Of a stretch of DNA of 64,000 nt, positions 1 to 64,000 are shown piece by piece (positions within the stretch are counted from its first letter, which is position 1; each line of letters opens with the position of its first letter). A model generated the notes under the pieces. That model did no database searches, had not been told where the DNA came from, and worked only from the letters and a program-made list of their open reading frames with translations. The stretch spans positions 2,173,320 to 2,237,319 of the forward strand of contig ML992501.1 of assembly GCA_010093995.1 (NCBI GenBank), read 5' to 3'. A program made the translations under genes and the position numbers. The stretch is from Elsinoe ampelina (taxonomy: Eukaryota).

Positions 1-825
1 TTGGGTGGGCCATGGCTACGCGACTCTTCCAAACATCTTCGAGGATGGGAGCGGATTATATTTTAGCGACCACAGAGCAGTCGTGGCAGATATCTCTTTG
101 CCGGCTAGATCTTGATACCTTGGTGACCAAGAGATTATCATTGAACTAATTGCTTGGGACATAAGCCACACTTGCTGACGGGCGTAATTCTGTACCACCA
201 CCCCTGCTGTCTCGAGCTGTCCCTAGCTGTCCGAAGCACCTCCATGTCGTCGCTCCATCCTGAGCGTAATCTTACTATACCAGTGGACCAATCGGATGAT
301 ACTAGCTTGAAAATCATGCAAGACTTGGCTGTGTCTGAGACCCAATAAAGAGGGATCTGTCCCCAGGTTCCTGAGGTGCTTCTTCAACCACGTCGACCTT
401 TGTTGTCCGCTGACCTTTTCGCATCTCACGTGTCAGATCCTTGCTGGTACAGGGCCTCAGAAGCGAGCAGTCCATGCCGCAGAGTACGAGGGTAACGACT
501 CGCGTTATCGGCGGGATTGGCGCAGGGAAAAGTGGTGTAGGGAGAACAGTTAGCAAGGAAAAAGTGCTGACTCCCTCCTGCCATTAAAGAGCAGAAATAT
601 CGCTTTCCTCGCACATGCCAAAACCACATCCAGGTGACGCAATTATTCACATGTCTTTACGTTTGTAGTAGCTGCAAAAGCAGCTGAGATCCTTGTTTCC
701 TTTTTTTCACATCGCCTCACCTAAGAAATATTCACACTACCTTTCTACAATTCCCCCTTGCGCGCAGCAACCTGAGCATCAGAACCAAGCTCCCTCATAC
801 GATCCACCTACACGCCACCACCGCC

Positions 826-3788
826 ATGAACGATCGCGATGCAGGCAGTCATACGGTACCGGCGAGGTCCGTAGGTGACGTGAATGGAGATGAAGAAGTG
901 CTGGAAGATCCTCCGACTCAGGTCGAGGTCGAAACTACCGCAGGTAATGCCTCTCCTGAACTCCTTGCCGCCCTACAACGCTGCATGTCAAACGCCAGTG
1001 CTGTGTCTCTGGATGCTGCTATCTTGGCCCCGTCACTGTCGATGCTCCAACTGGACAGCGCACCACCGTCACCAAAGCCCAAACTCGATCCTTCCAAACC
1101 TATCCTCAAGGTCAAACCTGGTGACCATCCAACTCTGGAGCTCTCTGGACGTATCATCAGCGCTGTCTTCCGACTCCCGCATTCGATGACCTTCACACAC
1201 GAAGAATCTGATCCTTGGGTGAGTCAACTCAATTCCCACGTGATACATACTGAAAAACCCCAGACACTGCAGCACCGCCCAGGTACAGCTGCCCTTCACG
1301 AATCCTTTGAATTTTTGTCGGGACCACAAGCGGCGTGGAAGCACACTCTAGTTGGCTGGACCGGAGAAATCACTCACCGCCGTGCCCGAAGAGAGATGAC
1401 CGACCACATGCTAGTACTGGAGAAATATCCACCCAAGGACCAGGAATCCACACCTTTTCCCGCCGACGGCGGCGAACGATTCCCAGAAATCCACGAACCT
1501 CTGCTGAAGATCAAACGTGTTGATCGCGCCAAACTCGAACACCGCCTATCACACAGTCGCGGCATCAACATGGTCCCTGTCTGGTTCACCGATGACATCG
1601 ACGAAGCGGGTGACACTTTCATCTTTGGTGATCAAGACAAGTGGCGTGAGTTCATCATCGAGGACGTTTTCCCAGTCTTTCATTACATCCAGCCAGAAGT
1701 AGGCCCGGCAAAGGACCAGATCAAGCGATGGCAGGACTATGTCAAATTCAACAAGAAGTTCGCGGATAGGATTCTCGAGATTTACCGACCAGGGGACACC
1801 GTCATTGTCCATGACTACGACCTAATGCTGGTTCCCGCCATGCTCCGAGCTCGAGCGAAGGATATCAAAATTGCATTCCACATGCACACGACGTTTCCCA
1901 CCTACGAATACTTTCGCTGCTTGTCAAATCGAGACGAACTCATGGAGGGTCTTCTTGGCGCAGACATGATTGCCTTCCAGTGCTCTACATTTGTGGACAA
2001 TTTTGCCGAATGTTGCAAACAGCTTGCAGGTCGTTACCTTGCCTCTTCTTCTCGGGTGGATCTTCCTGATGGCCGGCAAGTCACGATCGATGTTATCCCT
2101 CTTGGTCTCGACAACGACGCAATCCGAAAGTATGCTTTGGAAACGCCTGAGGTCAACCAGAGGTCACGAAGATACGCCCGCCTTCTCCAGAAGCGAGATC
2201 TGAAGATGATCGTGGGCCGTGATCGAGTCGACTTCACAAAGGGAGTCATGCAGAAGCTGCGTGCCTTTTCGAGCTTCATGGCTTCGCATCCTGAGTGGAG
2301 AGAGAAGGTCGTGCTTTACCAGGTCCTCAACTCACCCAGCAGAGACGAGAAGGAATGCGGTGCCGAGTACAGCGAGATCGAGATTGAGCGCGAAGCACAG
2401 AGGATCAATGGAAGTTTCGGCACCCCAGGCTGGGAACCTGTCCGACTTGAGCACAACATGAGCAAGGAGAGCTATTTCACCCTTCTGCGCATTGCCGACC
2501 TTGGCCTAGTCACCAGCGTCCGCGAGGGCTCAAGCACGTTCGCCATCGAGTTTGCTCTCATCAACCGCGACAAGCACAATCCCTTGATCGTGTCTGAGTT
2601 CTCGGGCAGTATCAATTCGCTTCCAGGTGTAATCTGCGTCAACCCTTTCGACTCCCTGCAGGTAGGTCACGCAATCCACCGTGCTTTGACCTTGTCTGCA
2701 GAAGACCGAGCAAACATGTACGACCAGATCAATTCGGCTCTCAGCAGCAATTCCGTCCAAAAGTACTACAAGAAGCTCCTTCGCCGGCTATTCCTCAGCT
2801 TGGAGCTGCAGAATCTCGAGAAGCCACGACCCTTGTTGGATTTGGAAGTAATCAAGCGATACTCGATGGCTGGTAGCAAGCGTCTTTTCATCTTCGACTA
2901 CGACGGTACACTCACGCCAATCGTCATGGACCCAGATGCTGCCCTACCATCGCAAAGATTACTCGGAAGCCTCAAGGAGTTGGCGGACGACCCTAGGAAC
3001 ATCATTTGGGTTATCAGCGGCCGGGATCAAGAATTCCTGAGCCGGCATCTCGGGCACATCGAGCAGCTTGGGTTGAGTGCTGAACATGGATGCTTTGTGA
3101 AGTACCCCAACAAGGACGAATGGATCGCAACCGCAAACAACCAAGATCTTGGCTGGCAAGCGATTGTCCTTGAGGCGTTCCAGAGACTCGAAAACGCTCT
3201 GCCTGGTAGTGTTGTGGAGAAAAAGCGTGTCAGCATCACCTGGCACTATCGCCGCGCTCTCAATCCGCAATCCCCATCCTATGCCAAAGCCCTCAAGAAG
3301 CGACTCCACCGCTCGGTCGGAGTCACCTATGACATTGAGGTCATGTCGGGCAAGGCCAACCTGGAAGTCCGACCCAAGATCATTAACAAAGGTCAAGTGG
3401 TGAGGAGACTTCTGAAGGATTTGGGGGAGGGGCCGGGCAACGAGCCAGACTTCGTGCTTTGCTGTGGCGACGACACGACTGATGAAGGTCTGTTTCTTCT
3501 CCTCCTGTACCTCAACGATGTCCTTGATACTGATCTTGTCCAGACATGTTTCGAGCCCTCCGCCGCTCCGAGCTGCCGATGCCCAAGGTCTTTGGGGTCC
3601 TGGTTGGGGAAGGCAGCAAGCATCCCACCATGGCGAGTTGGCTAGTCAAGGAACCAGCAGACATTGTCGATCTGATTGGCGAGTTGAACTTGGCCAACAA
3701 GACGTCGACGGCATCAATTGATACTCCTCGTGTCGTTGGCGATCCGAGACCTCGAGGGCTTCCGTGGTTTGGCGCCTCGAAAGTCTAG
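826..3788 (+). CDS. TPS2: Trehalose-6-phosphate synthase/phosphatase family protein, TPS2-like (GT20 domain + HAD phosphatase)
   Basis: GT20 motifs (VIVHDYDLMLVP, IVGRDRVDFTKG) and an intact HAD motif FIFDYDGTLTPIV plus ISGRD and GDDTTDE. Predicted introns 1219-1263 (GTGAGT..CAG, in-frame, no stop) and 3488-3543. The second restores ...TDEDMFRAL... with stop at 3786-3788. Confidence 0.85.
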
Positions 3789-5038
3789 GAAGCGGCGTGG
3801 AGATTCAGCGATGCTTGTCGGGGGTACGCTGACGGGGCAGACTGGAAAAGTCAAGGGTGATAGGCCAGGATTGCACGCTTTGACTGCGATTCAGCATGTT
3901 GAAGGAGTCAAGGATGGTCACGAAATGTCGTCTTCACAATAGACTCAGCAGGGCAGCATGGCGTTCGGGAATGCAGATCAGCGTCTGCGGTGTAATCTAC
4001 GGAACCTGAATGGAAGCTTCTTTGGCGATCTAGGTTGTGGTTGGGTTGTGCTGGTGAAACGCGATTGCAATTTGTCGGGAGGGTTGGCGACTCGTGGGTG
4101 CCGTCGGTATGGTCAGATGAAGGAAAACGGACATGCATGACATGTTGACATGACTTGATCTTTGCCATGGAAAGAGTGCAATTGCTTTTCACAGAGAAGT
4201 CTGGAGATGTTTTTCCGGCCAGCATAAGGTGCAAGACAGGAGAGGAAGCCATGTTTCGCCCGTGCATTAAGCGTCAAGCGTCAAGCGTAAAGCAGGCACA
4301 TTTTATCCAGCCATGCTACAGCATACAAACATCATCACATCGTGGTACAATCGTCACATGAAACACGCTCCTGCACAGCCCAACGTCTCTGCGTCCTGCC
4401 AAACACAAATGCCGTGCTCTCATCGCCATGCAATAATGCTCCGGCAAAAAGCAATCGCCCATGGCGTGCCGAAAAAAAAGGGGGCAACGCACGGTCCTCA
4501 CGTCTCCACAGCGCCAATTGATTCACCCACACGCGAACCTTCAACCGACCGAAGCGTGCCCTGATCCATTTTCTTTTCGCTGAGCGCTCTCGTGGCTCGC
4601 CCGGCGGGATCCACGGATTCCACGCCATGTCCATTCCGGCTCCCAGCGCCGGGTGTGGCTCGCTCTACTGTAGAAGGGGCCCACAGGCGAGGCGAACAGA
4701 GAGTGTCTGGGTCGGGGCCTGTCTCTGCGGTAGGAAGGTCGCTATCTTTTGCTTCTCGAGTGTGCTTTGTTCCTTTCTCCTCGTCTGTTCATCCTGCGCA
4801 TACAGCACACCAACTGACCGTCTCTCATTTTCATCCTCGTGTGTCCGCGTCAATCCGCCCGTCACACACCCAAGCCTTGCACTCGAAGCAAGCAGTCGCT
4901 CATTTTCCTCGCCCAATCTCTCCAATCCAGCTTCCCACGCCCCTCCACCTCCCTCTCAAACTCCCGCTCAACAAACCGCCCCCCCCCCCCCCCAAACCCC
5001 CTCTCAAACCGTCCCCCCCCCCCCCCGTCTCTCACAAA

Positions 5039-5359
5039 ATGGGCCTCATCACCACCCCCCGCTCCAAATACGAACTCTACCGCCTCGAGCAACGCTACAC
5101 CCGCCGCGACAAACGCACCACCTTCGCGTCCGGCGCCGTCTACGTCGACGGCGAGTACATCTACGCCAACGGCGCGCCCGCGGCCAACCCGGGCGAGGGC
5201 GCGGGCGAAGAAGGACCCTGGTCGCCGAGGGGCAACGGCAGTGGGTCCGCGAGCCCCGCGGGGAGTAGTGGGCCGAGTAGTCCCATGTCTCAGGCGCCGT
5301 CGGAGGGGGGGAAGGGGCCGTGGGGGAGGGTGCCGGAGTTTCCTAGCGGGTCGCGATAG
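5039..5359 (+). CDS. Small (106 aa) fungal hypothetical protein, YELYRLEQRYTRRDKRTTF...YVDGEY motif
   Basis: ATG at 5039 in an AAAATG context after a C-rich leader, with strongly biased codon use. The N-terminal motif resembles a small conserved Pezizomycotina protein (from memory, not searched). Confidence 0.65.
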   Translation: MGLITTPRSKYELYRLEQRYTRRDKRTTFASGAVYVDGEYIYANGAPAANPGEGAGEEGPWSPRGNGSGSASPAGSSGPSSPMSQAPSEGGKGPWGRVPEFPSGSR

Positions 5360-5945
5360 ATGGGACGTGTAGTGGAGGGGAGGGGGAAGGGGAGACGCGG
5401 AGTGGAAAGGTGGGAAGGAGAGCACGTCCTGGGGAAGGGATGGCGGAGGAGAGAGGACGCCGCGGCCGGGAAGGCGGCGGTGAGAAGGAGGAGAGAGGGT
5501 GCAGAGGGTTCGAGGATGAAGACGTACATGACATGAGCACACGGGGCGATACCACCATTCTTTGTTGTTTCTTACTTCTAGTGTTCGAGCAGGCGCTGCA
5601 CAGGAGCCTGATATTCTGGTTCCTTGAGCGGATGTAGCTTCTCGTCGTTCGTTGTCTCGCTTGGGTCGGGCATGGATATCGACTTGACAAGGGGATATTC
5701 ATTTGTATATAGGTTCTATACCTTTTTTTGATATGTTGATGGCTTTCTTATCACTTCTGACCTGTCCACCTTGCATGGTCATGCAATATGTGAGGAAGAC
5801 ACCAAGGTACAAAAGACTGACATAATGGTGTACGATCTCGGTAGACACAAAATGATGCAAGAGCTTCGTTGCTGTCTAAATTACATGCTAAAGCGCCAGA
5901 AGCCTTTGAGCTTCAAGCACTCATGCTACCACACCCCACGGCCAT

Positions 5946-6907
5946 CTACTCCAAGTCTGCAGTAACGTTACTGAACTCTCCCTTCTTGAGCTTCGTCTCC
6001 CAGAAGATCGGATTCGTGTCCATGAACCCATGCTTGACCCACCCTTCCTCCTTGACGTGGTACAAGTTGATGAACCCTCCCGAGAAAGCATCTCTGTGCG
6101 TGGCAGCCAGAATACTCCTCTTGCCCAACTCCAACGCAGCCTCATCCGACAGGTTGTAGTCGTACTCCGCATCCAGCACACCGTACGCAAATGTCTGTCC
6201 TGAACCAACACAGAACAAGTTACCCGCCAGTCGTGTTCCGTCGCTGTCGATATAGTAGAGCGCTGGTCCCTCAGTAGGCGTGACACCGGCACACATCGTA
6301 CCCTACGTATGTCAGCCATAATCCCTCCCATCCACGAAATCAATGCAAGACTCACCATACTCAACCCCATCCCCTTGTACCCATACACCAGATTCGCCAA
6401 AATCTTACTCGCCGCCGCCACGCTGATCCTCCGCTTATGCCTCAACTCGTGCAGTCTGCACTGCATCCCCAGGTACGCAAGCCAGTATTGACAATCTGCC
6501 GCGCCACCCGCCATCGTCCCCAGCAAACAACTGTTGATCTCAATCACCTTCTTCACCGTCTGTGAGGCGATCCAATTGCCTGCCGTTGCTCGCGAGTCGG
6601 TTGCGACGATGATGCCACCTTTGAAACGGAAGGCGAGCGTTGTGGTGCCGTGGGCGATTTTGATAGGACACGAGGGGTTGGAGGCGTCATCGGTCATGGC
6701 GCGGAGCCAGGCGTTGGCCTTGAGAGAGGAGTCAGTGGAGAGCAGGGGGGGAGGCAAGGGCAGTATCACTTGTGGAATGGGTGGAAGGGCGAATTTGAGG
6801 CCGAGAGGTGGGAGCGAGTTGGCGAGCTGTTGCTCTTCGTCGTCGTCGGCCGCGAAGCCTTCGTTGGCGTACGCCGGGCGCGAGTATTGTGATACTAGCG
6901 CGTCCAT
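5946..6907 (-). CDS. PRE2: 20S proteasome beta-5 (chymotrypsin-like) subunit
   Basis: Propeptide followed by [25 protein letters not shown] and [12 protein letters not shown]. Introns 6719-6769 (in-frame) and 6303-6355. Confidence 0.97.
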
Positions 6908-7267
6908 GATTGTGAGTGGGTGCGAGTCTGGATGAGTGAGGGAGAAAGGCGATAAGAGGGAAGGTGATGAGGGAAGCGGGCGGTGTTGAGATGAGATGAA
7001 CGGGAAAGTTGATGATGTTCACTTCTTGAAGCTCCAGGCAGTCGGAGCTCACGACAGCTTTCAGAGCCGCATTTCTTGGCGTTCGCGCGCTCTCTTCCCG
7101 TTCTACGATCAGGTACGGACATGGAGTGAGTATGACTGAGTATTATGCAAGATCATGATGATATACATACAAAAGGCGAGCATTGGATTCATATGCTACA
7201 TCGTTCATACTGCTTTAACCACCCACTGTGGTATTGGAGATCGGATTTGCTTGTAGCATAACTATAC

Positions 7268-7897
7268 CTAGACCCCTTCCACGATGGGACCTGTCACCGT
7301 CTCCTTGTTACACACAATCCCGTCGTCGCCGTTCCGGAGCATATCGCGAATCCAAGATATCCCATCGTCCCACCAGCCCTGCCTGTCCACCCTGAAGCCC
7401 TCGCTTTCCAGCGATGTCCGATCCAGCGTACCGACCGTGAGATCCAAGATAGGTCCATATGGAGATGTCTCGTTGCCATCAAAAGAGTATGTCAGAGTAC
7501 TACCACAAGTCCCACAGAAAGTCCGATGCACATCGTCTGACGATTTGTAAGACCTGACAGTTGTGTTGCCGAGCACCTCCTTCGAAGGCATGATCACATC
7601 CTTGGTAGTATATTCCTCCATCTGGTTCGAACCCTTGAGACGGAAGATCACCCATGGCTGAGGCAAGATCATCCAGCTTTGCACCAGGCCCCCGCAGCTC
7701 AGACGGCAGCTCTCGCAATGATCGATGGTGACGAATGGCATCCTCGTTGGACCATCCAACTTCTTTCCATGGTGGTATGTGACCGCTTTGGCGGAAATCG
7801 GGCGTTCCTCCAGTGCTGGGATCTTCACTGTGTATCGGACTGCCTTGCACATGCAGCCTCCCTCAAGAGTGACTGGTGATGTTGGCAGGAAAGCCAT
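7268..7897 (-). CDS. GFA/CENP-V (Mss4-like) zinc-binding domain protein
   Basis: LEGGCMCKAVRY, DHCESCR and RTFCGTCGSTL motifs. Single exon from ATG at 7897. Confidence 0.85.
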   Translation of the reverse strand: MAFLPTSPVTLEGGCMCKAVRYTVKIPALEERPISAKAVTYHHGKKLDGPTRMPFVTIDHCESCRLSCGGLVQSWMILPQPWVIFRLKGSNQMEEYTTKDVIMPSKEVLGNTTVRSYKSSDDVHRTFCGTCGSTLTYSFDGNETSPYGPILDLTVGTLDRTSLESEGFRVDRQGWWDDGISWIRDMLRNGDDGIVCNKETVTGPIVEGV

Positions 7898-8332
7898 GGT
7901 CGCAATCGGATGATTTTTGGAGAAAAGCAAGAGGACCTGGACCAAAACCTACTGTTGTCGATCTCACGAGTACTACCAGATCAAAACATGAATGAGGGGC
8001 AGAGGACCAGCCTGCTGCCTGAAGTGTGGCTTGAAGCTATGATCAGAGTCGACGTGCGAAGGGCATCTTATTCGCAGGATCAGTGCATGTCACAGTTCGG
8101 TCTGCTGGTCAAGCACAGAGCCGGCAGAGCTGCGACAGATGGGTGTGTGCTAATGAAATTGTGGACTCCATGATGCCGTCCGAAAAGTGATCATGACTTC
8201 CTCCTCGGGACTCTCGGTCCGTGCGGCCGAAATAGCTCCTGCCCTGCCCCGCAATTGCACCTCAATATGATTTGCATCCACGACACGCGACTAAACGCGT
8301 CGGGGCCATTGCGACTCTTTGGCAGATCAACC

Positions 8333-9459
8333 ATGCCAGCCACTCCGGCTGATGAGGACATTGAGAGCGCGCTTAGACAAGCCGTGGACGCAATTGTCAG
8401 TCGCGGGGAAGAATTGACTGTCAACAAGGCGCGCACTGAAGCGGAAGAGGAGCTTGGTCTGGAAGCTGGATACTTCAAGGCGCACGACCACTGGAAAGAT
8501 CGCAGTAAGACGATCATACAAAAAGCTGTAGGTGGTATCTGGCACATGGACTAAACATCCACTGATCGTTCCAGCACCAAGAGTCCGAGTCACCTCCACC
8601 CAAGGAGCCCGCAAAGAAAACGACCAACGCAAAGGCCACCGCAAAACCGAAAGCGGAGCCAAAGCCGACCAAGAAGCGTGCTACAGCTGCCACAGACAAG
8701 CCCAGGAAGCGCCAGAAGAAGAGTAAAGTCGAGTCCGAGGAAGAATTGTCCGACGCAGCGAGTCCCTCGGACGAGAGTGAGGAGGAGGATTCTCCGCAGC
8801 CAGTCCCGAAGAAAAAAGCCGACAAACCTGTCATCAAGGACCGCGATGATTCCTCTGTGCTTTCCGATGCTCAAGATCCTACCACGCCGTCTGAGGACGA
8901 GCAGACAGCTAAGCCAAGCGCTACATCCGGACTGAATGGCGCGGCTGACTCGGAAAGCGAGCTCTCAGATGTCATTGACGAGCCCGCGCCCAAGAAGAAG
9001 CGCGCATCTAGCGCTCCGAAGAAGGATGCAAAGACGAAGCAGGCGCCAAAATCAAAGTCTGGTGGTGCCTCAAAGGCGCAAGAAGTATCTCCGGACGAAG
9101 CTGAGATCAAGAGGTTGCAGGGATGGCTGGTCAAGTGTGGCATTCGCAAGTTGTGGGGCAAAGAGTTGAAGCCTTTCGAGACCAACAAGGCAAAGATCAA
9201 GCATCTCAAATCTATGCTCGAGGACGCTGGCATGTCTGGCAGATATTCCAACGAGAAGGCGAGCTCGATCAAGGAAGCGAGAGAGCTCGCCGCGGACCTA
9301 GAGGCCGTCCAGGAGGGTAATAAACACTGGGGCCAGGACAAGGATGGAGCTTCTGCCTCGGACTCGGACGAAGAGGACGCAGCAACACCGCCGCCACCTC
9401 GTCGCAGTGTAACCAGCCGTTTTGTTGACTTTGGAGATGAGGACGAGGATGATGATTGA
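8333..9459 (+). CDS. HIRIP3-like acidic/basic nuclear protein (putative histone chaperone/transcriptional regulator)
   Basis: N-terminal helical block (ELTVNKARTEAEEELGLEAGYFK) and low-complexity K/E/S linker. C-terminal EIKRLQGWLVKCGIRKLW...GMSGRYSNEKA...KEARELAADLE. Intron 8528-8574 joins the frames. Confidence 0.7.
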
Positions 9460-10139
9460 GATTCCCCGTCACCCGGCCATTGTCCTCTGATTGGTCATGC
9501 GCTGAGCGACCAAGCTGAATACCGCCACTGATGACATGAATACCACGAGGTTGTAGAACTAGCGACATTAGCGATAGCATTGTATATTATGGTGTTTCAG
9601 ACACACTGCATTCCGAGAGTATACACTTTCCTCTGCCTCAGTCCGTGCCTCTACGAAGAGGCGGCGAAGGTTGGGAAGGTTGGACGGCTGCACGTGATCT
9701 CAGTCTCTAAATTCTCATGTGACTAGGGCCATCATACCATGATGCTGAGTCTTTCTGCAGTCGTGGATTTGCTCTCGATTGAGTGTCAAGAGATTGGTAT
9801 ATGAATCAATCAGTAGGTAAGTGACAATGCCCTGCAGTGGCATCAAGGTAGACTTCTTGGCACTCCGACATCCACAATTTTGGGGCAACCAGCTGGCAAG
9901 CTGACTATCACGACTTGCACGAATCACGACAGGATCAGTATATAGACGCTGCATCGGATTTCTCAGGACAGCCTTGCCCATCTCAACTTGAAAATAACCG
10001 AGAACAACGCCAGCGCGACCGGCGTCGAGACACTTGCGACTCCTCCCTCACACACCACTAGACACCAGCGATCATAGAGCCACCTCCGTATGGTCCGGCA
10101 ATAGCACCTATCAGAGCCTCAGGGCACGAGTGATAAATC

Positions 10140-12583
10140 ATGGCAGTCAACCGACTGCGAAGCGCCCTCGCGGTGCCTCGGAAGGGGGAGACATACGAGT
10201 TGCGAGCTGGTTTGGTCTCCCAATATGCCTGGGAAAGGAAGGAAGCTATCCAGAAGACGATCATGTCCATGACTCTTGGGAAGGATGTATCAGCCCTATT
10301 TCCAGATGTACTCAAGAACATTGCGACTGGCGACCTGGATCAAAAGAAGCTGGTCTACCTCTACTTGATGAATTACGCCAAAAGCCACCCGGATCTTTGC
10401 ATTCTAGCGGTCAACACATTCGTACAAGACTCGGAAGATCCCAATCCTCTGGTCAGGGCACTCGCTGTCAGAACCATGGGCTGCATCAGGGTGGATAAGA
10501 TGGTGGACTACATGGAAGAGCCCTTACGGAAAACACTCAAGGACGAAAGTCCGTATGTGAGAAAGACAGCAGCACTCTGCGTCGCGAAGCTCTTCGACCT
10601 CAACCCGACCATGTGTATAGAGAATGGCTTCCTCGAGACACTGCAAGAGATGATAGGAGACTCGAATCCAATGGTGGTGGCCAACTCGGTACAAGCTCTA
10701 TCTGAGATTGGCGAGTCTGCGCCAGAGACAAACGCTCTGATCGTGACCTCCCAAACTCTCAAGAAGATGCTGCTAGCTCTTAATGAGTGCACAGAGTGGG
10801 GAAGGATAACACTATTGACAACACTGGCGGACTACAAGGCCGTAGATTTGAAGGAGTCTGAACACATTTGCGAACGAGTGTCACCGCAGTTTCAGCACGT
10901 CAACCCGAGTGTAGTGCTTGCGGCGGTCAAGACTGTCTTCTTACACATGGAGTATCTGGGTCCTGATCTCAAGAAGACTTACCTTAAGAAGATGGCACCT
11001 CCACTTGGTAAGTCATACAATCGACCTTGGATCTGCGTCCTGGCTGACTTTTCCAGTCACACTAGTATCGTCACAACCAGAAGTCCAATACGTTGCGCTC
11101 CGGAACATCGACCTCCTCTTACAGCGGCAACCAGATATCTTGTCGAAAGAGATGCGCGTATTCTTCTGCAAATACAACGACCCGCCATATCTGAAGCTCG
11201 AGAAGCTCGAGATCATGGTCCGATTAGCCAACGATGCCAACGTAGACCAGCTTCTTGCAGAACTCAAGGAGTACGCCATGGAAGTTGACATGGACTTTGT
11301 CAAGCGAGCCATCCGAGCTATCGGCCAAGTGGCGATCAAGATCGAAGCTTCGGCAGAGAAGGCCGTGAATGTGCTGCTTGAGCTGATCAACACAAAGGTC
11401 GCATACGTCGTGCAAGAAGTCGTTGTTGTGATCAAGGATGTCTTCCGTCGGTATTCTGGCTATGAAGGCATAATACCGACGCTTTGTCAGTGCATCGACG
11501 ACCTTGACGACCCGAATGCACGAGGTTCCCTGATCTGGATTGTCGGTGAGTATGCAGAGAAGATCAGTAATGCTGGCGACATTCTCTCCGGTTTCGTGGA
11601 CGGCTTCACAGAAGAGTTCACACAGGTCAGTCCTCCTGCCCGCCTGCATGTGCCCAGAACTGACAATCACAGACACAACTTCAAATCCTCACAGCTGTAG
11701 TCAAACTCTTCCTCAAAAAGCCCGAACAAGCACAAGGTCTCGTCCAAAAAGTCCTCCAGACCGCCACAGCCGAATGCGACAACCCGGACATCCGCGACCG
11801 CGCCTACGTCTACTGGCGCCTCCTTTCCTCGGACCCCAACATCGCAAAGGTACATTCCCCTTCCCCCACCCCCTCTGCAACCCACACTAACCCTCCAAGA
11901 ACGTCGTCCTCGCCCAACGCCCCCCCCTCCAATCCACCATCTCCTCCCTCCCTCCTCCCCTCCTCGACTCCCTCATCCCCCTCCTCTCCACCCTCTCCTC
12001 AGTCTACCACAAACCGCCCTCCTCCTTCCTCGGCTCCGGCCGCTCCTCCGCCCTCCAAGCCGCCGCCATCGAAGAAGCCGCGCAAAACGCCCGCGAAAAC
12101 CCCATCGCCGCCGCCGCAGCCGCCGCCGCCGTGTCCGGCTCGTCAGCACCGGCTGGGGCGTCCGCGGCGCAGAACAACGCCGAGAACCTGCTGGATATCG
12201 ATTTCGATGGTGCGCAGCCGGCGAGTCTCCAGGCCGCGCCGAATAGAGGCCAGACCGGGCTCGAGGGGTTGGCGGGCACGCCGCTGAGGGGCGCGAGTCC
12301 GGTGCCGCCTGCGCCGGGCGGGTTCGGGTCGAGCGCCGCGGGAGGGGGAATGGGCGGGGGCATGGATGATCTCATGGGCGTGTTTGGGAATGGCGGGTTT
12401 GGTGGGGCGAACGGTGGGTCTGCGCCGCCGAAGAGCGCGGGTGGGAATGATCTGCTTGATGGGTTTGCGGCGATGGATGTGGGAGCGGGGAATCAGCCTG
12501 CGCCGCCGCAGCAGCAGTTGGGGCAGCAGCAGCAGCAACAGCAGGGGCAGACGCCGTTTGGGGATGATGATTTGCTGGGATAG
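10140..12583 (+). CDS. APL2: AP-1 adaptor complex beta subunit (beta-adaptin)
   Basis: [63 protein letters not shown] and a clathrin-box-like LLDID. Introns 11008-11056, 11626-11672 and 11850-11899. Confidence 0.93.
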
Positions 12584-12888
12584 TGGGGACGGAGAGGATG
12601 AAAATAGAACGTGGAATTTATACATGATGAATATGCTTTTTTGCGGTGCTTGTGGTCCTCGTGATGGAAACCGCTCCGTGCATGACCTATTAATCCTGCT
12701 ATTATGTAAGATACTACAGCTGTCCCGACAGCTTTGTGAGAGCAATAAAGAGATAAAGTGAGCGTCACCGCAGCAGACCTGTGTGCCTCCAGGGATATCC
12801 TAGCGGGCTCACGCGGCCGCCGCGTGCGCCGTAACGCTCACAGAGAAGAGACGTCCGAGACAGAGGACGATTCGCTCGGGACATCAGG

Positions 12889-15333
12889 TCAGCTGAACCC
12901 AAATACCCCTCCCTGCTGTGCGAACTTGGCTTGGTACTCCCTCAAGTCGGCCCAGTGGCGGAGCTCGACCTCCTGGCTCTCCTCGGCTTCGGTTTCGGTG
13001 CCAGCCTTTTCGAGCTTGACGAGGATCTCGAGGAAGGCTTTAAGGTACTCTTCCGCCTGTTGGGCGACTTCGCCTTTGCGCTCCTTTGGGACGTCGAGGA
13101 GGGTGGATGCTATGAAGCGGATCTTGTGGGCCTGAAGCTTGTTAGCAGTGAGATTATGACATCAAGGCAGCGTACTTACGAAACTATCTCCGTTGGGCTC
13201 CATGTTGACGCGATCGATTTGACTGAGCACGATCAGGAGGCTGCGAATGATGATTTCGCGCTCCCTAGACATTTCTCCTTCAATATCTTCAGGGGCACTC
13301 CACGGAACAGACTGGTTGGGGCGCGGCGGCAACATGCTGTCCAGTCGGCCTGTGATGATGCTTGGGCTCAGAGCTTGTTCTTGTCCAGCAATGACAGCGT
13401 GAGAATGTGCCGACGGATTATTCCTGTGTGACCGGGCTTCGTACGCTGACCAGAACTTTTCGACGATGTATGATCTCGTGGCCAGTCCTGATGCATAGAT
13501 GTTTGCCTTTTGAATCTCCCTCTGAAGAGCTCGTCTTTGCTCTGGCGATTGCTCCAGACCATCGGCGCTTACTGAAGCAGGATCTCGCAATCCCATCTTC
13601 ATATGGAAGGCAGCTAGAGGATCCCGAGAGGGCTGATCAATATCGGACTCGCCGGGTACCAATTTGAGCTCATCCGGAAGATCCTTCATGGCATGCTTTG
13701 ATGAAAGCAGACAATCATGGTAGATTTTTCTCTGACGCTCCCAGTCTACCACAGAGTCGATACCCCAAGCCATTTCCATGACAGTCAACGGCTGGTAGGA
13801 CAAGAAGATCCGAACGTTGGCGTTGAAACCAGCAATGGTCGGCAGAAGGCCTGGCGGTTGCTGCTCGATGTGCGTGGGGAAGATGCAGAAGTCCTCGACC
13901 TCGACGGGTAGAGGCGGATATGGATCCGTGGGGTTCGACGGGGGGATATACATTTCGCCATTGGAGGCACCGACCTGGCTGATAGATCGTGACGTGACAA
14001 AAGCAGTCCAGAATACACGACGAGAGACCTGCAACGTGATGTGATCATGGACTTCCTCTTTGCTGCCTTCATGACCGGGACCGTGTGAGCCGTACATCGT
14101 GGGTAGCCCACCAAGGTCGAGGAAGGTGTTGTCTTTGGCTTTGTGAAGACCGAGGGCTTTGATGATGGTGAGGCACTCGCCGAGATAGAGTCGGCCCGAT
14201 CGCCAGCGAAAGGTGTATGTCCCCGCCATACCGAGGAGATAACTTGTTGCAGCGTCGTGGACGGTCAAATGTGGGCTTTCCAAGTATCCAGGACCGCGAG
14301 CAGCCGAGCAGATCTTGAAGCACTTATCGACAAGTTCCACATGGTTTGCATACAGATTCTCACGTCGTTGAGCCTTGAGATGCAGTCTGGGTTTTCGAGG
14401 AAAGGATGCGACCAGGGCAGCTACCATAGAGGCCAGTAGGGCCAGGAAAGGCCTGTTCGTGACATCTTCTCGCCGGCGCCATGCTTCACGAAAGCTTGGC
14501 TCATGGGGAAAGGGGCAAAGAGGGTGTATGTAAGTGAAGTAGTCGTTGATCAGGAGGTCGATCGTCTCGATTGGGAGGATGGATTCAGCCGAGAGCTGCT
14601 GCGTGGGTGCTGCAGGATGCGATGATAGGGCTGCTAGTGCTTGAGCTGCATGTGTCGGAGACGAAGGAACTGGCGGACCAGTCATCTGCTGGGCAGGCAT
14701 CTGCTGAACAGGCGATCCATTGCTCTCTTCCAGCTTCCTGCGCTTGATGGCTTCGGCATGGCGATTTGGCGGACCTCGACGGCGGCTAGGACGATCGAAA
14801 GTGCATGGAAGCTCGAGAGCTGCACAGGCCTTACAAGGAGGTCCCGATTCGTCGCATTTCACCTTTCTGATAGAACAGGAGTCGCAGGCTTTGCGGAGAC
14901 GGAACAGCTTCTGGTGCTGTGTGGCCGCACTGCCAGGTGTCTGCGACTGCTGTGGCTGGCCTTGATCTGGTGTCGGCGGAGCATGGTGATGTTGCTGCTG
15001 CGGGGTGGAGTCTTGGTGGAAGTGATCGGGGTGTTGTTGATGTTGCTGTGTTGGTGATTCGTGGTGAAACTGGTTGGCTTGAAGAGACTGCTGATGCTGC
15101 AGCTGCTCGATCCGTTGCTCGATCTGGCTACTGGTTGTCGGATCTAGACCTTCATGCTCTACCTTTGGGTAAGGTAGAGGTTGTTGCTGGAGTTGGGCAG
15201 CAAAGTTGATCTGTTCTTGTTGCGCCGCGTCAAGGACTGGCGGCTGCTGCTGCTGCTGCGGCGCGGAGGCAGGCGGATATATTGGATTGTAATGCTGCTG
15301 ATCTGGCTGTGGCGGCGGAGGATAATTGGACAT
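12889..15333 (-). CDS. Zn(II)2Cys6 transcription factor with fungal-specific TF domain
   Basis: Complete cluster ACDSCSIRKVKCDESGPPCKACAALELPCTF, Q/P-rich N-terminus and YFTYIHPLCPF / RRVFW middle region. Intron 13132-13179 leads to a last exon ending ...GGVFGFS*. Confidence 0.9.
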
Positions 15334-16190
15334 TGTGAGCCGTGTTGGACGATACGTCGTCGTGCAGTATAGCCGACGATAATCCGCAGGATTTGAAGGA
15401 GGAAGAGATCAAAGGCTGACGCGCGATGACCTTCTTTCTTTCACGCGTCGCAAGCTCAGTCCGTCATCGCATGTGATTCCGACGAGGTGAATCCGTGAGT
15501 GCAGGCGTGCTGTCGTCCTCGATCACGAGCTGAGGTTGATTAAGGGCAGGAATCGCGTCCAAGTGGAGTTTTTGGGACCCCGACGTGCCTGTCAAACCTG
15601 GGAAGACTTGGCGGGCGTCGGCCACGAAACAAATGCCTCCACCTCCTCCACTTCTCCGCCTCATCACCACCCTGAAAGCAGGAGAGACTCTGGAATACGC
15701 GGAATTAGGTCGACCAGCAGAGATTGTGTGTCGCATTTGCCCGGTCACAAGTGCTCGCGCTGGTTGAACAGCATGATATTTGTGGCGACGACGTGTATAC
15801 ACCACTTGATACCGCTATCCTCTGCACCATTGGCTGTAGCTCACTCCAAATGCATGTGGTTCTCAGAGCACTGCCCGTGACATGTAGACCAATTGAATGC
15901 CAAATGTAAAGACTGTATCTCGACAATGCTGTTGCACTTTGATGCATGCTCATTTCCAAAAGTCCGCAATCTCCGAAAGGACAGGTTGAGATAAGTTTCC
16001 AGCTTCATTTTCCCGCATGCTCAGTAGTCAAACCACATTGATTCTTCCTTGATCCTTCACAACCACAGCCGTAGCCTTCAATTCTTGAGCTGGTTTCTCG
16101 ATGATCACTCCTTGACCCACACAAGGCCCACCTCCTTCAGCGAGTGTCACTTCCAACGCAGAGGGCGCCAGTCCCTCGAGTACCTTCGAG

Positions 16191-17423
16191 ATGCATCTCC
16201 TCCACACCCTCTCCCTCCTCATCCTCCTGCCACTTCTCGCCTTCGCCGCCGAGGATTACTACAAGCTTCTCAACATCGACCGCGACGCCTCCGACCGAGA
16301 CATCAAGCGTTCATACCGCCGCCTCTCCAAAAAATACCACCCAGACAAGAATCCGGGCGACGAAACCGTAGCCAAAAAATTCGTCGAAATTGCCGACGCC
16401 TACGAAGCCCTCTCTGACCGCGACCTCCGCCGCATCTATGACCAATATGGGCACGAAGGCGTGGAGCAGCACAAGAAACAGTCCTCCGGCGGCGGCCGCC
16501 AACACGCCGACCCGTTCAACCTCTTCAGTCGCTTCTTCGGTGGCGGAGGCCACTTCGGAGGCGGCGAGCGCAGGGGTCCGAACATGGACGCACAGGTCGG
16601 GGTACCGTTGAGAGATTTCTACAATGGCGCGGAGCACGAGATCAAGGTCGAGAAGCAAGCGATTTGCTCGGCTTGCGAGGGCAGCGGCAGTGAGGACGGG
16701 AAGAGGGAGACCTGCGGAAGATGTCGTGGCCAGGGCGTGGTCATACAAAAGGCTCAGTTGGCGCCAGGGATCTTCCAACAGATGCAGATGCAGTGCGACC
16801 AGTGCGGAGGACAGGGCACACAGATCAAGCACCGTTGTAAAGTCTGCGGTGGCGCCCGAGTAGTCAGAGAAGCCGAGACGCACAGACTAGTGGTAGAGAA
16901 GGGTATGCCAAAAGGTGGCAAAGTCGTCTTCGAGAATGAGGCGGATGAAAGCCCGGACTGGACGGCAGGAGACCTTGTCGTGGCCGTTGTGGAACTCGAG
17001 CCCAAAATCGGCGACGGCAGCGAGAAATTCGATCAAGTCGACGGCAATTTCTTCAGGAGAAAGGGCACCGATCTTTACTGGCGCGAAGTCCTCAGCCTTC
17101 GGGAGGCGTGGATGGGCGACTGGACGCGGAACCTCACGCACATGGACGGTCACGTTGTACGACTAAGCCGGAAACGAGGAGAGGTCACGCAGCCAGGCAC
17201 GGTACAGACGGTGGAAGGGGAGGGCATGCCGATACACAACCACGAGACCGGACCCGAATTCGGTAACCTGCTCGTCGAGTACACGGTCGTTCTGCCCGAT
17301 CAAATGGAAAAGGGCATGGAGAAGGACTTCTGGACCATGTGGGAGAAGTGGCGAAAGAAGATTGGCGTCAGCCTGCAAAAGGACAGTGGGCGGCCGGAGA
17401 GCACGGGGCATGATGAGTTGTAA
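16191..17423 (+). CDS. SCJ1: ER-luminal type I DnaJ co-chaperone
   Basis: Signal peptide, J-domain with HPD, four CxxCxGxG-type zinc motifs and C-terminal HDEL. Single exon. Confidence 0.92.
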   Translation: MHLLHTLSLLILLPLLAFAAEDYYKLLNIDRDASDRDIKRSYRRLSKKYHPDKNPGDETVAKKFVEIADAYEALSDRDLRRIYDQYGHEGVEQHKKQSSGGGRQHADPFNLFSRFFGGGGHFGGGERRGPNMDAQVGVPLRDFYNGAEHEIKVEKQAICSACEGSGSEDGKRETCGRCRGQGVVIQKAQLAPGIFQQMQMQCDQCGGQGTQIKHRCKVCGGARVVREAETHRLVVEKGMPKGGKVVFENEADESPDWTAGDLVVAVVELEPKIGDGSEKFDQVDGNFFRRKGTDLYWREVLSLREAWMGDWTRNLTHMDGHVVRLSRKRGEVTQPGTVQTVEGEGMPIHNHETGPEFGNLLVEYTVVLPDQMEKGMEKDFWTMWEKWRKKIGVSLQKDSGRPESTGHDEL

Positions 17424-18164
17424 GAGTACGCTGGATACCCATAGACGGAAGACATGGCATGGTGGGTGGGGTGTTGTGAGAAGTAGACGAGAGTCATGTA
17501 TGCATAAAGAAGCAGAATGTAGCTTGTCTAAAGCCCCCAAGGGTCCTATCCTACCCCTCATCAGTTTCACCGGTCCATCGTACGTCTAGCAAAATGTCAG
17601 CACCAATCACTACCACGTCAAGCACATCCACCTCACTTTCCTCCCCACGACAGCGGAGGGACAGGGCCATGGCATCCGTCGGGCCCCTCTGGCCATGCAC
17701 CTTGGCCGACCACACCGATCCCGGCAATCGATCCCTTCAGCTACGAGGTATGCGGTGAGATTTTTCAAGCACAGAAGGTTGGAACGCAGAGGAACTTGCA
17801 TTGCACGGAGCTCGGCAGGGGCGATTCACAATGCCCGGGTGACATCAGGCTTTTCACGCATGCTCACACATCTAGAAGGTCGATGCAGTAATTTATCCTG
17901 TGGTAGTATTCACTACATATCATACCTAGAAACAGAGCCTGGTGTTTTGTGCCCCCCCACTGTACGTCGGGTCCCATAATCTACATCGCTAATATCACTC
18001 TTTCACATATCCATCATGCCGCTGACAGGGCCAAAGCCTTTCATTCATTTCAACAAAAAAAAAGTCCCAATGCTCCGTTTTGTATGTCCGAACCAAGGAG
18101 ATGTAGAAGCCGAGATGTTTCCCTGTACCGCCTGTATATGCAATGAGTTGAGTTGGTGTGTCGT

Positions 18165-20996
18165 TCAATAAGCTGCCCGTCCGCTCCTCAAGCTGTACCG
18201 GTGTTCGACCTCCGGACAGCGCTGGCAGTTTCGCTCCCTGTGGCGACGGCAGACTACGTAGCTGTCCCGCATGTGCTGGGCGAGACTTTCGAGGACTTCG
18301 TCCGTGTCGCCTACGTCCACTTCATCGTCGAGATCCTCCTCTTGTTGGCGATAGGTCTTGAAACGTTCGAAATCTCCTACGTGTCTGTAGCTGGCTGGTC
18401 TGTGGTGTTCTTCGTCGTGTTCTGGGTGCCACTCGTCGTCTTCTCGTCCGGTCCAAAGCTCTTGGCCAGCAATGTCGGTGTCTGCTTCGGTGTCGCCGTC
18501 GCCGTGACCGAGGGCCATGCCGTTGTTGGTATTGCTGTGGCTGTGCGGGGTCTCGTATGCCAGTGGAGTCACAACACGTCTCGCACTCGTGCTGTCACTG
18601 GCCCGATCGGTGGGGTGATCCGAAGCGAATGGGCTTGGAGGCTCCCTCGATAGTCTGGGAGTAAAAGCAGGACCTGGTCGAGGACGATGCTGAGATGACG
18701 AGATGGAAGTACAGCGCTTCTTCGACTGCAAAGCCGATGTCTCAAACGAGGCTACACGCCGCTTGCTACGATTCAGAGCCGACGAAGATGGCTCACCCTC
18801 TGATGGAGGGATCGATACAGTCCGGCGACGAGGAGAGCGGAGTGTGCGAGCTTCGGAGACTGGTGAGACCATTGGAGATGGGATAGGAACAGCGTGTCGA
18901 ATAGTGCGGTTCGAAGCCTGAGACTTGGTCGACCACAGCGATTGATTGCTGGTGTTGGACGTGAAAGACTGGTCGACGAAGCGTGGCGTATCGTACGTGG
19001 GGTTGTGAACCCAACAGGCTTCCGAGTCAAGTCTAGATGAGCTTCCATCAAGACCAGGACCAGTGCGAGGCGAGGATTGCCGTATTGGCCGAAGAGCCTT
19101 TATAGACTGCCAGGTCCAGCCATCTCCGGTCTGCTGGATGTAGGAATCTGGTAATGTCAGGTAGAGCCTACGCTGGTGACCTTTGGCAATCATGAAAACG
19201 GAAGCTTCCAAAAAGGCAGGTGTCCAAATTGCGGACGAAACCATCTCACCAGGAGCCAGGAAACGAAGTCTGGACACCTTCTTGATCTTTCTGAGCGGCA
19301 CGAGAGGCTCTCGAAGCGCGTCGTACTCAAGCCGGGATGAGGAAGTCGGCGGTGTGGTGGTGGGGTTGGACAGCACATGGGCAAATGCTGCTTTGCACCG
19401 TTGCATGAAGGTGTATGCATCAGCAGAGTCGATATCGATGTTCTGCACCAGACCACGACTCCACAGCCTCTGGTAGACGACACCATTGGGGCCGCACGCC
19501 TTTGGGCTGAGCCAGTCTTTGGCGCTATCAGCCCATGCTTGGATAGAGTCTATTGACCAGCCACTTGGACCAGATGATCCTTCAGTGAAGATGCCGTGTG
19601 CGCTTGAATGTGCCCCGCTCCACTCGTCCCTTGAGTCTCGTCGATCAGCTGCATCGCTCATGGTTGCAGCCGCTTGCCAGACCCCAGGCAGGTGGCGACC
19701 CCATGGTAACAAGACAACCTCGACACGCCACGGGTTTCCAGGTGAGGGTAACGTGCTTTCCAGAACTTCGATGCGAGATTGCAAGGCCTCGATGCGGCCA
19801 TTGTACTCGGCGTAGACCGCTGCTGTCGCTGAGACGGCAGAAGAAGATGAGCGGCTGGAGTCCTGACTTGCCCCGTCGTCCGAGTTGAACGAAGCTGTCG
19901 CCTCGGCAGGCAGAAGTCGTCTTTTCCTTGGTCGGCTCTCGTCCTCGTCCTCTTGAGACGGAAATCTGCTCTCAACGTGGTCACGGAAGTCTTCCAAGGT
20001 GATCAATCGCCCATCGACCTGCTCGAAACGATCTTCGACTTCTTCCAATGGCACGTGCGTGTAAGATAGGCTCTCGAGGAAGTCAATTCGCTTGGTGCAA
20101 CTCTTGACAAGATGTTGCAATTCATGTAGTGATGGCTCGTTCACCACGCCTCTAGAGATTCGGACTTCGTCCGCTCGGACAGATTGCTGAGTGTGGGTAT
20201 CATCATGTGGCGGACTGGCTACCGAGGCTGAGTCGTGACGTGGGGTTCTGCGTTGAGGAAATAAAGGCTGAGCCTGACCCACAGAAGGAGGACCCATTGC
20301 CGATGGAGAAGCATTCTGAGCCATGTGATGAGGCGATGGTCGAGTCAGAAGGGGTGTACCATCCATGCTTGGAGTGTTGATCTCAGTAGCGCTGCCAGCA
20401 TCGTTGATATCAGTCTGTCCTGTTTGTCCCAGACTCCGCATATTGATGACCTGTCTCATGAAGGCTTGAGACGAATTGTAGCCTTGACTCGTAGGGACGC
20501 TAGGTGTTGCGGTCGAGGGTAAGGCGGACATACCATCCGAGTCGCTGCCGGTATGTCTTCGTTGGTAGGCGTTGAGCGCATCCCAGATGCCAGTCTGTGC
20601 AGGCGCGTCACGCAGTCCCAAACCCACGTTCCGAGGTGGAGATGGTCGTACCCAGGGTATGGTATCCTCTTGAGAGACTGGTCGTTGACTTGCTACATCT
20701 GCCACGCTCTCTGCATCGTATTGGCTCCTCGCAGGCATTGGAGGTCTGCTCTCTTGTCGCACCGTATCGGACTGCTGGTACTGGTCATGGAAGCACGCAT
20801 GATGTCCACAAAAGCACCACACAGCTCCATCCGAGCTATGTACTCCGTTCTGTTTGCTCGCGTCCGGCCAGAATCGTCGACAACCACATTTGGGCGCATC
20901 GTTGCTTCGAGTCAAATCGGCGAAGTTGCAGCTGCCTGTTGGTAACGACGACGCATGACTGTATGGGTCATTGTTCGGGGCCGACCAGGCCGCCAT
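18165..20996 (-). CDS. Uncharacterised 943-aa protein with N-terminal Cys/His motif and central coiled coil
   Basis: Long uninterrupted ORF. Contains CGCRRFW...WCFCGHHACFH, coiled-coil-like segments and an ordered block (WRVEVVLLPWGR...WLSPKACGP). Confidence 0.8.
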   Translation of the reverse strand: MAAWSAPNNDPYSHASSLPTGSCNFADLTRSNDAPKCGCRRFWPDASKQNGVHSSDGAVWCFCGHHACFHDQYQQSDTVRQESRPPMPARSQYDAESVADVASQRPVSQEDTIPWVRPSPPRNVGLGLRDAPAQTGIWDALNAYQRRHTGSDSDGMSALPSTATPSVPTSQGYNSSQAFMRQVINMRSLGQTGQTDINDAGSATEINTPSMDGTPLLTRPSPHHMAQNASPSAMGPPSVGQAQPLFPQRRTPRHDSASVASPPHDDTHTQQSVRADEVRISRGVVNEPSLHELQHLVKSCTKRIDFLESLSYTHVPLEEVEDRFEQVDGRLITLEDFRDHVESRFPSQEDEDESRPRKRRLLPAEATASFNSDDGASQDSSRSSSSAVSATAAVYAEYNGRIEALQSRIEVLESTLPSPGNPWRVEVVLLPWGRHLPGVWQAAATMSDAADRRDSRDEWSGAHSSAHGIFTEGSSGPSGWSIDSIQAWADSAKDWLSPKACGPNGVVYQRLWSRGLVQNIDIDSADAYTFMQRCKAAFAHVLSNPTTTPPTSSSRLEYDALREPLVPLRKIKKVSRLRFLAPGEMVSSAIWTPAFLEASVFMIAKGHQRRLYLTLPDSYIQQTGDGWTWQSIKALRPIRQSSPRTGPGLDGSSSRLDSEACWVHNPTYDTPRFVDQSFTSNTSNQSLWSTKSQASNRTIRHAVPIPSPMVSPVSEARTLRSPRRRTVSIPPSEGEPSSSALNRSKRRVASFETSALQSKKRCTSISSSQHRPRPGPAFTPRLSREPPSPFASDHPTDRASDSTSARRVVTPLAYETPHSHSNTNNGMALGHGDGDTEADTDIAGQELWTGREDDEWHPEHDEEHHRPASYRHVGDFERFKTYRQQEEDLDDEVDVGDTDEVLESLAQHMRDSYVVCRRHRERNCQRCPEVEHRYSLRSGRAAY

Positions 20997-21778
20997 GAGC
21001 GACCAACGACAGCGCTTGGTGCATTACATGCAGCTGGCCAAGTATGAGTAGCGGTGAGGTTGAGCTTGAATGCGCTCTGGATCTTTGGAGACAACCAGAC
21101 CAGTCGTTGCGGTCGCTGAGCTTTTCGTTCTCAATATCGTGACTTTTCGGGGTGGTACAAATGAAATATGTTTCGGGGCGGAAGAGCGACAGCAGGGTAC
21201 GAGTCACTCTGTGTTTCCCCCCACGACCGACGACCTTTGCCTATCTACCCAAGCAACTTTTAGAGCTGCATAAGTCGAAACGCGGCGAAGCTCCGAGCAT
21301 TTGAATGGTCCGGAAAGGCCCGCGGGCCCACTCGTGGCGCTTGGGGAAGTCTAATCTGCCGTCTGGACGAACAAGAGGGCATTGGGTTTGCTTTTTCAGT
21401 TAGAAACCGTCCATGTATGGCGAGCAAACAATGGACCCGGATCACACGTCCAAACGCGCTCCTGCCGTCATGATTCTGCGAGCTGAGCCGTGAAGCTGGG
21501 CTGGGTTAGTAGTAGATACACGTGATCAATCAACACCCATATCCCCCACGCTCACGAGACGACGAACCCGGCAACCAGGGAACTCGTTAGGGATGAACGA
21601 CACCCGCTCATTTCAGCGAGTGCCAGCAGTATGATATTGCTTCGATAATTCTACATCCGTGTGACCCAAGCGCCCGTGCGATTCATTATCGCATGCTCGT
21701 CTGATACATCTACAATGCTGCCATCATTCCGACTGTATGCAAATCGGACTATCCCTCTTCTGCAGGCGAGGAGACCGA

Positions 21779-23350
21779 CTAAGCCACCACGTCCTCGACC
21801 ACCTGATCCATTCCTCCTTCAACGACACCGTCCTGCTGATGCTGCTGCCTCTCCTCCCCGTCCTGCTCCATCCTGCCGGGAAGGATGAGCTCTTCCTGTC
21901 CTTCGGAGCTGTCGAATTTGCGGTCGCTAACGTGATCACCAGTCCATTTATTCGACTGCTTTTGCCCTTCCTCGTGCTTGAAAACGCAGTGAGGGTTCAA
22001 GCAAGGGTTGTACCTGCACTGAATGGTCGAGTGCGAGAATCGGCATCCAGAATCCTTTTGGGGGCAGTCTGCTCCATTCCGGCATGGTGGCGTAGAGGGA
22101 TGTCTGAATGGGCAGGCTGGGTTTGTGCCTGTCATGTTTGTTAGTATCATCTGACTTCTGCCAACGATACGAGACTGATAATGGCGATACATACAGTTTG
22201 GAAAGAACTTGCAGTCTACTGCTGACGAAAGGTGCTGCCTCCTTTGTGCTGGTGAGGGGTGCGATCCGACGCACTTCTTGTTCGTGCAAGCGGCGCCGTA
22301 AGAGCAAGTGTCCGAGACGTCTATCGATATACCTGGTGGAGCTGCAGGCGACTGATGAGCGTATGGGCAGGTCGGACTTGTGCACTGGAGTTGGAATTTG
22401 CAAGGGACTTCTGCAGGCGCACCCTTCGATCCGTCCTCTGCCATTGATGTATCATCGCCCTCGGCTGGGAAGTCTTGCCGCTGCTGTCTGTGATGTCCGT
22501 TTTGGCGTCCGCCGCGATCGACTCGGTCGAATAATGATTTGCCGCCTCGTCCTCGACCATTGTTGAAAAATTTGGGGTTAAAAGCAGCTTGTTGTCCACC
22601 GGGTCCGAGAATCTGCGCCATCATTCTTGATTGCTCCTCCAACATCTTGAAGAGCTGCATCTGCTGTTGTGGTGCGACGTTCTGTGCCATGCTCTGCATC
22701 ATTTGTGCATTCATGGGTTGTCCTCCTCGCCCACCACCCGCCATCATGTTTTGCATCTTCGACGCCATGCCTCTCGGGCCGGCTGGAGGTCCCCGGTCGT
22801 GTGAGCTTATCCGCGATGCTGCGCCTCTTACTTTGTGGATTCCGACATCTCCGTTCCTGTCAAGAGCGCTTCGCATCTGGCCAGCCATTCTTCGGTCTCG
22901 TCCCCGCTGTCCGCCAGCCCCACTGCCGTTCCGCATCGATTTTGGTCCTGTAGGGACGGCACCAGCACCTGCGGTATCTATTGCGCCGCTCATGGTGGAA
23001 TCTTGACCTGATGCTTCGTCCGTCATCGACCCTTGTTGTCCATCATTCTGCGAGGGTTGTGCTTGGTGCGCCGATGCCCCGTTTGACTGACCCGTCATGG
23101 TTGCGACCTGATCGAATAGCCATCTTACAAATTCTGCAGCGCCAGCGTCGTTAGGCTCCAGACCAAGCAGATCAGTCGCAAGTTCGTTGGCTATTTGTCC
23201 CTGATCCTTGCCATTTGAGAGCATCAGTATTATGTACTCGGAAAGCGCGACGTCATCTCCTGCTCCCGAACTCCAGCCGTTCTCTGCTAGTTTGGGTTGA
23301 ATGGCATTCTGTAGGGCTTCGGCGAGAGGTGTGCCTGGTTGTACATCCAT
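21779..23350 (-). CDS. NAB2: Nuclear polyadenylated RNA-binding protein Nab2-like (PWI-like N-terminus, tandem CCCH fingers)
   Basis: ALSEYIILMLSNGK PWI-like fold and five CCCH fingers (e.g. CKFQLQCTSPTCPYAH, CRYNPCLNPHCVFKH). In-frame intron 22129-22194 interrupts finger 3. Start at 23350 or 23359. Confidence 0.88.
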   Translation of the reverse strand: MDVQPGTPLAEALQNAIQPKLAENGWSSGAGDDVALSEYIILMLSNGKDQGQIANELATDLLGLEPNDAGAAEFVRWLFDQVATMTGQSNGASAHQAQPSQNDGQQGSMTDEASGQDSTMSGAIDTAGAGAVPTGPKSMRNGSGAGGQRGRDRRMAGQMRSALDRNGDVGIHKVRGAASRISSHDRGPPAGPRGMASKMQNMMAGGGRGGQPMNAQMMQSMAQNVAPQQQMQLFKMLEEQSRMMAQILGPGGQQAAFNPKFFNNGRGRGGKSLFDRVDRGGRQNGHHRQQRQDFPAEGDDTSMAEDGSKGAPAEVPCKFQLQCTSPTCPYAHQSPAAPPGISIDVSDTCSYGAACTNKKCVGSHPSPAQRRQHLSSAVDCKFFPNCMYRHYQSRIVGRSQMILTNMTGTNPACPFRHPSTPPCRNGADCPQKDSGCRFSHSTIQCRYNPCLNPHCVFKHEEGQKQSNKWTGDHVSDRKFDSSEGQEELILPGRMEQDGEERQQHQQDGVVEGGMDQVVEDVVA

Positions 23351-23739
23351 GGTCGCCATTCTTGTGCAAGACTGCGCACAAGGCGCGGAGGTCGTCGCGT
23401 GGGTTCGTGGGTGGTCGGGTCGTGTGTAAACGGCTGTCTTAGATTACGAGACGAGTGGTGCGCGGTGTTATATTCAAGAGTGAATGTCGTAGCGATAGAA
23501 GGTGTAAGAAGATTGTGGCAGGAATTCAGAGTCTTTGTCAGAGAACAAAGCTGTGAAGCTTGTTGCACGCAGTCACACAGCCAAGGCCAGATGCGGTCGG
23601 AGCAAACTCACGTCGAGGGCTCATCTCAGCAACCCAGATCCGGCTTATGCACACAATCACATGGCAATTACATTCATTTGTGATATAGCGATCTCCGTAA
23701 TATTCTAAGGACATTACCATTGTCATGGACATAAGAATA

Positions 23740-25446
23740 CTACTCTAGATCCTCCGGCCTCTTTGTCGGCGGACTCGATCTGTCGCCATGGCTTGTAGTC
23801 GCTTTTCGGGTATCATCTGTTCCATCTCGTTGCACACTCAAGCTGTTCCGGATGAGATTGTTCGTGCTGTTATCGTTATACGTCTCGGTGCCAGCATGCG
23901 AGACGCTCTTTTGTCGTTCGTGGGTGTTCAAGATTGATTGCCTTCTTTGCACCTTATCATGCGCGTCCTTTCTTGCCTCCTCTTTCATGCTCTTGAATTT
24001 GATAAAATTGTACACCGCTATGCTCAAAATTGTAACGACAAGTCCAGAGAAGTTAATGACCGTCAACTCGTCCCCGAAAGTGGCTGCCGCGGTCAAGATG
24101 GTCAAGACCTCCTTGAAGATGCCGCAGACACTGAGGGTGACGACGCTCGTTCGCTTCAGCAGAGCGAATTCAGAAGCGGTCATGAGGAATGCTAGAAGTC
24201 CTGGAAAGAGAAGGACACCGATGGCCTGAGCTAATCCTCTGGCATCGATGAGACGCTGAAAGCCAGCAGCGAACTCGACCGGACCCTCCACAGGGAAGGC
24301 GATGATGATCAGCGTGAAGAACATGACGGGCGCCAGAAAGAAGATGGAGGAGAACGGATTGCTCGTGGCAGGATTCCGTATGAGAAGAATCTGTGTCAGA
24401 CTCCATCGAAAGCCGGAGAAGCACGAAGCGGTCATGATGAGTATGAATCCCAAGGCGTGAAATGCTGTTTCTCCTGCCACCATCATCACAACGCCAGCAG
24501 CCATAGTAAGGATAATAGCGGCCAACTTCCACGAAGGTCGTTCGAGTCGGAACAAGAAGGCGAAGATCAAGACGAATCCCAAGACAGATGATTTGCACAT
24601 GGTGTAGAATGTGAGCGATATAAACTTCAGGGACATGTTTCCCAGTCCAATATCTAGTCCTGTTGCCGCTCCGCAGGGCGATATGCGAGTCAGGTAGAAG
24701 AACTTTGTCATGATAGGCTGTTTCGTGGAAGGCTGTGGTTGGATTTCGTCCTCGTTGTTGGACTGTGATACTGCTTGGTAATGCTGTGATGATCCGCTAT
24801 TGTTCGAATTTGGCCGGAACGAAGGGATGATGTACATGACCAGAGCGGCCAGCGAAAATTGGATTATCATGTGGAAGCTGGTGAAGAAGAGTGGGTAGTG
24901 AAAATCGAGCTTGTCCTTTGACAGCACGAACTTGTTGAACTGTCGAGATATTTAGAAACATTCTAGCATGCATACTGTCACACTTACCACAGAGATGCCG
25001 ATGGAGAAGCTGTACCACATGGCTATCAATAGTGCATTGATTGCCGACTCCTTGACCAAGGTCTGGTATGCCAAGTTCTTCTCATCCGTCTCGACGACAT
25101 GGTCGTGTGCAATGCGTTCGTCCAGTAAAGTGTTTCTCCTCTTTTGTTTCCGTCTCTTGCGCTTGTCGACGTCTGTGAGACCAGTCTCTTCATCATCCTC
25201 AAGCCCGTCATCGGAGTAAATGTCCTGCATCTCCCAATCTGAGCTCGATTCTCGAGAAGATCCGGCTGAATGTGGCTGCCCTGTCCGCGGTTCCCGTACG
25301 TCTTCTGCTTCGGGGATCTTGGGTGAGTGGGAGAGGCCAGAAGCAGTCGAATTCGAACGAAGGCGGTCTTCGATGAGTGCAGTAGATTGCAAGACAGAAG
25401 CACTTCGCCGACGGGCGTGTCCCTTTGTCGACTGGTCGTTGTCCAT
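23740..25446 (-). CDS. Triose-phosphate/nucleotide-sugar transporter family protein (SLC35C2/YMD8-like)
   Basis: WYSFSIGISVFNK, FHYPLFFTSFHM, ATGLDIGLGNMSLKFISLTFYTMCKSS and SVVTLSVCGIFKE. Intron 24940-24987. Confidence 0.88.
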
Positions 25447-26584
25447 GGAGGTGTTCAGGAGGCGCCCTGGTACACGGCTTCGACAGTCCGTGTGACCATT
25501 TGCGCGGAGAAGGGCGGATGTTTTCCAACGGCGTAGAATCTCAGATCCTTATCGAAGAACTGTGTGCAGCTTCTCTGTGGTGCTGGCTGTAATGATGGCG
25601 TTAGGAGCGGAAGATTGGATGTCTGAAATAAGCAAAGACAGTGATGTTGTCAGCCCATGTTGCCAGCAGGGCATCGAGCCTTTGTACAGCAAAAGCTCGC
25701 TGGCCGCATTGACTGCACTGACCGCATTTCCACATGCCCGTCCCTGACCCTGATTAGCCGTGTCATGAGTCGCGTCGCGCCAAGCGAGATCCTTCCTTGC
25801 TGGCGAGACGAGGAGAGTTTCCGCGGGCCATCGCCGCCAGCTTGGGTAGTGAACGTGACGACAAACATAGAAGATACACAAACACGACAATGTAGGCGCC
25901 TGGGTGTTTCAGAGGTCCACGCAAGGCCACGATGGATCTACAGCACGGCATGCACTATAGAGGACGTGTTCAGGTACAAACGCGTCAGCTTTCTCTCTTG
26001 TCGAACCAGATCTTCATAGCAATTGACTTTCATGTCAGGCCTGCAGTGTAGCCTAGTATACCGGAGCCAGGTACACTATCAAAAGCATTGCATAGTCAGC
26101 TGAGTAAATACAGTCCAATGAAAACGCAACACCTGTTGCTGCTCTGTCTGTGAGAAGAGCAGAAATGGCCTTCGAAGATTGCTAACCCCGCACAAAGTGC
26201 TTGTTCTCCAGCACTCGGTCCGCCTGCAGTCAATTGTAACAGGCTCGAGTATCCATCCTGCTGCATGACCCACTAGGCATCTGATATGCACATGGAAAGA
26301 CTATCCTTTGCTCTATCATGCAGCTGAATCAGCATCGATGGACCCAGACAGTCACGTGCTCGCCCGTTCAATGAACCTCGGCACAACTGCCCATTGTCCA
26401 TCGGCGAACCAATAATCTGCCACCAAGAGCGACTTACACTCCTCGGCTTTCCCCAGACGACTCTAAACTCGTCCCTCCACCTCCTCCGCCATCTTCCCCC
26501 TCCATAACCCCTTCTATCATTCCAATACCCTGTTCACCTCGCCCACCAACGCCCACAGCCCTCACGAAGCACACGCGATCCACC

Positions 26585-27000
26585 ATGTCCAAGCAAATTA
26601 CTACCAAGGAAGTTGCCGAGCACAACACGGTCGAGAAGGGCCTCTACATCATCATCGACAATGGCGTATACGAGATGAGCAGCTTTGTGGATGAGCATCC
26701 TGGCGGCGCGAAGATCCTGAAGCGCGTGGGAGGTGAGATAGTCTAGAATTGCTTTCGTACGACTTACTGACTCGTCTGGCAGGCAAGGATGCGAGCAAGC
26801 AGTTCTGGAAGGTATGCGACTCATCCCAACCCCGTCCCCCCATGCACTCTCCACCTGGGCCGTGCCGCAACCGAGTGTGCATGGTTTATGCGGTCTTTTA
26901 GAGTCCTGTCTGACAATTGCAGTACCACAACGAGGGTGTGCTTAAGAAGTACCAACCGAAGCTGAAGATTGGCGAGGTCAAGGAGGAGGCGAAGCTGTAG
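26585..27000 (+). CDS. Small soluble cytochrome b5-like heme-binding protein ending in PTS1 (-AKL)
   Basis: Not in the ORF track. Three exons (introns 26733-26782 and 26812-26922) give MSKQITTKEVAEHN...VYEMSSFVDEHPGGAKILKRVGGKDASKQFWKYHNEGVLKKYQPKLKIGEVKEEAKL*, with the HPGG heme motif. Confidence 0.92.
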
Positions 27001-27359
27001 AAGTGGAAGAGGAAGGACTGTCGTCGCGGCATGTGGGAAGAGAAGCGTGGATCGAGGTATGGACAGGAGGAGGTATATTTGACTTGATCATAGTAGATCA
27101 GGGATACATGGCAGCTGTACAAGCCGAAGTGTAGGATGGTCAGCGGCGGCTGTCGCTGAAGGGACGAGGACTCTGTTACAGCATATTCGGGTGCAGCAGA
27201 ATATAGTGGAGTTGTACATATGGACTTATACTACGATACATACATCGCCTTCATCGATCAATAACAGAAGCCGCTACAGTCGGGTATCAAAAAGAATAAA
27301 CCTACGTCCAGAAATCCCCAGCAACGCCTCGCTCGAACAGAATACCTAAAACAGAATCC

Positions 27360-28914
27360 CTACCGCGACGCCCCACTCGACTTCCTCCTCTGCTCCGACG
27401 AAGTAAAGCTCTTCTCCTTCGCCTCAGCAAGAATATCCTTCCCACCCGCAAACGGGCCCGAATGCGCCAACGGTTCCGGCCTAGGCTGATCCCTGAGTAT
27501 CTTGGCCGCGCGCCTCTTCGTCTCCGTATCCGTAGAGTAATTAGCCGCCATGTACAGCGGTTCCAGGATCCACATGCCATAGCTGAGGTAGGTGTTCTTC
27601 TCCGACAAGACGATAGGAGTGGTCGGCGGGGAGACGCGGGAGACGAGGTCTTCGCATATATCCACGATTCGGGTGAGGAGGGAGTTGAATCTACGGTAGC
27701 GGTCGGTGATGGAGGAGGTGGAGAGGCCGGCGTATTCGACGTTGACGGAGATGTGGCAGAAGATATGGTTGGCTTGGAGGATGAGGAGTTGTTGCTGCTC
27801 GGTGGTCGAAAGAGGGTCGTGTGGTGTGGCGAGGAAGGTGTCAAGGGCGGCTTTCCAGTTGTCTACCCAGGGTTGGTAGTTTCGCATTCGGTTGGCGGCT
27901 TGTAATCGGGATACTTGGTTGGGAAGTCTGCATGTGAGCAGGAAAAGCATCATGATGGTGCTTCTGGCGTCTCGTAGAAGCTGCTCCGCTTCTTGCAGCG
28001 AGCTGAAGCGGGTCGGGAGGTCGGAAGGTGAACAGAAGACCACTGGAGATAGATCTGTCGAGAATAGAGTTGCGACTGAAGTGAAGTAGTTGAAAATTGA
28101 CGAGATGGTTGCTTTAGATACCGGAAACGAATTGTCCTCGTTTTGCATGGTAGTGTCGAGGGTGACGGACTCGACATTTGATAGGTGTTCCCTGTTACGA
28201 GCGGGCATCAATAGCTTGATACCCTGGAAGGCATGCTGTATCGCTGATTTCGTTTGACCTTGCATTGCCTCGAAAGTAGTGAGGACTATGCACAAGGTCT
28301 GTATAGAGGCTAAATTTTTTGATGAGTCTTCTGTGTCTGATCTTGCATGCTTGATCGCATAGTTGATATGGCGGAGCGCAAATGCATATCTTTTATGAAG
28401 ATGAAGCTCTGCTTGTGACCGGCTGTGCACAATAGCCTCATGTAATGATCCCATGCCTATCAGGGCGTGTAAGATCACACGATTGTGGTAGGCCGCTCGT
28501 ATGACCATTTCCTGCCAGAAGGTCGAGCCAAAGCTTCCGGCTAGTTGTGGTGCTGTATAGTCGATGAAAAAGTGGAGACCCTGCCTCTCATCCATCCTTA
28601 CGGTAGGACTAGTGAAAGATAATTGGTCTATATCAAGTGACGGTATCGCCAGACTTGCTTGATCTGGTGGTCGTGGAGAGGGTACGACGGCCTTGGTGCT
28701 GTCGACCGCCAGCACTATGTCCGACTTCCATTTTGTTGATACACGCCGAACACAGGCTGGATTTGTCTGATCGCATCGAACGCCTTTTGCCCTGGGAAGT
28801 GTTAGTTTTATTGCTTGGTCTTAGTTGAGACATTTGTTACAAGCAAGAGATGCACCCAGTCCTTATCCCTCTCCTTCGACGCTCACCATGTCGTCTCCTT
28901 GCAGTCGAAGACAT
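27360..28914 (-). CDS. Zn2Cys6-type transcription factor with degenerate zinc cluster
   Basis: Intron 28792-28840 joins RTGCISCL to AKGVRCDQTNPACVRRVSTKWKSD, in frame with the 451-aa ORF (FF..YTAPQLAG.F.STFW, ILHALIGMGSLHE). Start at 28914 or 29025. Confidence 0.75.
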
Positions 28915-29879
28915 GTGTCGAGTCTGCAGGTAAAGGTAGAAGGGGTTTGAGGGAGCCTCGAGCTTCAAGCTGGGCTTCTCAAATGTATGCTTCTCCAGCA
29001 TGAGTGGTGCGTGGGTCGTCGCCATTGTGAGAGTGTTGGAATGACTATTTGACGAGAATGGGTTTTGGAATCACACAAGTACCCGCGATCAAAATGTATA
29101 ATCAAAGATGACCATGTAGTCCCGGCATGACGTCCCAGCTGAGCACTAACCAGTCAGCCGGTAGGGCAGCCCGTCCGAACGCGTACTCTGTCAGGCAGAA
29201 GAGTCCAAGAAGAGAAAAGAATGGGAGTAACCTGCGAGACTAACGCCAGATGCAGGAAGAGGTACAGAAAAGATAGGCTGTAGTAGCACGGTCCCTTGTA
29301 TAAGCAGAAGGGTGGTGGTGGGATCGACGGTCGGCAGCGCTGGTATGTTTCAAAGAAAGAGGATGGACAGGCCAAGGCAGCCACAGACTCGAGATTGAAT
29401 GTTCAAACAATGGGAAATTAAGTAGTGGCGATAAACAGAAAATCTATCAGACCTGTGGTTTGTGTAGCTTGTGTAGTGCTATTTTGGGAGGGCCGAGGAA
29501 CAAGTGGTCGTCCTTCGACGCCAGATCTGGCAGTGGGCGGTTGTTCTTTGAAAAGAGACAGGCAGGATCAGGCCCAGATCACCGACATGGCGCCTCGCTA
29601 AGCACGTGGAGGGCGACAACCAGAGGTTCGGCAAAAGGCGGAGTCGGGGCGGCCGGCGAGATGAGATTTTGGACCTGCAGATCAGCCGCAAACGACGACG
29701 ACATCATCATCTTGGCCTTTGACCGCGTAACCTGCTGACCATTCCTGCAACAGCACCTGCATATAGCATCAGATTTGGAACTTGACCAGGCTCTAGCGAC
29801 CTAAAATACAAATCACCTGAAGACCGATCGCAAATAGGGCGGCGGAAAGGGACTGTTTGTTGGCAGATACAGCTTCCGT

Positions 29880-31735
29880 ATGCACAATGTCCTCAACATG
29901 CCTGCGCGGCTTGGGCCGACATCAACTCGTGCTTACCGTGCTTTGATCTATTACAATCGAGCCGGTGCAGGTCGACTCTCCATGTACGTCAGTTGAATTG
30001 ATCCGAGTCATCGGTCTCAATCAGATCGGAGCTGATTGTTCAGACCTCGAAGATATCTATCCTCGGGTTCAGGAGCCCCTGAGGATGTTGCCATCATCGG
30101 AGGGGGTATCACTGGTCTGGCATGTGCTTACTACGTCACAAAGCATTACCCTGCGGCCAAGATAACACTCTACGAGAAGAGTCCCAGATTTGGAGGTTGG
30201 CTTCTTTCCGAGAGGATCCCGGTTGACGATGAAGGTGGTACAGTCCTGTTCGAAGCGGGTCCAAGATCGCTACGCCCTCTTGGCAACGGGGCATTAGCAC
30301 TTTCTATGGTCCGTTCAGACCCGACACAATTGCAACACACCAGAAACTGACAGCCCTGTAGTTGGTCGACTTGGATCTGCTAAAGGACACGATCTGGACT
30401 TCAAAATCATCTCCAGCAGCTACAAGCAGATATATCTACTACCCGGATCACTTGGTACGACTATTAGCTCCGCCGGCGCCAGGATGGGTCGCAGAGAGCT
30501 GGAAAACAATGCTGTCGGAGCCGCTTTTTGAGGGATTCCTCCCTGCTCTAGCTACCGAAGCATTCAGAGGCTCCAGACACCAAGATCTCAGTGATGAGTC
30601 CGTAGCTCAGTTCATCAGCCGCCGAATGGGTCCAAATGTGGCGAACCGAGTACTTTCTGCGGTGTTTCACGGCATCTATGCAGGCGATGTCAACAAATTA
30701 AGCGCAAAAAGTTTGCTCAAACGATTATGGGAGATCGAAGGCGAGTATGGAAGTTTCATGGCTTCGGCTCTCGTTGGTCCATTCCGACGACCGAAGATGC
30801 CTCCTAAGAGGGAACTGGCATTCATGGAAGCCTTGACGGACTTGCCAGTCCCGCCACAACATCTAGCTGATCAAATAAAGATGTCTAGTGTCTACACATT
30901 CCGTAATGGTCTCGGACAGTTCACAGACTCACTGGTTGGCTATTTGTGGGATCGGCCGAGGACCAACTTCCAGCATGGCAGTACTGTCAATGCGCTCGAA
31001 CACAAGGCGGATGGAACGCTGGATATCACCATCAACAAGAACAACGAAACCACGAAACACTCACACACGCATGCAATCTGGACCGCGGTGCCAGGCTCAT
31101 TGACGCAAACAGCATCGGCGACTGGAAGTATCAAGCAGGACTTGGAGGACATTCCATTCGAGACAGTCATGACTGTCAACCTGTACTACAAGTCACCTGA
31201 TCTGCATCCCCCCGGGTTCGGATATCTGATCCCATTGGCAACCCCTATTGAGCAAAACCCCGAGAATGCTTTAGGAGTAGTCTTCGATAATTCGTATGCG
31301 CCAGATCCTGCATTCGACGATGATGATATTCAGGGCCCAGCACAAGACACTGTCAAGCAGCGAGGTACGAAGCTCACGGTTATGCTCGGGGGCCATTACT
31401 GGAGTTCTTGGCCGACTTATCCGTCCGAGGAAGAAGGCTTGGCTATGGCTAAAAGTATTTTAAAGAGGCACCTCAATATCACCGAAGAGCCAACCGCAAG
31501 TCGCGTGAACCTCAACACCAATTGCATTCCGCAGTACACAGTCGGACACGAGAGGCGGCTCAATAGCATTCATGATGGTTTGGTCAAGCAGTACGGTGGG
31601 ACTCTCAGGGTGGCAGGAAGCTGGATCAATGGTGTCGGAGTGAACGACTGTCTGAGAAGTGCATGGAACACAGTCAGTGATTTGCAGCATGGTCAGCGAT
31701 CCGGCTTGGAGAGCATTGTGAATCCCGACGGATGA
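29880..31735 (+). CDS. HEM14: Protoporphyrinogen oxidase
   Basis: FAD-binding VAIIGGGITGL, FEAGPRSL, GIYAGD, GFGYLIP, CIPQYTVGH and GVGVNDC. Introns 29984-30043 and 30309-30361. Basic N-terminal presequence; start at 29880 or 29898. Confidence 0.92.
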
Positions 31736-32131
31736 TGCACGTCGATACATCAAGGGATAGTGTACAATACATATGGAACCAGACGCCATGAGCGGCGAAG
31801 ACCTCTGAGACCTCTTCTGTGCAATCTATGTCATCTGATTCATGTCCATTGAACAGAACCCTTTTTTCCTGGTGTCAGTATGTGAGCCCCTGGGTAAAGC
31901 TTTGGCTGCTGACTCAGCGTTGTTCATTTTGCGGGAATGACTTCGCGTCGCATCTTCAGCCCCGAACGTGTCGAGCGAGATTCATTGAGACTCAATGCGC
32001 CGACCTCACTATCACGATTTCTATTCATTGCGCTTCTTCCATACCTGCTTCTGAGCCAATAACTTTCGCGCAGCACGCATTGGTCTATTCAAAGGGTCGC
32101 AGTCCCCGGAGACGAGCTCGTCATATCAACC

Positions 32132-34503
32132 ATGCAGGACCCCAGCTATGGAGTGCCCAATCCTCTTGTACACTATCTCAGCACGTTTTTCATGATATTC
32201 GGAGTGCTAACATGTACAGACACAACATGTGCATCTCGTGTCAAATTACAACTTTCCCTTCTCGGCGCGACTTTCGTTAGGCCAAGCATTCGACGCACTC
32301 TTCAAAGCCCCCCAGATCGTCAAGCAACATGCGACTATGTCATGGAAATACTTTAATCCTCCACCTAGAGATGGTGAGACCTTCTTGACATGGATATCTC
32401 CGCGCTACAACGATGTGTACCCCAGCGACGGGTACATCTGGGCGGGACAAGAGGAGAGAGTCTTTCAAGAGATGAGTGGCTACGTGCGTTGCCAAAAGCA
32501 GAAACTATCAAACAAGACTGATGAACATCTAGACGATCGAAATCGCTGTGCAGCATGCGGGATACCAGCCTCGCCATGACGCTGTTGCAAACCACCGCCG
32601 AGCACGATACAGGCTTGTTCAGAAGAATCCTAACGTCAACGCACCACCGCCAGACCGAAACTTATGGCTTGTACACTATGGTCCTGCCGAGCCCCAACGT
32701 ATGATGCAACCGTCCCAGATACCAATCTCGCGACTTCAGCAAGTGCAATTAGCACAGAGATCACAGATAGAGTCGCAAGGACCCTTGGAACAAAATCAAT
32801 TCATGCTTCACGATCGTGATAGGTGGCCGGTCCTGAAAGGTGGAAGACCCGGGTCGCAAGGTGTCATGCCAGGTCAACCTGGAATGCCGCCAAACGCAAT
32901 GGCGCACATGGCGAACCCTCGATTCGGTGGTCAACACTACCAGCAGCAGGCACAAGCAGCAGCCGGACCATCGCCAGCGAAAAGGCAACGGACAAGTATG
33001 GCAGCTGGGCCTCAAGCTGGTCCTCAGTTATCGGAGTACCACGATCTGGATGCAGAGGACGAATTCGCTCTTGGAGACTACCTGGACACCCTCTCTCAAC
33101 GAGATGTGAGCAAGGCAAGGTATATTCAGCATCACGAATGGATGGAAGAGGTGTTCTCGTCGCCTTATGCCATTAGCCAACTCGAGCCAGTCTACCTAGG
33201 CTTTGGCTTGATGGGTGAGCTGGCAGGACTTACCAGAGGTGTCTTTGAAACGGTGGAGAAGGCAGCCAAGCAATATCATGAGAGTGCGAAGGCGGAGGAT
33301 CAACTAGTCACACCCGCAAGAGTCTCCCCAGATCAGGTCAAGGACTTTGAAACGAAAGTGAATACGTATCTGGACGAAGGACAAGCGCAGATCAAGAAGA
33401 TGAAAGATGATCATGCCAGGAAGATGGAGGAATGGCGCAATGGTAAGACTATAACCAAGGCCGAAAAGAGACTTCGAAATGCTCGATGGGTGGATGAGGG
33501 AGCGCGCCAATCGCCTCTGAATGGACTTGTGGGCGGACGTGAGGCAGCGGAGCCTGCGGACAATATCGTCAAGGAGGTCGAGACGTCCTTGGGCTCTTCA
33601 ATCGTCAGCAAGCCCCTCAACAACCTTGTGGAGAGAGGAGGATTGAAAGAGAAGGTGGCCCAGCCGGACCCGGAGCCCGTCACGAACGGTACCCACGAGC
33701 AATCTAATGGCGCACCGCATGATCAAATGCAAATTTCCGAGCCAAATCTGCAGCAACAAGCACCACAAGGACTTTCAGGTCAGTCGCAACCCTCGACACA
33801 GCAGCAACCATCTGCACAAGTCGCCCAGATTGCACCGCAGCGACAACAGCCACCGCAACATCAGAACCCAACAGTGACCGCTCAGCCTCCAGCACCGTCA
33901 GAGCCGCAGCAGTCAATAGAAGACACGGTGATGGACTTTCCCACGGACGACCTGGAAACAATGGACACCTCCAATTTTGAAATGGAAGATATCGACATGG
34001 ACATAGGAGATAACACCGACTTCAACTTTAACGACACGCTCGACACATCCACACCCCAGAACACGTCCATGCCAGCGACATCTGCGCAGACCAATCCCGT
34101 ACAAACTCCAGCACCATCAACGCAGACAGCCACGACCCAATCCGCCCCAGCACCGCAACAAAGCCTCGACGCCTCGACGGCAACTGGCCAACAGGGCACC
34201 GACGGAGCCGACCTCTCCTTCCACCCGACACCAGGCGACAACTCGGCCTTTGACGAATTCACGGCCGGCGATGGCTTCGTGGACTTTGGCGACGGGGACG
34301 ACAACCCGGGAGGTAGCGGCCCAGGCAGTCTAGGTCAGACACCAGGTGGGGGCCTGGATCTCGATCTCGGGTTGGAGGGGAGCGCGTTTGGGGATGCTTT
34401 CCACGGGAGTCTTGGTGGGAGTGGAGCGGGGACGCCGGGGCAGGGAGGTGGAGTTGGGGGAGACTCGGGGGCGGGGTCTGGCCAGGAGGGGCAGGGGGCT
34501 TAA
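32132..34503 (+). CDS. SSR4: SWI/SNF and RSC complex subunit Ssr4-like (DUF1750)
   Basis: MQDPS...HVHLVS, PSDGYIW, LWLVHY and ARYIQHHEWMEEVFSSPY. Introns 32168-32219 and 32484-32532. Confidence 0.8.
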
Positions 34504-37500
34504 GGTTGGACGCGAATTGGTTCTGGGAAGGAGAGCAACGATACCGAGTGACACTGAGGATGTTGTAGAGTATAGTGAGAGTGTGAGCGATGCGAGGAAT
34601 TCCATGTCCTTAGCCATTGTGACGCCGGTCCATCCGAGACTTTGTTTCCACCCATGCCCTCCAGTCATGCCTGCTGAAATATGAGCAGGAGCAACTTGTG
34701 CGTGACGCTTTTACCCCGTGAACCTAGCCCGCAGCGTCAGAGCACCGACAAGGAGAGCTCTAGTATGCAGGAGGCCGTATCACTTTCTCAGGACTGGTTC
34801 GGGGAGGGCTGGACGCGTAGGCAGGAGAAGGGGGCGAGGGCAGGGCATCACACGCTAGGTGAGAGGTATACTTCTCTGCTGGCAGTCACCGAGCGAACAC
34901 CAGCACACTTCTTGCCGGCGTGACCACGGGGGCGAGGTTGGGAGGGCAAAAGCACCTACCTCTCTCTCTCACTCTGCATCAAGAGGTCTCAACAAAGGTC
35001 TGATGAACAACATGTTTACCTTTTCTGAACGGGCGATACTTTGTATCATGTACGCAACCACGCGTGCACCTGAGGCAGTTACGGCTTTGCGGCACGCATG
35101 TGTATTGCGTGGCTTGCGATGGGATATCAGGTCGTCGTGGGACGTGGGCGGGGTTTTGCGGTACGAATGGCACAGACGGCGTCTCAGGTGGTGCCCGCGA
35201 GCCAGGAAGATGGAGAGTTTGTCGGGACGACAGAGGGATCCGTGGCTGGAGAGTTTGGGGGTTTGGCGGTGGCCGCGGTGCAGTCAGCTACAGTAATGTG
35301 AGTTTGAAGTCAACGGTGGTGCGGTGGTTCCGCTTTTTGCATGTTTGGTTGATGGATCTGATGGTTTGATGCTTGATGGTTGAGCAGGATGATCGAGTGA
35401 TGGCTGATGAAATAAGATGTACAAGGATGTACCGCTGGTCGTTGATGTTGGGAATGCCTATCGTTGTCCTTGCTTGCATTCAAAGGACGAGAGTATACAG
35501 AGGTGTGAGGTCAAGGTAGTGGCCGTGACCAGCCAATGACAATCCCTGTCGGCGGTTCCGGCAAGGGTGTAGAGGCTGAGGCATGGCATCAGTGGATACG
35601 CTGGGCGAGCTAACCTGTTCCTATCGGTACCTGAATGCTCTTCCAGCCCCTGGTCAGGGCAGACAGTTCTGTAACGCAAGGCTCTGTTGGGCCCGTCTAT
35701 GCGCTGTGGTACTGTTAGTTGGCCTTGGACGCCGCTCTGTTTGCTGACAAGCAATCGAAATTGTATCGACCGGGCTGGAAATAGCTTCTGCTGAACGAGT
35801 GCTGCGGTTGCAGCGAGTGGACCACACATTGCGATGACGAAAGTCGCAATGTTGTTGGCTGACAGACTGCGAAAGAAGTTCAACGACTGTGGGTCTGCTG
35901 CAACGGCCACATCGTTGCAATAACGCTCGGTTGATATCCGAATGCCGTCAAGAGATGCAGCGGGACACGGTGGTCGTGGCAGCAGCTTCAGACAACTCTG
36001 TCGGCAGCATCCATGTCCATCACGATGGCCGATATAGCCGCGAATAGGGGCAATGGCTTGGTCGACCAAGAGAGAGTCTTGTCGGCCTCGTGCTGAGTGA
36101 GGGCGAGGATTGGTTGATGATCTGCCCTTAATTAATGAAAGGATGGGGAAGGATCCAAACTACTGACTCGTCCCGGCAAGGACAAAAAGCCAATTCGGGC
36201 CAAAACAACCCAAGAGACGCGGCCACGAATAATGACAAGGAAAGTCGACACCGGTTGCATGAACTTCTCCCAGCACCAGAGAGTACCAATGAAATTTTAA
36301 TGGCCAATAACAAAGGCATTGTGAAGACGGAGAAGTATGATGCGACGGCATGTGATGATCATGGATGAAATGGTCAAGTAACAGCCGCATTCCCTTCGGA
36401 CGATGGTCAAAGGATGCTGAATGGCGCCCTAGTCTCGCTCACCCAGGCTTTCCCGCCAAAAGCGTGCACGACAGGATGCGAAACATGGTGATGAGTAGCG
36501 ACTAGTCATGGCCTGCAAAGAGGAACGGCATGCCTTGCTTCTCGCCCGCAACATCGCATTGTCGGGCGTCGCGGCCGTTGCCCTCTGACCACATCCACCG
36601 TTGAGGCGGTTTGACGAACGACATCATTTGTTCTCTTCCTCGTTGGATGCGCACAACGTCGTCCGTCTTCGATACACTCCGAAACCAAAACGGGCGTTCT
36701 GATGCACGCTTTGAGCATGCGAAACTCCACCGGGCGATTCACCCTGGCGCAGATCATGACGGGCTGCTGCAGGCACAAGCCACCGAACCGCCTGTTTCTG
36801 CTTTTTTAGCAGTGTACCAAGCTTTTTCTTGTCTACAATTGGTGGAGCTGGCTAGCGATGGTTGCCGCCGGCCCTGACCTGCCTTGGACGCAGGACCCCA
36901 GACGGCCCTCGCTTTCGTCTCTACCACTCCGAGCCTCTCCAAGCGGGCCCACAAGCCTGATTGCAATCGACAGAGAGTTACCACCCGGCGCCATGTGTCT
37001 CGTATTGCGCGGGCCCTCCCATCTCGCTGGACCTCGCGAGCCCGGCCCATCACTCGGTCTGAGGGCGCTACCTTCACGAGACAATCCATCTCGCTCCCAA
37101 AAATTCTTATGTCTGATACTACCTCGTCTTTCCCCTCACCGTTCCTTCTCCTCTTTTCCCAATATCTTGCATCACAGGTTTCTCTTTTCGACTTCACCAC
37201 GCAGGTGATCGTCTGTCGTTGCTTTTCGCCTCTTCCTTCGCCTTTTCACCCTGCCGACTGTCCCATCCTCACCTGCCATATAGGCAATTAATTTCGGACA
37301 GCAGCCGTCACTCGCTCGCATTACTTGACCAGGCACACATTCGCTACCTACACGGCATAGAAATTTCTTCACAGCCCACAAACATTTGTGTCTGGGTTTT
37401 CTATCACCTCGAAAACATCATCTCCACCAGGGATACATCTTGGCAGCCGGGCTATTTCTGGACTATTGCCTCTAATACCAACACGTACGGCTATCCATCG

Positions 37501-37587
37501 ATTTCCAGGCACGGCGGGTCCCCTTGGTAATTGATATCAACCCTACCATTACTTAATCGCACTTCGCCTCAAGACCGCACATTGACA

Positions 37588-39553
37588 ATGAAATTCTCAT
37601 CGGCCCTCTCGGGCGCCCTTGCTGTGGCTGCCTCTGTCCTTCCCGCATCCGCCGCGCCGGCTCACGAAAAGCGCCAGAGTGGTTCTATTGTTACCACTGG
37701 TGTCACAGGCAATGGCGTTCAGAACCGACGAGAACTGCGAGACATGCAGAGGAACAATCCGGATCAGTTCAATGTCTACATTCTCGGCCTTCGTCGCATG
37801 ATGGCTGTCCCTCAAAACAACGTCCTTTCATACTACCAGATTGCCGGCATTCATGGTCGTCCCTACATCCCATACGATGGTGAATTGCCAGATGCCAACG
37901 CTCAAGGCCAACGACCCTCCGAGGGATATGGTGGAGGTTACTGCACTCACGTGTCCAACATCTTCCTTACCTGGCATCGCCCTTACCTTGCTCTGTACGA
38001 GCAGATCCTGTACAGATACGTCAACGACGTGGCGGCCGAATTCCCCAACGACGGTCGCCGACAGAGGTACCAGAACGCCGCCAGCAATTTCCGTATCCCT
38101 TACTACGACTGGGCTGCTCTACCTTGCGCCGAGTGCCTACCTTACCCCAAGCTTGTCGCGCAGATGTACCTCGATGTCGAGACTCCAAATGGAAGGCAGA
38201 CTCTCATGAACCCGCTTTTCCGCTACAACTTCACTGCCGGCGCTCCAACCGAGATGGCCTACAATCCAGTGAGTATTCACGATAAGACATGTTTGCCATG
38301 CGAACAATGCTAATGCTCCAAAGTTTGCCACATGGACCTGGACAAGACGTTACCCCAGCAGCTGGGATGTCAATAACGCGTGGAGTCAGAACGATCTGAT
38401 CGCCCCACAAGTCGCCAACAACCAGCAGAACTGGCGCGATCGTCTCTACACCCTGATCACCACTCAGGATCTGACCTTCAACCGCTTCTCAAACTCGGCC
38501 TGGTTCGCATCCAGTGGTACCGCCAATCCTGACAGTCTTGAGTCTGTTCACGACGCCATTCACTCTCTCATAGGTAGCAACGGGCATATGAGCTACCTCG
38601 ACTACTCTGCTTTTGATCCTATCTTCTTCCTCCACCACGCCATGGTGGATCGCGTCTGGGCTCTCTGGTCTGCTCTGCACGGCGGCGCCAACGGAGGTAA
38701 CACATACACCTACGTCGAAGAAGCTGCATCCCAGGGCTCTACCTTTGTCTGGCCGCAGGGTACCCGCATCAACAGCAACACCCCTCTTAGACCTTTCCAC
38801 CGCGACAGCAACCGCAACCCATGGACCTCGGAGCAAGTCCGCTCGACTACCACCTTTGGGTACCAGTATGCCGACGCACCAAACGGCGTCAACCCCAACG
38901 ATGTCGCCCGCACCGTCAACAGCTTGTACGGCGCACAGGCCGTGCGCCGCAAGCGAGATCTCGTCGCCCTGTCAAAGCGCTCCGACGACCACCACTATCA
39001 CTACATTGCCAACATTGCATCTCAGAAGTTCCAGCTCAACGGCACCTACGCCGTGTTCGTCTTCCTCGGCGAGCCTTCAGACAACCCTTCGGAGTGGGCC
39101 ACCTCTGACAAGCTCGTTGGCACCCACGGTGTGACTGCCAACCTTGCAGGCGCTGGCAGCACCATGAACACCCGCGACGTGCTCGTCACCGGTTCCATTC
39201 CTCTCACCACAAAGCTTCTCGCAAAATGTGACAGCGGCGAGCTCCCAGACCTAGAGCCAACCACCATCGAGCCATACTTGAAGAAGAACATGGAGTGGCG
39301 CGTGGCCAAGTTCGATGGTACCGCCGTCGATGCAGGCAATGTCCCAGGCCTTTCCATCTCCGTTGTCACATCCGACGTGCGCCCACCAACTGTCGACACT
39401 GAACTTCCCGTCTGGGGCCACTTCACTGCCATGCCCGACGTCACCGTCAAGAAGGTCGGTGGTCACATGGAGAAGCTGTGGGCGTTCAAGGAGAAGTGGT
39501 CTCTCGGAGAGCTCGTGGATGCTGGTTTCTCGGGCAAGTTCAAGTACGCATAG
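37588..39553 (+). CDS. Secreted tyrosinase (type-3 copper) with C-terminal cap domain
   Basis: Signal peptide plus EKR. CuA region IAGIHG, YCTH and FLTWHRPY; RIPYYDWA; CuB region SLESVHDAIH and FDPIFFLHHAMVDR; GYQY. Intron 38269-38323. Confidence 0.92.
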
Positions 39554-39966
39554 AGTCCGATGGGTGGAGGGACGACACTAATGACCTTTTTTTTCCCTTT
39601 CTTCTACACGGAAATAGTGCACAGGGAACGTGTACATAGTGGACATGGGTGGAGACGACGGCTGTACCGCATGAGGGCATCGGCTTGGACGTTTGCGGAT
39701 GGGGTTTCTTTTGATCTCGCACGGCTGGCTCCCATGGTGGACCGCCCTAATGTGTAGAATAAGCGAATTGAATACAGTAAATGCATCGTCATGTTCTACT
39801 TGTCAGTTCCCAAATGATCGCATGTGATGTGCCTGGCTTTCCCGCTCTTCATGTGAAGACTTGGCATCACCAGCGTGACCTGCTGCCGTCACGCTCGATG
39901 CCATCTGAATTTTCTCATCTCCTTGTTCACTCGAGAACATCAATTTGATCGATCACCTTGAGCACA

Positions 39967-42900
39967 ATGCCACTCAGCAAGAGAGAGCGGGGAATCGCCG
40001 CGCGGGCTGAGAAGATACTCCACGATCGTTACCTTCTCGCGCAGATGTCTGGTGAAGACCTAGATCTTCCGACCGAAGGAAGTCTCGACTCGATAAAGCA
40101 TGAGTTGAGGGAACAGAGGAGAGCAAAGAAACGCGACGCTCAAGCTCCAGTCACCGAAAAAATCCATCAGCTCACAGCGATGGTGAAGAAAAGTCTGGGT
40201 CACGCCAACCTGACCGTCGCTGGGAAAAGGGATCTCCGGAGAGAGGCGAAGAAGTTGGCCAGGACAGAGGACCAGTCGACCGATTATTCTGCTGTTGTCC
40301 AGAAGATCATCATGGAGCATGGCGCTGGAGGAGATATTCCGCAGCAGCAGGCCAAACCGAGTGGCAGGCAACCCAAGGCGGCGAAGAAGAAGACCACTCG
40401 GAGTCGGAGGAAGGCAGTGCCCGGGGGTGGACGTACTGATGCCTTCACGTTCGACTTCAACGATCTTAGTCAGGCGGTCCCATTACTAGGTGCTGGAGCT
40501 GGGGATGCAATGGAGCAGGATGCGGCCGGCGAGACGGATGCATATGGAGAGGCTCGCGGCGACCTTGTCTCGACTCAGCCGAACATGACCGCAGGTAAGA
40601 CATCAAATGTCCTCTAAAGATGAAAGTCGATGCTAACGTCATCCAATAGGTATGCACGACAGAATCGCGACGTCCGAGCATGTTCCTGTCGGCCATTCGA
40701 TCGAAGGGTGGAACATGGGAGAGGATGGAGGACGAGGACGTGAGGTTTTGGGAGGAGCGAACATTCCTTGCATGACTCGAGAGCTCGCCGAAAGTGGGTC
40801 CGGGATCGACTCCAAAAAAATTACAGCGCCTGCAAACACCGAGCTGAAAGACAAACTCTTGGTGGATATCTCAGAAGAAAATCAACAATCGGTTCGAGGG
40901 TTTTCGCCAATCTTCGACCCCGAAGCTCAGAAGTTCGATCGAGCACTTCGCCGCGCAAGGCGCAATCGTCTCAAATTTGCCCTCGATCAACGTCAGGACG
41001 AACCGGAGCAGCATGCCCCTCTCCCCAAGCAACCTAGAGCCAGAACAAAAGTAGACGCAAAATATGCAAAGCCTGCTTCTGGTATAGACGATCTAAGCGC
41101 CATCGCTCAGGATCTCATCGGCATCGTCCTATCTGCGGAGTCGCTTGCAAAAGCCAAGCGTAAGGCACAGAACAGAGCCAACAAGAAGGGGATCACACTT
41201 GAGGAAGAACTGGCCCTGTCCAAGCCCAACATGTCGACAAAGACCAAGGTCAAGAACAAGACCAAGAACAAGCACTACGAGCCGGAGGTGGACAATCCTG
41301 CCCTCGATGTCATCACCGCTTCTCGTAAGCGCATCATGGAAGGTGACTCGGACGACAGCGACATGGAGATCGACGAGGGTGAGCGTGAGCTTGAGAGGAT
41401 GATCTTTGGCGACAGCCAGAGCTTCCGTAACAACCTCAAGGCTTTCGGTCAGCAAGAGAGAAGTCTGGCTCTTGCAAAAGAGGACAACGAGGGTGGAGAG
41501 GATGACGAGGACATGGAAGGCATGGATGATTCGGACGTGAGTGCTTTTCTCTAGTAGCAGTGTTTTGCGCGTGCAGCGTTCAATCACCCTGGCGATCTAG
41601 GCGCTTCGTGATGCAATGCAATAGTAGATAGCTGAATGTGGTACAGCTCTTTTTCACAGATACAGCGGGCTCTGCGTTCCCGCCATCAGCACATGCCAAT
41701 GGCGACATCAGCGACGACTCAGACGATGCTATGGACGACACAACGAACTCTCGCAAGCCAGTGTGGCATGACAGCGATGACGAGAGGATCAGCGTATCTC
41801 TAGCCTCTGTTCCCAGATTACGGAAGCTTCGAACGACGGTAGATGAGGACGTCGTCAGCGGCAAGGAATACATCAAGCGACTCCGAAAGCAATACACCCT
41901 CCTCCATCCTACACCAGACTGGGCAACGGAAGCTCTCGCACAACCACCGACAAAGAAGCGAAGACTATCCGCCTCCTCTGATGAAGACTCGGACATCGAT
42001 CTTTCGACAGCGCCTCTTTCCTCCCTCCTCCGTAGCTCAGAGTCCCTCACCCGCACCATCCCGACATCCAAAAAGCGCAAGCTTCCTCCAACAACTCTCA
42101 ATATCCAACGCACCCCCGACCTCTCCCCGGCGCACCACGGCCCCGTCTCGACCCTCACCCACCACCCCACCCTCCCCCTCCTCATCTCCTCCTCCCACTC
42201 CACCCTCCACCTCTACCATCTTCTACCTTCTCCCCCAGCAGAAACCCCCAACCCCCTCCTCACCAGCCTTCACCTCAAATCCATTCCCCTCTCCACCGTC
42301 CTCTTCCACCCCAGCCTCCCCAAAATCTACCTCTCCTCCCGCCGCCCCTACTTCCACACCTGGGACCTCTCGTCAGGCCACGTCCAGAAAACAACCCGTC
42401 TCCTCCTCCCCTCGGGCCGCAAAGAAAAGTCCTTCGAAACCCTCCGCCTCTCCCCCTGCGGGACCTACCTCGCCGTCCTCGGCTCCAGCAAAAAGGGCGG
42501 CGAGATCCACCTCCTCTCGGCGTCGACGCACCAGCTCCTCCACACCGCGCGCGTCGAAGGCAACAACGGCGTCGCCGACTTCCAGTTCTGGCGGGACGGA
42601 CGGGGCGTGGCCATCTTGGCGAAGAACGGCGAGGTCACGGAGTGGGACATGGCCTCGGAAACCGTCGTCGCGCGGTGGCAGGACCAAGGCGCCGTCGGGG
42701 CGACCGTGCTCGCGCTGGGCGGCGAAAGCGGACAGGCGGGCAAGGGGGCCGTGATCGGGAGTGACCGTTGGGTGGCGGTGGGGAGCCAGAGCGGGGTGGT
42801 GAATGTCTACGATCGGAGGGAGTGGTACGTTGAATGGCACGCGGGGGGGCGCAAGGGTCCGGTGGTGCGGGCGGCGCCGAAACCGAAGCGTGCGTTGGAG

Positions 42901-43176
42901 CAGTTGACTACGCCGGTGAGTTGTTTGGTTTTTGATCGGGGAGGAGGGGTCTTGGCCATGGCGAGTCGGTGGAAGAAGGATGCGTTGAGGTTGGTGCATT
43001 TGCCTAGTTGTACGGTTTATAGGAATTGGCCGACCAAGGCGACGCCGTTGGGGAGGGTTGGCGGGGTGGTGTTTGGGGAGGTGGGAGGGGATGGGGAGGG
43101 GAGAGGAGAGGGGGCGTTGGGGTTGTGGGTGGGGAATGAGGCGGGGAGGGTGAGAGGGTGGGAGATCAGGGCGTGA
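39967..43176 (+). CDS. UTP18: U3 snoRNA-associated protein 18 (WD40), apparently with a long N-terminal extension
   Basis: ELERMIFGD, VWHDSDDERISVSL..RLRKLR and ASRWKKDALRLVHLPSCTVYRNWPT...TPLGR. Introns 40595-40649 and 41537-41646. A conventional-length start would be the ATG at 41231. Confidence 0.85.
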
Positions 43177-43456
43177 GGCGAAGGGAGGGTAGGAGTGATC
43201 GACGAGATCGTGGGGGATGACATGGGGTCCCGAGATCGTGCATGCAGGGGTCACTCTGGGGATGGACGATCAGTATGTAAGATGCAGGTCATGGCATCAC
43301 CACGCAGGACGAGCATCGGGCTGCCAACCAGAAGTCTAGACCCACATCAATCTGCAGACCATGAAACATCACATGTTGAACCTCCCTGTCTAGTATCGAA
43401 TCTAGCACCATACCAACCCAACCACCACCACCACCCCTCCTCCCTCCCCCGCCCAT

Positions 43457-45147
43457 CTAAACAGTAAACCTGAAAAAAGTAGCATGATCCCCCTTCTCCC
43501 TCTCCGCCGCCTTCTCCTCAACCGTATACTCCTCGGGCTTCTTATACTTCCTATCCCTCCTCCTATTCTCCCTCCTATAATAAGCCGACATAGTCGCGGA
43601 AATCGACCCACTCATAGTCAACAGACCAATAAGTATACAATGACCCTGGACATACTGGGGCCCATTCCTACTCAAGTAAATAAAACTCGCCAAAATCCCG
43701 CCCAGATTGCCACACATGGCCTGCATGGCCAACGAGATGGACCGCTTGGTGCTGCCGCCGGTGTTGTTCCCGTTCCACGCCATGCACTGCGGCACGTTGG
43801 GGTAGACGCCGCACGCGAAGAAGAAGGTGCCGGCGTATTTGACGTGGAGGTTTTTCTGGGCCACCAGCATGATGAGTCCGATGATCCCGATGAGGTTCCA
43901 GAAGACCATGAAGACGCCGCGCGAGGCGAGTCGGTCGGACGCGTAGCCTGTGCCGAGGCAGGCGACGCAGGCGAGGACGTACGGTGGCACGGTCATGAGT
44001 TGGGCTGTGTTGTTGGAGTAGCCTAGGTCGCGGACGATGGTGGGGAGGAAGAGGGAGAAGGAGTAGACTGCTGTGAAGGTGCTGCGGGGGAGGTTAGTGA
44101 GGGGTGGGATGGGAGGGGGAGGGGCAGGGGATGGGGGGACGTACCCGAGGAAGTTGAACATGTGGGCCCACACTTTCCAGTCCTTGAAGGCTTGGAAGAT
44201 GTACTTTTGCTCGTATTCTTCGGCGAGGGAGCCGCGGTCGGCGTCGAGGCGGCGGTAGATTTCGTTGCGTTCGTCGTCGGTGAGGAATTTGGCAGTGTCG
44301 CTGGGGAAAGTCAGTGAGGTGGGTACAAGTGGGGATGGATATAGCTTACGGATAGTCCTTGAATGCCCAGTATGACCAGATGGCGACGAGGACGGTGATG
44401 ATGCCTTCGAGGATGAAGATCCATGCCCACCCACCTCGACCACCTATGCCGTCCATCTCGGAGATGCCGCGTGCGAGCAGTCCACCAAAGGCGCCTGCTA
44501 CGGTTGCCATGGAGAAGAACATGGAGATACGTAGACCGCACTCGTGGCGGCGATACCATTGGGTGATGTAGAAGTTGATACCTGGGAACCTCTTAATCTC
44601 AATCATCACGTTCTAGAAAGTTGTTTGATACCTGGGAACAATCCTCCCTCGGCCAGACCAAGAGCTGAGCGTGCTGCCAAAAGACCACCAAAGTTGGTAA
44701 CCAGTCCCATGAGGGTGCAGCAGATTCCCCATGCCACCATGGTGGAAGGAAGCCAGAGAGATGGTCGTGTAATCTTCATCATGATGTTGGACGGAATCTC
44801 AGCAGCCACGTAGAATGGGTACAGGATTGCGAGGGCGATCTGGATGGTGTGAGTATGTGCCTTGTCGATGGCTGCAAAGTATGGCTTACATTATAGTGTA
44901 GACCCTTGGGGTCCATCTTGAGATCCCTCTCGAGGCCTGCGAGACGTGCATTGCCAATGTTTGTTCGGTCGAGGAAACTCAACAGGTATAGAACTACCAA
45001 TACCGGGACGATGTGAAGGTCGACCTTCCTGATGAGCTTTTTCGTCTCGGCGGCATCAAACCCGAGATGCTGGTTGGAAGAGGTCTCGGCCTTTTCAATG
45101 CTGACCGTCTCCGGTGAGTCGGCGACATGTACCTTTTCGGTCGACAT
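43457..45147 (-). CDS. MFS transporter, anion:cation symporter (Dal5/Tna1-like) family
   Basis: LSFLDRTNIGNARLAG, EIPSN, EGGLFPG, GRGGWAWIFILEG and AQLMTVPPY. Introns 44840-44889, 44582-44631, 44301-44349 and 44082-44144. Confidence 0.92.
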
Positions 45148-46273
45148 CTTGTCGGTTGCAAAGGGACAGAGGTGGATGAGAGGACGAAAGAGAAGGGAAA
45201 GAGACAGGCAGACTCGGCTCGTTCTTAATTACATGCAATGCGGCATGGTTCATATAAACCAGTCAGGTCGGCGCTGATCATGGTCCCTCGGATCTGGGAA
45301 AGAAGGCCTTACCGGTGAGACGATTGACAATGCTCCGACAAAAGTAGCACAAGAGAAGCCGTTCCAGCCAGCATCGATGGACGAGGCACGGGATGATTGA
45401 TGGGATAAGCGACACAAGAAAGGCGGCCAACTGCAAGATCCACCATTATTGGCGACAGACCTGGTCGATACATTGAGTCAGGCTAGTGTCGGGAACCACT
45501 GGCAAGCGCATGCCAAATGAACCACACGGGGGCAGCGAAAGTATGCCCAGCCAACCTGTCAGGGAGGTTGCAGCGGGGTGGCGCTCAGGCTGAGAAATGG
45601 GTGGTTCGTTCACCATGGTGGCTGCATACCGGACGCAGGAGATTGAGAGAGTCGCATCTGCTGCACGTGTGGTTATCTAGCCAATTGTGGTTACTGGTCA
45701 TGCCCTGTCTCCTTCCGAGATGAGATTGCGAGCTGTAGAGTTCGACCACGTCGCAAGATAACGCAACCGTGCCACCCTCGGTATGCACCCTCGGTGTAAT
45801 AAGCTGACGGCAGGAGGAAGGCGAGGTCCCCGGGGCCCGATGTCGTCTGTGCGAGGGCGTCTAGTGCCGACTGTGCGGTTTTTGGTTGAATTTGTGAATC
45901 AGCGGGGGATGTGCTGTCGCCAAGCCGGGCGGGCTTTTTGCTTGGATGAGATCAAGGCTCCTGATGTTTCGATCCCTTCTCCTCCCCCAAGGCTTAACCA
46001 CGCTAAGCCGACTGAAGGCTTTCGATTACTGCATGTACTCCACAACTTGGCTCTTCAGCCATGACGGGAGCCAAGTTGAGAGCCATTGTTTGTCCTCGGG
46101 CTAGTTATGTACATCTGCGATTCTGTGATCCTTCAGGCATGTTTGTGGTGGTCATCGAGACCACGCGACTGGCTTGCATTACTTCCCCATCTACCGTGCT
46201 CCTGGACCCACGTACATCGAGTCACGAGGAGGGGCTATTCTATGTGACTGTCCATTCATAGTCCCTCCCAACC

Positions 46274-46894
46274 TCACTTGGTCCTTGGAAGTTTGGGGTA
46301 TTCTGGCACCACCCACGTGCCGTACCCCGCCCCTGTTCCGACAGGGCCAGGGCTTCTGCCGCCACTGTCCCGACTATCACCACTTATGCGTCTGGTGTCG
46401 TTGCCCTGTCGGTTCAATGTTGAGGCGTCATAAGACTTGTGCATTCCTCTAGCACCCATCCCTGGCCGAGCTGTGGACGAATTCGATCTCCGTACGTCCG
46501 CTAGTCTGACATCTGGTACTGCCTGTTGGGCATCTTCTGGCATCTGGTTGGCAATCGAGTTTCGTTTCCTTCTTGACGTGCTCCGCTGGATTGAGTAATC
46601 ACTGCTCATTCTCGATTCGTACACTCTCTGGCTGGCACACGACGTACGGGTGAGTGTTGTCTGGCTTCGCTGGAGCCCTGGCCTTACCGAGGCTGATGTT
46701 CCAGTGTTGGCAATAGGTATCTCGCTAGGAGGTTGTGAAAGCGGCACAGTTTGAGACGCCACCCAAGCTTGGAGTCGAGGATCGCTCGTACCGTCTGGTG
46801 ATGTCGGTGACGACAGCTTGCCAGGTGTGATCTTTGATGAAATGTATGACATGTCGCGCGTCACCGCGTCGAGGAATGCGAGTCGAAGCGGCAT
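46274..46894 (-). CDS. Hypothetical S/R-rich protein (206 aa)
   Basis: ATG-initiated ORF in an otherwise empty 2.9-kb interval. Disordered composition and no recognisable domain. Confidence 0.45.
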   Translation of the reverse strand: MPLRLAFLDAVTRDMSYISSKITPGKLSSPTSPDGTSDPRLQAWVASQTVPLSQPPSEIPIANTGTSASVRPGLQRSQTTLTRTSCASQRVYESRMSSDYSIQRSTSRRKRNSIANQMPEDAQQAVPDVRLADVRRSNSSTARPGMGARGMHKSYDASTLNRQGNDTRRISGDSRDSGGRSPGPVGTGAGYGTWVVPEYPKLPRTK

Positions 46895-48113
46895 GACGAT
46901 GTGTTAGTGAAGAGCAATGCCCAAACAGCCGTGTTGGAATAATGTGAGAGTTCGATCGTCAAAACCCAGTAGCCTCAATGCTTCGATGTACACTCGTGGA
47001 TGTTCCGACTGGGAATGGTTGATCGTTGATTTGTTTATGAGTTGTTATCAAGTAAGTCGATTTGGCAAAGATGTCAACAGTAAAGACCTGGTCGGAATTC
47101 CGTGTTGGAATCTTGGATTTCTTCTATCCTTGCTTGTGTGGTGAAAGCTTTGATGATGTGCTGGCAGAGAGATCACGCCGCAGATTATTCGCAGATTGTT
47201 ATTCCAAAGTGGTATGATGGTTCGGTCTCGAGTCGATACCAAGAGGCGGACAAGGAGCGGTCTGGACGCAAAGACGCCCAAACAGTCCAAGCGGTGTGCG
47301 GAAACCCGGGTGGGAAATGAGGAGTCGTTAAAGAGGCTTGCAGAGAGCGAAAAGGAAATGACAACAGCAGCCCTACCGGTTTGTATATACCTGTTGATCG
47401 TAGATGATAAGTCGTATGTCTGCTAGATGAGTGTCGCGTGCTTGATGGCCATTGTCGACGCCTCTGCTTCATCAGCCCTTTCCAGCAGACCGAGTACATC
47501 ACACCGGAGGTCGATACACACTTGAGACAGCTCGCGTGAGGTCTTTGCAACTGTCGGCAAGAAGCGTTGGACATGTCGAAATGGATCAAGGTCGCACAAG
47601 ATGCATCAGAGGTGTTGCTGTGACGGGGTCATGCGCCAGTCGCAGCACATGCAGAATCCTTTCAAGAGATGCACTCATGCCCATGGTGGGCGAGCCGGAC
47701 TTCCAGCAAGCGCCCAACGGATACCAGGAGTCTGTTGCATTCTGCTGGAGCGACGAGGCAACAAGGCAGGCGAGTTTGACGGACAAGATGAATGTGCAAT
47801 TGATCGAGGTGATCCTCAGCAACGAGAATAATCTGACTGACCGCGGACCGTTTCCGCCCTTTTTGCGCCCGAACGAGGGGTCCTTGGCTATTATTGCCTT
47901 TTCGGCTCCGAAAGGTGAGATTCGCCATTTAGGGAATGCTCAAATGCCCCTCTCTGATTGATACGCTATCGGCATGGTCCTGTCCCTTCAAACAGCGACC
48001 TCTATGAAGCTTTTAGGTAAGACCAACGACGATGTCTTCTTTTTGACCTCCACTCCCTATCTCTCTCCTTCTCCGTCTCCTCGTTTCCGATTGTACCAAC
48101 AGACCTTTTCATT

Positions 48114-50387
48114 ATGGCACCATCCATTGAATCTGCCCCGCTGCCCACGCACCCAACAAAACAGAATTCGCCACACATCTTCGCTCCCTTATCTGGTGAC
48201 GAGATCAAGAATGCTGCCACTTTGATCAAGAAAGAGTGGCCGGAGAACACGGCCTTCTACTTCAGATCCATCACACTCGAGGAAGCGCCCAAGTCAGAAG
48301 CCATCAAGTACCTCGATGCTGAACACAGTGGCAACGCTCTACCTTCGGTCGACAGAAAGGCTTTTGTCGTCTACCAGATTGTACAGACTGTATGTGGAGA
48401 TTTTAAGTCCAGAGAAGATTAAAGACTGACCTGATGTAGGACAAGCTCCATGAAGCCATTGTCAATCTGAGCTCGCAAAGTGTCGAGAGGAATGTCCGTT
48501 TGGGCAAGAATGTCCATGCACCACTTTCTGGGGAGGAGATCATTTTCATCGAGAAAATCGCTTTGGAAGATCCTGGCGTGCAGGCTGCCATTGGCAAGCT
48601 GAAGCTACCAGAAGGCACGGTCATCGTCTGCGACCCCTGGCCTTATGGATCCGATGGCGTCGGCGATGACGACAGGACCTTCCAATGCTTCCTGTACATG
48701 AGAGATCCTACGAACGCATCCGAGGAGGATTCTAATCATTATGCTCTCCCTCTCAACATCTCCCCGGTCGTAGATGGCGTGACGCGCAAGGTCATCAGGA
48801 TCGATTACTCCCCTACCGGCAAGGACAATACCACCAAGGAGCCTGAACCATGGAAGGCTAAGCCTGCCAACGAATACATCAACAAGTATCAAGAGCTCCG
48901 CAGTGATCTCAAGCCCTTGCAAGTTGTTCAGCCAGAAGGTGCCAGTTTCACCGTCACCAAACAAGGCACCCTCAGTACTCTTGCCTGGCAGAAGTGGAAC
49001 TTCAAGATTGGTTTCAATGCCCGCGAAGGCATGGTCCTCTACGATGTCCGCTACGACTCCAGGCCACTGTTCTTCCGCCTATCACTCTCCGACATGAACA
49101 TTCCCTACGCCGACCCACGCCATCCCTTCCACAAGAAGTCAGCCTTTGACCTCGGTGACGCTGGCGCCGGCATTATGGCCAACGACCTCCAACTCGGCTG
49201 CGACTGCCTCGGCTCCATCCACTATCTCTCCGCCGACCTCTCCGACGAACACGGTGACCTCCTCCCTATGCCGAACTGCGTCTGCATCCACGAACAAGAT
49301 GCCGGCCTCCTGTGGAAACACACCAACTACCGCACCGGCCGCGCCGCTCTAGCCCGCAACCGCGAGCTCGTCATCCAAAGCATCATCACCGTCGCCAACT
49401 ACGAGTACATCCTCGCATTCATCTTCAACCAAGCCGGCGAGATCCACTACGAAGTCCGCGCCACCGGCATCCTCTCCACCCAACCCATCGACGACGACAT
49501 CTCCGTCCCCTGGGGCACCGTGGTCCACCCCGGCGTCCTCGCAGCGCACCACCAACACATTTTCTCCCTACGCATCGACCCCATGATCGACGGCCACAAG
49601 AACCGCGTCGTCTACGACGAAGCCCTCCCCATGCCCCGCAGCGACTTCAACCCCCACGGCACAGGCTACCAGACGGAAGAAACCCTCATCGAGCGATCCG
49701 GCGGGTACGACCTGGACATAGACCGCAACCGGATCTTCAAGATCCAGAACTCGAAAGTGCGCAACAAGATCAACGGCAAGCCGGTGGGGTACAAGATCAT
49801 GGCGCCGCCCTTCCAGAAGATTCTCAGCGACAAGGAGAGTTTCAACTACAGACGCGCCGAGTTCAGCGATCGGAATTTCTACGTGGTCAAGTACCGCGAC
49901 GACGAACTGTTCGCGGGGGGCAAGTACACGAACCAGAGCCGGGGTGGGACGGGGGTGAGGAGTTGGGCGGAGAGGAAAGAGGGAGTCAAGGACGAGGATT
50001 TGGTCGTGTTTGTGCAGTTTGGGATTAACCATGTGAGTTTCCTCTTACCATTCTGTTACTGACACATGACGTTCGCCGCTTCAATGAACCTCGCTGATAT
50101 CGCGACAGATTCCCAGGATTGAGGACTTCCCTGTCATGCCTAGCGAGATTATCAGGGTTATGCTCAAGCCGGTCAATTTCTTCGAGAAGAACCCGGGGAT
50201 TGATGTCCCGCCTTCGACGCAGGAGTTTAACAAGAGTACGTTGTTGAGTGAGCAGCACCGTCAGCCTGCTACCGTGGGGACGGTGGATGGGGATGGAGGC
50301 GTGTGCTGCTCGAATGGGAATGGTACAAATGGTGCGAACGGCAACGCGAATGGGAATGGCACCAATGGCAGCAACGGAGTGCACTGA
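48114..50387 (+). CDS. Copper-containing amine oxidase
   Basis: TPQ-precursor motif TVANYEY, copper ligands HQH and NH(IPR), LGCDCLG and EDFPVMP. Introns 48390-48439 and 50033-50108. Confidence 0.95.
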
Positions 50388-50511
50388 GGCGGCCAGATAG
50401 ACGACTCTTGACGATCATGACGATCATGACCATACACCCACAGACTGACTGATTCTATTCATCTTGTCCGAATATATGCCCACTTGTCTTGCGTCACCGA
50501 GTGATAGACAC

Positions 50512-51532
50512 TTATGCCTTCTTCTCTTCCCCTCCAAGCACACCATCCTTCCTAAAAACCTCCGTGCCCCAAAACTCACCATTCAAACTCGTCAACCCTG
50601 TCTTCGGCTCACAGCTCTGCCTCCCACTCAGCGGACCCGGACTCGGCAACTTGACTCCCTGCGCCGCATACCCCCTCCCCTGCTCAGGAATATGTGTCCC
50701 CTCCCCTCCCTTACCCGCTGCGTCCTTCCCTGCCTCCCCCACCAGTCCAGGCGCGAACCCACTCGCCCCCGTCTTCTGCGCCGCTTCCCGCAACGCTCGC
50801 AGGAGTGATTTTGTGGTTTCGGCCGTCAGGTCTTCGTAGTAGTCGTCGTTGATCTGGACCATGGGGGCGTTGGCGCAGGCGCCGAGGCATTCGACTTCGG
50901 TGAAGGTGAAGAGTTTGTCGGGTGTTGTGTCGCCCGGGTGGATGCCGAGTTCTTCTTCGATGGCTTGCATGATGGCATCCGAGTTGCGGAGTTGGCAGGG
51001 AGTCTAAGGGGGGGACGGAAGATTAGTAGGGAGACTGGAGAGAAACGAGGGGAGGGAACGAACCGTGGTGCAGCATTGGACGTGGAAGCGGCCCACGGGG
51101 TTGCGGTTGTACATTGTGTAGAAGGTAGCGACTTCGTACACACGCATGGGCGGCATCTCGAGGAGGCGCGCGACCTCGTTCATCACGCTGATTGAGGTGA
51201 AGCCGTGTTGTCGTTGGCCGAGATCGAGGAGTGGCATGACGGCGGCCTTTTTGTATTGAGAGGGATATCGGGCCAGGATCTCCTGGATGAGCTTTTCATT
51301 TTGCTGGTTGAATTTGAAAGGTATTGAGGGATTGTTGTCGGGTGTATCACGGTGCTAAGGAGGAGTTAGCTGGAGCGCCGTGGGAGAGCTGGTGGGTTGG
51401 CGGGCGTACTATGTTGAGGGAATCGCTTCGGAGGACGGCTGATGGGGTGATGAAGCGGCGCTGCTGTCTCCATGCTGGTCGAGCAGCTCTCGATGCACTC
51501 CGAAGTGCTGTGGGTAATAGTTTGGACGCCAT
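50512..51532 (-). CDS. NDUFV2: NADH:ubiquinone oxidoreductase 24-kDa Fe-S subunit
   Basis: Mitochondrial presequence, [24 protein letters not shown] and [22 protein letters not shown]. Introns 51355-51409 and 51004-51063. Confidence 0.96.
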
Positions 51533-51592
51533 TGTGTGTGTAGGGACGAAAAGTGCTCAGATTCGTGAAGTTCGAGATCGATGAACAACTCA

Positions 51593-51630
51593 TGATTTGC
51601 TCTGCGCTGATTGGCTGCACGGCGATTCGC
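51593..51630 (-). promoter_or_regulatory. Two overlapping CSAAT-N12-RWT (CBC/HapX-type) motifs upstream of the 24-kDa subunit gene
   Basis: The minus strand reads CGAAT-cgccgtgcagCC-AAT-cagcgcagagca-AAT, 60-100 nt upstream of the ATG. Confidence 0.55.
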
Positions 51631-52032
51631 CGCTTGCCTCATAACTTGCGACGGAAAGTTGTATTTTATAAGTGACTTGTAGTAGGGCAATTGGAGGGCG
51701 CAGTCATTGTGTGAAGCTCTACATTTGTTGTACATGCATAGTCCACCGTTCGTTCTGAAGAACAAGCCGTACTGCTAACGCTGTGCTGTACTCACTTCGT
51801 CCAACATAGCCCATGGGTATCTTCTCGAGAAGCATCTTTCAGCAGACCCGACTTTTATGAACGATCATCTTGTACTTACTCCGCCTTCTCGCGTATGGTA
51901 CCGCTTCTGTCATGGTGATAGTGCGCCATGATCGTACTCGACTCGACACTTGCAGGTGTATGACCATCGTTGGGTCCTCCACTCGTTCATTTTCAGAGAA
52001 GGAGAATGACCATCCAGCGTGGACATGATGGA

Positions 52033-52811
52033 TCATCTTCTTCGTTGGCGCCGCATGATATCGTTCTCGCGGTCCATTTCAATCCGCAGTATTTCGGGAT
52101 GCCGGTGCACGCTGGGCAGTAGACCGCATCCCACAGCTCTCCGTATAGCTTTGGCCATGCGTCGCTGGTTGACTGGTCGAAGTCCAGTGTCTGACCTTCC
52201 CTTTATTCGGCCCATCTCAGTGATGTATTCTGACATCATGGAGAAGTTCTGCTACGAATCAGCGCTGGTTGAAGTAAAAGCAGGCAATCACACGAACCTT
52301 GTAGTGGTCCAGAGGATTGAGCTGTAGATTGTCGCACACATCTCTTGCCTGCTTTCCCTTTGCTCTTGTCACTTTCCACTTTGCCATCTCAGCTCCGCTT
52401 AGGTCATGCGGCGCATATACATCTCCTTCTTTCCAGAACCGGGTCATGTTTCGCGCCAAATCAGCCCGGTCATTCTCTGCTTGTAGCTTGGCCAGTGACT
52501 CTTGTGATTGTGCTGTATCTATTGTTCTACCAGCCACATTCCTGTCCAGCATCCTGTTTGCTGCTCCGATCCCGCCTTCTCGTCGACTCTGTAATTCTCC
52601 GGCAGTGGCCGAGGGTGGGCCCAAAGGTTGCTGTCTTTCTCGGAGCTTTGCCATGGTTTCTTGACTGATATCAGAAGTTGAATCGAATTGATTACGCGCA
52701 GGCCCACATACCCTGAAAACTTGTGGCAGCTGGTGGAGCGTCTGCAAGAGCTGCTTTCGTGGTCGAGAACAGTCGGCGCTGTTGACCACGACATGATCGG
52801 CAAACGAACAT
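52033..52811 (-). CDS. RSM18: Mitochondrial small-subunit ribosomal protein bS18m
   Basis: Presequence MFVCRSCRGQQRRLFST, WKEGDVYAPHDLS and NPLDHYKNFSMMSEYITEMGRI...TGLRPVNQRRMAKAIRRA. Introns 52660-52711 and 52249-52297. Confidence 0.9.
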
Positions 52812-53102
52812 GATGACTTCTGCGGCAATGTGTGCCGTGAGTGACAAGTGGGGGTGCTGCAGATATTGTTTGATTAATTGTTGAATGGAGAGAGGGTCCC
52901 GTCCGCAAACATGTCATGGAGTGAGGTTTCTTGCATGTCAAGAAGTGACCAATCGGAGCTTCGCCAGGGTTCCTGCTTCATGGGTATCTAATTTTCCAGC
53001 TGTACGAGAGCTGCCCCGACGACATCCGTATATGGAGTTATTCACGCCTGCCTAGTCCATATTCTATTGAGGAGATGCGCTTCATCAGTACATCCGACAA
53101 TC

Positions 53103-55605
53103 ATGCCCTCTCAATTGACAAGGGCGGTATTCAGGCGCCTTACTGCTGAGCAACAGCTGAGCTATTCCGGCTGTATCGCTTCCACGTCTCGACTTCGACG
53201 GCGACCAGGACTGCTCAATGGTTCGAGCGTCTTGTTGCGCCCCCAGACGAGATCTTTCCTTGGTCTACCGATATTCAATAAGCGACGCAACGCCGTCACG
53301 GAACCTCGACTCGACCCTGGGATTGATAAACTTGAGGAGCACGCAAAGAGATTGAGACTGAGGGCACGACTGAACCGTCCCGACGAGATCCGTCTTGCTA
53401 TCGTAAAGTACATCAAATACAAGTCCACTTTGAATACACCTATCGAAGACCAGCATGTCCGTCTTCTCCACACGGCCTACAAGCACGTGCGGACGATCGA
53501 AAGATACCAACTGGACACAGTGGACTTGGAACGCATGCTTGCAGCTTTGGGCCGGTCCAACATAGCTTGGCTTGACGGAAAACCGGATGAGCCGAGCAAG
53601 GGTCGATTTGCAGTCCTTCTTCTTGCGGATCTCTTGAGAAGGTCTGACGAGCAGCAAGGAATAGCCGGTGAAGCTGTCGAGCACTGTATCTTTGCTCTCA
53701 CGAGAAGTGGAAGATCGCTTCGAGCCCGTGATATCATCTTTGGACGGTCTGTGCGAATTCGGGCGGACGACGGTGCCAGCGACGTCGAATCATCCTTCGA
53801 CCTGCCAAAATTCGATGAAAGGAAATGCCTTCTACACGTAATACAAGGTCTATCTCTGGAGCACCAGGACGAAGCGATCCTGGAGACTCTGAACCTGGCA
53901 GCACGACATGGTCATGCCTTGGAGAAACTGCCCATGCATTGTTCCATGCTGTGCCGCCACCATATGAGCAGGAAGCGCACGGCAGAGGCACGGCACTGGT
54001 ATGACCATTTCAAACACGCCTGTGAGATTGGCACGGAACAAGTACCCAAGAATTTACCCAATTACTACCGCGACCTTTTCCGTTACTGTATCACGACAGG
54101 AAATCGAGAGTGGGGCCAGGCCCTGGCCAGCGATGCCCTGGAAATGTTTTCGGCACAAGAGGGAAATAACTTTGTGCTCATGTGGGCTGCAGGCATCGGT
54201 AGAGGTGTAGAGGAGATCGAAAGAATGATCGACGTCATGGAAGAGTCCACCGATTTCAGATGTGATACCAGGACTATCAACAAAATAATGGCTGTCGCGC
54301 TTTGGCAGAAGGACGCTTATAAAGCCGAGCGATTCTTCAACCTCGGTGCATCTCGAGAATTGGAAGCCGACGCGTCGACCTACATTATGCAAATGGATTA
54401 TCGTTGCTCTGTCGGCGATGTTGATGGGGCATTGACGGCGTACAGCAACATGCAGAGCACAACGCATCCACATGGTGGCGAGGATGTGGCAGCTGTGAAC
54501 AAGCTCGTACGTGCAATGTGCGGAACCAGAGTGCATGATTTCGACTCAATCATGAATGTCGCTGCCGACCTCACCGACACGGGAGCTCGATTCGAGGCAG
54601 AGACTGTATCGACGCTTGCGGTATTGCATCTCAGCAGGGCCGAGATGGACGACGTTGAAGACCTGCTCAACACACATGCATTTCAGTACTCAACAGCAGA
54701 GAGGCAGGGCATATTAGAAGCGCTGATTGATTTTTGCCTCGAGCCTGAGCACAGCTCGGAAGTGGTTTGGGCAACATACGAGCTGTTGAAGAAGACATTC
54801 GACGATATGAATCGGGATCAGAGGACAAGGCTCATGAATGAATTCATGCGGCGTGGGCATGGACACTTGGCTGTGACAATCTTTGAGCACATGCGCCTGC
54901 ACACGCGCGAGGACACACTGCCAATCTTCGACACGTATATCCAGTGTCTGAAAGGGATCAGCGCTTTGAAGGATGATGAGAGCTTCAACGCACTCTACAA
55001 CCTCTTAAAGCTGGACACCTCGATTGAACCGGATACGGCGTTACACAACGCACTCATGGAAGCCTGCATCGCGTGCGGCGACTCCCCTCAAGCTTTGTCA
55101 TTCTGGGCGAGAATCACCGCGAGCAACGAAGGACCAGACATTCTAAGTATCAAACTCGCAATGCGGGCTTGTCAAGATTGCCCGGCAGGTGACGAGCGGG
55201 CCATGCAGATCCACAGGCGTCTAGAAGCAGCTGGGATGGAGATGAGACCTGCTTACTATGCATGGGTACTGGCGGCGCTTGCGGCCCATGGGCGAATCCA
55301 ACAAACAATTGATATGATGGAGCAGATCTGGGAGCGTAAAGGGGTCGCTCCGAACAAGGACATGTGAGTGCGAGATACAAGTAGCTGAATACCCAATTGG
55401 GCATTCACTGACACTAGGCAGGCTCGGAAGTCTATTGAACGAGGTAAGTTCGAGAGAGGCTCAAGAACAGGTCCTAGCTTGGGCGAAGCAGCGAGTGCCC
55501 GATGCATACGAGCGAATGGAGAGACATTCGCTGGGAACCGATGTCCTCGGTCGAAGGAAGTATGACCGTATGCAAATCAGTGGCCACGATCACGTCCGGG
55601 TATAG
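53103..55605 (+). CDS. CIA84: Mitochondrial PPR-like protein, complex I intermediate-associated protein 84-like
   Basis: Presequence MPSQLTRAVFRRL, helical PPR-like repeats and LKLDTSIEPDTALHNALMEA / FWARITASNEGPD. Intron 55364-55421. The orthology call is from memory. Confidence 0.72.
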
Positions 55606-56537
55606 CACACGTCACTGTACAGAAGACGATGCTTGTGGAACATGTAGATAACGGACATCATGACATGGCTGTACATAAGATGTCGGAACTATGCGTTATC
55701 GCTGTGAGAGATATTGTGTTTGTCAAAACCTGTTTGTGCATCCCTGCTGTCGTTCGCTTCTCCGGCAGCGACGTCATCGGCCAAGCTTTGGATTGGTGGG
55801 ATGGAAATCGTGGTCGAGACAGGAAGAATGGAATCGGATGGCTGGGAAATGATGAGATTGTTCTTGAGCTCAGCGAGCTCACATAATTTTGTGGGTGCCT
55901 GTCGTTTCACATGGCCTGATCCTCCTGCCGATCTTGCTTCTCGTCCTTTTTGTCGCAGCGAACCGTCGGCGCATCAGACACAAGATCACCGCCTCCCGCC
56001 TCGTGCCGCACCTTGTTCTCTCACCTCATCTACTTCACTGACCACCGTTGCAAATATCACTTCTAGTTGGTCTTGCGACATTGGCTAGGGCCATGAGTTA
56101 CAGCGATCTGGACTGATCACATTCGAACTACTCACTGGGTCAAGAAACGGCAGGCACAGCTGACCAAGAAAGACCCCTCCATCGACCAGTAGTCAGCCGA
56201 ACACCGTCAAACACAAAACACACCACACGCTGCAAACAAACATCCTTGCCAAAGACACCTAGCGGAACACATCCCGGCCTGTCGCAATCTGGTCAATCCT
56301 CTACGGCAGGCTTCTGCAGCCTCGAGACTACATCGACAGAGGTATCAGCGCTAGCCCGCCTCGGCGCTGCGCCCGCTTCGCAGCCAACACATCACCTGCA
56401 CCCAAGATCCACACCCGCCGCTTTGCCTTTTCACATCCCAACTAGACCTCAGTCCACTTTCGACCCTCACTTCACGCAGACATTGTCTTCTTTTTCCACA
56501 CAATCAGCTTGCGCCTTGATTTCGACCGACTGCGACC

Positions 56538-59500
56538 ATGTCGGTCGTTTACAAGGATCGTGACCGGGACCGGGACCGGGACGGTGGCCGATCCTACACA
56601 ACCGTACGCCGTTACAGGGTTCCCGACGACGACGATGCTCGCAGCACAAGCGTCCGCGAGAGAGATGTCGTTATCAAGCGAGAACGCGACCCGGCACCTG
56701 TCAAGGAAGTCAAGGAATACAGAATCACAGAGCGTGAAGTTGAACCACGAAAAGAAGAGTACAGGGTAGTCACCCGCGAGCGCGAAGTCGAGCCGACTCG
56801 GAGGGAGCTTGAATACCGTGTAGTTGAGCGGGAGAGAGAGCTCGAGCGATCCCCCGTCTCTCGCGAATACAGATATGAAAGAGACATCATTCGTGCGCCA
56901 TCACCGCCAGCCGAGCAGCACATCCACGAAACACGCATCGAGCGCGACATTGAGAGGTATCAGCCACCCCGCCGAGACGACTACGACCTTGAGAGATACA
57001 CCCGCTCAGTCGACTATTATGCGCCTGAGCCCAGACCGATCATCATCCGTCAAGACCCGCAACCGATTATCATCAAGGAGGCTCCACGACCAGAACCCAT
57101 CGTGCTCGAGCGCGAACGACCTCGCTACGAAATCATCGAACGCGAAGAAGTAAGAGAAGATCGTCAGCTCGTCCGTCGTGAGGAGCCTCCTCCACCTCGC
57201 AGAAGAGATGAGGAGGACTACTACTATGAGCGCCGGACACGAGAGGTCGACCGCGGCCCGAGAAGGGATGGTGGAGGGGATTACATAGACGAGGAAGAGT
57301 ACCGATACCGTCGCGAAGTCGACCCACGCGACTCTGCATCACAGCATCCCAACGACAGATACAGCGACGACGAAGTCTATGTTCGCAAGGAGAAGGTCAG
57401 CGAGCGCTCCAGATCTGGCTCACCTCACACTCGCCGTCATCTTGCTGAAGGTGCCGTTGCTGGGATTGGCGCTGCAGAGATCCTTCGCCACCACAAGAGA
57501 CGACAAGGTGAAGAACCCGGACATCGTGGACGCAACATGATCGGATCGGCTGCACTCGGTGCGGTTGCCGTAGAAGGTCTCAGCAGGGCTAGATCCAAGG
57601 CTAGGAGCCTTCGTGGTGGCTCACGCTCAAGGTCTTCCAGCAGCGAAGCAGCCTACTATCGTTCCAGGAGCAAGCATCGCAAGCACAGGAGCCGCAGTCG
57701 TAGCAAGTCTCGTGTGCGCCAGCTTGGTGGTGTTGCAGCCGTTGCAGCGGTGGGTGCTCTTGCCGGCTATGCCCTTCGCAACAGAAACAGGCAGCAACAA
57801 ATTGCAGAGCGTCGCAGCCGCTCCCGTCACCGCCGCGGATCTGTCTCTAGCGAAGAAGTCGTCGTCGAGAGAAGCGCCAGCGCAGATCCCAAGAAGAGCA
57901 AGAACCGAATCGCCCAAGCTGGTCTCGCTTCTGCTGCAGCTGCCGGTCTGTGGCAGCGTATGCGTAGTCGGTCACGAGGTGCCAAGGGCAAGTCTCGCTC
58001 TCGCAGCAGGCTTCGGACTGGCGTACCTGTCGCTGCTGCTGGTCTGGGCGGTGCCGCCATCGCCAACTTGTATGAGCGTAACAAAGCTCGTAAGGCAGCC
58101 AAGCAAGGTGGTGTCGCTCGGGAAAGGTCATTGTCCCGCTCAAGGAGCCGAAGCAGATCTCGAAGCAGGTCTGTCCCATACTCGGAAGATCCTGGCCTCC
58201 GACGCGCGAGTAGCGACCCAGCTCTCATCGAATACGGCGGCGATCCAATCTATCCTGAGCGTGAACGACCTGGAGAATACCGACGCCGCCACCGTGGCAG
58301 CTCAAGCGACTCCAGTCCAGACCGTCGTCGCCGACGTGGATCGCGAAGTAGGAGCAGGAGTCGAAGCCGAAGCAGGACTAGGGGTCTCGCCGAAGCTGCC
58401 GCTGCCGCTGGTGTTGCCGGAGCCGCTGCGCATCACATTACTAAGAAGAATGAGCGCAAGCGAGCCGAGAAGGAAAGAAGGCGTGAGTCCCACTCCAGCG
58501 ATGACCTCGCCGATGACGATCTGACCGACGTACCAGGCCGTGAGCGTGATGAAGAATATGCTCCGGAACAGCAGTACACTCCCCCACCAATGGGTCCCAA
58601 TGCTGGACCATATACGCCGCAGCAGGAGTTCTACCCCCAGTCGAACAGCTTCCCGCCTCCGCCGCAAAATCAGCCGTACGACACGAGGGAGGCTGAGTAT
58701 GCACAACAAGGTCAATACCCTCCGTACAACCCTGCAGACTACCCACCAGGTCCTACCAACGCCACTCCAACTCCTGGCGTTGAAGGGTACCCTGCCTCTC
58801 CTAACGACCAATACCACTATCATCCCAACGAGACTTTTGCCGGCGATGCACGCTATGACGAGCGCCAATACCACAACGCGAGGGCAGGACCAGAAAATGT
58901 GAGTCCTAATTTCGGTACCGGCGCCGACGACGAGCACGGTGCGTGATCGTCCTTTTATGATTTTACAATTCCAATCTTTCCTCCACGATCACACGATATG
59001 CTTTGCTATGGCACATACTAATACTGTTCAGATGGTATGAGAACCCCTCGCGCCAAATCTGTTCAATTCGCCGACCCTTCATCCTCTCCCAACCGCCACC
59101 GCTCTCACCCACGCGACTCCCTAAACCCAGAAGACGAACGCACCCGCAACGCCCACGAAGCCGACCTCTCCTCCGCCGACGGCGAACGCAAACGGCAACG
59201 CCGCCGTCGCCGCCGCCGCGACCGCGAAGGCTACTCGAGCGGAAGCGACTATCCCACCTCATCACCAGAAGACGAACGCTATGACCCCCGCGATAGAGAT
59301 CGTGACCGAGATCGAGACCGCGACCGCAAACGCGAAGGCAAGAGACGAAGCCGCTCCGCTGACCCCGAAATCCGTCCACGCAACACTCGCAGAGACACGG
59401 CGGCCAGCGTGCAGAGCGACGAGACGGAAGACCTCCCGCCAAGATTCGACGAGAGTGGTCGCAAGATGCCGGAGAAGGGGGAGGATCCGATGATGGATAA

Positions 59501-59579
59501 GTTGCAGGATATTCTAGCGGGGAAGGGGACGGCGGGGAGTATCTTTAGGAAGTTGATGGGGGATGGGGGGAGGAGGTAG
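56538..59579 (+). CDS. Large R/S/E-rich protein, DUF3824-like
   Basis: Repeated RSRSRS tracts alternating with GAAAAG hydrophobic blocks, P/Y-rich YPPYNPADYP and terminal ETEDLPPRFDESGR. Introns 58483-58536 (in-frame) and 58939-59031. Confidence 0.8.
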
Positions 59580-59904
59580 GGTCGGGGAGGATCGGGAGGG
59601 TGAAAAACGAGGGCAAATGAAGAGTGGTAAAGATGAATGAAGATTATGGTGTAGGACGCAAAGCAGATTATGAGATATGATTCCCTTTAGATACCTCTTT
59701 TGCATGATATACGTTAAAAACTCACTTGGTGCTTATGTGGCACTGTTGATGATACCGATATATTCCCCGGTCTACCTTCTTCTCGCTGTTCGCCACGCCA
59801 CCGCCCATACTCCAGCAAACGATGGGAATGAAGACCGGTCCGCTCACGAAGGCTACATGCATCTCAACCTTTGATGTGCTTACCAATCATATTGCTTAAC
59901 AAGC

Positions 59905-60235
59905 AATTGTTACCTGCTGAGGGCGACGTCGTAGCAGGTGCAGTACTCGGCGGAGGTAAGAAAGCATCAAGGCAGCGTTCACATACGACAGCAACACGCG
60001 GGTAATCACAGGAGAACAACATAGCACAACACACGGCACAAGACAATAACAACAACAAGCACAACCACACGGTCTGCTCCATCCCGTCGACGGAACAGCG
60101 TGACGACGCAACGACGTGGCACATCGAGCCACACAAGCCTTGTGCTTCGCCCACGCGACGACAAGGTCTGGTTTGTTCAGGAAATGATCCATTCGCTCTC
60201 AAGCTAGGAGTCACCCCTCAGCCACCACGCTGCAA
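59905..60235 (-). ncRNA. Candidate structured RNA element (unidentified family), or a structured distal 3' UTR of RPL28
   Basis: End-to-end helix between 60203-60222 and 59916-59935, plus internal helices that need G-U pairs on the minus strand. No credible ORF. Confidence 0.3.
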
Positions 60236-60426
60236 GAGTCGTCCTTTGAGAAACAGACCCTAGGGTATGCCGTTATGCCATTCCATGCTTTTTCCTCTCA
60301 TCATCTTCCGAGGTCCTCTCCCACCACCATCTCCCACCCCTGTGCACCCATGGCCAACGGACCAGCCTCCACTGTCAACCTTCAACCTGTACTCTTCCCC
60401 TCATCTCATGCCAACCATGTCGACAT

Positions 60427-61079
60427 CTATGCGACGAGCTGCACAACCCCACCAGCCTCCTTGATCTTCCTCTCCGCGTCCTTGGAAAAGTACCTCGCCC
60501 TCACAATGATGGGCACATTGGGGATACGTCCCTTGCCGAGAACCTTGGAGTAACCGAGCGGGAGCAAGTCGAGAACAGGCGCAGTCTCCTTGCCCGCCTT
60601 GCCGGAGAGGTACTTCTCGCGCTGCTCAGCTGGGACGAGAGACCAGAGCTAATGTCACCACGTCAGCCACCATTTGCCCCCCATCCATATATCCACCCCA
60701 AGCAGAGGGAGGGAAGTGCTCATGCTCATGCTCACCTTGTCCAAGTTGACCACTGGCTTCCAGAACTGGTTCTGCAGCTTGTGGAAGTACCGCATGCCCA
60801 CTTTTCCAAAGTATCCAGGGTGGTACTTGTCGATGTTGGTGCGGTGGTGGTGCTGACCACCCGCCATACCGCGACCACCGGGGTGCTTTCGGTGCTTGCC
60901 TACGCGACCGTGGCCGGCGGAGACGTGGCCACGGCTGGAATCATGGTGTTAGCGAGCGTTTTTGGAGGGAGGGGGGTTGCGCTGCATTGGTGGGGGGAGA
61001 CAGGGTGATGGTGCATGGTGGGGGGCGCGATTGTGAGGAGGACGTACTGCTTTCTGGTCTTGGTTAATCTGGTCGGCAT
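60427..61079 (-). CDS. RPL28: 60S ribosomal protein uL15 (L27a / yeast L28)
   Basis: [59 protein letters not shown]...[10 protein letters not shown]. Introns 60935-61047 and 60649-60735. Confidence 0.97.
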
Positions 61080-61395
61080 TGTGGTTGATGTGCAGGGTGC
61101 TGTGACTGACTGCTGAGGTTGTGATGTTGGCGCGAGTCCAGTCTGCGGTGAGGTTGAATTTTTCGGAGAAACGAATTTGCGTGGCCGAGAAGTCTTGGCG
61201 GAGCCGCGGTTCCAGTTTCCTATTGCGTCTGATGCCGGCTCATTTGTGTTCCTAAAACTTGCTCATACTGGTTCGAGGCACATTCGATTATTCTGCAGTC
61301 TCGCCCGCAACCTCATCTATGTCAAATTGCACATTTGATGTTGTAGCATTCTTATCGCTCGTATCTCTGGATTCTGCGAGCGATTCTTGTATGTG

Positions 61396-62736
61396 CTAGA
61401 CTCTATCGAAACGACGCTGGCTACTCCATTCACCATTGTCGAAGTTTCCGCTCCAGTTGTTACCTTGAAATACCTGGCCAATGTTGGACTGCGAGCCGAT
61501 CATGAAATTCGATGCCGGTTCAAACCCACCGCGCATGGATTTGTTGCCGCCGCTACCAAGGGATTCTGCCTCGCGCGTCTGCGCAGCCTGAGCAACTAGG
61601 CGCGGGCCTAGATCGCGACACCATCTCCTCAGCTCGCCACGGATGAACTTGTACCCAGGATCTCTTTCGTCCCTGAACTTTGCGACGCCAGAGTGGTCTG
61701 CTTGCATGGCCACCGAGGTGTATGCATTCAGGGTCGCGGAATTCTTGGGCACGACCTGAGCAAGTCAGTTTAGATCCTGTACACAGCACAAGCGCGTGAT
61801 GACGAACCAGACTCCCAATAGCACTAGTGTTGAGGTCCTCAAAGAAGCAAGTGATTTGCCACTTTGGGAGACCTGCTGCATCTCGGTCACGGATCATGGT
61901 ATGGAATTCCTTCTGTATACGTGCCAGGACTTCCGACTGAGGCTCCAAGACGCTGACGATGGCATCGTTGGCTCGTATCAGGACCATGACCGATTTCCCG
62001 ATCTTAGCCCAATCCGCCAATTGAGACCCGCAATGCGGAGTGGCCATGAAAATTATGCCCCTTGTCGCCTCAACGATGCTTTTGAGATGCGGCTCGGCGC
62101 TGTTCTTCGAGTACAGAAGCATCTGGATGACATGTCAGCTGGAGATCGGTGAATCATAGTTGCATGGCATACGTCCTCTACTACCAGTCCACCAAGACTA
62201 TGAGCAATGAAGAACAAAGGTCGATCGGCCTGTGTTTTGTTGTAAGTATCGGACGATTCTTGTGCGACTTCAGAGTCGCCTCACCTCGCCTTCCGAGTCT
62301 CGCTCATGAGCAAGGCTCGTAAGGAACGTTTGTGCATGGTCGCCTATCCTGCTTTGCGACACTGTGGACCACATGTGGCCAACGTCTGCATCGTAGCCGT
62401 AAGTGAAAATGCGGGCATTTGGAAAATCACGTGGCAGCAGTTGCTCCGGCCAGAAACAAGATGTTGACCGATGAGTCCAAGTCGTCTCGCGATCACCGGT
62501 GAGCCCATGGACCAACACTATGCTGATCTTGTCAATCATCGGAATATATCACATATCGACTCTGGAATGTCTTACTCTACTGCTCGGTTCTTGTTCGCTG
62601 GCTCGCTGCACTGGAACATACCAAGCTCACCTCGCGGTCTGGCGGGAAGCTCCACTTCAGAACCACTTCCATCTTTCTCCGCATTTCGGCTCAGCTTCTT
62701 CGGCTTGTCTTTCTTTTTGTCGTCTTTGAACGGCAT
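61396..62736 (-). CDS. SesB-like (SERAC1/DUF676-type) alpha/beta hydrolase with a C-terminal putative amyloid signalling motif
   Basis: Five exons (introns 62523-62575, 62230-62284, 62123-62172, 61756-61807). Motifs DIVLVHGLTG, FWPEQLLP.DFPNARIFTYGYDA, nucleophile elbow FIAHSLGGL, GIIFMATPHCGS and ADHSGVAKF. Tail NFMIGSQSNIGQVFQGNNWSGNF. Confidence 0.9.

Positions 62737-64000: not shown

Follow-up and report, generated by a model that had tools for sequence, protein, structure and literature searches.

Described families of fungal amyloid signalling motifs amount to a handful in the excerpts of the literature used here (PMC9815663, PMC3321046, PMC12261475, PMC4518210, PMC5485727, PMC8086366, PMC7889193, PMC12258605, PMC12881547, PMC516043, bioRxiv 2020.01.06.895854), and the authors of a 2022 survey regarded fungal motif diversity as lower than bacterial (PMC9815663). 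In the same excerpts, the occurrence of a motif at the N-terminus of an NLR and at the C-terminus of the SesB protein encoded next to it serves as a criterion for recognizing such motifs, and the sigma locus is described as a sesB gene next to a NACHT-ankyrin NLR with a 5′ intron.

Here we describe a gene pair in a 64,000-nucleotide stretch of the Elsinoe ampelina genome (the window). The two-gene NLR/SesB architecture has been known since 2012; the motif within it is the uncatalogued part. We lean towards reading this motif as what couples the two genes of an NLR amyloid-signalling module, and as representing an uncatalogued subfamily, most likely related to the second half of sigma in a shortened and diverged form. 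Its function as an amyloid signalling motif we regard as highly probable, with amyloid formation itself suggested by analogy.

Two divergent genes with one shared motif

The effector side is a SesB-like alpha/beta hydrolase gene on the reverse strand (61396..62736; P0001, 376 aa, DUF676/PF05057). A spliced five-exon model (62736-62576, 62522-62285, 62229-62173, 62122-61808 and 61755-61396) equals P0001, so that an extra intron considered 3′ of the motif is unneeded. Introns 2 and 3 are spliced in RNA contigs, in which splicing of introns 1 and 4 was not seen. Pfam recovers DUF676 with E=1.6e-7; the nucleophile elbow HSLGG points to S144, kept in 113/120 homologues, and the conserved histidine to H278, kept in 95/120 (among the matches listed; 215 were found). 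An AlphaFold2 monomer has a confident hydrolase core, whose predicted fold matches lipases and thioesterases, a long helix that ends at residue 324 and a tail of low confidence (pLDDT <50 over residues 341-373). The 3′ half of the gene, including the motif exon, is covered by a spliced antisense RNA (61279..62201, forward strand; GT..AG introns 61764-61821 and 61899-61949), present in run X1 only at a contig depth of 4-10 and with a longest ATG frame of 44 aa. Since this RNA starts near the upstream region of a ribosomal protein gene (60427-61078, reverse strand), the two possibly share a bidirectional promoter.

The receptor side is a 1257-aa NACHT (NPHP3_N)-ankyrin NLR, in which there is no effector domain. 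The window holds the 5′ part of its gene (63534..64000, forward strand), which continues beyond the window end to L002:6677. A 50-base intron (63634-63683) is predicted, and an X1 contig (63466-64304) has it removed, the motif exon being followed there by the NACHT exon; the NLR motif exon is thus seen to be transcribed and spliced. After the ankyrin repeats comes a tail of about 300 residues, acidic and rich in proline and serine (L002 5600-6677, forward strand, beyond the window).

The two genes are head-to-head, divergently transcribed neighbours, with about 0.8 kb between their start codons (62737..63533) that may be a shared promoter. No third partner gene (sesA or HeLo) was found near the pair, whose neighbours we take to be genes for ribosomal protein uL15 and Sec24. 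Further off, the window encodes a large R/S/E-rich protein with DUF3824 (56538-58946, forward strand), unrelated to the motif pair.

On the hydrolase, the motif is NFMIGSQSNIGQVFQGNNWSGNF (61441-61509, reverse strand; residues 340-362), followed by 14 residues and the stop; on the NLR it is NFIVGGLSNVGQAFQGNSIGVF (63558-63623, forward strand; residues 9-30), on the short first exon. The motif thus lies at the NLR N-terminus and the effector C-terminus of adjacent genes, as in published NLR amyloid pairs. Over the first 18 residues compared, 11 are identical, and the pattern NFxxGxxSNxGQxFQGN proposed in an earlier note on this DNA fits both copies exactly. When all 2148 stop-to-stop frames of the window were searched with the effector copy (phmmer), the NLR copy was the top match (E=5.3e-5; next match E=3.7), and with a model built from five non-window copies alone, the two in the window are recovered at E 1.9e-6 and 1.2e-4 (next match 0.12). 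Genome-wide, the DNA pattern for NVGQxFQG matches exactly at the two window copies only. Two further matches with two mismatches both fall in unrelated frames and were rejected as extra copies: one frame presumably encodes a protein like the tRNA-splicing endonuclease Sen2, and the other has no NLR or hydrolase context. Genome-wide searches found no further motif copy in E. ampelina, and each partner carries a single copy, as the note had stated. The shared motif is therefore real and chance similarity is ruled out.

Its composition was likewise described correctly as free of charge and proline; it is rich in G, N, Q and aromatic amino acids and falls within the 17-40 aa of such motifs. The hydrophobic pattern can be called alternating only loosely, as F-M-I and V-F place hydrophobic residues side by side.

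Motif copies in other fungi

Five of 120 hydrolase homologues, including P0001, carry the motif at their C-terminus (among the matches listed; 215 were found), from E. ampelina, E. australis, Vermiconidia, Elasticomyces and Saxophila. In a quick tree built from 49 of the first 70 hydrolase homologues, the five full-length or near-full carriers form a single branch (SH-aLRT 100). A search of 1.84 billion proteins with a motif-only profile returned six matches: the E. australis NLR, which was part of the profile, and five new proteins, all of them SesB last-exon fragments with the motif at the end. The resulting family counts 12 copies (10 hydrolase tails and 2 NLR starts) with the consensus [NH][FY][FY]xGSMxNVGQVFQG[SN]NIGT[FY]. 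Its cores hold 18% G, 15% N and 11% Q and no P, K or R, and the motif is conserved over the 12 copies where the preceding linker is not. As judged from sequence, we define a subfamily with the core N-x-G-Q-h-F-Q-G-x-N-x-G (h, hydrophobic), borne by a clade of Dothideomycete SesB-like proteins.

The pairing is also kept in a second species. The best NLR homologue among those found is B9Z65_5960 of E. australis, which begins with NILQGGLNNIAGSAFQGHNSGTINF and is adjacent to the hydrolase B9Z65_5959 (PSK36145 and PSK36144, respectively); a second assembly has the pair adjacent too (TKX20440/20439). In both E. australis partners, the core is preceded by one additional residue. The E. australis NLR copy scores highest against its own effector (66; next 57), and the E. 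ampelina NLR copy scores 59 against its own effector and 63-70 against six other copies; as the latter does not fit its own effector best, within-pair co-evolution is visible in only one of the two pairs. A longest contig of 29,944 bases is common to fragment P0145 and a second NLR homologue, P0122, which suggests a third pair.

The motif sits on its own short exon in the NLR gene (63534-63633), and the homologues P0122, P0138 and P0139 are unspliced calls without the motif. Gene calls of this kind lack the first exon, so that NLR-side copies would stay hidden in them. The NLR homologue search returned no full-length NLR protein from the E. ampelina genome itself.

Searches beyond these sets yielded little. 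Metagenome pattern scans gave 159 matches, none of which was confirmed, and a second scan gave 0. Among 185,579 prokaryote genomes there were six pattern matches, none of them C-terminal or opening a frame long enough for an NLR, and we judge them to be chance (about 2 expected by estimate; two came from one species). A PDB sequence search with the motif profile returned one match at E=2, likewise chance. The ESM Atlas had no usable match for the hydrolase tail, and with P0142 it gave matches in Ascomycota clusters only. A literature search joining Elsinoe, NLR and amyloid found no paper, and the strings GQVFQG and VFQGN were absent from the literature matches listed, none of which concerned fungal NLRs.

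Elsewhere in the E. ampelina genome there are two other SesB-like domains (L009:G000:C2:1442410 and L010:G000:C7:241509), each beside a P-loop NTPase frame and without the motif. These loci are apparently all-in-one NLRs.

Catalogued classes and the likeness to sigma

One part of the check proposed in the earlier note, scoring the motif against the Pfam amyloid-motif profiles, gave no match. This holds for both window copies and the five new fragments, for 30 selected proteins (E up to 10) and for the 120 listed homologues (E up to 0.01), while PF17106 and PF17046 had no match genome-wide; these negatives are weak, since the searches had no positive control and Pfam also misses sigma-like tails such as P0017. 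The naming of the profiles needs one correction: Ses_B (PF17046) had been taken for sigma, but it stands for the PP motif, and the profile for sigma is NACHT_sigma (PF17106). Stronger evidence comes from the 2022 survey, whose published text describes a scan of all NLR N-termini with 16 fungal motif HMMs at E 0.01 and scores the orthologous E. australis NLR PSK36145.1 as "noasm" (PMC9815663). In the supplementary text of the survey that was searched, its partner PSK36144 was not found (PMC9815663).

Published patterns agree with these scans. The PP/RHIM core G-h-Q-h-G, to which the motif had been said not to conform, occurs in 0/12 copies, as do the PP spacing, the PUASM and GDQN patterns and the full HRAM register (hydrophobic 5, 8, 10, 16 and 18 with G19), which 7/12 copies fit if position 8 is left out. 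The two-repeat layout of HET-s HRAMs is indeed absent, as every copy is single. Sigma submotif A (GxGxQF) occurs in 0/12, even as a loose G.Q[FY]; submotif B (GGTQNINT) is approached by G[GS].QN in 2/12, and the looser G[GST]xxN[IV] is found in 12/12 but belongs to the pattern used for cutting out the cores. The threefold A/B arrangement of sigma is not present in the alignments. Taken together, the pattern counts, Pfam and the "noasm" scan place the motif outside every testable family, and calling it unclassified is right within that scope, i.e., these classes only.

The likeness to sigma is weak and indirect, and was traced through other SesB tails. Many SesB homologues end in G-x-h-N-x-x-x-G-G-K-h-h-x-G-x-N-F-x-G-x-V-x-F or similar, and, compared by eye without gaps, the P0017 tail agrees at 12/23 positions with the final 23 residues of the Nectria SesB sigma peptide. 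By the same comparison, made by eye on G/N-rich sequence, the window copy reaches 6/23 with one gap and the E. australis effector copy 9/23 with two gaps. Aligned with 17 tails picked by eye, the family profile has an hhalign probability of 64%, above 60/60 column shuffles, and the range over tail groups, also chosen by eye, is 39-64%. An SSGG/GRD tail group scores 19.1 versus 17.5 for the six most sigma-like tails, and 17.5 is reached by 1/60 shuffles. Of the 12 copies, 10 lie above the 95th percentile of shuffled cores and 1 alone above their maximum; conversely, no outside tail scored against the family HMM rises above the shuffled maximum (6.3 versus 8.1). Of the two origins that had been offered, a divergent sigma/PP relative or a new family, the former fits better, given a weak likeness to SesB tails alignable with sigma's second half and the PP-like flanks. 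We rank a shortened sigma relative first and a diverged PP motif second.

Stand-alone SesB homologues carry further tails rich in G, N and Q without a Pfam match (C-termini of P0005-P0119). They include sigma-like GGK..xG.NF.G.V.F, GQIxQG, FNGPISG, SSGG..GRD and AGRDINHG types.

Proposed role, alternatives and known systems

By inference from NWD2/HET-S, binding of a ligand by the ankyrin repeats would lead the NACHT domain to oligomerise, and the N-terminal motifs so clustered would form a beta-arch amyloid seed. This seed would template the hydrolase tails, which would bring about assembly and activation of the enzyme and then, probably, defensive cell death; the published excerpts describe the involvement of SesB-like domains in cell death as indirect. 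Speaking against this reading, NLR-side and effector-side copies are found in unequal numbers (2 and 10). Co-folding of 3 effector and 2 NLR motif copies gave a score of 0.01, which speaks neither for it nor against it.

The same mechanism could be served by a diverged PP motif that kept the flanks N-x-G...G-x-N-x-G-x-h while its odd palindrome centre (h-Q-h) became even (Q-h-F-Q), which we consider unlikely. The published PP motif, given as FxGx(x)NxGLQLxGxNxGxL with the core NxGxQxGxN, is reported from SesB homologues and from around residues 5-9 of NLRs, and all 12 copies here contain N-x-[GAD]-x(4,5)-G, 7/12 continuing as G-x-[NTS]-x-G; N-V-G-Q-V-F-Q-G-S-N is itself pseudo-palindromic. However, neither G-h-Q-h-G nor the spacing N.G(3)G.N.G is found in any copy, PF17046 does not match and the orthologue was missed by NLR07 and NLR39. 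We give equally little weight to the motif belonging to a published class, be it the effector-side sigma-cluster HMM, an HRAM variant or a BASS family. "Noasm" for PSK36145.1 and the absence of PSK36144 from the supplementary text searched argue against it, even if profile HMMs are described as insensitive for short motifs and Pfam, run without a positive control, misses tails like that of P0017, for which there is an ungapped alignment with the sigma peptide. An HRAM variant would draw on the register of hydrophobic 5, 10 and 16 with Q18 and G19 (7/12 copies), but position 8 is an invariant G, position 15 has no R or K and there is no repeat. For a bacterial family, one may point to a possible resemblance to BASS1; the six prokaryote matches, by their positions, speak against it.

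Still less probable is that the shared peptide is not amyloid, but a short docking motif or the relic of fission of a fused SesB-NACHT gene. Such fused genes apparently exist in the E. ampelina genome (L009), and one sigma-like peptide is reported in the published excerpts not to have aggregated; yet simple fission does not leave a head-to-head orientation, the motif is conserved where the linker before it is not, and in composition, length and placement the peptide is like proven amyloid signalling motifs. With some doubt, one may also conjecture a separate fungal amyloid family with the even pseudo-palindromic core N-x-G-Q-h-F-Q-G-x-N, which would cross-seed with none of sigma, PP and HRAM and would be one branch of a broader, undescribed group of G-x-h-h-Q-G tails on stand-alone SesB hydrolases bridging sigma/PP/HRAM space, the effector being restrained by the spliced antisense RNA as well.

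The motif was overlooked in an NLR that the 2022 survey had included. The pair offers a minimal one-receptor, one-enzyme system for asking by what means a SesB-like hydrolase is activated through an amyloid switch, and the matched one-residue insertion by which the E. ampelina and E. australis pairs differ allows the specificity of seeding to be tested on natural variants. As the sequence combines sigma, PP and HRAM features, it is also relevant to whether these families have a common origin.

HRAM (HET-s) comes near in register, particularly HRAM4, which has Q18. Its effectors are HeLo or PNP_UDP, whereas a hydrolase is found here; a single-copy HRAM exception, NLR12, is published on PNP_UDP. 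PUASM (FxGxGxQxxGxGxF) and GDQN are likewise short single-copy G/N/Q motifs that join an NLR to an adjacent effector, but these effectors are PNP_UDP and SesA. The PP systems (HELLP/SBP/PNT1; PF17046; NLR07/NLR39; with RHIM and BASS3) share with the E. ampelina pair a SesB-type effector, one copy close to where the NLR starts and a pseudo-palindrome, along with flanks like N-x-G and G-x-N-x-G in 7/12 copies. Core glycines are separated by 4 or 5 residues here and by three in PP, and the 7/12 copies with both flanks have 4; neither PF17046 nor PF12721 (Pfam, no positive control), nor NLR07/NLR39 in the orthologue scan, gave a match.

Sigma (Nectria haematococca het-eN/sesA/sesB; PF17106, NLR28) likewise has a NACHT-ankyrin NLR adjoining a SesB hydrolase, a single shared G/N/Q/aromatic motif and an intron in the NLR 5′ region, and our motif loosely resembles submotif B together with sigma's terminal G-x-N-aromatic-x-G stretch. 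In contrast, the motif has about 22 aa versus 25-40 in sigma, lacks submotif A and the threefold repeat, and comes from a locus without sesA. It starts at NLR residue 9, a position typical of PP and HRAM in the published excerpts, which place sigma typically at 50-99; PF17106 (Pfam, no positive control) does not detect it, nor did NLR28 detect the orthologue in the published scan. Set against these systems, the motif is an uncatalogued variant, probably related to sigma, within the known two-gene architecture.
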